A stretch of DNA of 46,227 nt, counting the filler, from Sphingomonadaceae bacterium (lineage in GTDB: Bacteria; Chloroflexota; UBA6077): NCBI GenBank assembly GCA_050261575.1. It is 3 parts of 3 records of this genome, joined end to end, with 100 filler letters (N's around TTAATTAATTAA, not from the genome) between each part and the next. Parts side by side here need not be neighbours in the genome. Positions count along the whole stretch, not along the records: positions 22,201 to 33,425 come from JBLNDL010000101.1; 2 more parts are not named here. One strand, given 5' to 3'. Made by a program: the position numbers and the translations under genes. Positions within the stretch are counted from its first letter, which is position 1; each line of letters opens with the position of its first letter. The notes below the pieces were generated by a model. The model was given only the letters and a program-made list of their open reading frames with translations. It was not told where the DNA came from and did not search any database. Positions 1 through 46,227 of the stretch are shown here, in pieces.

Positions 1-54
1 TCCACCTGCACCCCCGCACGAGATCGTGCGGGGGTGCAGGTGGAGCGGCGCTGC

Positions 55-63
55 TGCTATAAT
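55..63 (+). promoter_or_regulatory. Extended -10 promoter element upstream of acnA
   Basis: Perfect TGnTATAAT (tgctataat) about 190 nt before the acnA ATG. Confidence 0.55.
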
Positions 64-250
64 GTGATAGAAACCTTTAGTATCCCAGATGGCTTTTCAG
101 GGCCGGGGCGGGGACGCCGTCGGTGAGGGGATCGAAGGTCGCGCAGCGGACCTCTTCGGTTGCGCAGGAGGTCCGGTCCCCGCTATAGTGCACAGGAATG
201 ATCGATTTTACGTGCCCTTTCGTGGAACTATAAGGGAGGATAGGTAGGAA

Positions 251-2941
<2,691 letters not shown>

Positions 2942-2994
2942 CGAGCGGCCGGAGTGAGGGGGGCCCGCCGCGGGCTGCCCAACCAAGCCCCAAC

Positions 2995-3092
2995 GTGGGG
3001 GGCGGACCTGCGTGTCCGCCCCTTGTGCGCACGCAGCGTGACGCGAGCGTGACCGTGAGGCGAGGGCAGCCTCGCGGCCACGCTCGCCCCAC
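2995..3092. repeat. REP/REPIN-like palindromic element, copy A
   Basis: GGGGCGGACCTGCGTGTCCGCCC hairpin followed by CAGCGTGACGCGAGCGTG. Both segments recur at 29621-29737. Confidence 0.7.
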
Positions 3093-3152
3093 ATCGTCGC
3101 ATTCACGGAACGACGCGCCGAGGCCAGGTATCCGTGCGCGGATGCCTCGCCC

Positions 3153-4130
3153 CTACTTCTTTACCACCACGTCCTTGTTCACCAGCCCTACCGGCCGCTC
3201 GCCTCGCAAGATGGCGATCACGTTGTCGGCGGCCATCAGGCCCATGGCGCGCATGGCGTCCTCGGTCTGGCCCGCAGCGTGCGGCGCCAGGTAGACGTTA
3301 TCCAGGTTCCTCAGAGGGCTATCGGCTTCCAACGGCTCGTTGGCGAAGACGTCCAGGGCTGCACCCGCGATCCTCTTCTCCTTGCAGGCCTTCGCGAGCG
3401 CCTTCTCGTCCACTATTGGGCCGCGGGCCGTGTTGATCAGGTAGGCGGTGGGCTTCATCAGCGCCAGCCGCTCGGCGTTGATCAGGTGGCGGGTGGTGTC
3501 GTCCAGGAAGCAGTGGAGGGTGACGTAGTCGCTCTCGCGCAGGAGCTGCTCCAGGGAGACGTAGGTCACCTGGTGCTGGGCGGCGAAGGCCTCGTCCTTG
3601 TAGACGTCGTAGGCCAGAACCCGCATGTCGAACCCTCGGGCGCGCTTGGCCACCTCCTTGCCGATGGAGCCCAGGCCGACGATCCCGATGGTCGAGCCGG
3701 GGAGGTCCTTCCCCTGGTACCTCTTCCAGCCGCCCTTGGGGACCTCGGTGAGGTTCTCCAGCAGACGGCGGGCGCAGGCCAGGAGCAGCGTGAAGGCGAA
3801 GTCGGCCACGGCGCGGTTGTTGGCGCCGGGCGTGATGCAGACGGCGATGCCGTTCTCGGTGGCCGCCGGCACGTTGATCGCGTCGTAGCCCACGCCGGTC
3901 CGGGCGACGACCTTGAGCTGCTTGGCAGAGGAGAGCACCTTAGGGGTGAAGGGGTCGATGCTGACGACGGCGCCATCGATCCCCTGGAGGATGTCGATCA
4001 TCTCCTCCTCGGTTCGGCCGCCGTGCCAGCAGTTGAAGACGGTCTCCATGCCCGCCGACTGCAAGCGCTGATCCACCTCGTCTCCGGGTTTCAGCCAGAA
4101 AGATGTTAGAAGCACTCGGGGTTTAGCCAT
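3153..4130 (-). CDS. D-isomer-specific 2-hydroxyacid dehydrogenase (phosphoglycerate dehydrogenase family)
   Basis: RTGVGYD, GIVGLGSIG Rossmann motif, LINTARG, AALDVF-EP, PHAAG. No ACT domain. Confidence 0.92.
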   Translation of the reverse strand: MAKPRVLLTSFWLKPGDEVDQRLQSAGMETVFNCWHGGRTEEEMIDILQGIDGAVVSIDPFTPKVLSSAKQLKVVARTGVGYDAINVPAATENGIAVCITPGANNRAVADFAFTLLLACARRLLENLTEVPKGGWKRYQGKDLPGSTIGIVGLGSIGKEVAKRARGFDMRVLAYDVYKDEAFAAQHQVTYVSLEQLLRESDYVTLHCFLDDTTRHLINAERLALMKPTAYLINTARGPIVDEKALAKACKEKRIAGAALDVFANEPLEADSPLRNLDNVYLAPHAAGQTEDAMRAMGLMAADNVIAILRGERPVGLVNKDVVVKK

Positions 4131-4225
4131 CTTGTCCTCAGCTCCTTATGTAATCGGTGATCCGATGCGGGGTGGGGCCGTGCCCCACCGCGAGCCTTCG
4201 CGGTCCCATCCCAGGCCGATCCAGC

Positions 4226-4356
4226 CATCTCCTCTTCCGTGCGGCCCCGTGCCTGTGCCCGTACACCGGCTCGAAACCCGCCTCCTCGAGCAGGCGGACG
4301 GACTCGTCGCCCGGGCGGAGACGTGGAGAGGTGATCAGCACGCGGGGTTTCGCCAT
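4226..4356 (-). pseudogene. Frameshifted N-terminal remnant of a paralogue of the adjacent dehydrogenase
   Basis: SD AGGAGG, then MAKPRVLITSPRLRPGDE...HG, a 1-nt frameshift in a G run, then GRTEEEM. This parallels MAKPRVLLTSFWLKPGDE...HGGRTEEEM of 3153-4130. Confidence 0.8.
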
Positions 4357-4481
4357 GGGGATGTCTGCCTCCTGTCGGGAAGGGCTGGTTGCGCCGATGG
4401 CCCTGTGGATTTGGGCCTCCAACCTGGTCTCGATGCGAAAGGATACTACGCGGGGTGGCAATAATCCAGAGAGGCGCTGCC

Positions 4482-4536
4482 TTGACAGCCACTCCGGCGG
4501 CTCTTATACTGAAATCCGAGCGAATCAGTAGGAATT
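4482..4536 (+). promoter_or_regulatory. sigma70 promoter plus candidate Rrf2 (IscR-type) operator
   Basis: TTGACA (4482-4487), 17-nt spacer, TATACT (4505-4510). Followed immediately by the imperfect palindrome AAATCCGAGCGAATCAGTAGGAATT (4512-4536). Confidence 0.7.
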
Positions 4537-4563
4537 GCGTGGTAGGGCTCGATCGGGGCGGTC

Positions 4564-4983
4564 ATGAAGCTTTCGACGCGCGGACATTACGGTTTGTTGG
4601 CGATGGTGGAGCTGGCCAAGCATTACGGCAGGGGGCCGCTGTCGCTATCGGAGATCGCACAGGCGGGGGAACTCCCCCTGGCCTACCTCGAGCAACTGTT
4701 CGGCAGCCTACGCCATGCCGGTCTGGTGGAGGGCACCCGAGGCGTGCGCGGGGGTTACCGACTCACTCGGGAGCCTGCCCAGATCACCGTCGGAGAGGTG
4801 GTGAGGGTGCTGGAAGGCCCCATCGGGCCTGTCGAGTGTGTCGTGGAGGGGGAGAGCAGCGACTGCTGCAGCCGCGCCACCGAATGCGCCACCAAGGACA
4901 TGTGGCTTCGGGTGCGGGAGAGCATCCTCGACGTTCTGGATAACACCTCGCTGGCCGATTTCCAGCCCACCTCCATAGGCTAA
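4564..4983 (+). CDS. Rrf2-family transcriptional regulator (IscR/CymR-like)
   Basis: MKLSTRGHYGL, YLEQLF, RGVRGGY, Cys cluster CVVE..CCSRATEC. Lies upstream of iscS/iscU. Confidence 0.92.
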   Translation: MKLSTRGHYGLLAMVELAKHYGRGPLSLSEIAQAGELPLAYLEQLFGSLRHAGLVEGTRGVRGGYRLTREPAQITVGEVVRVLEGPIGPVECVVEGESSDCCSRATECATKDMWLRVRESILDVLDNTSLADFQPTSIG

Positions 4984-5053
4984 GCAGGTTTCTCTGGATA
5001 GAGTACACGTTTCCCGCTAGTGAACTCGACATGGACTAGAGTTACCTGCTTGG
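4980..5053. mobile_element. About 75-bp terminal-inverted-repeat element (MITE-like), copy 1
   Basis: Ends CTAAGCAGGTTTCTCTGG and CTAGAGTTACCTGCTTGG. The interior GTACACGTTTCCCGC..GACATGGACTAGAG matches the reverse complement of 21578-21652. Confidence 0.7.
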
Positions 5054-5146
5054 GCCGTCGGCTCCAGACAGGGAGCCGACTCCCTGCCGGAAGAGTTGAC
5101 CTGATCTGGGGATACCCGCTTGGGGAAGACCGAAAGGAGATACGCA

Positions 5147-6328
5147 GTGGCGCGTTTCATCTACCTGGACCATGCGGCGACCACGCCGGTCGATCCGGCC
5201 GTGGTGGAGGCCATGATCCCCTATTTCACCGAGAAGTTCGGCAACCCCTCCAGCATCTACGGGCCGGCCCGCGAGGCCCGCAAGGCGTTGGATTGGGCCC
5301 GCGATACGGTCGCGCAAGTCCTGGGCGCAAGCCCCGCCGAGATCGTCTTCACCAGCGGCGGCACCGAGAGCGACAACCTGGCCCTGAAGGGGGTGGCCTT
5401 CGCCAACCGCCACAAGGGCAACCACATCATCACCACCCAGGTCGAGCACCACGCTATCCTGCACACCTGCGAATACCTGGAGAAGCGGGCCGGCTTCCGG
5501 GTTACCTACCTGCCGGTCGACCAGTACGGCACCGTGGACCTCGATGCCCTGCAGCGTGCCCTGACGCCGGACACCATCCTGGTCAGCGTCATGTACGCCA
5601 ACAACGAGGTGGGAACGATCCAGCCCATCGGCGAGATCTCCCGCATCGTGAAGACCGCAGGGGTCCTCTTCCATACCGACGCCGTGCAGGCCGGCGGCTC
5701 GCTCGATCTGAACGTGGACAAGCTCGGTGTCGACATGATGAGCCTCTCGGCCCACAAGTTCTACGGTCCCAAGGGCGTGGGGGTGTTCTACGTCCGCAAG
5801 GGCACCAGCTACTGGCCGCAGCAGCAGGGCGGTGGGCAAGAGCGCGGCAGACGGGCGGGCACGGAGAATACCGCCGGGATAGTGGGCCTCGCGACGGCGC
5901 TGAAGCTGGCCTACGAGCGGCTGGACTCGTACAACGCCCACGTCTCCAGGCTGCGCGACAAGCTGATCGAAGGGATCGGCAAGATCCCCGGTGCTTACCT
6001 CACCGGCCATCCCACCAATCGACTGCCGAACAACGCCAGCTTCGTCTTCGACTTCGTCGAGGGGGAGTCGATCCTGCTTGGCCTGGACATGCTGGGCGTG
6101 GGCGCATCCAGCGGGTCGGCATGCACCTCCGCCTCGCTGGAACCCTCCCACGTGCTGAAGGCGATGGGTGTTCCGATCGAGAGGGCTCACGGGAGCCTGC
6201 GGCTGACCACCGGCAAGGACAACACCGAGGAAGACGTCGACCGCGTCGTCGAGGCTCTCCCCGGGATCATCGAGCGACTCAGGGCGATGTCTCCCCTGGC
6301 TGGCGCCGGCGCATCGTTAGGCCAATAG
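5147..6328 (+). CDS. iscS: Cysteine desulfurase (IscS/NifS)
   Basis: [34 protein letters not shown] (PLP Lys), SSGSACTS (catalytic Cys). GTG at 5147 follows SD AAAGGAG. Confidence 0.96.
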
Positions 6329-6350
6329 AAGCGTCGAGGAGCGATCTTGG

Positions 6351-6722
6351 ATGTATAGCGACCTGGTGATGGAGCATTTCAGTAACCCCCGGAACGTCGG
6401 AGAGATTCCGGATGCCGACGGCGTCGGCATGGAGGGCAACCCCGTCTGCGGCGACGTGATGAAGATCTACATCAAGGTCAAGGATGGGCGGATAGCGGAC
6501 GTAAAGTTCAAGACCTTCGGGTGCGGCGCAGCCATCGCCACCAGCAGCATGGTCACAGAGATGGTGATGGGCAAGACGCTGGAAGAGGCGATGGAGGTGA
6601 GCAACAAGGCGGTCGCCGAAGCCCTGGGCGGCCTCCCGCCTGTGAAGATGCACTGCTCGAACCTCGCCGCCGACGCCCTCCACAAGGCGATCGAGGACTA
6701 CCGATCGAAGGTAGGGGCGTAG
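6351..6722 (+). CDS. iscU: Fe-S scaffold protein (IscU/NifU N-domain)
   Basis: HFSNPRNVG, GNPVCGD, FGCGAAIATSS, LPPVKMHCS. Confidence 0.95.
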   Translation: MYSDLVMEHFSNPRNVGEIPDADGVGMEGNPVCGDVMKIYIKVKDGRIADVKFKTFGCGAAIATSSMVTEMVMGKTLEEAMEVSNKAVAEALGGLPPVKMHCSNLAADALHKAIEDYRSKVGA

Positions 6723-6840
6723 CCCGGCTGGCCAAATGGGGGCGAAGCATCCGTGCACGGATGCTTCGCAGGGCTGCAAACGTCGTGTGCGCTTTTTGTG
6801 GGCGAAGCACGGGGCCGCGGCCGAGTGCTTCGCCCCCTAT
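6711..6840. repeat. REP-like composite palindrome between convergent genes
   Basis: GTAGGGGCG ... GCGAAGCATCCG-TGCA-CGGATGCTTCGC ... GGGCGAAGCAC ... GTGCTTCGCCCCCTAT. Overlaps the stop codons of both flanking genes. Confidence 0.65.
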
Positions 6841-7895
6841 TGCCCCCAGTAGCCCTGCAGGGGCTTCCCATCCACCCAGATGTGGGGCTCGGTCATCAGC
6901 ATGTCGTAGTGGGTGAGAGCCGGAAGGTCGTGATCGTAGTTGGACCCGATGGCGACGTGGCAGGTTCCCTCGACCTTCTCCGCCTCCAGCATGTCCGGGA
7001 TCATCTCCGCCTTCGGGTTCAGCCCCAGCCCCACCTCGCCGATGCCCCAGGTGTTGCGGGCGTAATCCTCCTTGCCCATCGCAAGCGCCCGACTCTCCCC
7101 CTCCTTGAGGGCGGCTTTCACCGCCTCCGAGTGCGCACTGGGGAGGATGCGGGTGACGTAGCCCCCCTCCACCTCCATCACCACCGGTTCCGAGGGGATG
7201 AGGCAAACCGGGCCGGAGGCGATCACGCCGTCGAAGACGATTCTCCCACGAGCCGTGCCCAACTCGGGGGAGAAGAAGATCTCGCCGCAGGGCAGGTTGC
7301 CGTGGCTGCCGGGTTTGCGCAGGTCACCGTCGTCCACGAAGACCTCGCGCCCTCGCAACCCCACTGTGAGATCCGTGCCGGCCTCGGTGACGATCCGCAT
7401 CTCGGATGCCCCCTCGATCGCACTCCGCAGGGCGGCAGCCCGCTGCCGGATCGCCTCGTAGTCCACCTCCATGCAGCGGAGGAAGGTTTCCATCTTGATG
7501 CCGGGGGAGGTGCCGGCCCGGCTGCGCTTGTCCCCCTCGGTGATCTTATCGAAGATGTGGGTATACCTCTTCCCGTCGCGCCCCACGTAGCCGATGTGGA
7601 GGCCGTGGGGGTCCTTGCCGATCTTGTCGGTGGAGATGCTGAAGAGGATGTCGGGCTCGGTAGCCAGGGCGGCCAGCACGGATGGGTCGGCGAAATCGGT
7701 GATGCCCCTGGTGGTCTGGCGGATCAGCAGCGGTCGACCTCCCATTTCGACCGTTGCCTGGAAGTAGGCATCGCAGATGAGGCGCGAGGCCTCCTCGGGG
7801 TTTCCCACGATGAGCACCCGCTCGTCGGGCTGAAGCCCCAACGACTGTTCCAGCACCGTCCTCGCGATTCTCGCTAGATCGCCACTCTCTACCAT
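6837..7895 (-). CDS. Aminopeptidase, M29 (thermophilic metalloprotease / AmpT-like) family
   Basis: NLPCGEIF, GEVGLGLN, EAEKVEGTCHVAIGSN, HYD. Start set at MVESGD after SD GAGGGG. Confidence 0.8.
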   Translation of the reverse strand: MVESGDLARIARTVLEQSLGLQPDERVLIVGNPEEASRLICDAYFQATVEMGGRPLLIRQTTRGITDFADPSVLAALATEPDILFSISTDKIGKDPHGLHIGYVGRDGKRYTHIFDKITEGDKRSRAGTSPGIKMETFLRCMEVDYEAIRQRAAALRSAIEGASEMRIVTEAGTDLTVGLRGREVFVDDGDLRKPGSHGNLPCGEIFFSPELGTARGRIVFDGVIASGPVCLIPSEPVVMEVEGGYVTRILPSAHSEAVKAALKEGESRALAMGKEDYARNTWGIGEVGLGLNPKAEMIPDMLEAEKVEGTCHVAIGSNYDHDLPALTHYDMLMTEPHIWVDGKPLQGYWGQ

Positions 7896-8073
7896 GGTCC
7901 CCCCTCGAAGGTTGACGACAATCGGCTCGGCCGAGCCACGCTTCGGCCGAGCCGATTGTCGCACATCCCGCCTGCCCGATCCAGCAGCGCTGACTCCAGG
8001 GTGCTGGGGGCGTCGGCTGGCGCTAGTCGACTGGTCCTAGTAGAATCGGCGGGACATACGTATTCACTGGGAG

Positions 8074-9090
8074 ATGCTCGTGGAAGAGAAAAGGAAGGGA
8101 CGGATACTGACGGGGGATAGGCCCACCGGGAAGCTTCACCTGGGCCACTACGTGGGCACCTTGCGCAATCGGGTGCGGCTCCAGGATGAGTACGAGTGCT
8201 TCTTCATCATCGCTGACTACCACGTACTGACTACTCGCCAGGAGAACCTGGGGGAGGTGGAGCAGAACATCCGCGACGTGCTGCTGGACAACCTCAGCGC
8301 CGGGATCGATCCGGAGCGGAGCACGGTTTTCCTGCAGTCGCTGGTGCCTCAGATCCCGCAACTGCATCTTCTCTTCTCGATGCTGGTATCGGTGCCGCGG
8401 CTTCAGCGGGTGCCCACGCTGAAGGAGGTGATGCGTGACTTGAAGCTGGAGACAGCTTCCTACGGGCTCCTGGGCTACCCAGTGCTGCAAGCGTCGGACA
8501 TCCTGATCGTGAAGGGCGACCTGGTGCCCGTGGGCAAGGACCAGGCTTCCCACATCGAGGTGACCAGGGAGACGGCCAGGCGCTTCAACGACCTGTACGG
8601 GCCGGTTTTCCCCGAGCCGCAGGCCCTGATCGGCGACGTGCCGACGCTGGTGGGCACCGACGGCAAGGCCAAGATGAGCAAGAGCCTGGGGAACGCCATC
8701 TTCCTGTCCGACGATGCCAAGACGGTGGAGAAGAAGGTTATGGGGATGTACACGGACCCCACCCGCATCCACGCGACCGATCCCGGCCACGTTGCGGGCA
8801 ACCCGGTCTTCATCTACCACGACATCTTCAATCCCGACAAGGACGAGGTGAACGACCTGAAGAAGCGATACCGGGCAGGCAGGGTAGGTGACGTCGAGGT
8901 GAAGAAGAAGCTGGCCCGGGCTTTGAACAGCTTCCTGGACCCGATCCGCGAGCGGCGGGCCTACTACGAGGAGCGCCCTCACCTGCTGGACGAGATCATC
9001 CAGAAGGGGAGCGCCAGGGTCCGGGAGATCGGCGCAGCCACCATCTCGGAGGCCAGGAAGGCCATGGGCATCGACTACTTCGGCGCATAG
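8074..9090 (+). CDS. trpS: Tryptophan--tRNA ligase
   Basis: [14 protein letters not shown] (HIGH), [22 protein letters not shown]. Confidence 0.97.
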
Positions 9091-9132
9091 GATATAATCG
9101 ATCTGATTAATCCTGTGCACCGGGAGGGGCCA

Positions 9133-9537
9133 TTGCAGATCACCCGACGGGCGGACTACGCTGTCCGCACCATGTTGCAGGTCGCCGAGAGCGAAGGCTC
9201 GACGGTTCTCACCCAGGAGGTCGCCTCCAGGCAGGGCATACCCGCCCCCTTTCTGGCGAAGATCGTGCTGTCGCTGACGAGCGGTGGGTTGCTGCGCTCC
9301 CGCCGCGGCTCCGGCGGCGGCATCGCGTTGGCGAGGCCGGCGGACCAGATCACCTTGCTGGAGATCGTGGAGGCATTGGACGGACCCATAGCCGTGAACA
9401 GTTGCGTGCTCTGGCCGGAGGAGTGTTCCAGGGTGGGCGATTGCCCCGTCCACGAGATCTGGTGCGAAGCCCAGTCGCTGTTGGTGGAGCGCCTCCGCTC
9501 CACCACGCTGGCCGACCTGGTGAAACGGGGAAGGTAA
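9133..9537 (+). CDS. Rrf2-family regulator with three Cys (probable Fe-S)
   Basis: ITRRADYAVR, RRGSGGG, CVLWPEECSRVGDCPVH. TTG start follows SD GGGAGG. Confidence 0.9.
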   Translation: MQITRRADYAVRTMLQVAESEGSTVLTQEVASRQGIPAPFLAKIVLSLTSGGLLRSRRGSGGGIALARPADQITLLEIVEALDGPIAVNSCVLWPEECSRVGDCPVHEIWCEAQSLLVERLRSTTLADLVKRGR

Positions 9538-9570
9538 CACGCGCCGCAACGCCCGTTGGATGCGCTTGTC

Positions 9571-9599
9571 TTGACACTGGTTAAGAAAGTGGATATTAT
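9571..9599 (+). promoter_or_regulatory. sigma70 promoter of rny
   Basis: TTGACA, 17-nt spacer, TATTAT in an AT-rich intergenic stretch. Confidence 0.7.
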
Positions 9600-9670
9600 C
9601 ATATTGTGGTCATCTGTCTCCTGGCGCGACAATCCTCGTGTTAATCAAGGAAAGTGAGGTTTAGCGCTTT

Positions 9671-11206
9671 TTGGACAGCACCATTCTAATACTGTTTAGT
9701 AGCCTAACGACGCTTCTGATAGGCGTAGCGGTGGGCTACTTCGTCCGGCAGTATCTTGTGGGGACGGATCTGAAGCTGGCGCAGACCAGTGCCGAGAAAC
9801 TTCTCGCCGAGGCCAACGCCAGGAAGAGTGAGATACTTCTGGAGGCTAAGGACGAGGCCCTGAAGATCCGGCAGGCCGCCGAGTTGGAGCATCGCGAACG
9901 GCGAAGCGAACTGCAGCGGCAGGAGCGGCGAATCCAGCAGAAGGACGAGAATCTGGATCGCCGGTTGGAGAGCGTCGAGAGGCGCGAGAGGACCCTTACC
10001 AGCAAAGAGAAGGAACTGGAGATGCTGCGCACCGAGATCGAGGAGGTGAAGGCCCAGCAGATCCGGGAACTGGAGAGGATCTCCGGGTTGACCAGAGAGG
10101 TCGCCAGGGCCGAGATCCTCAAGAGCGTCGAAGAAGAGGTCAAAGTGGACGCGGCCCGACTCGTGCGCGAGTTGGAGGCTCAGGCTCGGGAGGAGGCCGA
10201 TCGAAGGGCCAGGGGCATCATCACCCAGGCCGTTCAGCGGTGTGCCACCGACCTGGTGGCCGAGACCACTGTGTCCGTCGTACCCCTCCCCAACGATGAG
10301 ATGAAGGGTAGGATCATCGGGCGGGAGGGGCGCAACATCCGGGCGCTGGAGAGCGCCACCGGGGTGGACCTCATCATCGACGACACGCCGGATGCCGTGA
10401 CACTGTCGGGCTTCGACCCCGTGCGGCGAGAGATCGCCCGTCTGGCCCTCACCAAGCTGATCCAGGATGGCCGAATCCATCCAGCGAGGATCGAGGAGGT
10501 CGTACACAAGACCAAGATCGAGGTGGAGGCGGCGATTCGGGAGGCCGGCGAGGAGGCGGCTCTGGAGGCGGGCGTGCATGGCCTGCATCCGGAGGTGATC
10601 AAGCTGCTCGGCCGAATGAACTACCGCACCAGCTACGGCCAGAACATCCGTCTGCACTCGATCGAGGTTTCCCACCTTGCTCAGGTGCTGGCCTCGGAGA
10701 TCGGTGCGGACGTGAATGTGGCGAAGCGCGCGGGGCTGCTCCATGACCTCGGCAAGGCGGTCGACCACGAGTTCGAGGGGCCGCACGCCCTGATCGGAGC
10801 GGAGCTTGCCAAGCGCTACGGGGAATCCCCGAAGGTGGTGCATGCCATCGCGGCGCACCACGCCGACGAATCCGAGCCCCAGACCCTGGAGGCCATCATC
10901 GTGCAGGCGGCCGACGCCATTTCGGGCGCCAGGCCGGGGGCAAGGCGGGAGACCCTGGAGCACTACATCAAGCGGCTCGAGGCGCTGGAGCACGTCGCCA
11001 ATTCCTTCGAGGGTGTCGAGAAGTCCTTCGCGATTCAAGCCGGACGAGAGGTTCGTATCATCGTAAAGCCAGAGGAGATCGACGATCTGGGTGCCGTGAG
11101 GCTCGCTCGCGACATCGTGAAGAAGATCGAGGAGACGTTGCAGTATCCCGGCCAGGTCAAGGTGACGGTGGTTCGGGAGACCAGAGCGGTTGACTACGCC
11201 AAGTAA
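9671..11206 (+). CDS. rny: Ribonuclease Y
   Basis: N-terminal TM helix, coiled coil, KH domain ([14 protein letters not shown]), HD domain (LLHDLGK), [22 protein letters not shown]. Confidence 0.97.
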
Positions 11207-11218
11207 ACGCCCTTGGGT

Positions 11219-11254
11219 AAAGGGGCTGGACGCGCCAGCGTCTGGCCCCTTTTG
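11219..11254 (+). terminator. Intrinsic terminator after rny
   Basis: AAAGGGGCTGGACGC-GCCA-GCGTCTGGCCCCTTTT hairpin ending in a T run. Confidence 0.8.
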
Positions 11255-11425
11255 TCGTGTGAGGGCATGCGGGTTGCTGAGAGCAGCCACCGATGCTGCC
11301 CTGTGAGGGGTCGCGGCGCCGAGGATGAACGCGTGACGATTCGCATGCGCCGTGGATGAACGCGCCGGTCCCTCCCTGCAGATCCGCACGACGCTTTGAA
11401 CCTGTTGCCTGGAGGTGACCACCCG

Positions 11426-12283
11426 TTGCCCGAGAGACGCTCGAAGGTTGACCTTCATCTGCACACCACCGCCTCCGACGGGGCGTTGACGCCTGCCGAG
11501 CTGGTGCGGGAGGCCAGCGCCCACGGGCTGGAATGCATCGCCGTAACCGATCACGACTCGACCGAGGGCATCGAGGAGGCCCTTGCCGAGGGAGAGAGGC
11601 TGGGGGTGCAGGTCATTCCGGGGATCGAGATGAGCACCGACATCCCCCGGGCCGAGGTTCACATCCTGGGCTACTTCATCGATTACAAGAACCAGGAGTT
11701 CCAGTCCATCCTTCGCCAACTGCGGGACGGCCGGCGGGACCGAGCGGAGAAGATGGTCGCCAAGCTCGCCCAGATGGGGCTGGACGTGCCGTGGGAGAGG
11801 GTGCTGGAGGTGGCGGGCCAGGGCTCGGTCGGGAGGCCTCACATCGCCCAGGTGATGGTGGAGAAGGGCTACGTGTCCTCCATGGTGGAGGCATTCACCG
11901 ACTACATCGGCCGGAACGCCCCAGCCTACGTGGAGCGGTACAAGCTGACCCCAGCCGAGGCCGTGGCGCTGGTGCGCAGGATGGCCGGGCTGCCGGTGCT
12001 GGCCCATCCGGGCGAGGTGGTGACGCTGGATTCCCTGCTACCCCAACTGATCGCTGCGGGACTAGTGGGGATGGAGTGCTACTACGGCGACTACAGCCCG
12101 GAGACGGTGGAGGGGTTGCTGGCGCTGGCCGACGAGCACAACCTGATCCCGACCGGCGGAACCGACTTCCACCGGGCGGACAGCACGGGACACGGCCCAA
12201 GTTTCCCCGGCGAGACCTGGGTGCCGTGGGAGTCGGTCAGGCGGCTCAAGGCGCTTGCCGCCCACCTGCGCAGCGGGCGCTAG
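11426..12283 (+). CDS. PHP-domain phosphoesterase (TrpH/YciV-like)
   Basis: DLHLHTTASDG, AVTDHD, GIEMS, HILGY, VLAHP, TGGTDFH. TTG start follows GGAGGTG. Confidence 0.9.
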   Translation: MPERRSKVDLHLHTTASDGALTPAELVREASAHGLECIAVTDHDSTEGIEEALAEGERLGVQVIPGIEMSTDIPRAEVHILGYFIDYKNQEFQSILRQLRDGRRDRAEKMVAKLAQMGLDVPWERVLEVAGQGSVGRPHIAQVMVEKGYVSSMVEAFTDYIGRNAPAYVERYKLTPAEAVALVRRMAGLPVLAHPGEVVTLDSLLPQLIAAGLVGMECYYGDYSPETVEGLLALADEHNLIPTGGTDFHRADSTGHGPSFPGETWVPWESVRRLKALAAHLRSGR

Positions 12284-12324
12284 CCCGTGGCGGTGCCGAC
12301 TGAGGCCTTTGCCACGACCAGTCC

Positions 12325-13365
12325 TTACGCCTTCTTCGTTCCCGCCCTGCTCCTGGCGAGGGCGAGGAGTATCGCACCCATCACCACGCCGACTGCCAGG
12401 AAGGCGTAGACCTTCTGGGCAGGCTCTAACCGGGCCGCAGCGAGGCCGAAAGCCGCGCAGAGCAGGTAGAAGCTCAGCACGATCTGCCGCTGGGAGAGGC
12501 CCGCCAGGTGCAGCCGCTGCGGCAGGTGGGCCTGGTCCCCTCCCTTCATCGGCGATCGCCCGGAGGCGATCCGCTGCACGATCACCCATGCCACGTCGGC
12601 GATGGGTACCCCCAGCACCAGCAACGCCGTGGCCACCTTCGCCCCGCCCATGATGGCCATCGTTGCCAGCGCGTAACCCAGGAAGAGGGATCCCGAGCTT
12701 CCCATGAAGATCCTGGCCGGATGGAAGTTGTGGCCCAAGAAGCCCAGGCAGGCGCCGGCGAGCGCCAGCGGGAGGATCGCTATGTCGTACTGGCCGAAGT
12801 CGAAGACGCCGCGGGCGAAGAGGACGAGCGCGGCGATGGCCACCACCCCTCCGGCCAGGCCGTCCATCACGTCCACCAGGTTGATGGTGTTGACCATCCC
12901 CACGATCCACAGCAGGGTGAACGGGAGCACGAGCCAGGCGGGGAGCGGGATGACTCCCCAGAAGGGGGTGGCGATGCTTTCCACCACGATCCCGAAGGCG
13001 ATGGGCACCGAGGCGATGGCGATCTGGCCGATCAACTGGGGCAGCGGACCCAGCCGCAGTTTGTCGTCCAGGAAGGCGAGGGGCAGCACGCCGACCCCGC
13101 CCAGCAGCAACCCCATCAACCTCCAGCTCTCCTGCTCGGATCGAGGTATGAGGTAGACGCCGACGAGGGTGGCCCCCAGGAAGCCGAGGAAGAGGGCGTA
13201 CCCGCCTGTGCGGGGCGTGACCCGCTTCTGTACCTCGCCGAGGCGGGGCCTATCCAGGATGCCGGTCCAGTGCCCGAAGCGTATGGCGGCGAAGGTGAGC
13301 AGGTAGGTTCCCAGCCAGGCGACGGCGAACACCAGCCCGAGGGAGATCTCGATAGACATAATCAC
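12325..13365 (-). CDS. Undecaprenyl-phosphate HexNAc-1-phosphate transferase (WecA/TagO, MraY family)
   Basis: Polytopic membrane protein. LDDK, NTINLVDVMDGL, HNFHPARIFMG, HLPQRL. Confidence 0.9.
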   Translation of the reverse strand: MIMSIEISLGLVFAVAWLGTYLLTFAAIRFGHWTGILDRPRLGEVQKRVTPRTGGYALFLGFLGATLVGVYLIPRSEQESWRLMGLLLGGVGVLPLAFLDDKLRLGPLPQLIGQIAIASVPIAFGIVVESIATPFWGVIPLPAWLVLPFTLLWIVGMVNTINLVDVMDGLAGGVVAIAALVLFARGVFDFGQYDIAILPLALAGACLGFLGHNFHPARIFMGSSGSLFLGYALATMAIMGGAKVATALLVLGVPIADVAWVIVQRIASGRSPMKGGDQAHLPQRLHLAGLSQRQIVLSFYLLCAAFGLAAARLEPAQKVYAFLAVGVVMGAILLALARSRAGTKKA

Positions 13366-13369
13366 CAGC

Positions 13370-14449
13370 TCATTGCAGCGAGTTGGCCAGATCCAGCACC
13401 CGGCCCCTGAGCGCGGCCAACTGGTCGTCGTGTGCGAGCCTCAGCAGGGAGTCGATCTGGCTGGATAGCTCCTGGTACGTCGGCAGGTCGCTGCGCGAGG
13501 ACAGCACCTGCAGAATGCCAGGGTAGGGGGTGGGGATGGCGCTCTCGTAGTCGGAGAGCAGGATCTCGTGCATCCGCTCGCCCGGCCTGGGCCCGATGTA
13601 CTGAATGGGACACTCGGTTCGGCCTGGCACCAGCAGACCGTAGAGGTGGCGCGCCAGCTCCGCGAGGTTGATCGGCTCGCCGGCATCGGGCATGTAGACC
13701 ACCCCGCTGTTCGGTGCGGCGGCGGTCTGGAGCACGAGCCGGGTGGCTTCCGCCATGGTGATCCAGTACCGAGTCATGCCCGGGTCAGTCAGGGTGAGGG
13801 GCTTGCCCGCGGCGATCTGGGCCAAGAAGGTCTCGATGACGCTGCCTCGGGTCCCCACGATGTTGACGAAGCGGACGATGGAGAAGCCCGGGGACATCTC
13901 CTTCTCGGCGGCCTGGGTCAGCCTCTCGGCTATCCGTTTTGTGCTGCCGTACACGCTAGGCGGGTTCACGGCCTTGTCGCTCGAAGGGTAGACGAAGCGG
14001 ATCGTCCCGTGCTCCGCCGCCGTCTCGATCAGCGCCCTCGTTCCGCCGAGGTTCACCTCCACGGTCTGATCCGGGTTCTCCTCCCCCAGGGGGACGTGTT
14101 TGTAGGCGGCCATGTGGAAGACCACCTCGGGCCGGCCCTCCCTGAACACCCGCTCCAGCTTCCGGCGGTCGCGCAGGTCCGCCAGCACCCATCTGGCCGG
14201 AACCTCCAGCCGGGGTCCTGCCTCCAGCTTCAGCCGGAACAAGGAGTGCTCGTGGTGGTCCAGCAGGATCAGCGATGCGGGGCGAAGCCGCGCGAGTTGC
14301 AGTGTGAGCGGTCCGCCCACCGAGCCCGCGGCCCCGGTGACCAGCACGCGCCTGCCGGCGATCAACTCCTCGGCTCCCACCAGGTCCAGGGGCGGCGTCG
14401 GCCTGCCCAGCAGTTCCTCCTGAGAGAAGCGGCCGATGGTGTCGGTCAT
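13370..14449 (-). CDS. Soluble CapD/PglF-like UDP-HexNAc 4,6-dehydratase (polysaccharide biosynthesis protein)
   Basis: Real start is MTDTIG (ATGA overlap with the upstream stop). GAAGSVG, FHMAAYKHVP, SSDKAVNP..YGSTK, RFVNIVGTRGSV, MTRYWIT, RPGE..HE. Confidence 0.88.
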   Translation of the reverse strand: MTDTIGRFSQEELLGRPTPPLDLVGAEELIAGRRVLVTGAAGSVGGPLTLQLARLRPASLILLDHHEHSLFRLKLEAGPRLEVPARWVLADLRDRRKLERVFREGRPEVVFHMAAYKHVPLGEENPDQTVEVNLGGTRALIETAAEHGTIRFVYPSSDKAVNPPSVYGSTKRIAERLTQAAEKEMSPGFSIVRFVNIVGTRGSVIETFLAQIAAGKPLTLTDPGMTRYWITMAEATRLVLQTAAAPNSGVVYMPDAGEPINLAELARHLYGLLVPGRTECPIQYIGPRPGERMHEILLSDYESAIPTPYPGILQVLSSRSDLPTYQELSSQIDSLLRLAHDDQLAALRGRVLDLANSLQ

Positions 14450-15432
14450 CGAGCCACCTCCCGAAAGAGGGAGCAGCAGGGTGGGGTAGCGGGTAGCGTG
14501 GCCAGTGCCGCCTCCAGCCTGCCCTGGGCCGCCCTCATCTCCACGGCGCGGTCGGGGTCGGGCTCTATGGTCTCGGTGACCAGGTAGCGAACCGACCGAC
14601 CCAGCCGCACGGCCAGTGCGTCCAGGTCGAGGTCGCCGTCGCCGTAGGGCAGACCCTCCTCCAGCAGCCCTCGGGCGTTGGAGACGTGGACCTCGAAGAG
14701 GTAGGGCTCCACGGCTCTCAGGTAGTCCTCCATGCTGGGGCTGTCGTCCAGGGTCGCGAGGTAGCGCACGAGCGGCGCGAGTTCCGGATCCACCCGGTCG
14801 GGATCCATCCGGAGGCCGTTCAGGAACAACTGGGCGTGGGAGAGGTCCACGGTGGCGCCGAGGCCCGGGAAGCGCCGAGCCAGGTAGGCCAGGTCTCCGG
14901 CGCTCATGCCCACCGGGGTGATCATGTAGGCCCCCTGCCGCTGGCGGGCCACCGGCGGAATGTTCTCCACCAGCGGCACGAGTCCGCGGTCTCCGGCTAG
15001 CTTGACGTAATGCTCGACGAGCGGAAGGCTCGCCTCCAGCTTGGCGCGCCTCAACTCGTCGCTGAGCGGGGTGCCCAGCGGCATGGGGGTGATGGCGTGG
15101 ATCAGGATGGCCTCGGCGCCCACGGCCGCTGCCAAGTGGGCTATCCGGCGCAAACACTCCCGATTGGCCTCGCTGTCGACGCTGATGTCGAAGAAGCTGC
15201 CGTCCAACGATCGGAGGGGCCCCTCCACCACGTACACGAAGTGGGGATGGGGCCTCAGCTCCACCAGGCGCTGGGCCAACCGATCCAGAAGCTGGACGTC
15301 CTCGATGTCCTGGACGTCGAGGTAGAGTTCCAGGCCGGCCGGAACCGGTTCGGCGAGCCGGTCGGCGAGTTGGGTCTCGATGGGGCGGCCTTTCAGCAGC
15401 ACCTTAGCTGCGGGCGCTGTGGTACCAGGCAA
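14446..15432 (-). CDS. Xylose-isomerase-like (AP endonuclease 2) TIM-barrel protein
   Basis: Metal-ligand pattern VEN, DLSH, HVSN, EGLPYGDGDLD, VTE. Translationally coupled within the operon. Confidence 0.7.
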   Translation of the reverse strand: MPGTTAPAAKVLLKGRPIETQLADRLAEPVPAGLELYLDVQDIEDVQLLDRLAQRLVELRPHPHFVYVVEGPLRSLDGSFFDISVDSEANRECLRRIAHLAAAVGAEAILIHAITPMPLGTPLSDELRRAKLEASLPLVEHYVKLAGDRGLVPLVENIPPVARQRQGAYMITPVGMSAGDLAYLARRFPGLGATVDLSHAQLFLNGLRMDPDRVDPELAPLVRYLATLDDSPSMEDYLRAVEPYLFEVHVSNARGLLEEGLPYGDGDLDLDALAVRLGRSVRYLVTETIEPDPDRAVEMRAAQGRLEAALATLPATPPCCSLFREVAR

Positions 15433-16294
15433 CGTATCTCTCTAGTCCTTCCAGTAATTCCACGCGGGGCTCGTAGCCCAGCTCCCGCCGGGCCTTCGAT
15501 ATGTCGGCCACCAGGTAGCCGTAGCTCTGGGTGCTCTCCACCCGGATCTCGGATCGGGATCTGGTGATCTGGCAGACCAGGCGGGCGAGCTGCTCCATGG
15601 AGGTTCCCGCACCGGTGGCCACATTGTAGCAACTTCCAGGCGGAACGGGCTTCTCGAGCGCCAGCAGGATGCCCTGGGCCGCGTCCGATACGTAGGTGAG
15701 GTCGCGGTTCTGACCGGTGTGCGCGACTATCGGCTCCCCCCGCAGGGCTCGCCCCACGAAGATGCCGGCCACGCCGCTCGCGCCACCCGCTATCACCAGG
15801 CCTGGGCCGTAGACGGAGAAGAAGCGGAGCGTGACGGCGTGGACGCCGTGGAAGCGGCTGTACATCTCCACCCAGGACTCGCCGCACAGCTTGCTGTAGC
15901 CGTAGGGGTCCTGGGGCTCCACCACACCGTCCTCAGGGATGGGCTCCGGAACGGGGCGGTAGATCCGCTGTGATGAGGCGAAGATGAACCTCCCGCCGCC
16001 ACGTCGTGCCCCCTCCAGCATCGCCAGGGTTCCCATGGCGTTGACTCGGTTGTACAGCAGCGGCTCCTGGTAGGAGGCGGAGGCGTTGGAGAGGGCCGCC
16101 AGGTGGACGATGGCTTCTGCTCTCGACGCGACCCGGATCGCCTCGTCTCCGGTGACATCCAGACTGTGGTGCTCCACCCCGGGCAGGCCCTCGCGTCGCC
16201 GGGATAGCGTGATGGGGTGGTGGCCTTGCTCCAGGAGGGCCTTCACGACGTGGGTGCCGATGAACCCGGTGCCGCCGGTGACGAGGACCTTCAT
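15404..16294 (-). CDS. NAD-dependent epimerase/dehydratase (extended SDR)
   Basis: VTGGTGFIG, HLAALS, ASS, YGYSK, LRFFSVYGP. Confidence 0.9.
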   Translation of the reverse strand: MKVLVTGGTGFIGTHVVKALLEQGHHPITLSRRREGLPGVEHHSLDVTGDEAIRVASRAEAIVHLAALSNASASYQEPLLYNRVNAMGTLAMLEGARRGGGRFIFASSQRIYRPVPEPIPEDGVVEPQDPYGYSKLCGESWVEMYSRFHGVHAVTLRFFSVYGPGLVIAGGASGVAGIFVGRALRGEPIVAHTGQNRDLTYVSDAAQGILLALEKPVPPGSCYNVATGAGTSMEQLARLVCQITRSRSEIRVESTQSYGYLVADISKARRELGYEPRVELLEGLERYVAWYHSARS

Positions 16295-17274
16295 TCCGGG
16301 TCCTCCTCAGGTTGAGAGGGCGTGGGGTCGCGCCGCAGGAAGAAATCCAGTACCTGCTCCACCCCATTCTCGAGGGGGACCCGAGGCTCGAAGGCCGTGC
16401 CGGGCAGCGCGGAGGAGAAGCTGCACTCGGGCACCTCGGGCGGTTGCTCCGGCAGGATCAGGTCGACCCTCAGCCCGCGCTGCTCGGCCAGCCTCCGGAC
16501 CAACCCTGCCACCTGGACTACCGAGGCAGTCTCGCCTACAAGGTTGACAGGCGTGTAGCCCTCGCTCTGACATCGGGCCACGGCTATCAGCCCTCGACAG
16601 GCATCGTCCACGTGGATCATGGCGGTGGGGTAGTAGGCGGTGGCGTCGACGCGCAACGGCTCCCCTCGGGCGGCCTGGAGGGCGAATCTGTTGGGGGCCG
16701 TCATGAAGCGTGGATCGGTCTTCATCACCGGGCTCAGCCCGTACACTAGCCCCAGTCGCGCGGCCACGCAGCGCAGCCCCCGCGTGTGGGAGAACATCTC
16801 CATCAGCTTCTCCACGTACACCTTAGAGAGGTGGGAGATGTCCAGGATGGGGCCGTACGGCTTCGACTCGTCGACCTGGCCCTCCACCCGCCGGCCGTAC
16901 ACCTGCAGGGAGCTGCCGAAGACGAGGCAGGTGACACCCGCTGCGCAGGCTCGCTCCAGCACGACCCGCGGTCCCACCAGATTGGTCTGCTCGGAGTAGC
17001 TTGTTGGGGCGGCGGAGGGGTTGGAGCTGGACTGGGCGGCCAGGTGGTAGACGGTGTCGACGCGCGCACCGGAGGCGAACGCTCGATCGAGCACCGCCTC
17101 GTCGGCCACGTCGCCCTCGATCAGCAGGAAGCCCGGTCGCTGCGCCAGGCGTCGGAGAGCCGCGGGATCGGTGGAGAAGCGGTTGTCGATGCCGACCACC
17201 GTCTCCCCGGTGTCGAGCAGCATCTCGACGAGGCGGGCGCCGATGTATCCTATGCCGGTGACCAGGGAACCCAA
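16291..17274 (-). CDS. Atypical extended SDR (SqdB/Agl3-like segments, catalytic Tyr replaced by Ser)
   Basis: VTGIGYIG, GIDN, HLAAQ, SHLSKV, VYG, NRFALQAARGEPL. TTG start follows CAGGAG. Confidence 0.8.
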   Translation of the reverse strand: MGSLVTGIGYIGARLVEMLLDTGETVVGIDNRFSTDPAALRRLAQRPGFLLIEGDVADEAVLDRAFASGARVDTVYHLAAQSSSNPSAAPTSYSEQTNLVGPRVVLERACAAGVTCLVFGSSLQVYGRRVEGQVDESKPYGPILDISHLSKVYVEKLMEMFSHTRGLRCVAARLGLVYGLSPVMKTDPRFMTAPNRFALQAARGEPLRVDATAYYPTAMIHVDDACRGLIAVARCQSEGYTPVNLVGETASVVQVAGLVRRLAEQRGLRVDLILPEQPPEVPECSFSSALPGTAFEPRVPLENGVEQVLDFFLRRDPTPSQPEEDPE

Positions 17275-17309
17275 GCGATCGCTCCTGTGCCCGGTGCGGG
17301 CAGGCGAGA

Positions 17310-17318
17310 ATCATAGCA
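17310..17318 (-). promoter_or_regulatory. Extended -10 element for the SDR-to-WecA operon
   Basis: TGCTATGAT on the minus strand, 36 nt before the start codon. Confidence 0.5.
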
Positions 17319-17543
17319 TTACCGGAGGTGGGGAACAACTTTGGGGATACCTGCTGTCTCGGAGCTGCTTCCCGCCAGGAGGTTGCGGAGACCGGCCGCA
17401 ACCGGGTAGACTCCCGCTCGGCTTCAAGTGATCGATCCTTTCCATCCCGAACAGGGTCATCGTGCTTATCCCAGCTATCCTTTGCATCCAGAATACCCTG
17501 TTCTTGCTGGACCTCTCGACCCACGATCAGCGCCGAGGTAAAG

Positions 17544-18323
17544 ATGCGCTCCTATTACGTGTTGGGGATGAGGGTGGACGACGTCACGTTCGACGAGTCC
17601 CTCGCCCTGATCGAAGGTTACGTGCGCTCCAGGGGGTGCCATCGGGTGGTGACGCCGAACCCGGAGTTCGCCATGGCTGCCAGGCGGGACCCAAAGTTCA
17701 GGGCCGTGGTGAACGGCTCGTCGCTGGCGATCCCCGACGGCATCGGGCTGATCATCGCCGCCATGCTGGCCGGCCACAGGATCCGGCAGCACGTGCGGGG
17801 AACCGACCTGGTGCACAGGATAGCCGCCCTGTGCGCCCGGCGGGGCTACCGCCTCTTCCTGCTGGGTGCGGCCCCGGGGGTGGCCGAGGAGGCGGCCGCT
17901 CGCCTGGTGGCCGATAACCCGGGGCTCCAGATCGCCGGAACCTACGCTGGATCGCACCGACCCGAGCACGACGCGGAGACGGTGGCGGCCGTGGCGCGGG
18001 CAGGGAAGGTGGACGTGCTGTTGGTGGCGTACGGCGCCCCGGCGCAGGAGAAGTGGCTCGCCCGCAACCAGGCGAAGCTGGGGATCCCGTGTGGCATCGG
18101 GGTGGGGGGCGTCTTCAACTTCCTTTCCGGCCGCAGCAAGCGGGCTCCCGCTTGGGTGCGGAGGATCGAGATGGAGTGGCTCTACCGGCTGCTGACCGAG
18201 CCGTGGCGCTGGCGACGCCAGTTGGCGCTGCCGGCATTCGCGGCGACGGTGCTGTGGGAGACGGTGAGGGGCCGGCGACCGGTGGTGGAGGTGGACGCAT
18301 CGCGGGATGCGCCCTGTCCATAG
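17544..18323 (+). CDS. WecB/TagA/CpsF glycosyltransferase
   Basis: VVTPNPE, PDGIG, VRGTDL, FLLGA, GAPAQEKW, GVGG.F.F.SG..KRAP.W....MEWLYRL..EP.RW.R. Start at ATG after GAGGT. Confidence 0.92.
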   Translation: MRSYYVLGMRVDDVTFDESLALIEGYVRSRGCHRVVTPNPEFAMAARRDPKFRAVVNGSSLAIPDGIGLIIAAMLAGHRIRQHVRGTDLVHRIAALCARRGYRLFLLGAAPGVAEEAAARLVADNPGLQIAGTYAGSHRPEHDAETVAAVARAGKVDVLLVAYGAPAQEKWLARNQAKLGIPCGIGVGGVFNFLSGRSKRAPAWVRRIEMEWLYRLLTEPWRWRRQLALPAFAATVLWETVRGRRPVVEVDASRDAPCP

Positions 18324-18356
18324 GACAGGGCGCGGTGTCCCGGTCGGGCGGTCCGG

Positions 18357-20264
18357 CTACGCCGCCTGGTTTACCGGTCCCTCGTTCGCGTTCTCCCCGT
18401 CCTCCGCCTCGTCCTCCGCGTTGCCGGAGTCGCCCACGCGGGCCTCGTCGGTCGCCACCTCGGCCACGTCGGCCGGCGCCGGTTCCACCACCACCGACGC
18501 CGCGGGAGCCTCGCTGGCCTTCCCATCCCTCGAAGAGACCGACGGCAGCGGGAGCGGGCCGGAGTTGGCTCGCTGGGCCTTCCCTCGCTCCGCCCGCGCC
18601 ACGATCTCCTTGATCTCGTCCTCCTCCAGCTCGTTCTTGTCGAGCAGCCCCTCCGCGATGGCCGAGACCGCCTCCTTGTTGCCCTCCAGCAGCAGCTTGA
18701 CCTTCTTGTACTGGTCCTTCAGCATCTTGTCGATCTCGCGCTTCATCACGGGGTCGGGGGCGCCGTCCCCGAAGGCTCGGGTAGAGTAGAGGCTCCCGTT
18801 CATCCCGAACCAGCCGATGCAGGCCGCCGCCATCCGCGTAGCCTGCTCCAGGTCGGAGGTGACTCCGGTGAGCGCGGTGTCTAGGAAGATCTCCTCCGCG
18901 GCGCGGCTGGCGAGGCTGGACTGGATCTCCGCCAGCATCTCCTCCCTGGTGTGGGTGTACATCTCCTCCAGCGGCTTCGTGGCCGAGAGGCCGAGGGCCT
19001 GGCCGTGCCGGATGATGGTGACCTTGGTCATGCGCTGCCTGGGCAGCAGCTTGAGCTGGGCGTAGCAGTGGCCCGCCTCGTGGTAGGCGATGCGCCTCCG
19101 CTCCTCCTGGGACATCCCCTTGATCGGCTGTCTGAGACCCCACTCGTGCGTCTCTCGCGCCAGGGTGAAGTCGCGGTAGGTGATGGAGTTTCTGCCGTCG
19201 AAGTGCGCCACCACCACCGCCTCGTTGATGACGTACTTGATGGTCACGGGGGTGTAGCCGATGGTATCGAAGACCAGCCGGTCCATGTCCATCGGCTCGT
19301 GCTTCACTTTGGCCAGGTAGTACTCCAGGATCTCCCGCCTGCCGTCGGCGTCCGGCAGGTCCACCACGATCTTGCGATCGAAGCGGCCGGGGCGGAGCAG
19401 GGCCGGGTCCAGCACCTCCACCAGGTTGGTGGCGCCGATGGTGAGGACCGGCGGCATCTCCGCCCTGCGCTTTCGCAGGCCCAGGGCCCTGAGGAGCCGG
19501 CCCCAGCGGCTCTGCTCCTGTGGCGGGGGGTCCATCTGCAGCAGCAGCTCGTTGAGCATTCCGGTGTTGCCGCCGAACATCATGCCGCCGAGGCCGGTGC
19601 TGGGCCCCTGGTTGGACCGGGCGGCGCCGATGGCGTCGATCTCGTCGACGAAGAGGATGCAGGCGCCGTACTTGCGCGCCAGCTTGCGGGCCTTGCCGTA
19701 GAGCATCATGACCCGCAGGTTGCCGATGCCCAGAAACATGTTCTGGAAGCTGGGGGCGCTGGCGTAGCCGAAGGGTACGCCGGCCTCGGTGCTGATCGCC
19801 TGCGCCAGGTAGCTCTTGCCGGTGCCCGGGGGGCCGACGAGGAGCAGGCCGCGGAGGGGCTCGCCCCCCATGTCCTTAAACTCCTTGACGCCCCGGAGCA
19901 GCGTCACGATGCGGCGGGCGGACTCCAGCACCTCGGGGTTGCCCTTGTAGTCCTTGAACCCCACGCCGGTTTCGCCGGGCTTCACCCAGTAGGTGCGACC
20001 CCTTCCGAGGAACCAGAAGAGCGCCACGAACTGGACGATCATGAACATGACGGCGAAGGCGAGTTGGAACAGCATGAGGGCGCCGTAGCCCACGATGGGG
20101 AGCCACTGCTGCCAGGTGGGCAGCAGGAGGTTCCAGAAGATGGTGCCGAAGACCGCGAGCGCCACGAGCCACCGCAGTTGCCGGCTCAGGACCCCGAACA
20201 GCCCGTCGATGAAGTCGTCTATCGATTGGTCGAGGGAGGGTCTCCCCGTTTGGCCGTCTTGCAT
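18357..20264 (-). CDS. FtsH-like membrane AAA+ ATPase / M41 Zn protease
   Basis: Two adjacent TM helices, GPPGTGKS, ILFVDEID, DPALLRPGRFDR, HEAGH, SDLEQAT, acidic tail. Start MQDGQ follows SD AGGAG. Confidence 0.9.
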   Translation of the reverse strand: MQDGQTGRPSLDQSIDDFIDGLFGVLSRQLRWLVALAVFGTIFWNLLLPTWQQWLPIVGYGALMLFQLAFAVMFMIVQFVALFWFLGRGRTYWVKPGETGVGFKDYKGNPEVLESARRIVTLLRGVKEFKDMGGEPLRGLLLVGPPGTGKSYLAQAISTEAGVPFGYASAPSFQNMFLGIGNLRVMMLYGKARKLARKYGACILFVDEIDAIGAARSNQGPSTGLGGMMFGGNTGMLNELLLQMDPPPQEQSRWGRLLRALGLRKRRAEMPPVLTIGATNLVEVLDPALLRPGRFDRKIVVDLPDADGRREILEYYLAKVKHEPMDMDRLVFDTIGYTPVTIKYVINEAVVVAHFDGRNSITYRDFTLARETHEWGLRQPIKGMSQEERRRIAYHEAGHCYAQLKLLPRQRMTKVTIIRHGQALGLSATKPLEEMYTHTREEMLAEIQSSLASRAAEEIFLDTALTGVTSDLEQATRMAAACIGWFGMNGSLYSTRAFGDGAPDPVMKREIDKMLKDQYKKVKLLLEGNKEAVSAIAEGLLDKNELEEDEIKEIVARAERGKAQRANSGPLPLPSVSSRDGKASEAPAASVVVEPAPADVAEVATDEARVGDSGNAEDEAEDGENANEGPVNQAA

Positions 20265-20275
20265 GGGTGCCACTC

Positions 20276-20878
20276 CTACTGGATGCTCACGATCTTGCCA
20301 TCGGGCCCGACGACGTAGATGTACGGGACCTCGCTGCTGCCGCCGGGGCCGTCCACCGAGAGGACGTAGAAGTAGACGGATCCGCCCTGGCTGAGGGGGA
20401 CGCCGCCGACGTAGGTGGCGCCGAGGTAGCGGCGCCCCTGCCTCCTGGCGGTATCCAGTTCCGCCTGAAGCTGCTGTATGGAGGACTCGCCCGGCTGCAT
20501 CGAGTCCTTCATCTCGTCGCTGATCAGATCCCACATGGCTCTTCCGTCGAACGAGGCCTGGGCCTGCAGGTACTGCTCGACCACCGGTGAGGGCGGGAGC
20601 TGGTTGGACGCCGTTACCGACGTGAGGCCGCCCGGCTGGGCGGAGGGCTGGAGGGCGGAGGCTGGGGTTCCCTTCGTGAAGGTTCCCAGGCTGTTCCAGG
20701 CGATGGCGCCGAGGGCGACGAGCAGCAGGAGGGCGTAGCGAACGGCCCTCCGCCGGAGCACGAAGCGGATTCCCAGGAAGATCAGGACGACAGTCTTGAT
20801 GAGCCCGTGAAGGAGGAATCGCAGGGGAAGAGTCAAAGGGTTCCTTCCATGCCTGCCCTGGTCCTCGTCTGCGGTCAT
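20276..20878 (-). CDS. Hypothetical membrane protein with a C-terminal soluble (NTF2-like?) domain
   Basis: Two hydrophobic segments, a Pro/Ser linker and a compact domain. Stop lies 11 nt before the FtsH-like start. Confidence 0.7.
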   Translation of the reverse strand: MTADEDQGRHGRNPLTLPLRFLLHGLIKTVVLIFLGIRFVLRRRAVRYALLLLVALGAIAWNSLGTFTKGTPASALQPSAQPGGLTSVTASNQLPPSPVVEQYLQAQASFDGRAMWDLISDEMKDSMQPGESSIQQLQAELDTARRQGRRYLGATYVGGVPLSQGGSVYFYVLSVDGPGGSSEVPYIYVVGPDGKIVSIQ

Positions 20879-21246
20879 GGCGCACGCACCTTTCGCGGGG
20901 CTAGTCTGTATACGGCGCAGGGCCAAAGGCTACCACCTTTGGTACCTGCACGCTCTTCAGCAACTCGCCGGCCGCGGCCAACCGTACCCGTCCGCCGCGG
21001 TGCCCCGCAAGGCGATCGGTGCCCGGTTCGGCGACCCGCGGGGCGGAGACCCTGAGTGGGCGCCGCGGAAGCGAGGGTCCGGCCGCCGGTGCACGGCCCA
21101 TCCGGCCGCGCCCTCGGTGACCGCTCCCCTCCACCTTGGCAAAATGTGTGCCGATGAGGAGGAAGAGTGGGGGGGGCAGGGGATGGCCGGCAGTGCGCCT
21201 GCGTCTCCGGCCGGGCTGCGGGCCGAACTGGCTGGAGGGAGGCATA

Positions 21247-21275
21247 TTGCCGGGAAGGCCCGCATCTGGTATAGT
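21247..21275 (+). promoter_or_regulatory. tRNA promoter
   Basis: TTGCCG, 17-nt spacer, TATAGT with an extended TG. Confidence 0.7.
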
Positions 21276-21285
21276 ATCTGTGTCA

Positions 21286-21361
21286 GGGCGAGTAGCTCAG
21301 CCGGTCAGAGCGCACGGTTCACATCCGTGAGGTCGCGGGTTCGAGTCCCTCCTCGCCCACC
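21286..21361 (+). tRNA. tRNA-Val (anticodon CAC)
   Basis: Acceptor stem GGGCGAG/CTCGCCC, D arm TAGCTCAGCCGGTCAGAGC, anticodon arm CACGG-TTCACAT-CCGTG, T loop TTCGAGT. CCA is not fully encoded (ACCG). Confidence 0.95.
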
Positions 21362-21364
21362 GAG

Positions 21365-21396
21365 AATGCCTAGCAGTCGCTAGGCATTTCTTGTTG
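21365..21396 (+). terminator. Intrinsic terminator after the tRNA
   Basis: AATGCCTAGC-AGTC-GCTAGGCATT followed by TCTTGTT. Confidence 0.8.
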
Positions 21397-21577
21397 CCTG
21401 GTCCGCTGTCACCATTCTGTCAGGCTTTACCGCGAGCGTTTTCGCGCCTCACACCGTGCGCGCCCACGGGCGCTGGTGCAACAATCGGCCCTCGAGCAAC
21501 TTGGTTGACTCTGGCCCCCTTGGCATGAGGCCAACCAGGAGCCAACCCGCTCCCGCCAGGACTCACTTGGCGCAGGC

Positions 21578-21652
21578 CTAAGCAGGTATCTCTAGTCCAT
21601 GTCAACTTCTCCGGCGGGAAACGTGTACCCTTGATCTAGAGATACCGCTTAG
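21578..21652. mobile_element. About 75-bp TIR element (MITE-like), copy 2, inverted relative to copy 1
   Basis: CTAAGCAGGTATCTCTAG ... CTAGAGATACC-GCTTAG. Interior is homologous to 4980-5053. Confidence 0.75.
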
Positions 21653-21737
21653 TTCTGGCTGGTGAAGGCGTAACACCCCTCTTCCTTGCGCCATTGGTAT
21701 CCATGCTTGCGTACGTGGCGGGGCATAGGGAAGGTAC

Positions 21738-21918
21738 GCGAGTGCCGAGGGAAAGAGGGGCGCTCTGTTCTACACGCCGTCCCACGTGGTGCGCGTGCCG
21801 GTCGAATCTCGCGCCTTGCAGGGGACGGATCTACGATGCCTGCCGTGGCTCGGGGGGCATGTTCGTGCAGAGCGAGAAGCCCATCGAAGCCCACGCGAGC
21901 AGGATCGGTGACATCTCC
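21738..21918 (+). pseudogene. hsdM: Type I restriction-modification methyltransferase (HsdM) internal remnant
   Basis: ASAEGKRGALFYTPSHVVRVPVE, a frameshift, then LAPCRGRIYDACRGSGGMFVQSEKPIEAHASRIGDIS. Matches the HsdM FYTP...YDPCCGSGGMF motif I region. Confidence 0.85.
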
Positions 21919-21977
21919 GCGCGGGGATGCGATGAGGCGCTTCCGATATTGGCTACCCCCCTCGATCGGATACTCGG

Positions 21978-22100
21978 CTACGCCAGCCTGGGCAGGGTCA
22001 CCTCTTCGAGGGCGATGCCGTCGTCGCTCCGACGGACGACTATGCTCTTGCGCCATCGGGCGTCGTCCCTCTGCAGGTAGTCCTCCCGGAAGTGGCTCCC
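21978..22100 (-). CDS. 3' end of an SdhA/FrdA/NadB-type flavoprotein (partial, contig end)
   Basis: GSHFREDYLQRDDARWRKSIVVR...LPRLA-TAG, matching the (ESR)GAHFREDYP.RDD..W C-terminal motif. Confidence 0.8.
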   Translation of the reverse strand, partial: GSHFREDYLQRDDARWRKSIVVRRSDDGIALEEVTLPRLA

Positions 22101-22200
22101 NNNNNNNNNNNNNNNNNNNNNNNNNNNNNNNNNNNNNNNNNNNNTTAATTAATTAANNNNNNNNNNNNNNNNNNNNNNNNNNNNNNNNNNNNNNNNNNNN
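22101..22200. other. Artificial contig linker
   Basis: N run, TTAATTAATTAA (stops in all six frames), N run. Confidence 0.99.
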
Positions 22201-22275
22201 GGCGCGGCCGCCCCCCACGCGCCGCGGGGCGGGGGGGCGTGTGGGGTGGGTGGGGGCGCCCCCCCCCCCCCCCCC

Positions 22276-23061
22276 CACCCCCAGCAGCTCGTCTTTTATA
22301 CTCGTCACGAACATGTGACCTGGGGCGTGGGTAATCATCAACTCCGGCTTGCTCTGCATCGCCACCGCCTGCGGAGTCACCCCGCACGCCCAGAACACCG
22401 GAACCTCGTCCTCCTTGATGGTGACCGGATCGCCGAAGTCCGGTTTCGAGATATCCTTGATGCCGATCTGGGCCGGATCCCCAACGTGCACCGGCGCGCC
22501 GTGGACCGACGGGAATCGGCTGGTGACCTGCACCGCCCGAACCACCTGCTCGTGAGGGATTGGCCTCATCGAGACCACCATCGGGCCGTGGAACACGCCC
22601 GCGGGGACGCACTGGCGAGAGGTGATGTACATGGGCACCGTCACTTCCTCCTCGATGTGGCGCAGCGGGATGCCGTTGGCCGCCAGGGCCCGCTCGAAGC
22701 TGAAGGAGCATCCCAGCAGGAAGCCCACCAGATCGTCGCGCCAGTAGGAGAGGATGTCGGTGGTCTTGTCCGCCAGGCGCCCCTCCCGATACACGCGATA
22801 GCGAGGCACGTCGGTCCGCAGGTCGGCCTCGCGCCCCGCAAGCGGGGGATGGGGGTCGCCCGGCTCGGTCACGTCCAGCACCGGGCACGGTTTCGGATTC
22901 CGCTGACAGAACAGCAGGAAGTCGAATGCGTACTCCATTGGCAGGAACACCAAGTTCGCCTGCGCGTACCCCTGGCACACGCCGGCCGTGGTTCGCCGGA
23001 ACTCGCCTCGCCGGATAAGCTGCCACAACTCGCTGGGGCTCACGGCGGACAGATCTACCAT
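22276..23061 (-). CDS. Putative hydro-lyase, DUF1445/YcsI (D-glutamate cyclase family); 3' end lost in a low-complexity contig tip
   Basis: GYAQANLV, FCQRNPKPCP, DLRTDVPRY, GCSFSFE, MVVSMRP, HGAPVH, FWACGVTPQ, THAPGHM. Confidence 0.9.
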
Positions 23062-23198
23062 GGGGCCTCCTCCTTACGCAGTCCTTGCCGGCTCTGCACT
23101 ACGAAGTAACACGGTACTCGATGATACACCCTTTTGCCCCTCGGGAGATATCCACCGCGAGCCCCACTCTATGCCACGGGGCTCGCGGAACGGCCCGC

Positions 23199-26100
23199 TC
23201 AGCGCCGCCGAACCAGGTTGTAGGCCACCGGCACCACCACCAGCGTCAGGAGGGTGGAGGTGAACAGGCCGCCGATCACCACCGTGGCCAGTTCCGCGGC
23301 GATGATCGACCCCCTCTCCCACCCCAGCGCCAGCGGCATCAAGGCCAGGATCGTCGTCAGGGCGGTCATCAGGATCGGGCGCGCCCGCACACGTCCGGCC
23401 TCCACGAGCGCGTTGCGCGGATCCCTGCCGTCCCGCATCGTCCGGCGCGCGAAGTCCAGAAGCACGATCGCGTTGGTCACCACGATCCCTATCAGCATCA
23501 GCAGCCCTATCATTGCCGACATGCTGAGGGTTCGGCCGGTCACGTAGAGCAGGGGTATCGCCCCCACCGCCGCGAGCGGAAGCGAGAGCAGGATCACCAG
23601 CGGCTCCAGCAGCGAACCGAAGAAGAGCGCCATCACGAGGTACACCAGCGCCACCCCCACGAGCTGCCCCACCGCCATGGTGGAGAAGCCCTCGGACATC
23701 TGCTCCATCACCCCACCGTACTGCACCGATACCCCACTCGGCAGCCTCAACGACTCCAGCCGCTCCTTGACCTGGCGGGACACCGCGCCCGTGTCCGCAG
23801 CCACGATGTCGCCGGTGAGGTTGACCGCCGGGCTCTGGGCAACCCGTGTGATCTGGACGGGCCTAGTCTCCTGGCTGATTCGGGCGATATCGGAAAGGGG
23901 CGCCGACTTGGGAGTCCCGAACGGCAGCTTCCCCAGCTTCTCCGGGCTCTCCACCGCCTCCCGAGGAACCGAGAGCCGGATGTCCAGATCCACCCCGCCC
24001 TGCGTGATCTGTCCCACCGTCTGCCCGGCGATCATCCCGCGGATCTCCGTCGCCAGTTGGGCGGTGGTCAGACCCAGTTCGGCTGCCTTGCCGGGATCCA
24101 CCTGGATGGCGATCTCGGAGGCCGATCTGGTCCGATCGCCGGAGAGGTTCTCCAGCCCCTGGATCTCCCGTATCGCGCGCTCGGCCTCCTCGGCCACCCT
24201 CTCCACGACTTCCAAGTCCTGCCCGCTCACCGTGACCTGCATCCGCGCGGTCCCCGCCGACTGCTGGCCGGTGACGCTGATGCGGCTGTCTCCTTGGATG
24301 CTCGCCAGCGACTCCCTTAACTCGGCGGCGGTGGACTCCAGGTCCGCCCCGTCCTCCAGCCTCACCATGATGGTGGCCGTCCCCGCCCCCTGGCCAGCCA
24401 GGGCCGTCCGCAGGGAGGACAGCGCGCCGGTCTCGTCGCCCAGAGTCGTCTGGTGGAGGGCCACGCCGGCCGTCTCGCCGAGCACCCGCTCCACCTCCGC
24501 GGCCTTCAGGGAAACCGTCTCCCTGCTCGCTCCGGGCGCGGGCACCACCTGGATCATCAGCCGCTTCTCCTCGTCGGACGGCATGAAGGAGGTGGGTATC
24601 CTGGGAATGAGCGACAGGCTGGCTCCCAACAGGGCCGCCGCCAGCAGCAGCGTGGCGGCCCGATGGTCCAGCGCCGTCCGCAGCAGGCGGGTGTAGCTCC
24701 GCAGGGGCCAGGAGCCTTCCGGCCTGCGAGCCCCACCGTTGGCGGCCTCGGCCGTGGCCCCCGCTCCCGCCCGCGCCACCGGCTCGTCCCACACGTCCCG
24801 CATCCTCAGAGGGAGCTCCTCGCCCTCCTGGCCCTGCGGCGGGCGCAGGAAGAGCCGGCACAGCGCCGGCACCACGGTGAGCGCCACCAGCAACGAGGCC
24901 AGTAGGGCGAAGGTGACAGTCAGGGCAAACGGGCGGAACGCCTGTCCGATGATGCCCCCGATGAACCCGAGCGGCAGGAAGACCGCCACGGTGGTGGCGG
25001 TGGAGGCCGCGATCGGCATCGCCACCTCGGCCGTGGCGGCCCGCGCTGCCACCTCGGGGCGCTCTCCCCTCTGAACGTGCCGGTGGGCGTTCTCCAGCAC
25101 CACGATGCTGTCGTCTACCACCCGCCCCATCGCGACCGCCAGCCCGGCCAGGGTCATCACGTTGAGGCTGAACCCCTGCCAGTCCATGATCGCCAGCGCA
25201 AGGGCGATGGAGAGGGGAATCGATACCGCAGAGATCAGCGTGCCTCGCGGGCTCCAGAGGAAGGCGAAGATCACCAGCACGGCGAAGAGCATCCCAAGCA
25301 CGGCCTCGCGGGTCAGCCCGCGGAGAGAAGCCTCCACGTACCGCGACTCGTCCGCCACCACAGCTACCTCCACCTCTTCCCCCAACTGCCCCTTCAACTC
25401 CTCGAGCTTCTCGATCACCCCCACGGCCACCCGCACCGTGTTGGCCTCCTGGGTCTTGCTCACCATCACCAGCACACTGGGGCGGCCGTTCGTGCGGGAG
25501 ATGCCGCCCGAGGTGGAGGGCACCACGTCCACCGTGGCGATCTCCTTCAGCTTCACCGTAGGGACCTGCTGCGGCTGCGGGAGTGGCTCCAGGGAACGTT
25601 GCGCGCCGGCCGGCCGGCTGCCGCCCGAGGGCTGGGCGGGCGGCTGCGACGGCGAGGTCCGCGGCACTGGGACCACCAGCTTCTGGCCGGGGTAGATCCT
25701 GTCCGGGTCGGCGAGGCCGCTGGCCCGGGCGATCTCCTCCACCGTGGTGCCGTACCGGCGTGCCAGGTCGCTCACCGTGTCCCCCGATTGCACCACGTGC
25801 TGGCCGGGTTGGGAGGCGGGCTGGCTGGAAGTCGCGGGAGGCGGCCGAGATGGCGCCACCGGAGGGGCGCCGCCGGCCAGGCCGGAGGGTGCTGCGCCGC
25901 GATCCGCCCCCACCACCATCTCCTCCACCTCCGCCACATCGCGGAACTGGTGCAGGGTGCGCACGGGGATCGTCTGGCCGCCCACCTCCACGCTGCCTCC
26001 CGGCAGGGCGAGGCTATTGGCCTGGAGGAGGCTGGCCACCTGCTGGAGAGAGATCCCCTTCTGCGCCGCCTTCTCCGGGTCCAGCACCACGCTCACCTGC

Positions 26101-26639
26101 TGCTCCTCCCCACCCAGGAGGTCGACCGAGTACACCCCCTCCACCCGGCTCAGCTCGGGCACCAACTTCTCGGAGGCGATCCGCCTCAGATCCGAGAGGG
26201 GGAGCCGGCCTGAGAGGCTGATCTGCACCACCGGCAGGTCATTGAGGTTGACTCTGGCGGTCTTCGGCGGCTGGGCGTTCTGGGGCAGCGATACCCCGGA
26301 GATGGCCGACTGGATGTCCGCCTCGGCCTCCTTGGTGTCCCGACCGAACTCGAACTCGGCGACGACGACCGACAGCCCCTCGGCGGAAGTGGATTGCAGC
26401 CGTTTCAGCCCCGGCACGCCGCTCACCGCCTGCTCCACCGGCTCGGTGACCTGGTCCACCACGTCCTGTGGAGAGGCGCCCGGATAGGCGACTATGGTGG
26501 TGACGATGGGGAAGTTGAGGTCCGGCATCATCTCCACCTTCAGCCGCGTCGCTGCCAGGCCTCCCCCCACCAGCACCGCCGTGGCCAGCAGCAGGGTGGC
26601 CATCACCCTCCGGAGCGCCAGATCAGTTAGGCGAGTGAT
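23199..26639 (-). CDS. RND (AcrB/SwrC-like) efflux permease with an inserted LysM domain
   Basis: VVDDSIVVLEN, VTNAIVLLD, RARPILMT, VIGGLFTSTLLTL. LysM at 25668-25799. Start placed at ATC 26639 (SD GAGGGAGG); the first canonical start is GTG 26606. Confidence 0.92.
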   Translation of the reverse strand: MTRLTDLALRRVMATLLLATAVLVGGGLAATRLKVEMMPDLNFPIVTTIVAYPGASPQDVVDQVTEPVEQAVSGVPGLKRLQSTSAEGLSVVVAEFEFGRDTKEAEADIQSAISGVSLPQNAQPPKTARVNLNDLPVVQISLSGRLPLSDLRRIASEKLVPELSRVEGVYSVDLLGGEEQQVSVVLDPEKAAQKGISLQQVASLLQANSLALPGGSVEVGGQTIPVRTLHQFRDVAEVEEMVVGADRGAAPSGLAGGAPPVAPSRPPPATSSQPASQPGQHVVQSGDTVSDLARRYGTTVEEIARASGLADPDRIYPGQKLVVPVPRTSPSQPPAQPSGGSRPAGAQRSLEPLPQPQQVPTVKLKEIATVDVVPSTSGGISRTNGRPSVLVMVSKTQEANTVRVAVGVIEKLEELKGQLGEEVEVAVVADESRYVEASLRGLTREAVLGMLFAVLVIFAFLWSPRGTLISAVSIPLSIALALAIMDWQGFSLNVMTLAGLAVAMGRVVDDSIVVLENAHRHVQRGERPEVAARAATAEVAMPIAASTATTVAVFLPLGFIGGIIGQAFRPFALTVTFALLASLLVALTVVPALCRLFLRPPQGQEGEELPLRMRDVWDEPVARAGAGATAEAANGGARRPEGSWPLRSYTRLLRTALDHRAATLLLAAALLGASLSLIPRIPTSFMPSDEEKRLMIQVVPAPGASRETVSLKAAEVERVLGETAGVALHQTTLGDETGALSSLRTALAGQGAGTATIMVRLEDGADLESTAAELRESLASIQGDSRISVTGQQSAGTARMQVTVSGQDLEVVERVAEEAERAIREIQGLENLSGDRTRSASEIAIQVDPGKAAELGLTTAQLATEIRGMIAGQTVGQITQGGVDLDIRLSVPREAVESPEKLGKLPFGTPKSAPLSDIARISQETRPVQITRVAQSPAVNLTGDIVAADTGAVSRQVKERLESLRLPSGVSVQYGGVMEQMSEGFSTMAVGQLVGVALVYLVMALFFGSLLEPLVILLSLPLAAVGAIPLLYVTGRTLSMSAMIGLLMLIGIVVTNAIVLLDFARRTMRDGRDPRNALVEAGRVRARPILMTALTTILALMPLALGWERGSIIAAELATVVIGGLFTSTLLTLVVVPVAYNLVRRR

Positions 26640-26765
26640 GCTCGGGCCTCCCTCGAAATGTCACAGGAAATGCCTCAGGAGGGCAAACCTTGTACCATTC
26701 CGATGGACCGATTCCTGCAGAGTCTGCTGGGATATCCCAATGGTCAAATGCGGAGGCCCGCTTCC

Positions 26766-27155
26766 TTGGCAAAAAAGGTGCTGATAGTCGAGGACGAACC
26801 TGACATCCAAGAAGTAGAGAGAATGGTGGTGGAGGATCTGCTGGGCTGCGAGGTTGCCCTCGCCTCCACTGGCGAGGAAGCACTGGAGAAGGTGGCCGAG
26901 ATCTCTCCCGACCTGGTGGTGCTCGATCTGCTGCTGCCGGGCATCGACGGCTTCACCGTTGCATCGCAGATGCGCGCGGAGCCGAGGTTCGACGGCACCC
27001 CCATCCTCGCGCTGAGCGGCCTGACCCGGACCGAGGACAAGGAGAAGGCCAAGGCCGCCGGCTGCAGCGACGTACTGGATAAGCCCTTCGACCTGGACGC
27101 CCTGATGGAGAAGGTCGAGAAGCTCGTGGGCTCCTGCCGCGCTCCGTCCCCATGA
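26766..27155 (+). CDS. Single-domain response regulator (CheY/DivK-like)
   Basis: VLIVEDE, DLVVLDLLLPGIDG, ILALS, KPFD. TTG start follows CGGAGG. Confidence 0.9.
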   Translation: MAKKVLIVEDEPDIQEVERMVVEDLLGCEVALASTGEEALEKVAEISPDLVVLDLLLPGIDGFTVASQMRAEPRFDGTPILALSGLTRTEDKEKAKAAGCSDVLDKPFDLDALMEKVEKLVGSCRAPSP

Positions 27156-27170
27156 ACGGGTTCACCCCAA

Positions 27171-27199
27171 TTGAGCGTGCGGCCAACCGATGCTATAAT
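27171..27199 (+). promoter_or_regulatory. Promoter of rsfS
   Basis: TTGAGC, 17-nt spacer, TATAAT with an extended TG. Confidence 0.75.
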
Positions 27200-27240
27200 C
27201 CGCTTCCGGGCATCGAACGAGGAAGAGGAGGATCGGCCGA

Positions 27241-27588
27241 CTGGAACCCCAAGCGCTGGCGAGAAGGATCGTCGATATCGCCTCTGATAAGCAGGCTGTC
27301 GACGTGGTCATGCTCGATCTCCGAGACGTATCCCTCATCGCGGACTACTTCGTCATCTGCAGCGGCACCAGCGAGCGGCAAATCAAGGCCATCACGGACG
27401 ACATCGTGGAGACCCTGGCGCGAGAAGAGCGGGTGAAGCCGCTGCAGACGGAGGGGCGTCCAGACTCAGGCTGGGTGCTGCTGGACTACGGCAGCGTTGT
27501 AGTACACGTCTTCTCCCCCGAGGCTCGCGACTTCTACCGGCTGGAGAAGATCTGGTCACAGGCAGTGCCGGTACTCCGCATCGCGTAG
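27241..27588 (+). CDS. rsfS: Ribosome silencing factor
   Basis: (L)EPQALARRIVDIASDKQAVDV, ADYFVICSG, WVLLDYG, VHVF, FYRLEKIW. Probable CTG start follows AGGAGG. Confidence 0.93.
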   Translation: MEPQALARRIVDIASDKQAVDVVMLDLRDVSLIADYFVICSGTSERQIKAITDDIVETLAREERVKPLQTEGRPDSGWVLLDYGSVVVHVFSPEARDFYRLEKIWSQAVPVLRIA

Positions 27589-27618
27589 CGGCTGAAAGCT
27601 GCAAAGGAGCATCACCCC

Positions 27619-27801
27619 GTGAACAATAGGCGGAGCCCGCTATTCGGCGCCGGACTGGGCATCGGCATCGCCCTCGGATTCCTCCTCGGGTCGGTCCTGG
27701 CAGCCCGGGCGAGCGGCGACCCCACTCTGATCGTCAGATCCATCCTGGACAGGCTGATGCACAGGGAAGAAGGCGTGCGGTTCGAGGTGCTCCTCCAGTA
27801 G
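27619..27801 (+). CDS. Small single-TM protein (60 aa)
   Basis: SD AAAGGAG. Gly-rich TM helix GAGLGIGIALGFLLGS. Co-directional with rsfS. Confidence 0.65.
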   Translation: MNNRRSPLFGAGLGIGIALGFLLGSVLAARASGDPTLIVRSILDRLMHREEGVRFEVLLQ

Positions 27802-27840
27802 CGGTGGGCGCACCGCACACGCCCACCGCCCGCGGAAGCC

Positions 27841-28290
27841 CTACTCCGAGATCCACCTGTCGACGTCTCGGCTCCACCTCACCAGTTCCTCTTCCTTGAA
27901 CCAGAGGGCCACCTCGGCCTCGGCGTTTTCCGCCGAATCCGAGGCGTGGACCAGGTTCCGGCCGATCTCCATGGCCAGATCGGCCCTTATGCTCCCCGGC
28001 GAGGCCTGCACCGGGTTGGTGGCCCCCACCGTGGCCCGCACCGCCGCCACGGCGTCTTTCCCTTCGAAGACCGCCACCACCACCGGCGAGGCCGTGATGT
28101 AGTCGATCAGGGGGCCGAAGAACGGCTTGCCAGCGTGGACGGCGTAGTGGCGCCGGGCCAGCTCCTGGCTAACCGCCATCAGTTTCAGCCCCACCATCTT
28201 GAGCCCGCGGGCCTCGAACCTCTTCAACACCTCGCCAACCAGGCCCCGCTGCACACCGTCGGGTTTGACGATCACCAGAGTACGTTCCAT
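27841..28290 (-). CDS. ndk: Nucleoside diphosphate kinase
   Basis: ERTLVIVKPDGVQRGL, GATNP, PGSIR, NLVHASDS. Confidence 0.97.
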   Translation of the reverse strand: MERTLVIVKPDGVQRGLVGEVLKRFEARGLKMVGLKLMAVSQELARRHYAVHAGKPFFGPLIDYITASPVVVAVFEGKDAVAAVRATVGATNPVQASPGSIRADLAMEIGRNLVHASDSAENAEAEVALWFKEEELVRWSRDVDRWISE

Positions 28291-28347
28291 CTTTCTCCTT
28301 CAATGCCAGTTATCGGGACCGAGTGCTGGATGCTGGGCACTCGGTCC

Positions 28348-29454
28348 TCAGTCCTCAGCCCTCTGTCCTTCACCTTTCAGGGCGGCCAGGTAATGCTCGA
28401 CGGCTCGCCTCAACTGCCCTGCACGGACGAGCACGTCCCCGGCCTGCCACTGGGCGAGCCGCCCTTGCAGGTCGGCGCCCTCCGAGGCCGCGGGACTCCC
28501 CCTGCCCCTCACCCACTCACCCTCCAGTTGGTCTTCCGGGAGACCGAAGAGTTCGGGCTCCTCCGCTTCATCCTCCCAGTAGTCCCCGTCCTCGCCCTCG
28601 TCCTCCTCGTCCTCCGGCGAAGGCTCCACGTTCGCCCCCGCCACCCCGATCGTCTCCGCAGGACCCAGCCGGCCGATCGCTTCCCACAGCTCCCTCTCGG
28701 GGATCTCCGGCTCCTCTCCGACCCTGGGAAAGGGCAACCCTGCCTGCAGGAAGAGCCGACGAGCTACCGTGTTGCCCGATTCCAATTCTGCGGTCTTGCG
28801 CAGGATGTCGAGGCACCGAGCCTCACCTCGCACGAAGGCTGCGCCCGCCACGATCGCCAGAGCCTTGAGGCAGTCGGGGTGGGCCACCAAGACCTTCTCC
28901 GCCACCTCCGCGGCCTCCTCCAACCGACCCGAGAGCCACAGCGCCTGAGCCAACCCCACGGCGATCTCCGCCGCTGCCGGACGGCCTCGCAACGCGTCCT
29001 CGAAGAAGGGGATGGACCGCCGGTACTGCTTCCTTCGCAGCAAGCGCCGCGCGATGGCGTGCTGCGAGAGCGCCGCGTCGGCCGGCCGGGTGTGGCTCAG
29101 CCGGGCGTGGAGCTGGCTGATCTCCTCGGCCACCTGCCGGTTCGAGCTGTCCAGGGCGAACACCCTCTCGAAATCGTCGAGGGCCTGGTCCAGGTCGCCG
29201 TCTTCCTCCTCCATGAGGGCAAGCCCGGAGCGGGCCAGGCGGCTCTCCGGATCGACCTCGAGCAGCTCCGCGAAACACTCCCGGGCCTCCAGGCGGCGGC
29301 CGCACGCCAGGTGGATCTGCCCCAGCAATCCCGTGGTCCGCACGTCGTGGGGGGAGTGCCGCCGGATCAGCTCGGCCAACTCCAGCGCCAGGGGATACTC
29401 GCCCGCGGCCGCGGCTGCCTTCGCCCGATCGCGTACGCTCTTGAGAGTGGCCAT
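28348..29454 (-). CDS. Tetratricopeptide-repeat protein with an acidic linker
   Basis: Repeated TPR-like helices (LGQIHL..G...EA...F...LE.DP) and a D/E-rich stretch. Confidence 0.75.
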   Translation of the reverse strand: MATLKSVRDRAKAAAAAGEYPLALELAELIRRHSPHDVRTTGLLGQIHLACGRRLEARECFAELLEVDPESRLARSGLALMEEEDGDLDQALDDFERVFALDSSNRQVAEEISQLHARLSHTRPADAALSQHAIARRLLRRKQYRRSIPFFEDALRGRPAAAEIAVGLAQALWLSGRLEEAAEVAEKVLVAHPDCLKALAIVAGAAFVRGEARCLDILRKTAELESGNTVARRLFLQAGLPFPRVGEEPEIPERELWEAIGRLGPAETIGVAGANVEPSPEDEEDEGEDGDYWEDEAEEPELFGLPEDQLEGEWVRGRGSPAASEGADLQGRLAQWQAGDVLVRAGQLRRAVEHYLAALKGEGQRAED

Positions 29455-29519
29455 CTTCGGCAAGCTCCGGTTCCGGAGATGGTGGGTCGCGCACCATTAT
29501 AACGGGTGCTGCACATCGC

Positions 29520-29737
29520 CGCGCAGCGCGCACAGGGACCGCGGGCGGCTGCAGGATCCGCTCGCAGTGAGATACTGCCTGCTCTCTGTGCGCGCAGCGC
29601 GCACAGGGACCGCGGGCGGCTGCAGGGGCGGACCTGCGTGTCCGCCCAGCCGGGCGCAGGCGACGGGGGCGCGCACAGCGTGACGCGAGCGTGCCCGCGA
29701 GGCTGTGCTCGCTCGCCTCGCGGGCACGGCCCCTACC
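29520..29737. repeat. 36-bp direct repeat (two copies) plus REP/REPIN-like element, copy B
   Basis: CGCGCAGCGCGCACAGGGACCGCGGGCGGCTGCAGG at 29520 and 29591, then GGGGCGGACCTGCGTGTCCGCCC ... GCCCCTAC. Confidence 0.75.
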
Positions 29738-29875
29738 GATGGGACGGTGATGGCAATACCGCATCACGCGCTTATTGCCCTGCGGCCACCTGAGCTGGAG
29801 CGTGGCGACGAGAAGTCGCTGCCCCGCGGAGACACCCCCCCGAAAAACGCGCGTTATGATAGCATAGTGGCCGCT

Positions 29876-30544
29876 ATGGCAGGCCTGAAACCGCACTACG
29901 ACGAGGCGTACTACCGCAGCCGCGAAGGGTGGCCCGACTTCCGCCGGGAGGCCGAATCGCTGCTGGAGCTTGCGAGACTCTCCCCCGATGCCCGAGTGCT
30001 GGAGCTGGGCTGCGGAGGTGGAGAGCTCCTCGCCCGCCTGGAAAGGCGCGCCCGCCTCGCCGTGGGGGTCGACCTCTCCCCCGAGGGACTGCGCCTCGCC
30101 CGACTGGGCGGGCGGGCGTCGGTGCTGGGCGCGAGGGTGGAGTCGCTGCCCTTCCGGGCCGGAAGCTTCGACGCGATCGTGGCCCAGCACCTGATCGAGC
30201 ACCTGCACTACCCGCTGGAGGCGATGAGAGAGTGGCATCGGGTGCTTCGCCCAGGGGGAGTCCTGGCGCTGGTCACCCCCAACGCCGCCCATCCCGACCC
30301 CAGCCTGTTCTACGACCCCACCCACGTCAGCCTGTTCACCCGGGCTTCGCTGCGATCCGCGCTGGAGGCCGCGGGCTTCCGGGCAACCCACCTCTACACC
30401 CTGTTCCCGTACCTGGGCAGGGGCCGCCTGGCGCGCGCCGCCAGCATCCGCCTAGCCCCCCTTGCCCTCCACCTGCCGGCGCTGCGGGGCAGCGGGCGAT
30501 CGCTGGTGGCGGCGGCGGTGAAGGAACCCCAGCCCTCCCCCTGA
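29876..30544 (+). CDS. Class I SAM-dependent methyltransferase
   Basis: VLELGCGGG, GVDLS, LPF..GSFD, HLIEHL, RVLRPGG, TPN, DPTH. Start is uncertain: GTG 29867 could be leaderless after TATGAT. Confidence 0.88.
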   Translation: MAGLKPHYDEAYYRSREGWPDFRREAESLLELARLSPDARVLELGCGGGELLARLERRARLAVGVDLSPEGLRLARLGGRASVLGARVESLPFRAGSFDAIVAQHLIEHLHYPLEAMREWHRVLRPGGVLALVTPNAAHPDPSLFYDPTHVSLFTRASLRSALEAAGFRATHLYTLFPYLGRGRLARAASIRLAPLALHLPALRGSGRSLVAAAVKEPQPSP

Positions 30545-30565
30545 CCCTCTCCCTCTGGGAGAGGG
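30533..30565. repeat. CCCTC..ACCCTCTCCC-N-GGGAGAGGG palindromic element
   Basis: Hairpin CCCTCTCCC-TCT-GGGAGAGGG between convergent genes. Confidence 0.55.
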
Positions 30566-30602
30566 AATCCCCGACTCCCCCGTCCCCCCATCCCCGCGCC
30601 CC

Positions 30603-31910
30603 TCACCCCCCGATCCCCCACGCGCTCGCCACCGAGACCACCACCAGGGCCACGGAGAACACCGACACGACGATCACGGTGATCCAGCCGAGAAGCGCGT
30701 ACACCGGCCCGTTGGCGTAGCTGCCCAGAACCTCCCGACTGCCGGCAAGCCGGACTACGGAGAACAGGATGATGGGAAGCAGGATCCCGTTCACCACCTG
30801 GGCCAGGATCAGCAGCGGGATGAGCGGAAGACCCGGTATCAGAGTGACGGCCACCCCCAGGACGATCAGCCCGGTGAAGATCCCCATGAAGGCCGGAGCC
30901 TCCCGGAAGGTGCGAGACACCCCTCTCTCCAGCCCCAGCGCCTCGCTGATGGGGTAGGCGGTAGCCAGGGGCAGCACACCCGCGGCCAGAAGCGACGCCC
31001 CCAGCAGGCCGACGGCGAAGATCACCCCCGCGAGCGGTCCCGCCAGGGGGGTCAATGCCTGGGCCGCGTCCGCCGCCGTCTCGACCGTGATCCCTTGCGG
31101 ATGGAGGGTGGCGGCCGCGGTGACGATGATGAAGAAGGCGAGTGTGTTGGAGAAGAGGACCCCCAGGTAGGCGTCTGCCCGCTCCCAGCCGTAGTGTTCC
31201 AGATCCACCCCCTTCTCCACCGTCGCCGATTGGACGAAGATCTGCATGTAGGGGGTGATGGTGGTGCCCAGCATGGCCATCAGGGTGAAGAGATAACCAG
31301 GCTCCAGATGGAAGGAGGGCGAGAGGATGTGCCGGCCAACCTCGCTCCAGTCGGGAGCGACCAGGAAGACGGTGATGGGATAGGCGAGAAGGACCAGGGT
31401 CATGAGAAGGAAGACCTTCTCCACGCGGTGGTAGGAGCCCCACACCACCAGCACCCAGATGGATATGCCTGCCAGGGGAACGGAGATGTACTTGCTCACC
31501 CCCAGCAACTCCATGGAGGCAGCCACACCGGCGAACTCCGACACCACCGTAGCGCCGTTCGCCACCAGCAGCGTCAAGATGGAGACCGCAGTCCAGCGGA
31601 TGCCGAAGTGCTCGCGGATCAGATCGGCCAGCCCCTGCCCAGTCACCGCCCCCAGGCGGGTGGACATCTCCTGCACGAGCGAGAGGCTCACCGTCATGAG
31701 GGCCAGGGCCCACAGGAGTTGGTAGCCGTAGGAGGCGCCGACGGAGGCGTAGGTAGCCACCCCACCGGCATCGACTCCAGCGATGGCAGCGATCAGCCCG
31801 GGCCCCATGAGCCCCAGGTAGAACAGCAGTTGTCGGAGCCTGTCGGCTCTCGGACGGGGCGGAGTCTCCCCCGCTATCTGGACTGGCTCCTCTTCCGCTG
31901 GTACTCTCAT
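30603..31910 (-). CDS. NRAMP-related divalent metal transporter (NRMT-like, probably Mg2+/Mn2+)
   Basis: MGPGLI, DAGG in place of DPGN, QEMSTRLG.VTG.GL, GTTITPY in place of GATIMPH. Confidence 0.88.
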   Translation of the reverse strand: MRVPAEEEPVQIAGETPPRPRADRLRQLLFYLGLMGPGLIAAIAGVDAGGVATYASVGASYGYQLLWALALMTVSLSLVQEMSTRLGAVTGQGLADLIREHFGIRWTAVSILTLLVANGATVVSEFAGVAASMELLGVSKYISVPLAGISIWVLVVWGSYHRVEKVFLLMTLVLLAYPITVFLVAPDWSEVGRHILSPSFHLEPGYLFTLMAMLGTTITPYMQIFVQSATVEKGVDLEHYGWERADAYLGVLFSNTLAFFIIVTAAATLHPQGITVETAADAAQALTPLAGPLAGVIFAVGLLGASLLAAGVLPLATAYPISEALGLERGVSRTFREAPAFMGIFTGLIVLGVAVTLIPGLPLIPLLILAQVVNGILLPIILFSVVRLAGSREVLGSYANGPVYALLGWITVIVVSVFSVALVVVSVASAWGIGG

Positions 31911-33151
31911 CCGAGCAGCCGCGGTAGCCGACGCCTCCAGCGTTCGGGCAGCATCTCCTCCACGACGTCGTCCGCGGCAACGATGCCGAGTACCCTGCCC
32001 TCGTCATCCACCACCGGCATGACAGGCAGGTCGTACTCTGCCATCTTCCGAGCCACCTCGGAGGTGCCGGTATCCGGTCCCACGGTGGGCACGTCCCGCG
32101 CCATGAAGCGGCTCAGCCGATCCCCTGGATCCGCCACCACCACGTCCAGCAGCGACACCATGCCGACCAGCCGGTCGCTCCCTGGCCGCTCCAGCACGAG
32201 CAGGTGGGTGACGGTCTCCGGCCGGTCCTCCATCCGCCGCAGCAGCCCCAGGGTCTGGGAGACCGTCCAGTTCTGCGGGGCAGCCACGAAGCGGCTGGTC
32301 ATGAGCCCACCCGCAGTGCCCTCGCGGTACTCCATCAGGGCCTGGACGTCCCTGGCCTCCTCGTCTTCCATCCGGTGGAGCAGGTCGCCAGCGTCCTCCG
32401 GGTCGAGCTTGGCGAGCAGATCGGCCGCGTCGTCCGGCTCCATCTCCTCCAGGATGTCCGCGGCCCGCTCCTCGTCCAGGTTCCGCAGGACTCCCGCCTG
32501 GTGCTCCTCGGACAGCTCGCTGATCACCTCCGCGGCGTCCTCGTCCTCCAGCGATTCCACGATGTCTGCCCCCTGGCGCGTGGGCAGCTCGTCCACGATG
32601 TGGGCCACCTCCACGGGATGCAGCCGGGCCAGCAGAGGGAACGTCGCCTTCACCTCGGGCGCCGCCTCGGAGGGCAGCCACTCCACGTCCGCCCAGTCCA
32701 CCAGGTCGGTCCCGCCGAAGGCCGAGGCGAGCCACCGAGGCGCCAGCCGGCGCAGGAGGGCCGCGAACCCCACATCCACGGCCGCCACCGCGAGGCGCTC
32801 CTGGATCCACTCCAGCACCACGTCGTTGACGCGGATCACTTTTCGGCGCCGAACGTCGATCATGCGGTGATCCATGAGGTCCCCGGCGAGCAGTATCTCC
32901 TGCGGCCGGCGGCCGAAAGGCTGGAAGTTCACCTGGTAGGAGGAGAGCCTCACACCTGCTCGATCCAGCTCGACCACCTGCTGCCAGGGAACGAAGAACG
33001 GACGCCTGCCCACCCGGGCCACCAGCCCCCCGACCACCAGCCGGTGGTCGCGCCGCCAGCGGCCCACCAGGTCGCTCAGAGCGGCGATCCTCTCGCCACC
33101 CGCGTCCCTGACGGGTGTGCCCAGAAGCTGTGACAGCAGAAGCATCGCCAT
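31907..33151 (-). CDS. MgtE-type cytosolic protein (PRC-barrel, MgtE N-domain, CBS pair) without TM domain
   Basis: LHPVEVA, MEPDDAADLL, TAGGLMT, PVVD..G.VLGIV..DD. ATGA overlap with the NRAMP gene. Start is 33151 or 33145. Confidence 0.88.
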   Translation of the reverse strand: MAMLLLSQLLGTPVRDAGGERIAALSDLVGRWRRDHRLVVGGLVARVGRRPFFVPWQQVVELDRAGVRLSSYQVNFQPFGRRPQEILLAGDLMDHRMIDVRRRKVIRVNDVVLEWIQERLAVAAVDVGFAALLRRLAPRWLASAFGGTDLVDWADVEWLPSEAAPEVKATFPLLARLHPVEVAHIVDELPTRQGADIVESLEDEDAAEVISELSEEHQAGVLRNLDEERAADILEEMEPDDAADLLAKLDPEDAGDLLHRMEDEEARDVQALMEYREGTAGGLMTSRFVAAPQNWTVSQTLGLLRRMEDRPETVTHLLVLERPGSDRLVGMVSLLDVVVADPGDRLSRFMARDVPTVGPDTGTSEVARKMAEYDLPVMPVVDDEGRVLGIVAADDVVEEMLPERWRRRLPRLLG

Positions 33152-33425
33152 TCTCCTCCCAGCGGGGGGCGCCACGATCCCCCGGTGTCGAGCGGGCTCT
33201 GCAAGGTCCAGCCCCGCCTTGCACCAGAAACGCCCCTGCAAGATCGGCGCTTTCGGCAGAATCCAGGCCGATGAGCACCTTTCCTCACACAACGTGCCAG
33301 ATGAACCATCGGAGGCAGACCGTTGCCAGACTTGACATCCACCCCCCTCGTGGATAACCACCGCCGGCCATCGAGCCCGGCAAGGCCACACTCGATCCGG
33401 AATCGCTGTCGCGCGGGTTCTTCGA

Positions 33426-33525
33426 NNNNNNNNNNNNNNNNNNNNNNNNNNNNNNNNNNNNNNNNNNNNTTAATTAATTAANNNNNNNNNNNNNNNNNNN
33501 NNNNNNNNNNNNNNNNNNNNNNNNN
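33426..33525. other. Artificial contig linker
   Basis: N run, TTAATTAATTAA, N run. Confidence 0.99.
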
Positions 33526-33773
33526 TGTTAAGGCCCCGGGCGGCGGGGCGGGGGCGCCGGGGGGGGGCGGGGGCCCCCCCTGCCCTGCCCCGGTCGAGCC
33601 CACCTTCCAGGAACCGGTCCGGGCTCCCACGTCTCCGGCAACCGCTACCCGCGTGAATCAGTGGGTGTTTGGACGGCGTGCCTCCTCCTCGCTGGACGAG
33701 ACGTCGCCGCCCCAACGGCGCTGTCCTTCGAGCGGGCTATGGCGCAGGTGAGTCCCATTCCCGCGGAGTGGAC

Positions 33774-36260
33774 TCACGGCAACACCAAGTAGTCGCCATC
33801 TCTCAGCGCCGTGGAGGGGAGGCCATTGACCATCACCTGGGCAGCGTCCACCCCAGGCGCGTAGACGCTCACCCCACTCAACCCCTGCCCGAAGACCTGC
33901 AATGCCGAGCCCTGGTACTCCACCTCGACGGCCTCGATCGGGCCGGGAGCACGGATCAACTGCCTGGAGCCCTGGCCGTCGGCCAGCAGGCTTCCATCCC
34001 CCAGGAACAGCCGGTGCAGATCCCCGGATTCGCCCTTGGCCACGCTCGCCACCCGGCCATCCAGCACGTAGTCCCCGATGCCCTCGACCCCCTCCATCCG
34101 GAAGCCGATCAGATGATCCTGGACGCCGTTCAGCCGCACCCGCACCCCCGTGACCCTGCCGGTGTCGCCGAGGGTCGTGATCTCCGGCTTGCTCCCCCAG
34201 TCCGCCTCGTCCGTGGGGTAGAGGACGGTGACGAACCGGAGATCGGTGGCCGGAGACGTCGGGCTGATGCGGACGAAGGGCTTGCCGTCGTCGCCGGTGG
34301 TGGCGGCAAACTGGGCTGGACTCACCACTTTGACCCCCAGCCGCTGCCCAGCGCCGGCCTTCCCCTTCACCCAGTCCCCCTCCACTGCCACCGGGCCGCC
34401 AAAATGGGATACCCACTCGTATCCTCGGGGCGATGGCGCTCGAAGACTGTCCACCATCACGAGGTAATCCGGCCTGGCGAAGAGAACGTAGCGCCTGAAC
34501 TCGTCGACCATCTGGCCGGCCGGCTTCCCATCGCTGGGATCTGCGAACCGATATCGGCGCGTGGCGTCCCCCACCAGGTAGCTGAAGCCCCGGGTCTCGC
34601 CCACCCGCTCCAGCCGGCCGTCCGTCCCGTGAAACAGGGACGGATCCTCACCGAAGTATTCGTGTGGCCCGAATGTCTCCGGCGCCCGGTACTGTCCCTG
34701 CCCGTCGATCAGCACGGAGTTGTGGTACCCCGTCCCCGTTAGCCCGACGCCCACCACCTCCGAGGCCAGGTCGGTCTTGCCCCTATAGAGGAAGAAGCTG
34801 TTGGCGTCGTCGTGGTCGTGGCCGGTGTTGAACTTCTCGAAACCCACGGACGGGTCGAAAGGATACTGCTTACCGTTGGTCCACCTGTCGAAAGCGAACC
34901 TGCCGCCCGGGGCTCCCGTCTTGAAGCCAAAGACGAGGTCGTCTTCACCCCAGCCGGTTCGCCACACGACACCCTCCAGGTCTGGGAAGGTGCGGGACAA
35001 TGGCAACTCCTCGGGGCTCCTCGTGCCCACGGACGGGTCGTAATAGAGAAACTCGAACACGTACCACGGCGCGAAGTAGACGCCGGCGGGTCGACCGGCG
35101 TTCGCCGCCATCTCACGGGCCATCCATTCGGCCCATCCGTCCCGATACTCTCGCGCGGCAAAGCGCAGGGTGCCCGCCGGGCCGTAAGGGACCTCCCACC
35201 CCCAGTCGAAGTCGGCGTAGGAGAGCGCAAACCGCTTGGAGCCCGGCAGGCTGTTGTAGACCCTCCAGTAGATGTGGTTCCGAAGGTAGGTATGGGGAAC
35301 GAGATCCAGGCCTTTCAGCCTTCGCAGACTATCGACGAAGGGCAGCATCATCGCGTTGCCGTAGTCCTGATAAGGGATCCCCTCGTGCCAACTTCCGTCG
35401 GCGGTCCCCTCGAGGAGGAAGTGCACCTTGGCCAGGTGGGAGACGGCATCCTCCAACCACTGGCTTGCGCGGGCGTCCTCCCCCTCCAGGACGAGGGCCG
35501 CCACGCCCAACGCGCTGTGGTTGGTCCAGCTATGGTTCTGGATGTACGCCCGCGTCCACCAACTGCCCCACTCGCCGGCGGTGGATACGCTCGCCTCGTG
35601 GGATTCCTGTGCCCTCTGAGCGAGCTTCTCCTGGAGTACGGACCTGTCCTCGGGGGACAGATCGTTGTACAGCCAGTCGTACGCTATGGCGCTCCCGAGA
35701 AGGAGATGGTGAAACCCGAGATCGCGCTCCCCGTACCCGTTCTCGTCGCCCCAGTGGCGCCACCCAGCGTAGGCAAACAGGTGGCGACGGGCGAGGTCCA
35801 GGTAAGCGGGATCGCCGGTGATCACGTAGGCGAAGGCTAGAACGATCAGCCGGTTGCCGGCGTTGCGGAACCCGTCGAGGTCGCCCTCCGCGGGCATGCG
35901 CGGGATGGGGGTCCGGCGCTCCCCCTCGGCAGATGCCAGAATGGGAGCCCAGATCTCGGCATGCGTGGTCGCGGCCTGTGCGCGCAGCCTGGACACATCC
36001 GAGCCAGAGAACAGAATCCTCGGGTGCTCCCAGCGCTGTGCCTTCTGCACCGGAGCAAACGCGACCCGCTCGGCGAGAGGCGTTGGGACGAGGCCGGCCT
36101 CGTCGACGAGAGACGTCGAGAGGAGTCCGGCCTGGCCAGCCGGAGAGTCACGCGAGCCCCCGAGCAGGATGGATACGTACCAGCCACCGAGCGCGACCGC
36201 AAGGGCCATCCCCGCCGGCAAGAGAACCCGCCAGCGACCGGTTCTTCGAGAACGAGTCAT
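33774..36260 (-). CDS. Membrane-anchored heparinase II/III-like polysaccharide lyase (DUF4962 plus Hepar_II_III)
   Basis: N-terminal TM. HPRILF, QNHSW, DGSWHEG..YQDY, HDHDDANSF, YHNSVLIDG.GQ. Confidence 0.8.
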   Translation of the reverse strand: MTRSRRTGRWRVLLPAGMALAVALGGWYVSILLGGSRDSPAGQAGLLSTSLVDEAGLVPTPLAERVAFAPVQKAQRWEHPRILFSGSDVSRLRAQAATTHAEIWAPILASAEGERRTPIPRMPAEGDLDGFRNAGNRLIVLAFAYVITGDPAYLDLARRHLFAYAGWRHWGDENGYGERDLGFHHLLLGSAIAYDWLYNDLSPEDRSVLQEKLAQRAQESHEASVSTAGEWGSWWTRAYIQNHSWTNHSALGVAALVLEGEDARASQWLEDAVSHLAKVHFLLEGTADGSWHEGIPYQDYGNAMMLPFVDSLRRLKGLDLVPHTYLRNHIYWRVYNSLPGSKRFALSYADFDWGWEVPYGPAGTLRFAAREYRDGWAEWMAREMAANAGRPAGVYFAPWYVFEFLYYDPSVGTRSPEELPLSRTFPDLEGVVWRTGWGEDDLVFGFKTGAPGGRFAFDRWTNGKQYPFDPSVGFEKFNTGHDHDDANSFFLYRGKTDLASEVVGVGLTGTGYHNSVLIDGQGQYRAPETFGPHEYFGEDPSLFHGTDGRLERVGETRGFSYLVGDATRRYRFADPSDGKPAGQMVDEFRRYVLFARPDYLVMVDSLRAPSPRGYEWVSHFGGPVAVEGDWVKGKAGAGQRLGVKVVSPAQFAATTGDDGKPFVRISPTSPATDLRFVTVLYPTDEADWGSKPEITTLGDTGRVTGVRVRLNGVQDHLIGFRMEGVEGIGDYVLDGRVASVAKGESGDLHRLFLGDGSLLADGQGSRQLIRAPGPIEAVEVEYQGSALQVFGQGLSGVSVYAPGVDAAQVMVNGLPSTALRDGDYLVLP

Positions 36261-36499
36261 CTACAACCCAACCCTTACCACTTCGAATACGGAGTGCCCC
36301 TGTTCAACCAACTACCGGCAGAACTCCTGCACGTGGGGTGCCAGATCGGAGACACGTTCTCGTGTAGAATTGCCCTGGAAGGGGGAAAGCCTGGACTGTG
36401 TGAGGGAAACGAGGGCCGGGGAGCGCCATGGCTCGCTCGCCATAGCGCTCTCCGGCCCTCGGACAGGCCACCGAACTGGAGACTCCTGCGGAGAAGGGG

Positions 36500-39196
36500 C
36501 TACCGAAGCGACAGGTCGTCCAGGTAGAAGGCTCCGTTCAGACTAGGGAACCGGATGCGGACCCTCACCCGGGCGGTTCTATCCGGCATGATCGCGGAAC
36601 CGCCGATCTGGATCCACCCGTCGGTAGTGTCGGATACGACGGCGATGGGGAAGACCTTCAGGTCGCCGTTGTGCTGATGCCGCGCCACCAATTCCACGAT
36701 CATCGACGAGGCACCGTCTCGCCGCGTCACGTTCACCCAGCCGGAGAGGTTGACCTTCTGGCCAGGCGATGCCGAGGCCTCCTGCTGCACGTAGGCTCCA
36801 TTGGATTTCCCCTCGAATGCCAGGGCCTTGGAGCCCGAGTGAACCGGAGACCTCGTCACGCCGACGGCCTTGGCGAACCAGGGCGGAAGGTCCCACTTGC
36901 TCAGGTCGCTCTCGAAGCCGCCGTTCCCCAGCAACTCCTGCCCGCCGGATGGAACGCTGGTGGGTGACGGTGTCGGGGATGAGGTAGCGGCAGGTGGCTG
37001 AGTGGGCGTGGCCGTCGGCACCGTGGTGGGCACGGAAGTGGGAACGCTCGTGGGGCTGGCCGTCGGTGTTGGGGTGGCCGGCGCCTTAGTGGACGTGGGC
37101 GAGGGAGCCGCCGGCACGACACCCGAGTACTCGAACGCACCCATGTCGGGGGCTCTGCCTGCGGGCACCGCAGCGCCGTCGAAGTCCCGATTGTATCCCA
37201 GGCTGGCCCCCGCGTCGATCGCGGGACTGCCGGACCGCAGGTGATAGTCGCCACTTCCCATGTTGACGAAGAGAGGATCGCCCTGCTTCTCACCCGGCCC
37301 CAGAGAGAACCCTAGAGTCGCACCGTTGTACAGGTAGTAGAGATTATTGGTGTGGGTGAAGTTGGAGCGATTGGACACTCCCGTCTGAGTGTAGACCACG
37401 TTGTTACGGAATATGTAGGTGCTGGGGCTGGGTTCCCCGCCGAAGTCGAGCACCTTCCACTCCTTGGTGGTCTTCACGATGGTGTTGTTCTCCACCTTGA
37501 AGTTGCTCACCGCACTGGCGAAGTTGCCAGAGAGATGCAGCATGGTGAAGGCACTGTAGTCCCGATCGGATACGTTGTAGGCTATGGTGATATTCCGTGC
37601 GGAGCCGCCCCCGACCTCGATGAAGCCGTTGGACCCACGCGAGTAGTTGTGGTGGATGTTGGCGTTGCTGACCTGGCCGTAGAGCTCCACGGCGCCGCCG
37701 TCGTAGCCGTAGTCGTAACTGGGCGCTCGACAGTTGATCATCCGGTTGTAGGAAACCTCGGTGTTGGAGCCCTCAATCCAGATGCCCGTCGCGCCCCAGT
37801 CGTCATCGCCCCCGGAGGTGTTCGTGATCATGCGCAGGTCGTGGGCGTAGTTGCCAGTCACCAGATTGTACTGCCCCTTGACGAACACCCCGGTGCCCGC
37901 GTTGGTTATCTCGTTGTCGCGCACCACGTTGTGATCGGCGCCGCTCGCGATGTAGATGCCGGCCTCGTGTGCATCGCGGGCCAGGAAGTCCTGAACCACC
38001 ACGTAGTCGGACTCGATACGAACGGCGCTACCGGACCTCGCACCGGAGTTGCTGATCACGGGTCGAGCGCCCGTCCCATAGGCCCTGAAGGTGATAGGCT
38101 TGCCGTCCACCCCAGAGCTTCGGATCGTGAGCCCGCCGTTCCAGCTTGCCCCTCTCCGGAAGTTGATGGTGTCCCCGGGCGAGAAGGTGCGGCTTTGGAC
38201 CGCCGAGAGGGTCTTCCAGGCCGTAGAGGGGGAGGTGCCGTTGTTCGAGTCGGAGCCGGACAGGCTGTCGACGTAGTAGTTTTTGCCGCTGCCTGGCGCC
38301 GGAGTCGCTGGCACGCTCGTCGCCACCGGCGTCGCCGTCACGGGCACGCTAGTCGCCACCGGCGTCGCCGTCACCGGCTTCGTGGTCGCGGTCGGAGCAG
38401 GAGTATTTCCCCCAGGCCCCATCCTGGAGCTGCTGATCGCCGCGTCGTCTACGTAGACGGTCGCCGTCGACGGGCTGATTCTGTCGGTGTAGTTGTTGAT
38501 GCTCCAGTGAGTCTCGTCACCGGAACGCTTAGTCGCCACCCCAGTCACGTTCAGGATCTGAACGCCATCCTGCCAGAAGGTGATCTGCCCCGTGTTGTCG
38601 GTGGCCTGCCGGTAGTAGGCCTCCACGTGGAACCACCGCCCCACGGGAATGGCGACCGCCGACTGGTTGTAGCTTCGGCGGTTGATCCAGTCGTAGAGGT
38701 AGAAGCTCATCTGGCCATCGGATCGATTGCCGACGTTGAGGATCCACAGGGGATCGTTGGCGCCGTTGGGAAGCTTGCTCTTCCACTGCCAGACGTTCCA
38801 CCAACTCATGCCACTGTAACGTTGGGGGAAGTAGAACCAGGCGCTGTAGTACGCCGAGCTGTTGGCCCTGGGCTCGGCCCAGCGGAAGAGGCGCACGGCC
38901 TGGCTGGTCCCGGATGCGTTGGTGATCGTCATCTTGGCCGAGTAGCGGCCGCCGTGCGCCACGTCGGTCGAGGCGACCGCCGTACCAGTGCCGCTGTTGA
39001 AGATCCCCCCTCCTCCTCCGACGCTCCACTCGGACAGGTTTCCCGCTTCCATCGTGCCGGACCAAAGAACGTTGGCCTGGGCATCGGCCTTCGACACCGA
39101 CATCGCCATGGCGCCTAGCAGCCAGAGCAGAGCGATTCCCGCGACGATCGCGCCTATGCGCCGTCCCCACGGGCCTCGCCGTCTGGAATTGGTCAT
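36500..39196 (-). CDS. Secreted modular glycan-active protein: polysaccharide-lyase-like beta-sandwich, parallel beta-helix, C-terminal CBM-like domain
   Basis: Signal peptide (A-D-A), YYSAWFYFP/WQWK domain, P/T linkers, YYVDSLSGSDSN.G.SP..AWKT, D.HLRSGSPAIDAG..PDMGAFE, LGNGGFE...YLDDLSL. Confidence 0.8.
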   Translation of the reverse strand: MTNSRRRGPWGRRIGAIVAGIALLWLLGAMAMSVSKADAQANVLWSGTMEAGNLSEWSVGGGGGIFNSGTGTAVASTDVAHGGRYSAKMTITNASGTSQAVRLFRWAEPRANSSAYYSAWFYFPQRYSGMSWWNVWQWKSKLPNGANDPLWILNVGNRSDGQMSFYLYDWINRRSYNQSAVAIPVGRWFHVEAYYRQATDNTGQITFWQDGVQILNVTGVATKRSGDETHWSINNYTDRISPSTATVYVDDAAISSSRMGPGGNTPAPTATTKPVTATPVATSVPVTATPVATSVPATPAPGSGKNYYVDSLSGSDSNNGTSPSTAWKTLSAVQSRTFSPGDTINFRRGASWNGGLTIRSSGVDGKPITFRAYGTGARPVISNSGARSGSAVRIESDYVVVQDFLARDAHEAGIYIASGADHNVVRDNEITNAGTGVFVKGQYNLVTGNYAHDLRMITNTSGGDDDWGATGIWIEGSNTEVSYNRMINCRAPSYDYGYDGGAVELYGQVSNANIHHNYSRGSNGFIEVGGGSARNITIAYNVSDRDYSAFTMLHLSGNFASAVSNFKVENNTIVKTTKEWKVLDFGGEPSPSTYIFRNNVVYTQTGVSNRSNFTHTNNLYYLYNGATLGFSLGPGEKQGDPLFVNMGSGDYHLRSGSPAIDAGASLGYNRDFDGAAVPAGRAPDMGAFEYSGVVPAAPSPTSTKAPATPTPTASPTSVPTSVPTTVPTATPTQPPAATSSPTPSPTSVPSGGQELLGNGGFESDLSKWDLPPWFAKAVGVTRSPVHSGSKALAFEGKSNGAYVQQEASASPGQKVNLSGWVNVTRRDGASSMIVELVARHQHNGDLKVFPIAVVSDTTDGWIQIGGSAIMPDRTARVRVRIRFPSLNGAFYLDDLSLR
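38310..38375. repeat. 33-bp tandem repeat encoding the (VTATPVATSVP)x2 linker
   Basis: Two near-identical 33-nt units at 38310 and 38343. Confidence 0.85.
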
Positions 39197-39551
39197 TACT
39201 CCAAGCTCCTTTCCTACAGTGGAGATGTATGAGACTCCCTAACACCTGACTTTTGCCTGGCGGCAAAGCGCGACCTGGGGCACGTCGCACGGAATCATCA
39301 GGTGATTGACGGGCTAAGAGGGTGTGTTGGACCCGTGGCGCAAGCTGATAGACTCAGCTACTAGACTCAAGAACGAGGGAAACTCGACGCCACGAGGCGT
39401 AGCATTGCGGTGAGGATATACGACTGCAAGCCCCGCAGTAAATAGCCTAATGGTACTAACAGCTTGCCTCTTGTTGTGCGACCCCGCGTGGTGGGGAAAA
39501 GGAGGCATGACACACCCCGAACTTCGAGGGGTGGTCGAGGGTAGCGAAAAG

Positions 39552-39610
39552 AACAGCCCCCTGGGACGATTGAAGATGTGTGAGCACTTCGAGCGACCCA
39601 GGGGGCTGTT
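39552..39610 (-). terminator. Long hairpin, probable terminator of the TRAP operon
   Basis: 14-bp perfect arms AACAGCCCCCTGGG/CCCAGGGGGCTGTT. The minus strand continues CTTTTC. Confidence 0.5.
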
Positions 39611-39763
39611 CCGTATAGATGGTCAGACTGCGAGTGTTGGTGGAAGGGGCAGAGCCTGAATCAACCACCGAGATCGACGTGAAAAGGGGAGACCCCCGCA
39701 ATTCGGCCGGTGTCGAAGCTCATCTCGCCTGCCAACAGGGTTGCAGGAGTAACCCCCGGCGAA

Positions 39764-41065
39764 CTAGCCCCCAACGTGCATCAACAGACGAGGAAGGAAT
39801 AGGGCCAGATCCGGATTGAAGATCAAGAGCAGGATCGTGATGATGAGCGAGATGTAGAATGGCAGCAGCACTCCCATCACTTGCTCCACCTTCACCTTCG
39901 CCAGGTCCGCGCTCAGCAGGAGGGTCAGGCCGTAGGGCGGGGTCATCAGCCCGAAGGAGAGCACGGTGGTGACCACGACCCCCATGTGTATCGGATTCAC
40001 CTTCGCCACTTCGCCGAGCACGCTGACGATGGGCAGGAAGATGATTATAGCCGGTATAGAGTCCATGAAGGTGCCCAGGATGGTAAACAGGAGCGCGACA
40101 AACAGGAGGGTGAGGATGGAGTTCCCCGTGATGCCCGAGGCCAGCTCGGCGACCATCCCCGGAACCTGCAGGTAGGCCAGCATCCAGCCGAACACCCCGG
40201 CGCCCGCTACACAGAGCAAGGGGTGAGAGGAGGTAACGGCGCTCCCCTTGAAGATGGCTGGCAGATCCCTCACCTTGATCTCCTTGTAGACGAGTACGCT
40301 CAGGAAAAGACAGTAGACGGAGGCCACCATGGCGGCCTCGGTGGCGGTGAACAAGCCGGCCACAATCCCGCCTATGATGATGATCGGGACGATCAGGGCC
40401 AGAGAGGAGCGCATCCCCTCGTGCACCACTGCTCTCGGAGAGAACCTGGACTGGACCTGTCCGGTGAGCCCGAGCCTGGCGTAGAAGTAGATGGTGATCA
40501 TCTGGGCGATGCCCACCACCAGACCGGGCAGGGCGCCACCCAGGAAGAGGGCGCCGATGGAGACGTTGCCGTAGGCCCCGTAGACGATCATCATGATGCT
40601 GGGCGGGATGATGGGCCCCATGGTGGTGGAGGCAGCGTTGATGGCTGCCGCCACCTTGGCTGGGTAGCCCTCCTTCACCATGGCCGGAATCATGATGCCG
40701 CCCAGGGCCGCCGCATCGGAGGTGCCGGAGCCAGAGATGCCGGAGAGCAGCATCTCCGCCATGACCGTCACGTGCCCCAGCCCACCCCTCACGTGGCCCA
40801 CCAGTGCCCTGGAAAAGCTTACCAACCTCTCGGTGATGCCGCCGGTGCCCATCAGTTCCCCCGCCAGGATGAAGAGGGGGATCGATAGAAGGGAGAAGCT
40901 GTCGATACCGGCGTACAGTTGCTGGACCATCATGGTCCAGGAGACGCCGGCCAGGACCGCCACTATCAGCCCAGCGAGGGCCAGGGAGAAGGCGATGGGA
41001 ACGCCCAGAAAGACCATGCCGAAGAAGAGCACGAAGAGTATCGCCGTTAGAGTCGAGTTTTCCAA
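39764..41065 (-). CDS. dctM: TRAP transporter large permease
   Basis: IPLFILAG, SGISGSGTSD, PIIPPSI, FTATEAA, GLMTPPYG. Confidence 0.93.
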   Translation of the reverse strand: MENSTLTAILFVLFFGMVFLGVPIAFSLALAGLIVAVLAGVSWTMMVQQLYAGIDSFSLLSIPLFILAGELMGTGGITERLVSFSRALVGHVRGGLGHVTVMAEMLLSGISGSGTSDAAALGGIMIPAMVKEGYPAKVAAAINAASTTMGPIIPPSIMMIVYGAYGNVSIGALFLGGALPGLVVGIAQMITIYFYARLGLTGQVQSRFSPRAVVHEGMRSSLALIVPIIIIGGIVAGLFTATEAAMVASVYCLFLSVLVYKEIKVRDLPAIFKGSAVTSSHPLLCVAGAGVFGWMLAYLQVPGMVAELASGITGNSILTLLFVALLFTILGTFMDSIPAIIIFLPIVSVLGEVAKVNPIHMGVVVTTVLSFGLMTPPYGLTLLLSADLAKVKVEQVMGVLLPFYISLIITILLLIFNPDLALFLPRLLMHVGG

Positions 41066-41080
41066 CTGCCCTCTCCTCTC

Positions 41081-41557
41081 CTACCCCTTGTTCTTGAGGA
41101 ACCGCTCGACGAGGAAGTAGCACATGCTGAAGCCGCATAGAGGAAGGGCGCTGAAGGCGATGATGAGCGGAATGCCCGATGGCCTGGAGACCCTCTTCAG
41201 ACCCAGTTCAGCAAACCCCACCCCCTGGTAGGCCAGGATGGCGGCGAAGACGAGACTCAGCAGCAGCACCGTCCACTGCAGGGCGGCTACGGCCCTGGGC
41301 GACTTGAGCAAGCCTTTGATCAGATCTATGCGGTAGTGGGAATTCCTTCGTACCGCGACCGCAGCCCCCATGAAGGTCAACCACATGAAGGAGAACATCG
41401 AGACTTCCTGCATCCACAGGATGGGATTGCCCACGACCGTACGGGAGAAGACGTCGACGAAGATGGCGAGAAGGAGGACCCCCATCGCGACGCCGGCGAC
41501 GGCGGTCTCCACTTTCTCGATCAGGTCGGCCGCGAGCAGTTTGGCGTTGCTGTCCAT
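41081..41557 (-). CDS. dctQ: TRAP transporter small permease
   Basis: Four TM segments, V..R......W.QE...F.F.W..F.GA......H..ID. Start MDSNAK. Confidence 0.9.
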   Translation of the reverse strand: MDSNAKLLAADLIEKVETAVAGVAMGVLLLAIFVDVFSRTVVGNPILWMQEVSMFSFMWLTFMGAAVAVRRNSHYRIDLIKGLLKSPRAVAALQWTVLLLSLVFAAILAYQGVGFAELGLKRVSRPSGIPLIIAFSALPLCGFSMCYFLVERFLKNKG

Positions 41558-41657
41558 CTTGTTCCCCCACTGAAGAGGTGATGGCTGGGAGTGGAGGGGG
41601 CGGAATCCAGGGACCCTCGCCTCCACTCCCGAACCGGGGCTCTACTCCGCTTATCGG

Positions 41658-42725
41658 CTACTTCTTGCCCAGGCTGCTGATGATGTCGAGCGCCTTCTCC
41701 ATGCCCAGCTCGCCCGCCACATCCTTCTGTAGGCTCGCCAGCTTCTGCTTGAAGCCGTCCTTCTCCACCTTGTTGGCCTGGAAGTTCTTGGCGCTCGCCT
41801 CGGCCACGGCGTCGTCGTCCGCCTTGGCGTTCAGTTCGATCTCGTACTTGGTCATCTGCTGCCCCGCTTCCGTAACGGCCTTCTTTACGTCATCGGGCAG
41901 CTTGTTCCAGGTCTTATCCGACATCCACAGCACGGACACCAGCCATTGGTGCTCGGAGAGGCTCAGATACTTGGCCACCTCGTTGTGCTTGGAGGTGACG
42001 TAGCTGACGGGGGCACCTTCAGCCGCGTTGATCACGCCGGTTTGCATCGCCGTGTAGATCTCGCCGAACGGTATGGAGGTAGGCAGGGTTCCCAGGGTCT
42101 GCCACACTCGCGACTCGATTGGGGAGGCCATCACCCGCATCTTGAGACCCTTCAGGTCGTCCACCGTCTTGATGGGCCGCTGGTTGTTGTATATGCTCCG
42201 CAGACCCGCGGTCATGAAGGCGATAGGCCTGAAGCCGATGTTGCGGGCGGCTACCTTTTCCTGGACTGTACCCAGAAAACCGGGATCGGTCATGGTCTTG
42301 ATGAAGTGATCCTTGCTGTCGAACAGGTAGGACACGCTGAAGAAGCCCAACTCGGGAACGTGGGTTGAGGCATTGGGTGCCGCGGAGACCGAGAGGTCGA
42401 GGTCTCCCAGCCTCAGGCTATCGAGCATGGTCAGCTCGTTACCCAGTTGGGCGCTGGGAAACACGGTGCCCTGCACCCTGCCGTTGGTCAGTTCGGTTAC
42501 CTTCTGAGCAAAGAACACGGCCCCCAGATGGTAGGGGTGCTTGTCAGGCTGGTCGTGGCCTATCTTCAGCTTGATCACATCTTTGGGAGCTTCTTTGGGC
42601 TGCTCCTTGCCTGCTGCCCCGGTGGACGCGGCGGGTGCAGCGGGGGCCCCACTGCAGGCAACCAGAGTGAGAAGCATCAGGGACGAGATCGCCAACAGTG
42701 CGAATGCCTTTGTCGCGCTTTTCAT
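41658..42725 (-). CDS. dctP: TRAP substrate-binding lipoprotein
   Basis: Lipobox LVAC, FPSAQLG, DLKGLKMRV (carboxylate-binding Arg), EIYTAMQTGV. Confidence 0.93.
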   Translation of the reverse strand: MKSATKAFALLAISSLMLLTLVACSGAPAAPAASTGAAGKEQPKEAPKDVIKLKIGHDQPDKHPYHLGAVFFAQKVTELTNGRVQGTVFPSAQLGNELTMLDSLRLGDLDLSVSAAPNASTHVPELGFFSVSYLFDSKDHFIKTMTDPGFLGTVQEKVAARNIGFRPIAFMTAGLRSIYNNQRPIKTVDDLKGLKMRVMASPIESRVWQTLGTLPTSIPFGEIYTAMQTGVINAAEGAPVSYVTSKHNEVAKYLSLSEHQWLVSVLWMSDKTWNKLPDDVKKAVTEAGQQMTKYEIELNAKADDDAVAEASAKNFQANKVEKDGFKQKLASLQKDVAGELGMEKALDIISSLGKK

Positions 42726-42874
42726 CGAGCAATCTCCCTTCCAGTTTCTTGACTCCGATTACGAAGGCCTAGAGCTCGTTCCCCCCGTTCGGGGCATTCC
42801 TCCTTTCCGTTCGATCTCCTTCGATGCCCTGTGCGCTTCCACTACTGGTGCGCCACAGAGAAGGCGACGCATAC

Positions 42875-42961
42875 TGTCATGCTGAGCGTGGCGAAGCATC
42901 TCCTCGACGTGGAGATCCTTCGTTGTCGCTCAGGATGATAGCCATGTTGCTCAGGATGACA
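42875..42961. repeat. TGTCAT.CTGAGC...GCTCAGGATGACA palindromic element with a duplicated right arm
   Basis: TGTCATGCTGAGCG..GCGAAGCATCTCC ... GGAGATCCTTCG...GCTCAGGATGATA ... GCTCAGGATGACA. Confidence 0.7.
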
Positions 42962-43060
42962 CCGATCGCATTCACTGTGGTCGTGCGCTACCGGCGGGTC
43001 GGGTCGAATGAAGCCGGCCTCTCCGATCCCGCAGGCTCCTCTCTTGATGATGGGACCTGC

Positions 43061-43861
43061 CTACACCTCTCTCTGGAGAGGCGCCCGGCTGTGGTCGAAC
43101 ACCGGCGGACGCTTCTCCAGAAAAGCCCTGATCCCCTCGCGCATGTCGTGGGTCGGGAATATCGCGGTGAAGAACTCCACCTCTGCCCGGGCACCCTCCT
43201 GGGGAGACAGCATCCCAGCGTTGACGCAACTTTTGCAGGCGATCAGCGACTGCCAGGGGAGCTGGACCAGCTTCTGGACCATCTCCTCCACCGTCTGGTC
43301 TAGCTGTTCAACTGGTACCACACGGGTTACTAGCCCCAGTTGCTCGGCCCGCTGGGCCGTGATCTGCTCGCCGAACAGCAGCAATTCCTTGGCCGCCGTG
43401 GGACCCACCAATCGGAGCAGCCGCTGGGTGCCGCCCGAGCAGGGGAAGCCTCCGATCTTCACCTCGGGGAAGCCGAGCACGGTTCTGTCGGAGGCGATTC
43501 GGAGATCACAGGGCATCATCAGCTCGCAGCCGCCACCCAGCACGTAACCGTCGAGGACAGCGATCGTGACTTGAGGAAGACCCTCCAGCAGGTCGTGGAG
43601 CCTCTGCTCGAAGACGACCTTATCGCGTCCCCCAGCGCGCCCTCGATCGAAAGGGAACTCCCGGACGTTGGAGCCCACGGAGAAGGCCCTCCCGCCCGTT
43701 CCCCTCAGCACCAGAACCCTCGCCTGGTCGCTGTCCTTGAGGATCTCGAAACAGCGCATCAACTCCTGGCGCACCCAGAGGTCCAGGATGTTGAGGGGCG
43801 GGTTGTTGATGTCGATCCGGGCCACGCCGTCTTCAATAGTAAGAATCACCCCCTTGTTCAT
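43061..43861 (-). CDS. Enoyl-CoA hydratase/isomerase family protein
   Basis: AFSVG, GYVLGGGCEL..CDLR, PEVKIG, GGTQRL.R, EGIRAFLEKR. Start MNKGV (ATGA overlap). Confidence 0.92.
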   Translation of the reverse strand: MNKGVILTIEDGVARIDINNPPLNILDLWVRQELMRCFEILKDSDQARVLVLRGTGGRAFSVGSNVREFPFDRGRAGGRDKVVFEQRLHDLLEGLPQVTIAVLDGYVLGGGCELMMPCDLRIASDRTVLGFPEVKIGGFPCSGGTQRLLRLVGPTAAKELLLFGEQITAQRAEQLGLVTRVVPVEQLDQTVEEMVQKLVQLPWQSLIACKSCVNAGMLSPQEGARAEVEFFTAIFPTHDMREGIRAFLEKRPPVFDHSRAPLQREV

Positions 43862-45462
43862 CTCTCCACCACCAGACTCGGCCGTTGAGCCGAAGAGTAG
43901 CCGACCCCCAGCCCCATCGGTTCCGGCCGGAATAGTCTCTCGTCCATCTGCTTGAGCTCCCCTGACACCACCACGGGAAACTGCATGAGATCCAGGATCT
44001 GACTTCGCACGTCGATGCCGGGCGCCACCTCGATAAGCTGCAGTCCGTCCGGGATCAGACTGAAGACCGCCCGCTCCGACACGAAGATCACGTCCTTGCC
44101 CCTCGCCACCATGGATCTTCCTCGGTAGGTGATCTGCTCCACCTCCCGCACGAACTTGCGGAAGCGGCCTTCCTTGTGTATCACCATCTCCCCGTCCACG
44201 ACCTCCGCCTCGAGCCCCCCAGCAGTGAAGTAGCCACAGAAGACCAGTTTGGGGGCGTTGTGGACGATGTTGATGAACCCGCCGCAGCCCGGGATCAGCT
44301 TCCCGAGCTTGCTGACGTTGATGGTCCCGTCCTGCGCCACCTCGCCGAACGCCAGGCAGGCCAGGTCGATGCCACCGCCGTCGATGAAGTCCATCTGGGA
44401 ACCGGAGTCGATGATGGACTGGGGATTGGCGGAGGCGCCAAAGGCCAATCCGGAAACCGGGATGCCCCCCCACGATCCCTGCTCGATGATCATGCATACC
44501 TGGTCCGCGATGTCCTCCTCGATGGCTATCTGGGGGATGTGTCCCGGTATGCCGAACCCCAGGTTGACGATCATCCCAGGCCTGAACTCCATGGCTGCCC
44601 GGCGCGCTATCACCTTGTTGACGGCGAAGGGCATCCGCTCGAACTCGTGGAGAGGCCGCCGGGTCTCGCCCGAGAGGGCAGGGTCGCGGGGTATCTGGGT
44701 GCCCAGCATCTGATCCGGGTCGACCACCACGGCATCCACCATGGCCCCGGGCACCTTGACCATGTGGGGGTTGAGCCGGCCGTCGGTGGTGACCCGCTCG
44801 ACCTGGGCGATGACTATTCCGCCGTTGTTCTTCGCAGCGGTCGCCTGGGAGAGGATACCCAGGGTTCCAGGCTCGTGCTCGAAGGAGAGGTTTCCGTTCT
44901 CATCGGCGGTGGTAGCTCGGATAATCGCCACGTCGATGGGCACCGGCTTGTACCAGAGATACTCCCGGCCGCCCAGGGTCACCACCTCGATCAGATCCTC
45001 CGTGGTGACCCGGTTCAGCTTGCCCCCCGTGATCCTCGGGTCCACGAAGGTGTCGAGGCCCACCTCGGTGAAGGTCCCCGGCTTCCCAGCGGCGGTATCC
45101 CGCAGCATGTGGAACATGGTTCCCAGGGGCAGGTTGTAGGCCTCCACCTGGTCGTTCAGCACCATCCGGGCGATCTTGTTGCCGCTGCCGTCGGAGCGGC
45201 CGAGGACGTAGGAGCCGCCGATGAGCCGCTTGATCATCCCCACGTGGGCCAAGTGATCCAGCCCGGGTATGCTGATGCGGTCGCCGATGGCGATGGGAAA
45301 GAAGACGGTCAGGTTGTTCGGCTCTCCCGTCTGGAGGTACCGCTCCTCCAGGGCCGCCAGCGTCTTCTCGGGAACCATCATCCCGGCCGAGGCGCATATG
45401 GTGATGGTGCTGCCGCTCGCTATCCTCCCCACGGCCTCGGCGAAGCTGATCACTTTGGTCAT
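43858..45462 (-). CDS. Family I acyl-CoA transferase, fused alpha/beta (YdiF/propionate CoA-transferase-like)
   Basis: VGLDTFVDPR..GGKLN, DENGN, IAQVE, NLGFGIP, EQG (catalytic Glu), GCGGFINI, ERAVF. Confidence 0.92.
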   Translation of the reverse strand: MTKVISFAEAVGRIASGSTITICASAGMMVPEKTLAALEERYLQTGEPNNLTVFFPIAIGDRISIPGLDHLAHVGMIKRLIGGSYVLGRSDGSGNKIARMVLNDQVEAYNLPLGTMFHMLRDTAAGKPGTFTEVGLDTFVDPRITGGKLNRVTTEDLIEVVTLGGREYLWYKPVPIDVAIIRATTADENGNLSFEHEPGTLGILSQATAAKNNGGIVIAQVERVTTDGRLNPHMVKVPGAMVDAVVVDPDQMLGTQIPRDPALSGETRRPLHEFERMPFAVNKVIARRAAMEFRPGMIVNLGFGIPGHIPQIAIEEDIADQVCMIIEQGSWGGIPVSGLAFGASANPQSIIDSGSQMDFIDGGGIDLACLAFGEVAQDGTINVSKLGKLIPGCGGFINIVHNAPKLVFCGYFTAGGLEAEVVDGEMVIHKEGRFRKFVREVEQITYRGRSMVARGKDVIFVSERAVFSLIPDGLQLIEVAPGIDVRSQILDLMQFPVVVSGELKQMDERLFRPEPMGLGVGYSSAQRPSLVVER

Positions 45463-45498
45463 CTCCAGAACTCTCAATCCTCGGTAGTTGGGATCTGC

Positions 45499-45927
45499 CT
45501 AGACGAATCTCAGCAGGTTGACGGCCGACGTCACCACTTCACCCTTCTGGTTGGTGATGGTTACCTGGGCGTACACGGTGTCCTTCTCGGGATTCTTCTC
45601 GACGATCCTGTACTCCACCGTTATGGTGTCCCCAATGAAGACGGGCTTGATGAAGCGGATCCGCTCGAAGCCGTAGTTCACGCAGGGAGAGGACACCGAC
45701 GCCAGTAGCTTGGTGGAGGCGGCGGAGATATAGCCGACCATGAGGGCCCCGTGGGCGATGCGCCTCCCGAAGCGGGTGTCCTTCATGTACTGTTCGTTGA
45801 CGTGGTTGGGGTGGAGATCGCCGGTGATGCCGGCAAACAGGTAGACGTCGCTCTCTCCGACGGTCTTGCTGACATACACCGTTTGTCCTATCTCGACCGA
45901 GTCGATGCCTCTAGGCTCCGTTGCCAT
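45499..45927 (-). CDS. MaoC-family (R)-specific enoyl-CoA hydratase
   Basis: FAGITGDLHPNH, FGRRIAHG, RFIKPVFIGDTI. Confidence 0.92.
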   Translation of the reverse strand: MATEPRGIDSVEIGQTVYVSKTVGESDVYLFAGITGDLHPNHVNEQYMKDTRFGRRIAHGALMVGYISAASTKLLASVSSPCVNYGFERIRFIKPVFIGDTITVEYRIVEKNPEKDTVYAQVTITNQKGEVVTSAVNLLRFV

Positions 45928-45998
45928 GATTCGTCTCGTCTCCCTGATACAGTATCCGTCCGATGTCGACCGCTGCTTCGCAACAGTGGTTGCGAGAC

Positions 45999-46069
45999 GT
46001 AGGGCGGGGGTTTAACCCCCGCCGCCCCCGGGCGGCGTTCGGCGCGGCAAGGGCTTACCCCTTACCTAC
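45999..46069. repeat. REP doublet (GTAG...CTAC)
   Basis: GTAGGGCGGGGGTTTAACCCCCGCC ... GGCAAGGGCTTACCCCTTACCTAC. Confidence 0.65.
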
Positions 46070-46104
46070 GTTTCCTGGCCCACCGAGACCACTGTGGCGG
46101 AGCA

Positions 46105-46227
46105 TCACGCCAGCCTGGGCAGGGTCACCTCTTCGAGGGCGATGCCGTCGTCGCTCCGACGGACGACTATGCTCTTGCGCCATCGGGCGTCGTCCCTCTG
46201 CAGGTAGTCCTCCCGGAAGTGGCTCCC
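46105..46227 (-). CDS. 3' end of an SdhA/FrdA/NadB-type flavoprotein (partial, window end)
   Basis: Same 40 codons as 21981-22100 but ending in TGA. Confidence 0.8.
   Translation of the reverse strand, partial: GSHFREDYLQRDDARWRKSIVVRRSDDGIALEEVTLPRLA

Follow-up and report, generated by a model that had tools for sequence, protein, structure and literature searches.

In AcrB, protons are relayed through an Asp pair in TM4 (D407/D408), K940 in TM10 and R971 in TM11, and in current cryo-EM models AcrB and TolC are bridged through AcrA. Other envelope machines carry peptidoglycan-binding modules, such as the OmpA/MotB-like domains of flagellar stators and the LysM of FimV; the LysM fold binds GlcNAc polymers generally, among them peptidoglycan and chitin oligomers. 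RND permeases also occur in single-membrane bacteria, among them SwrC/YerP of B. subtilis, yet how an AcrB-type permease works without an outer membrane, and what purpose its docking domain then serves, is largely unexplored. In the excerpted account of C. difficile CD630_24070, an AcrB-like 12-helix permease of a one-membrane bacterium, whether such pumps have partner proteins is posed as an open question (PMC11170357). MmpL3/HAE-2 transporters are RND-type proteins that work without an OMF, and their extracytoplasmic modules are decorated by insertions at few recurrent points, which the excerpts of a review place at the β2-β3 hairpin tip and a smaller second site of the porter module (PMC8277102). 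The DN subdomain of AcrB-type pumps features a short vertical hairpin that protrudes upward, with its tip at the funnel rim (excerpts of PMC4403515).

Here we describe an RND pump with a genuine LysM domain carried on flexible tethers at the top of its headpiece. The window, i.e. the whole stretch of DNA analyzed (46,227 nucleotides, filler included), comprises three contigs joined by N spacers. The pump gene lies on contig C101 (11.2 kb; window 22201-33425) of a Chloroflexota metagenome-assembled genome (103 contigs, 3.72 Mb, estimated 100% complete, 4.76% contamination), and translation of its minus strand yields one uninterrupted frame (Table 1). FtsH-like, glycosyltransferase and epimerase genes at 13-21 kb were rejected as neighbors of the pump, being on another contig.

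Table 1. Features of the pump gene and its surroundings (window positions)
Feature	Position	Strand	Details
RND (HAE-1-like) permease gene with LysM insert	23199-26606	minus	single open frame, 1135 aa; GTG at 26606, stop codon 23199-23201
N-terminal RND part, residues 1-232	25911-26606	minus	TM1, PN1, PN2, DN up to rising strand of short hairpin; aligned to MdtB 21-261
Linker 1, residues 233-269, 37 aa	25800-25910	minus	Pro/Ala/Gly/Ser-rich, 86% P/A/S/G/Q/T; predicted disordered, pLDDT <50 for 245-265
LysM domain, residues 270-313	25668-25799	minus	PF01476 E 2.7e-16; peptide HVVQSGDT...GQKLVVP
Linker 2, residues 314-349, 36 aa	25560-25667	minus	Pro/Gln/Ser-rich, 78% P/A/S/G/Q/T; predicted disordered, pLDDT <50 for 317-339
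C-terminal RND part, residues 350-1135	23202-25559	minus	descending DN hairpin strand, TM2-TM12, PC1, PC2, DC; aligned to MdtB 262-1022
TM4 Asp-Asp D498/D499, proton-relay pair	25110-25115	minus	invariant in 85 aligned homologs
TM10 Thr1044-Asn1045	23472-23477	minus	at 'saKna' lysine position of aligned solved chains
Probable true start	26637-26654	minus	ATC at 26639-26637; GAGGGAGG (26654-26647) upstream, 7 nt between
Receiver-only response regulator	26658-27155	plus	REC at residues 41-154 of frame; divergent from pump; Response_reg E 3.2e-25
D-glutamate cyclase family protein gene	22201-23061	minus	downstream, same strand; PF07286 E 1.7e-70; frame runs into contig end

The protein matches Pfam ACR_tran (PF00873; E 7.6e-212, 706 bits against a cut-off of 28) in two stretches broken by the insert at about profile position 250, the second spanning residues 348-1132 and profile 250-1020. 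Its AF2 monomer model (pLDDT 88.4, pTM 0.81), compared by Foldseek, has the twelve-helix RND fold with two large extracytoplasmic loops forming the porter and docking subdomains; the top match was CusA (TM 0.87, target-normalized), with AcrB and AcrD chains at 0.81-0.87 and E values down to 8.5e-64. The pump resembles AcrB, MexB, MdtB and CusA (HAE-1) in fold, in subdomain order and in possessing both the long and the short vertical hairpin of DN, while identity to solved RND chains is only 21-23%. The named NCBIfam RND subfamilies and equivalogs (RND_permease_1/2, CusA/CzcA, MdtB, MdtC, AcrB, AcrD, OqxB) all score below their curated cut-offs, the best being RND_permease_2 at 631.6 bits against 1250. 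Scores to MmpL models are weak (Pfam MMPL 38.6 bits; NCBIfam MMPL below cut-off). In the modeled DN subdomain, the long hairpin (strands 200-208/211-218) is followed by a helix (224-228) and a strand (231-234). RND homotrimers assemble through the DN long hairpin, and with this element in the model (200-218) the pump would be expected to form a trimer.

The TM4 Asp pair and the TM11 Arg and Thr of AcrB-type permeases are kept in the pump, and R1074, R1076 and T1081 are invariant among homologs. An earlier reading of the locus, made from the sequence alone, had described the proton-relay Asp pair as intact. This holds for D498/D499, but the TM10 lysine of the relay is replaced by Thr1044: HMMER alignment to two solved RND chains sets 'vvtna' of the query against 'saKna' and 'aaKna', with the lysine at the spot of AcrB K940. 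Within the clade T1044 is nearly invariant and N1045 invariant. Because of this substitution the relay appears only partly classical, and even the transport mechanism may differ from that of AcrB.

The insert, a loop of 117 residues, stands where the DN short vertical hairpin would otherwise end in a turn of about 6-8 residues (around AcrB 257/258); relatives with a turn of 8 residues occur. By alignment, query residues 238 and 350 correspond to MdtB 261 and 262, and residues 257/258 of AcrB-type chains to query 348/349; in the AF2 model, strand 231-234 leads into the loop and strand 350-352 out of it, both of them following the long hairpin and the helix at 224-228. The modeled short hairpin agrees with the description of this element in the excerpts of PMC4403515. 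It is a different site from the hot spots named in the excerpts of PMC8277102, being an extra short hairpin after DN helix α2 with a LysM as the inserted module. The LysM match reaches 59.7 bits against a Pfam cut-off of 20.9 and covers profile positions 1-43 of 43; in the model the domain forms a β-α-α-β block (strand 269-271, helices 278-285 and 289-296, strand 309-311) at a pLDDT of 92-93. The sequence-only reading had placed a LysM at this position, in frame between VEEMVVG and TVKLKEIATV, and both translation and the Pfam match, well above cut-off, agree; the span it gave, 25560-25910, is exactly residues 233-349, on a minus strand it left unstated. Its phrase 'TolC-docking position' is borne out by alignment and model as far as it denotes the tip of the DN short vertical hairpin, whereas the label itself goes back to older naming of this subdomain. 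Outside the RND family, the insert is best matched by multi-LysM MltD-like proteins, and the nearest LysM elsewhere in the genome is 52% identical. The LysM sequence type is common to the pump and MltD-type lytic transglycosylases, but theirs are terminal repeats on soluble or lipid-anchored enzymes, whereas here a single LysM sits inside a loop of a polytopic transporter. Our literature search found no paper describing an RND-LysM architecture, in keeping with the earlier statement that the architecture is not known to have been described, and the literature searched reports no peptidoglycan-binding module on an RND pump. The excerpts on CD630_24070 and pumps of its kind likewise mention no wall-binding module, the comparison here being one of published descriptions (PMC11170357).

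The same LysM-tip architecture was found in ten other proteins or loci; it is seen in the seven other members of the main clade, in P0012, and in the loci of G056, G077 and L026. Across the eight main-clade members, whose branches reach 62% overall identity, the LysM keeps a constant length of 44 aa and a mean pairwise identity of 66%, compared with 68% in the remaining protein, whereas linker 1 averages 19% identity (17-82 aa) and linker 2 22% (31-41 aa). These data suggest that the LysM core, unlike the linkers, is under purifying selection. New here are another LysM form at the same tip in P0012, G077 and L026, 49 aa long and sharing no more than 43% identity with the 44-aa form; one relative, P0111, with a LysM in a different loop; and the wider variability of the tip. 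In 99 of the 120 closest homologs the tip holds at least 20 residues between conserved flanks (median 40, maximum 160, about 79% P/A/S/G/T/Q), and most clade members carry such low-complexity inserts only, without LysM. The tip is a hot spot for low-complexity inserts across the stand-alone RND clade, with LysM a special case. A single clade for both LysM forms gave p 0.083 in the AU test, and the host tree fits one or two gains at the tip. RND paralogs of the same genome (on C91, C90 and C64) have short tips. The architecture is rare and patchy, occurring in three of the 401 sampled Chloroflexota genomes, and a search of three further genomes from the family did not find it, so it is dispensable. 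A class-level search of 61 genomes at a strict E of 1e-150 recovered G000 and G056 only, and a whole-protein search of a collection of genome contigs gave four distant RND loci (26-29% identity) and no LysM relatives. Protein representatives searched with residues 205-395 were mostly multi-LysM repeat proteins, P0008 being the only RND-LysM protein among the 150 matches listed, a listing that is no measure of how common the architecture is. The searches that gave the main clade and the non-RND matches to the insert were seeded by words of this protein, and occurrence of the architecture outside Chloroflexota is beyond their reach.

A 103-contig metagenome-assembled source and a window that is itself a concatenate could raise the suspicion that a LysM gene fragment was joined into the RND gene by a chimeric assembly or a sequencing artefact. 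This is extremely improbable and was rejected, given an independent contig and relatives sharing the architecture. The separately assembled 6407-letter contig (from run X1, possibly the source sample) spans 25000-26700 uninterrupted, with four differing letters and no gaps or joints, and shows the DNA to be continuous over the insert, a check of the kind that the sequence-only reading had called for. Three further studies contribute pieces with matches inside the insert. Coverage by runs X5-X7 is in short pieces only; of these, just the 453-letter piece of X5 crosses an insert boundary (25910) with over 31 letters to either side. The sequencing runs listed included no RNA run. The architecture moreover recurs in the same frame in the seven other main-clade members, in P0012 and in the other three loci.

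The genomic context is that of a pump without outer-membrane partners. Neither OEP (TolC-type) nor Omp85 (BamA-type) had any match in the 3.72-Mb genome, while control searches for each were positive in 7 of 14 named genomes; the genome has 7 transpeptidase matches (penicillin-binding proteins) and 16 LysM matches. The monoderm setting assumed by the first reading is supported at the estimated completeness, and the host envelope is best read, from gene content, as single-membrane. That reading had also reported no MFP or OMF gene adjacent to the pump. By Pfam scan, no HlyD-type MFP or OEP/OMF ORF occurs on C101, which is how far the claim reaches, since the window is three joined contigs. Nor was an MFP or OMF found on the contigs of the G056 and G077 LysM loci, or a HlyD-type or OEP ORF within 4.5 kb in any of 27 metagenome loci of relatives. 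These Pfam scans replaced an MFP profile of our own making, derived from four frames in this genome, which matched one of 2807 ORFs (L029) and was judged too insensitive. HlyD_D23 frames do occur elsewhere in the genome beside other RND genes, e.g. on C91, where one directly follows an RND fragment. With no adjacent MFP gene on C101 and no OMF in the genome, the system falls outside the tripartite HAE-1 (AcrAB-TolC) type.

On balance, and with moderate confidence, we read the protein as a stand-alone, proton-driven RND exporter whose LysM loop is a putative anchor to the wall, replacing MFP and OMF partners. The tip of the DN (funnel/docking) short hairpin is the highest point of the extracytoplasmic headpiece, and it is here that the loop replaces the turn. 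If the pump is a trimer, as expected, its exit funnel would be encircled by three LysM modules, each on tethers with a possible reach of about 10 nm (our own arithmetic, at about 0.3 nm per residue), beside a headpiece of roughly 7 nm. We infer that these modules would bind peptidoglycan glycan strands above the pump and so tether it to the wall; the sequence-only reading had proposed either tethering or sensing. The wall would then serve as distal anchor in place of the membrane-fusion and outer-membrane partners, fixing the location of the pump and holding its outlet beneath the wall, possibly at sites that leave glycan strands accessible. The pump probably exports small toxic molecules, by analogy with relatives that have TetR or MarR genes beside them. 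Flagellar stators and FimV offer a parallel, with a wall-binding domain dedicated to holding a membrane machine in place; the machine differs, as mostly does the domain family.

The LysM could alternatively be a cargo or acceptor site, the pump exporting a GlcNAc-containing lipid, glycolipid or polysaccharide precursor that the LysM captures or hands over, or it could bind a wall polymer other than peptidoglycan. The general affinity of LysM for GlcNAc polymers, chitin oligomers included, means that the putative ligand could indeed be something else, and in L026 the genes upstream of the LysM pump include a sugar transferase and a GT2 glycosyltransferase, as a D-glutamate cyclase gene follows the pump of the window. 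Wall lipids are exported by RND relatives from other bacteria with a single membrane or a mycolate wall, MmpL3 among them (excerpts of PMC8277102). These glycosyltransferase and cyclase neighbors are, however, not conserved among the four LysM loci examined (the cyclase gene is missing beside the G056 and G077 pump genes), and TetR- or MarR-type regulators, typical of toxic-compound efflux, adjoin the RND gene in 5 of 27 relatives' loci. With the LysM also on long, floppy tethers away from the predicted transport path, we consider a cargo or acceptor role unlikely.

Because most clade members carry low-complexity inserts without LysM, the loop may have a role of its own, and the functional unit might be a wall-spanning spacer, brush or glycosylated stalk on which LysM is a tolerated passenger. 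The prevalence of long, mostly P/A/S/G/T/Q tips among the closest homologs is consistent with this, as is P0013, sister of the LysM clade, with a 45-aa tip segment lacking LysM. A passenger would be expected to decay as the linkers do, but the LysM core is fixed in length and as conserved as the pump core, and the tip has taken up the other LysM form in a different lineage; we think a passenger LysM improbable. We give little credence to the insert as a regulatory plug or sensor, in which three LysM domains in or over the exit funnel would free it on contact with wall fragments, coupling pump activity to the state of the wall. The tip does lie at the funnel rim in the excerpts of PMC4403515, and in two of the four LysM loci, here and in G056 (L017:3420-3869), the pump gene has a receiver-only response regulator as its divergent neighbor. 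Yet the pairing is absent from G077 and L026, no sensor kinase lies near the pump gene on C101, and no LysM-funnel contact is predicted, since the linkers are modeled as disordered; the model is of a monomer, with LysM placement relative to the funnel beyond its scope.

More tentatively, the wall-anchor reading might extend beyond this pump: in single-membrane Chloroflexota, and in some Firmicutes, what used to be the docking hairpin of stand-alone RND pumps has possibly become a general socket for wall-interacting modules, with the wall as functional third component. Such modules would comprise Pro/Ala-rich stalks in most pumps, LysM domains, with two or more gains at the tip and one in a different loop, and, in other pumps, long coiled-coil-like repeats; the LysM versions would sit at accessible or nascent peptidoglycan. 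Recurrent LysM gain suggests selection to fix such pumps to the wall, and a wall-binding domain at the docking spot provides a testable answer to what that domain does without an outer membrane. The natural tolerance of the hairpin tip for insertions is also useful for tagging and engineering RND pumps.

The pump gene probably starts at the upstream ATC of Table 1. The protein would then gain 11 residues, ITRLTDLALRR, in agreement with the family N-terminus (homolog consensus MxRLTxxAxxxR). An Ile occupies the position of the putative start also in P0004, P0009 and P0010, and the ATC codon recurs in L017.

The pump is an RND permease whose docking hairpin carries an inserted, putatively wall-binding module. 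Its gene is a single open frame, counted from the first canonical start codon, whose match to ACR_tran (Pfam, E 7.6e-212) is split in two stretches. Residues 270-313 match LysM (PF01476, E 2.7e-16) over all 43 profile positions, with 59.7 bits where the cut-off is 20.9. The sequence-only reading had proposed a LysM domain here; the full-profile match bears this out, and the insert coordinates proposed, with the strand unstated, are identical to the joint span of linker 1, LysM and linker 2.

Features of the pump gene and its surroundings (positions along the window)
Feature	Position	Strand	Details
Pump gene	23199-26606	minus	1135 aa
Linker 1	25800-25910	minus	37 aa; P/A/S/G/Q/T 86%
LysM	25668-25799	minus	44 aa
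Linker 2	25560-25667	minus	36 aa; P/A/S/G/Q/T 78%
Probable pump start	26637-26654	minus	ATC at 26639-26637, 7 nt after GAGGGAGG
Residues 594-633	24708-24827	minus	cytoplasmic side, after TM6
Residues 1044-1045	23472-23477	minus	TM10
RsfS	27304-27588	plus	between response regulator and NDK
Block syntenic with L017:1-3869	26658-30544
Spacers	22101-22200; 33426-33525		each 44 N + 12 bases + 44 N

In HMMER alignments to solved structures, residues 2-238 of the query correspond to MdtB 21-261 and residues 350-1132 to MdtB 262-1022, and residues 257/258 of AcrB-type chains align with query residues 348/349. About 111 query residues are thus left unmatched. The AlphaFold2 model, which draws on 85 homologues (pLDDT 88.4, pTM 0.81), resembles CusA (TM 0.87, target-normalised) and AcrB chains (0.81-0.87), and orders the region as DN long hairpin (200-208 and 211-218), helix 224-228, strand 231-234, insert and strand 350-352. 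LysM is modelled as strand 269-271, helices 278-285 and 289-296, and strand 309-311, a block with pLDDT of 92-93; insert residues 245-265 and 317-339 fall below 50. In the model, the turn of the DN short hairpin is replaced by the LysM insert, and the earlier placement at the docking hairpin was right.

The window joins contigs C97 (1-22100), C101 (22201-33425) and C103 (33526-46227) with N spacers, and genes on opposite sides of a spacer are not known neighbours; the pump gene lies well within C101. The pump stretch was found in seven public sequencing runs from four studies. One of these, X1, is possibly the source sample; in it, a 6407-letter contig from a separate assembly spans 25000-26700 in one piece, differs at four letters and is free of gaps and joints, providing the continuity over the insert that the sequence-only reading had wanted confirmed. 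Short pieces from three other studies (runs X5, X6 and X7) match within the insert, one 453-letter piece (25858-26310) bridges the insert boundary at 25910, and the same in-frame architecture is present in relatives from other assemblies. The X1 contig, the pieces from other studies and these relatives rule out an assembly chimera for practical purposes.

Of 8000 homologue candidates scored, 2858 proteins had E ≤0.001, and the best 120 were kept; Pfam LysM is annotated in 10 of these best 120 of 2858. Tip length was measured as the residues between flanks V232 and T350 (query numbering) in an alignment of the query and 119 non-identical hits; the shortest tip has 8 residues and the longest 160 (median 40). 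Because 99 of the 120 aligned rows carry at least 20 residues here, and such stretches are ~79% P/A/S/G/T/Q, the hairpin tip reads as a place where low-complexity inserts generally gather in the pump's Chloroflexota RND clade, a hot spot previously unremarked in stand-alone RND pumps. Trees were built without insert columns, with FastTree (121 rows) and IQ-TREE (35 rows chosen from those). The 44-aa LysM form occupies eight rows (the window's protein and P0004-P0010) in a single clade with support of 100; a 49-aa form occurs in P0012, the Chloroflexota genome G077 (L018) and metagenome locus L026. On both trees, P0012 and G077 group together, apart from the 44-aa clade and again with support of 100, L026 being outside the tree sampling. 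The two forms share a mean identity of 37% and a maximum of 43%, and the closest other LysM within the window's genome is 52% identical to that of the pump. A tree uniting both host clades is not rejected (AU test p 0.083); two gains of LysM at the tip are likely, though a single gain would also fit the host tree. The headpiece of a related RND protein from a metagenome, P0111, has received LysM independently, in another extracytoplasmic loop. Its LysM (residues 707-750) comes after query residue 771, a site that the model places in PC1 between helix 756-768 and strand 775-780; the flanking linkers are Pro/Glu-rich and Ala/Glu-rich, and the DN tip of this protein is short. Other tips carry Gly/Gln/Leu/Ala-rich repeats of 160-250 aa (P0092, and metagenome loci L066:5653-9324, L082:1454-3613 and L088:4709-7750) that have no Pfam match and look like coiled coils. 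P0092 bears the name Peptococcaceae. In the P0085-P0120 group (15 rows of the 121-row tree), an acidic Ala-rich insert ends in a conserved motif, ~GGL..L.DLS.LTEALA..P.PVTLG, suggestive of a small, conserved helix immediately ahead of the descending strand of the hairpin.

The architecture is rare. Residues 205-395 were used for a word-seeded search among 5.8 billion proteins, which, being seeded on the window's protein, may miss other phyla; it found 27 proteins: seven RND proteins with LysM (all of the 44-aa clade), one RND protein without, and 19 non-RND LysM proteins. A Pfam-confirmed LysM at the DN tip was present in three of 401 sampled Chloroflexota genomes (the window's genome, G056 and G077), and was not found in the same-family genomes G227, G406 and G415 (completeness 97, 85 and 64%). 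Two such proteins are already in NCBI, labelled merely 'efflux RND transporter permease subunit', and searches of openly accessible full-text papers gave, among the papers listed, no description of the architecture.

The window's genome (3.72 Mb, 103 contigs) has an estimated completeness of 100% and contamination of 4.76%. Family searches, controlled in 14 named genomes, gave no match to OEP (TolC family) or Omp85 (BamA family), each control being positive in 7/14, and seven to Transpeptidase (10/14); these results therefore support an envelope with a peptidoglycan wall and no classical outer membrane. LysM had 16 matches (control 10/14) and HlyD_D23 nine (9/14). The gene order on C101 is D-Glu cyclase (-), pump (-), divergent receiver-only response regulator (+), RsfS, NDK (-), TPR protein (-), methyltransferase (+), Nramp (-) and MgtE-N/CBS protein (-), with no membrane-fusion protein (MFP) or outer-membrane factor (OMF) gene, as the sequence-only reading had noted of the immediate surroundings. 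On contig C91, an RND fragment (3-1817) lies six bases ahead of a frame of 671 codons with HlyD_D23 (1823-3835). This RND and MFP-like pair (3-3835) exists despite the lack of OEP and Omp85 matches. Thus RND genes beside MFP-like genes exist in this genome, and the LysM pump is not among them. RND paralogues on C91, C90 and C64, where the tip region is visible, have short tips. The methyltransferase, TPR, NDK, receiver-only regulator and pump genes are syntenic with contig L017 of G056, a genome that belongs to the same family but to another genus; the divergent regulator is absent at the G077 and L026 loci.

What might the insert do? The short DN hairpin lies at the top rim of the headpiece, which in AcrB-type trimers stands ~70 Å (~7 nm) above the membrane, according to PMC4403515. 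A trimer would display three loops, each holding a single LysM at its apex between two ~36-residue linkers and having, at ~0.3 nm per residue, a further reach of ~10 nm. Because this reach would suffice for the glycan strands of the wall above the pump, we lean modestly towards a putative three-point wall tether, which would stand in for the missing MFP/OMF scaffold by holding pump and outlet beneath the peptidoglycan. Alternatively, the tip may carry a generic spacer loop with LysM merely a passenger. Among the eight members of the 44-aa clade, LysM is always 44 aa with a mean pairwise identity of 66%, compared with 68% for the remainder of the protein, 19% for linker 1 (17-82 aa) and 22% for linker 2 (31-41 aa); judged from this alignment, LysM is maintained by selection and the linkers are kept only long and flexible. 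A LysM in this position could also offer a cargo or acceptor site for a GlcNAc-bearing product, or act as a plug or sensor. The anatomy of the sequence-only reading is supported, and the function it predicted, that of a pump tethered to or sensing the wall, is plausible.

That reading had also called the proton-relay DD intact. D498/D499, like R1074, R1076 and T1081, are indeed invariant across 85 homologues. The relay nevertheless departs in part from the classical one: where two solved chains have a TM10 lysine ('saKna', 'aaKna'), the aligned residue is Thr1044. We take this lysine position to be AcrB K940. Thr1044 is nearly invariant among the 85 homologues and clade-wide, and protons may take another path in this clade than in AcrB.

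Of 79 metagenome loci of relatives, 27 were kept, those where the tip could be measured and the flanks extended at least 3 kb one way and 1.5 kb the other; nine were dropped for doubtful ORF choice. Of 158 flanking ORFs (≥230 aa, ≤4.5 kb away, overlapped ORFs pruned), 147 were scanned and 11 longer than 760 aa omitted: 78 at E 1e-10, then the other 69 together with 19 matchless ORFs from the first batch at 1e-4. No HlyD-type or OEP match was found among the 147 ORFs at the 27 loci, where for first-batch ORFs with another match only hits beyond E 1e-10 would be visible. TetR/MarR regulators directly adjoin the pump gene at 5/27 loci (L038, L061, L064, L065 and L090), which fits efflux of toxic small molecules by these relatives.

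The probable ATC start would add 11 residues that agree with the family N-terminus. The nearest proteins, P0004 (82% identity) and P0010, carry the NCBI name 'Chloroflexota bacterium', and the N-terminal sequence of P0010 agrees with the open-frame start on L017. The residue aligned with the start is Ile in P0004, P0009 and P0010, and L017 likewise has ATC there; a non-canonical start, if conserved, would hint at control of translation. Residues 594-633 form a second clade-variable stretch without an MdtB counterpart, modelled at low confidence (pLDDT ~50; <50 at 594-601, 611-614 and 619-627).
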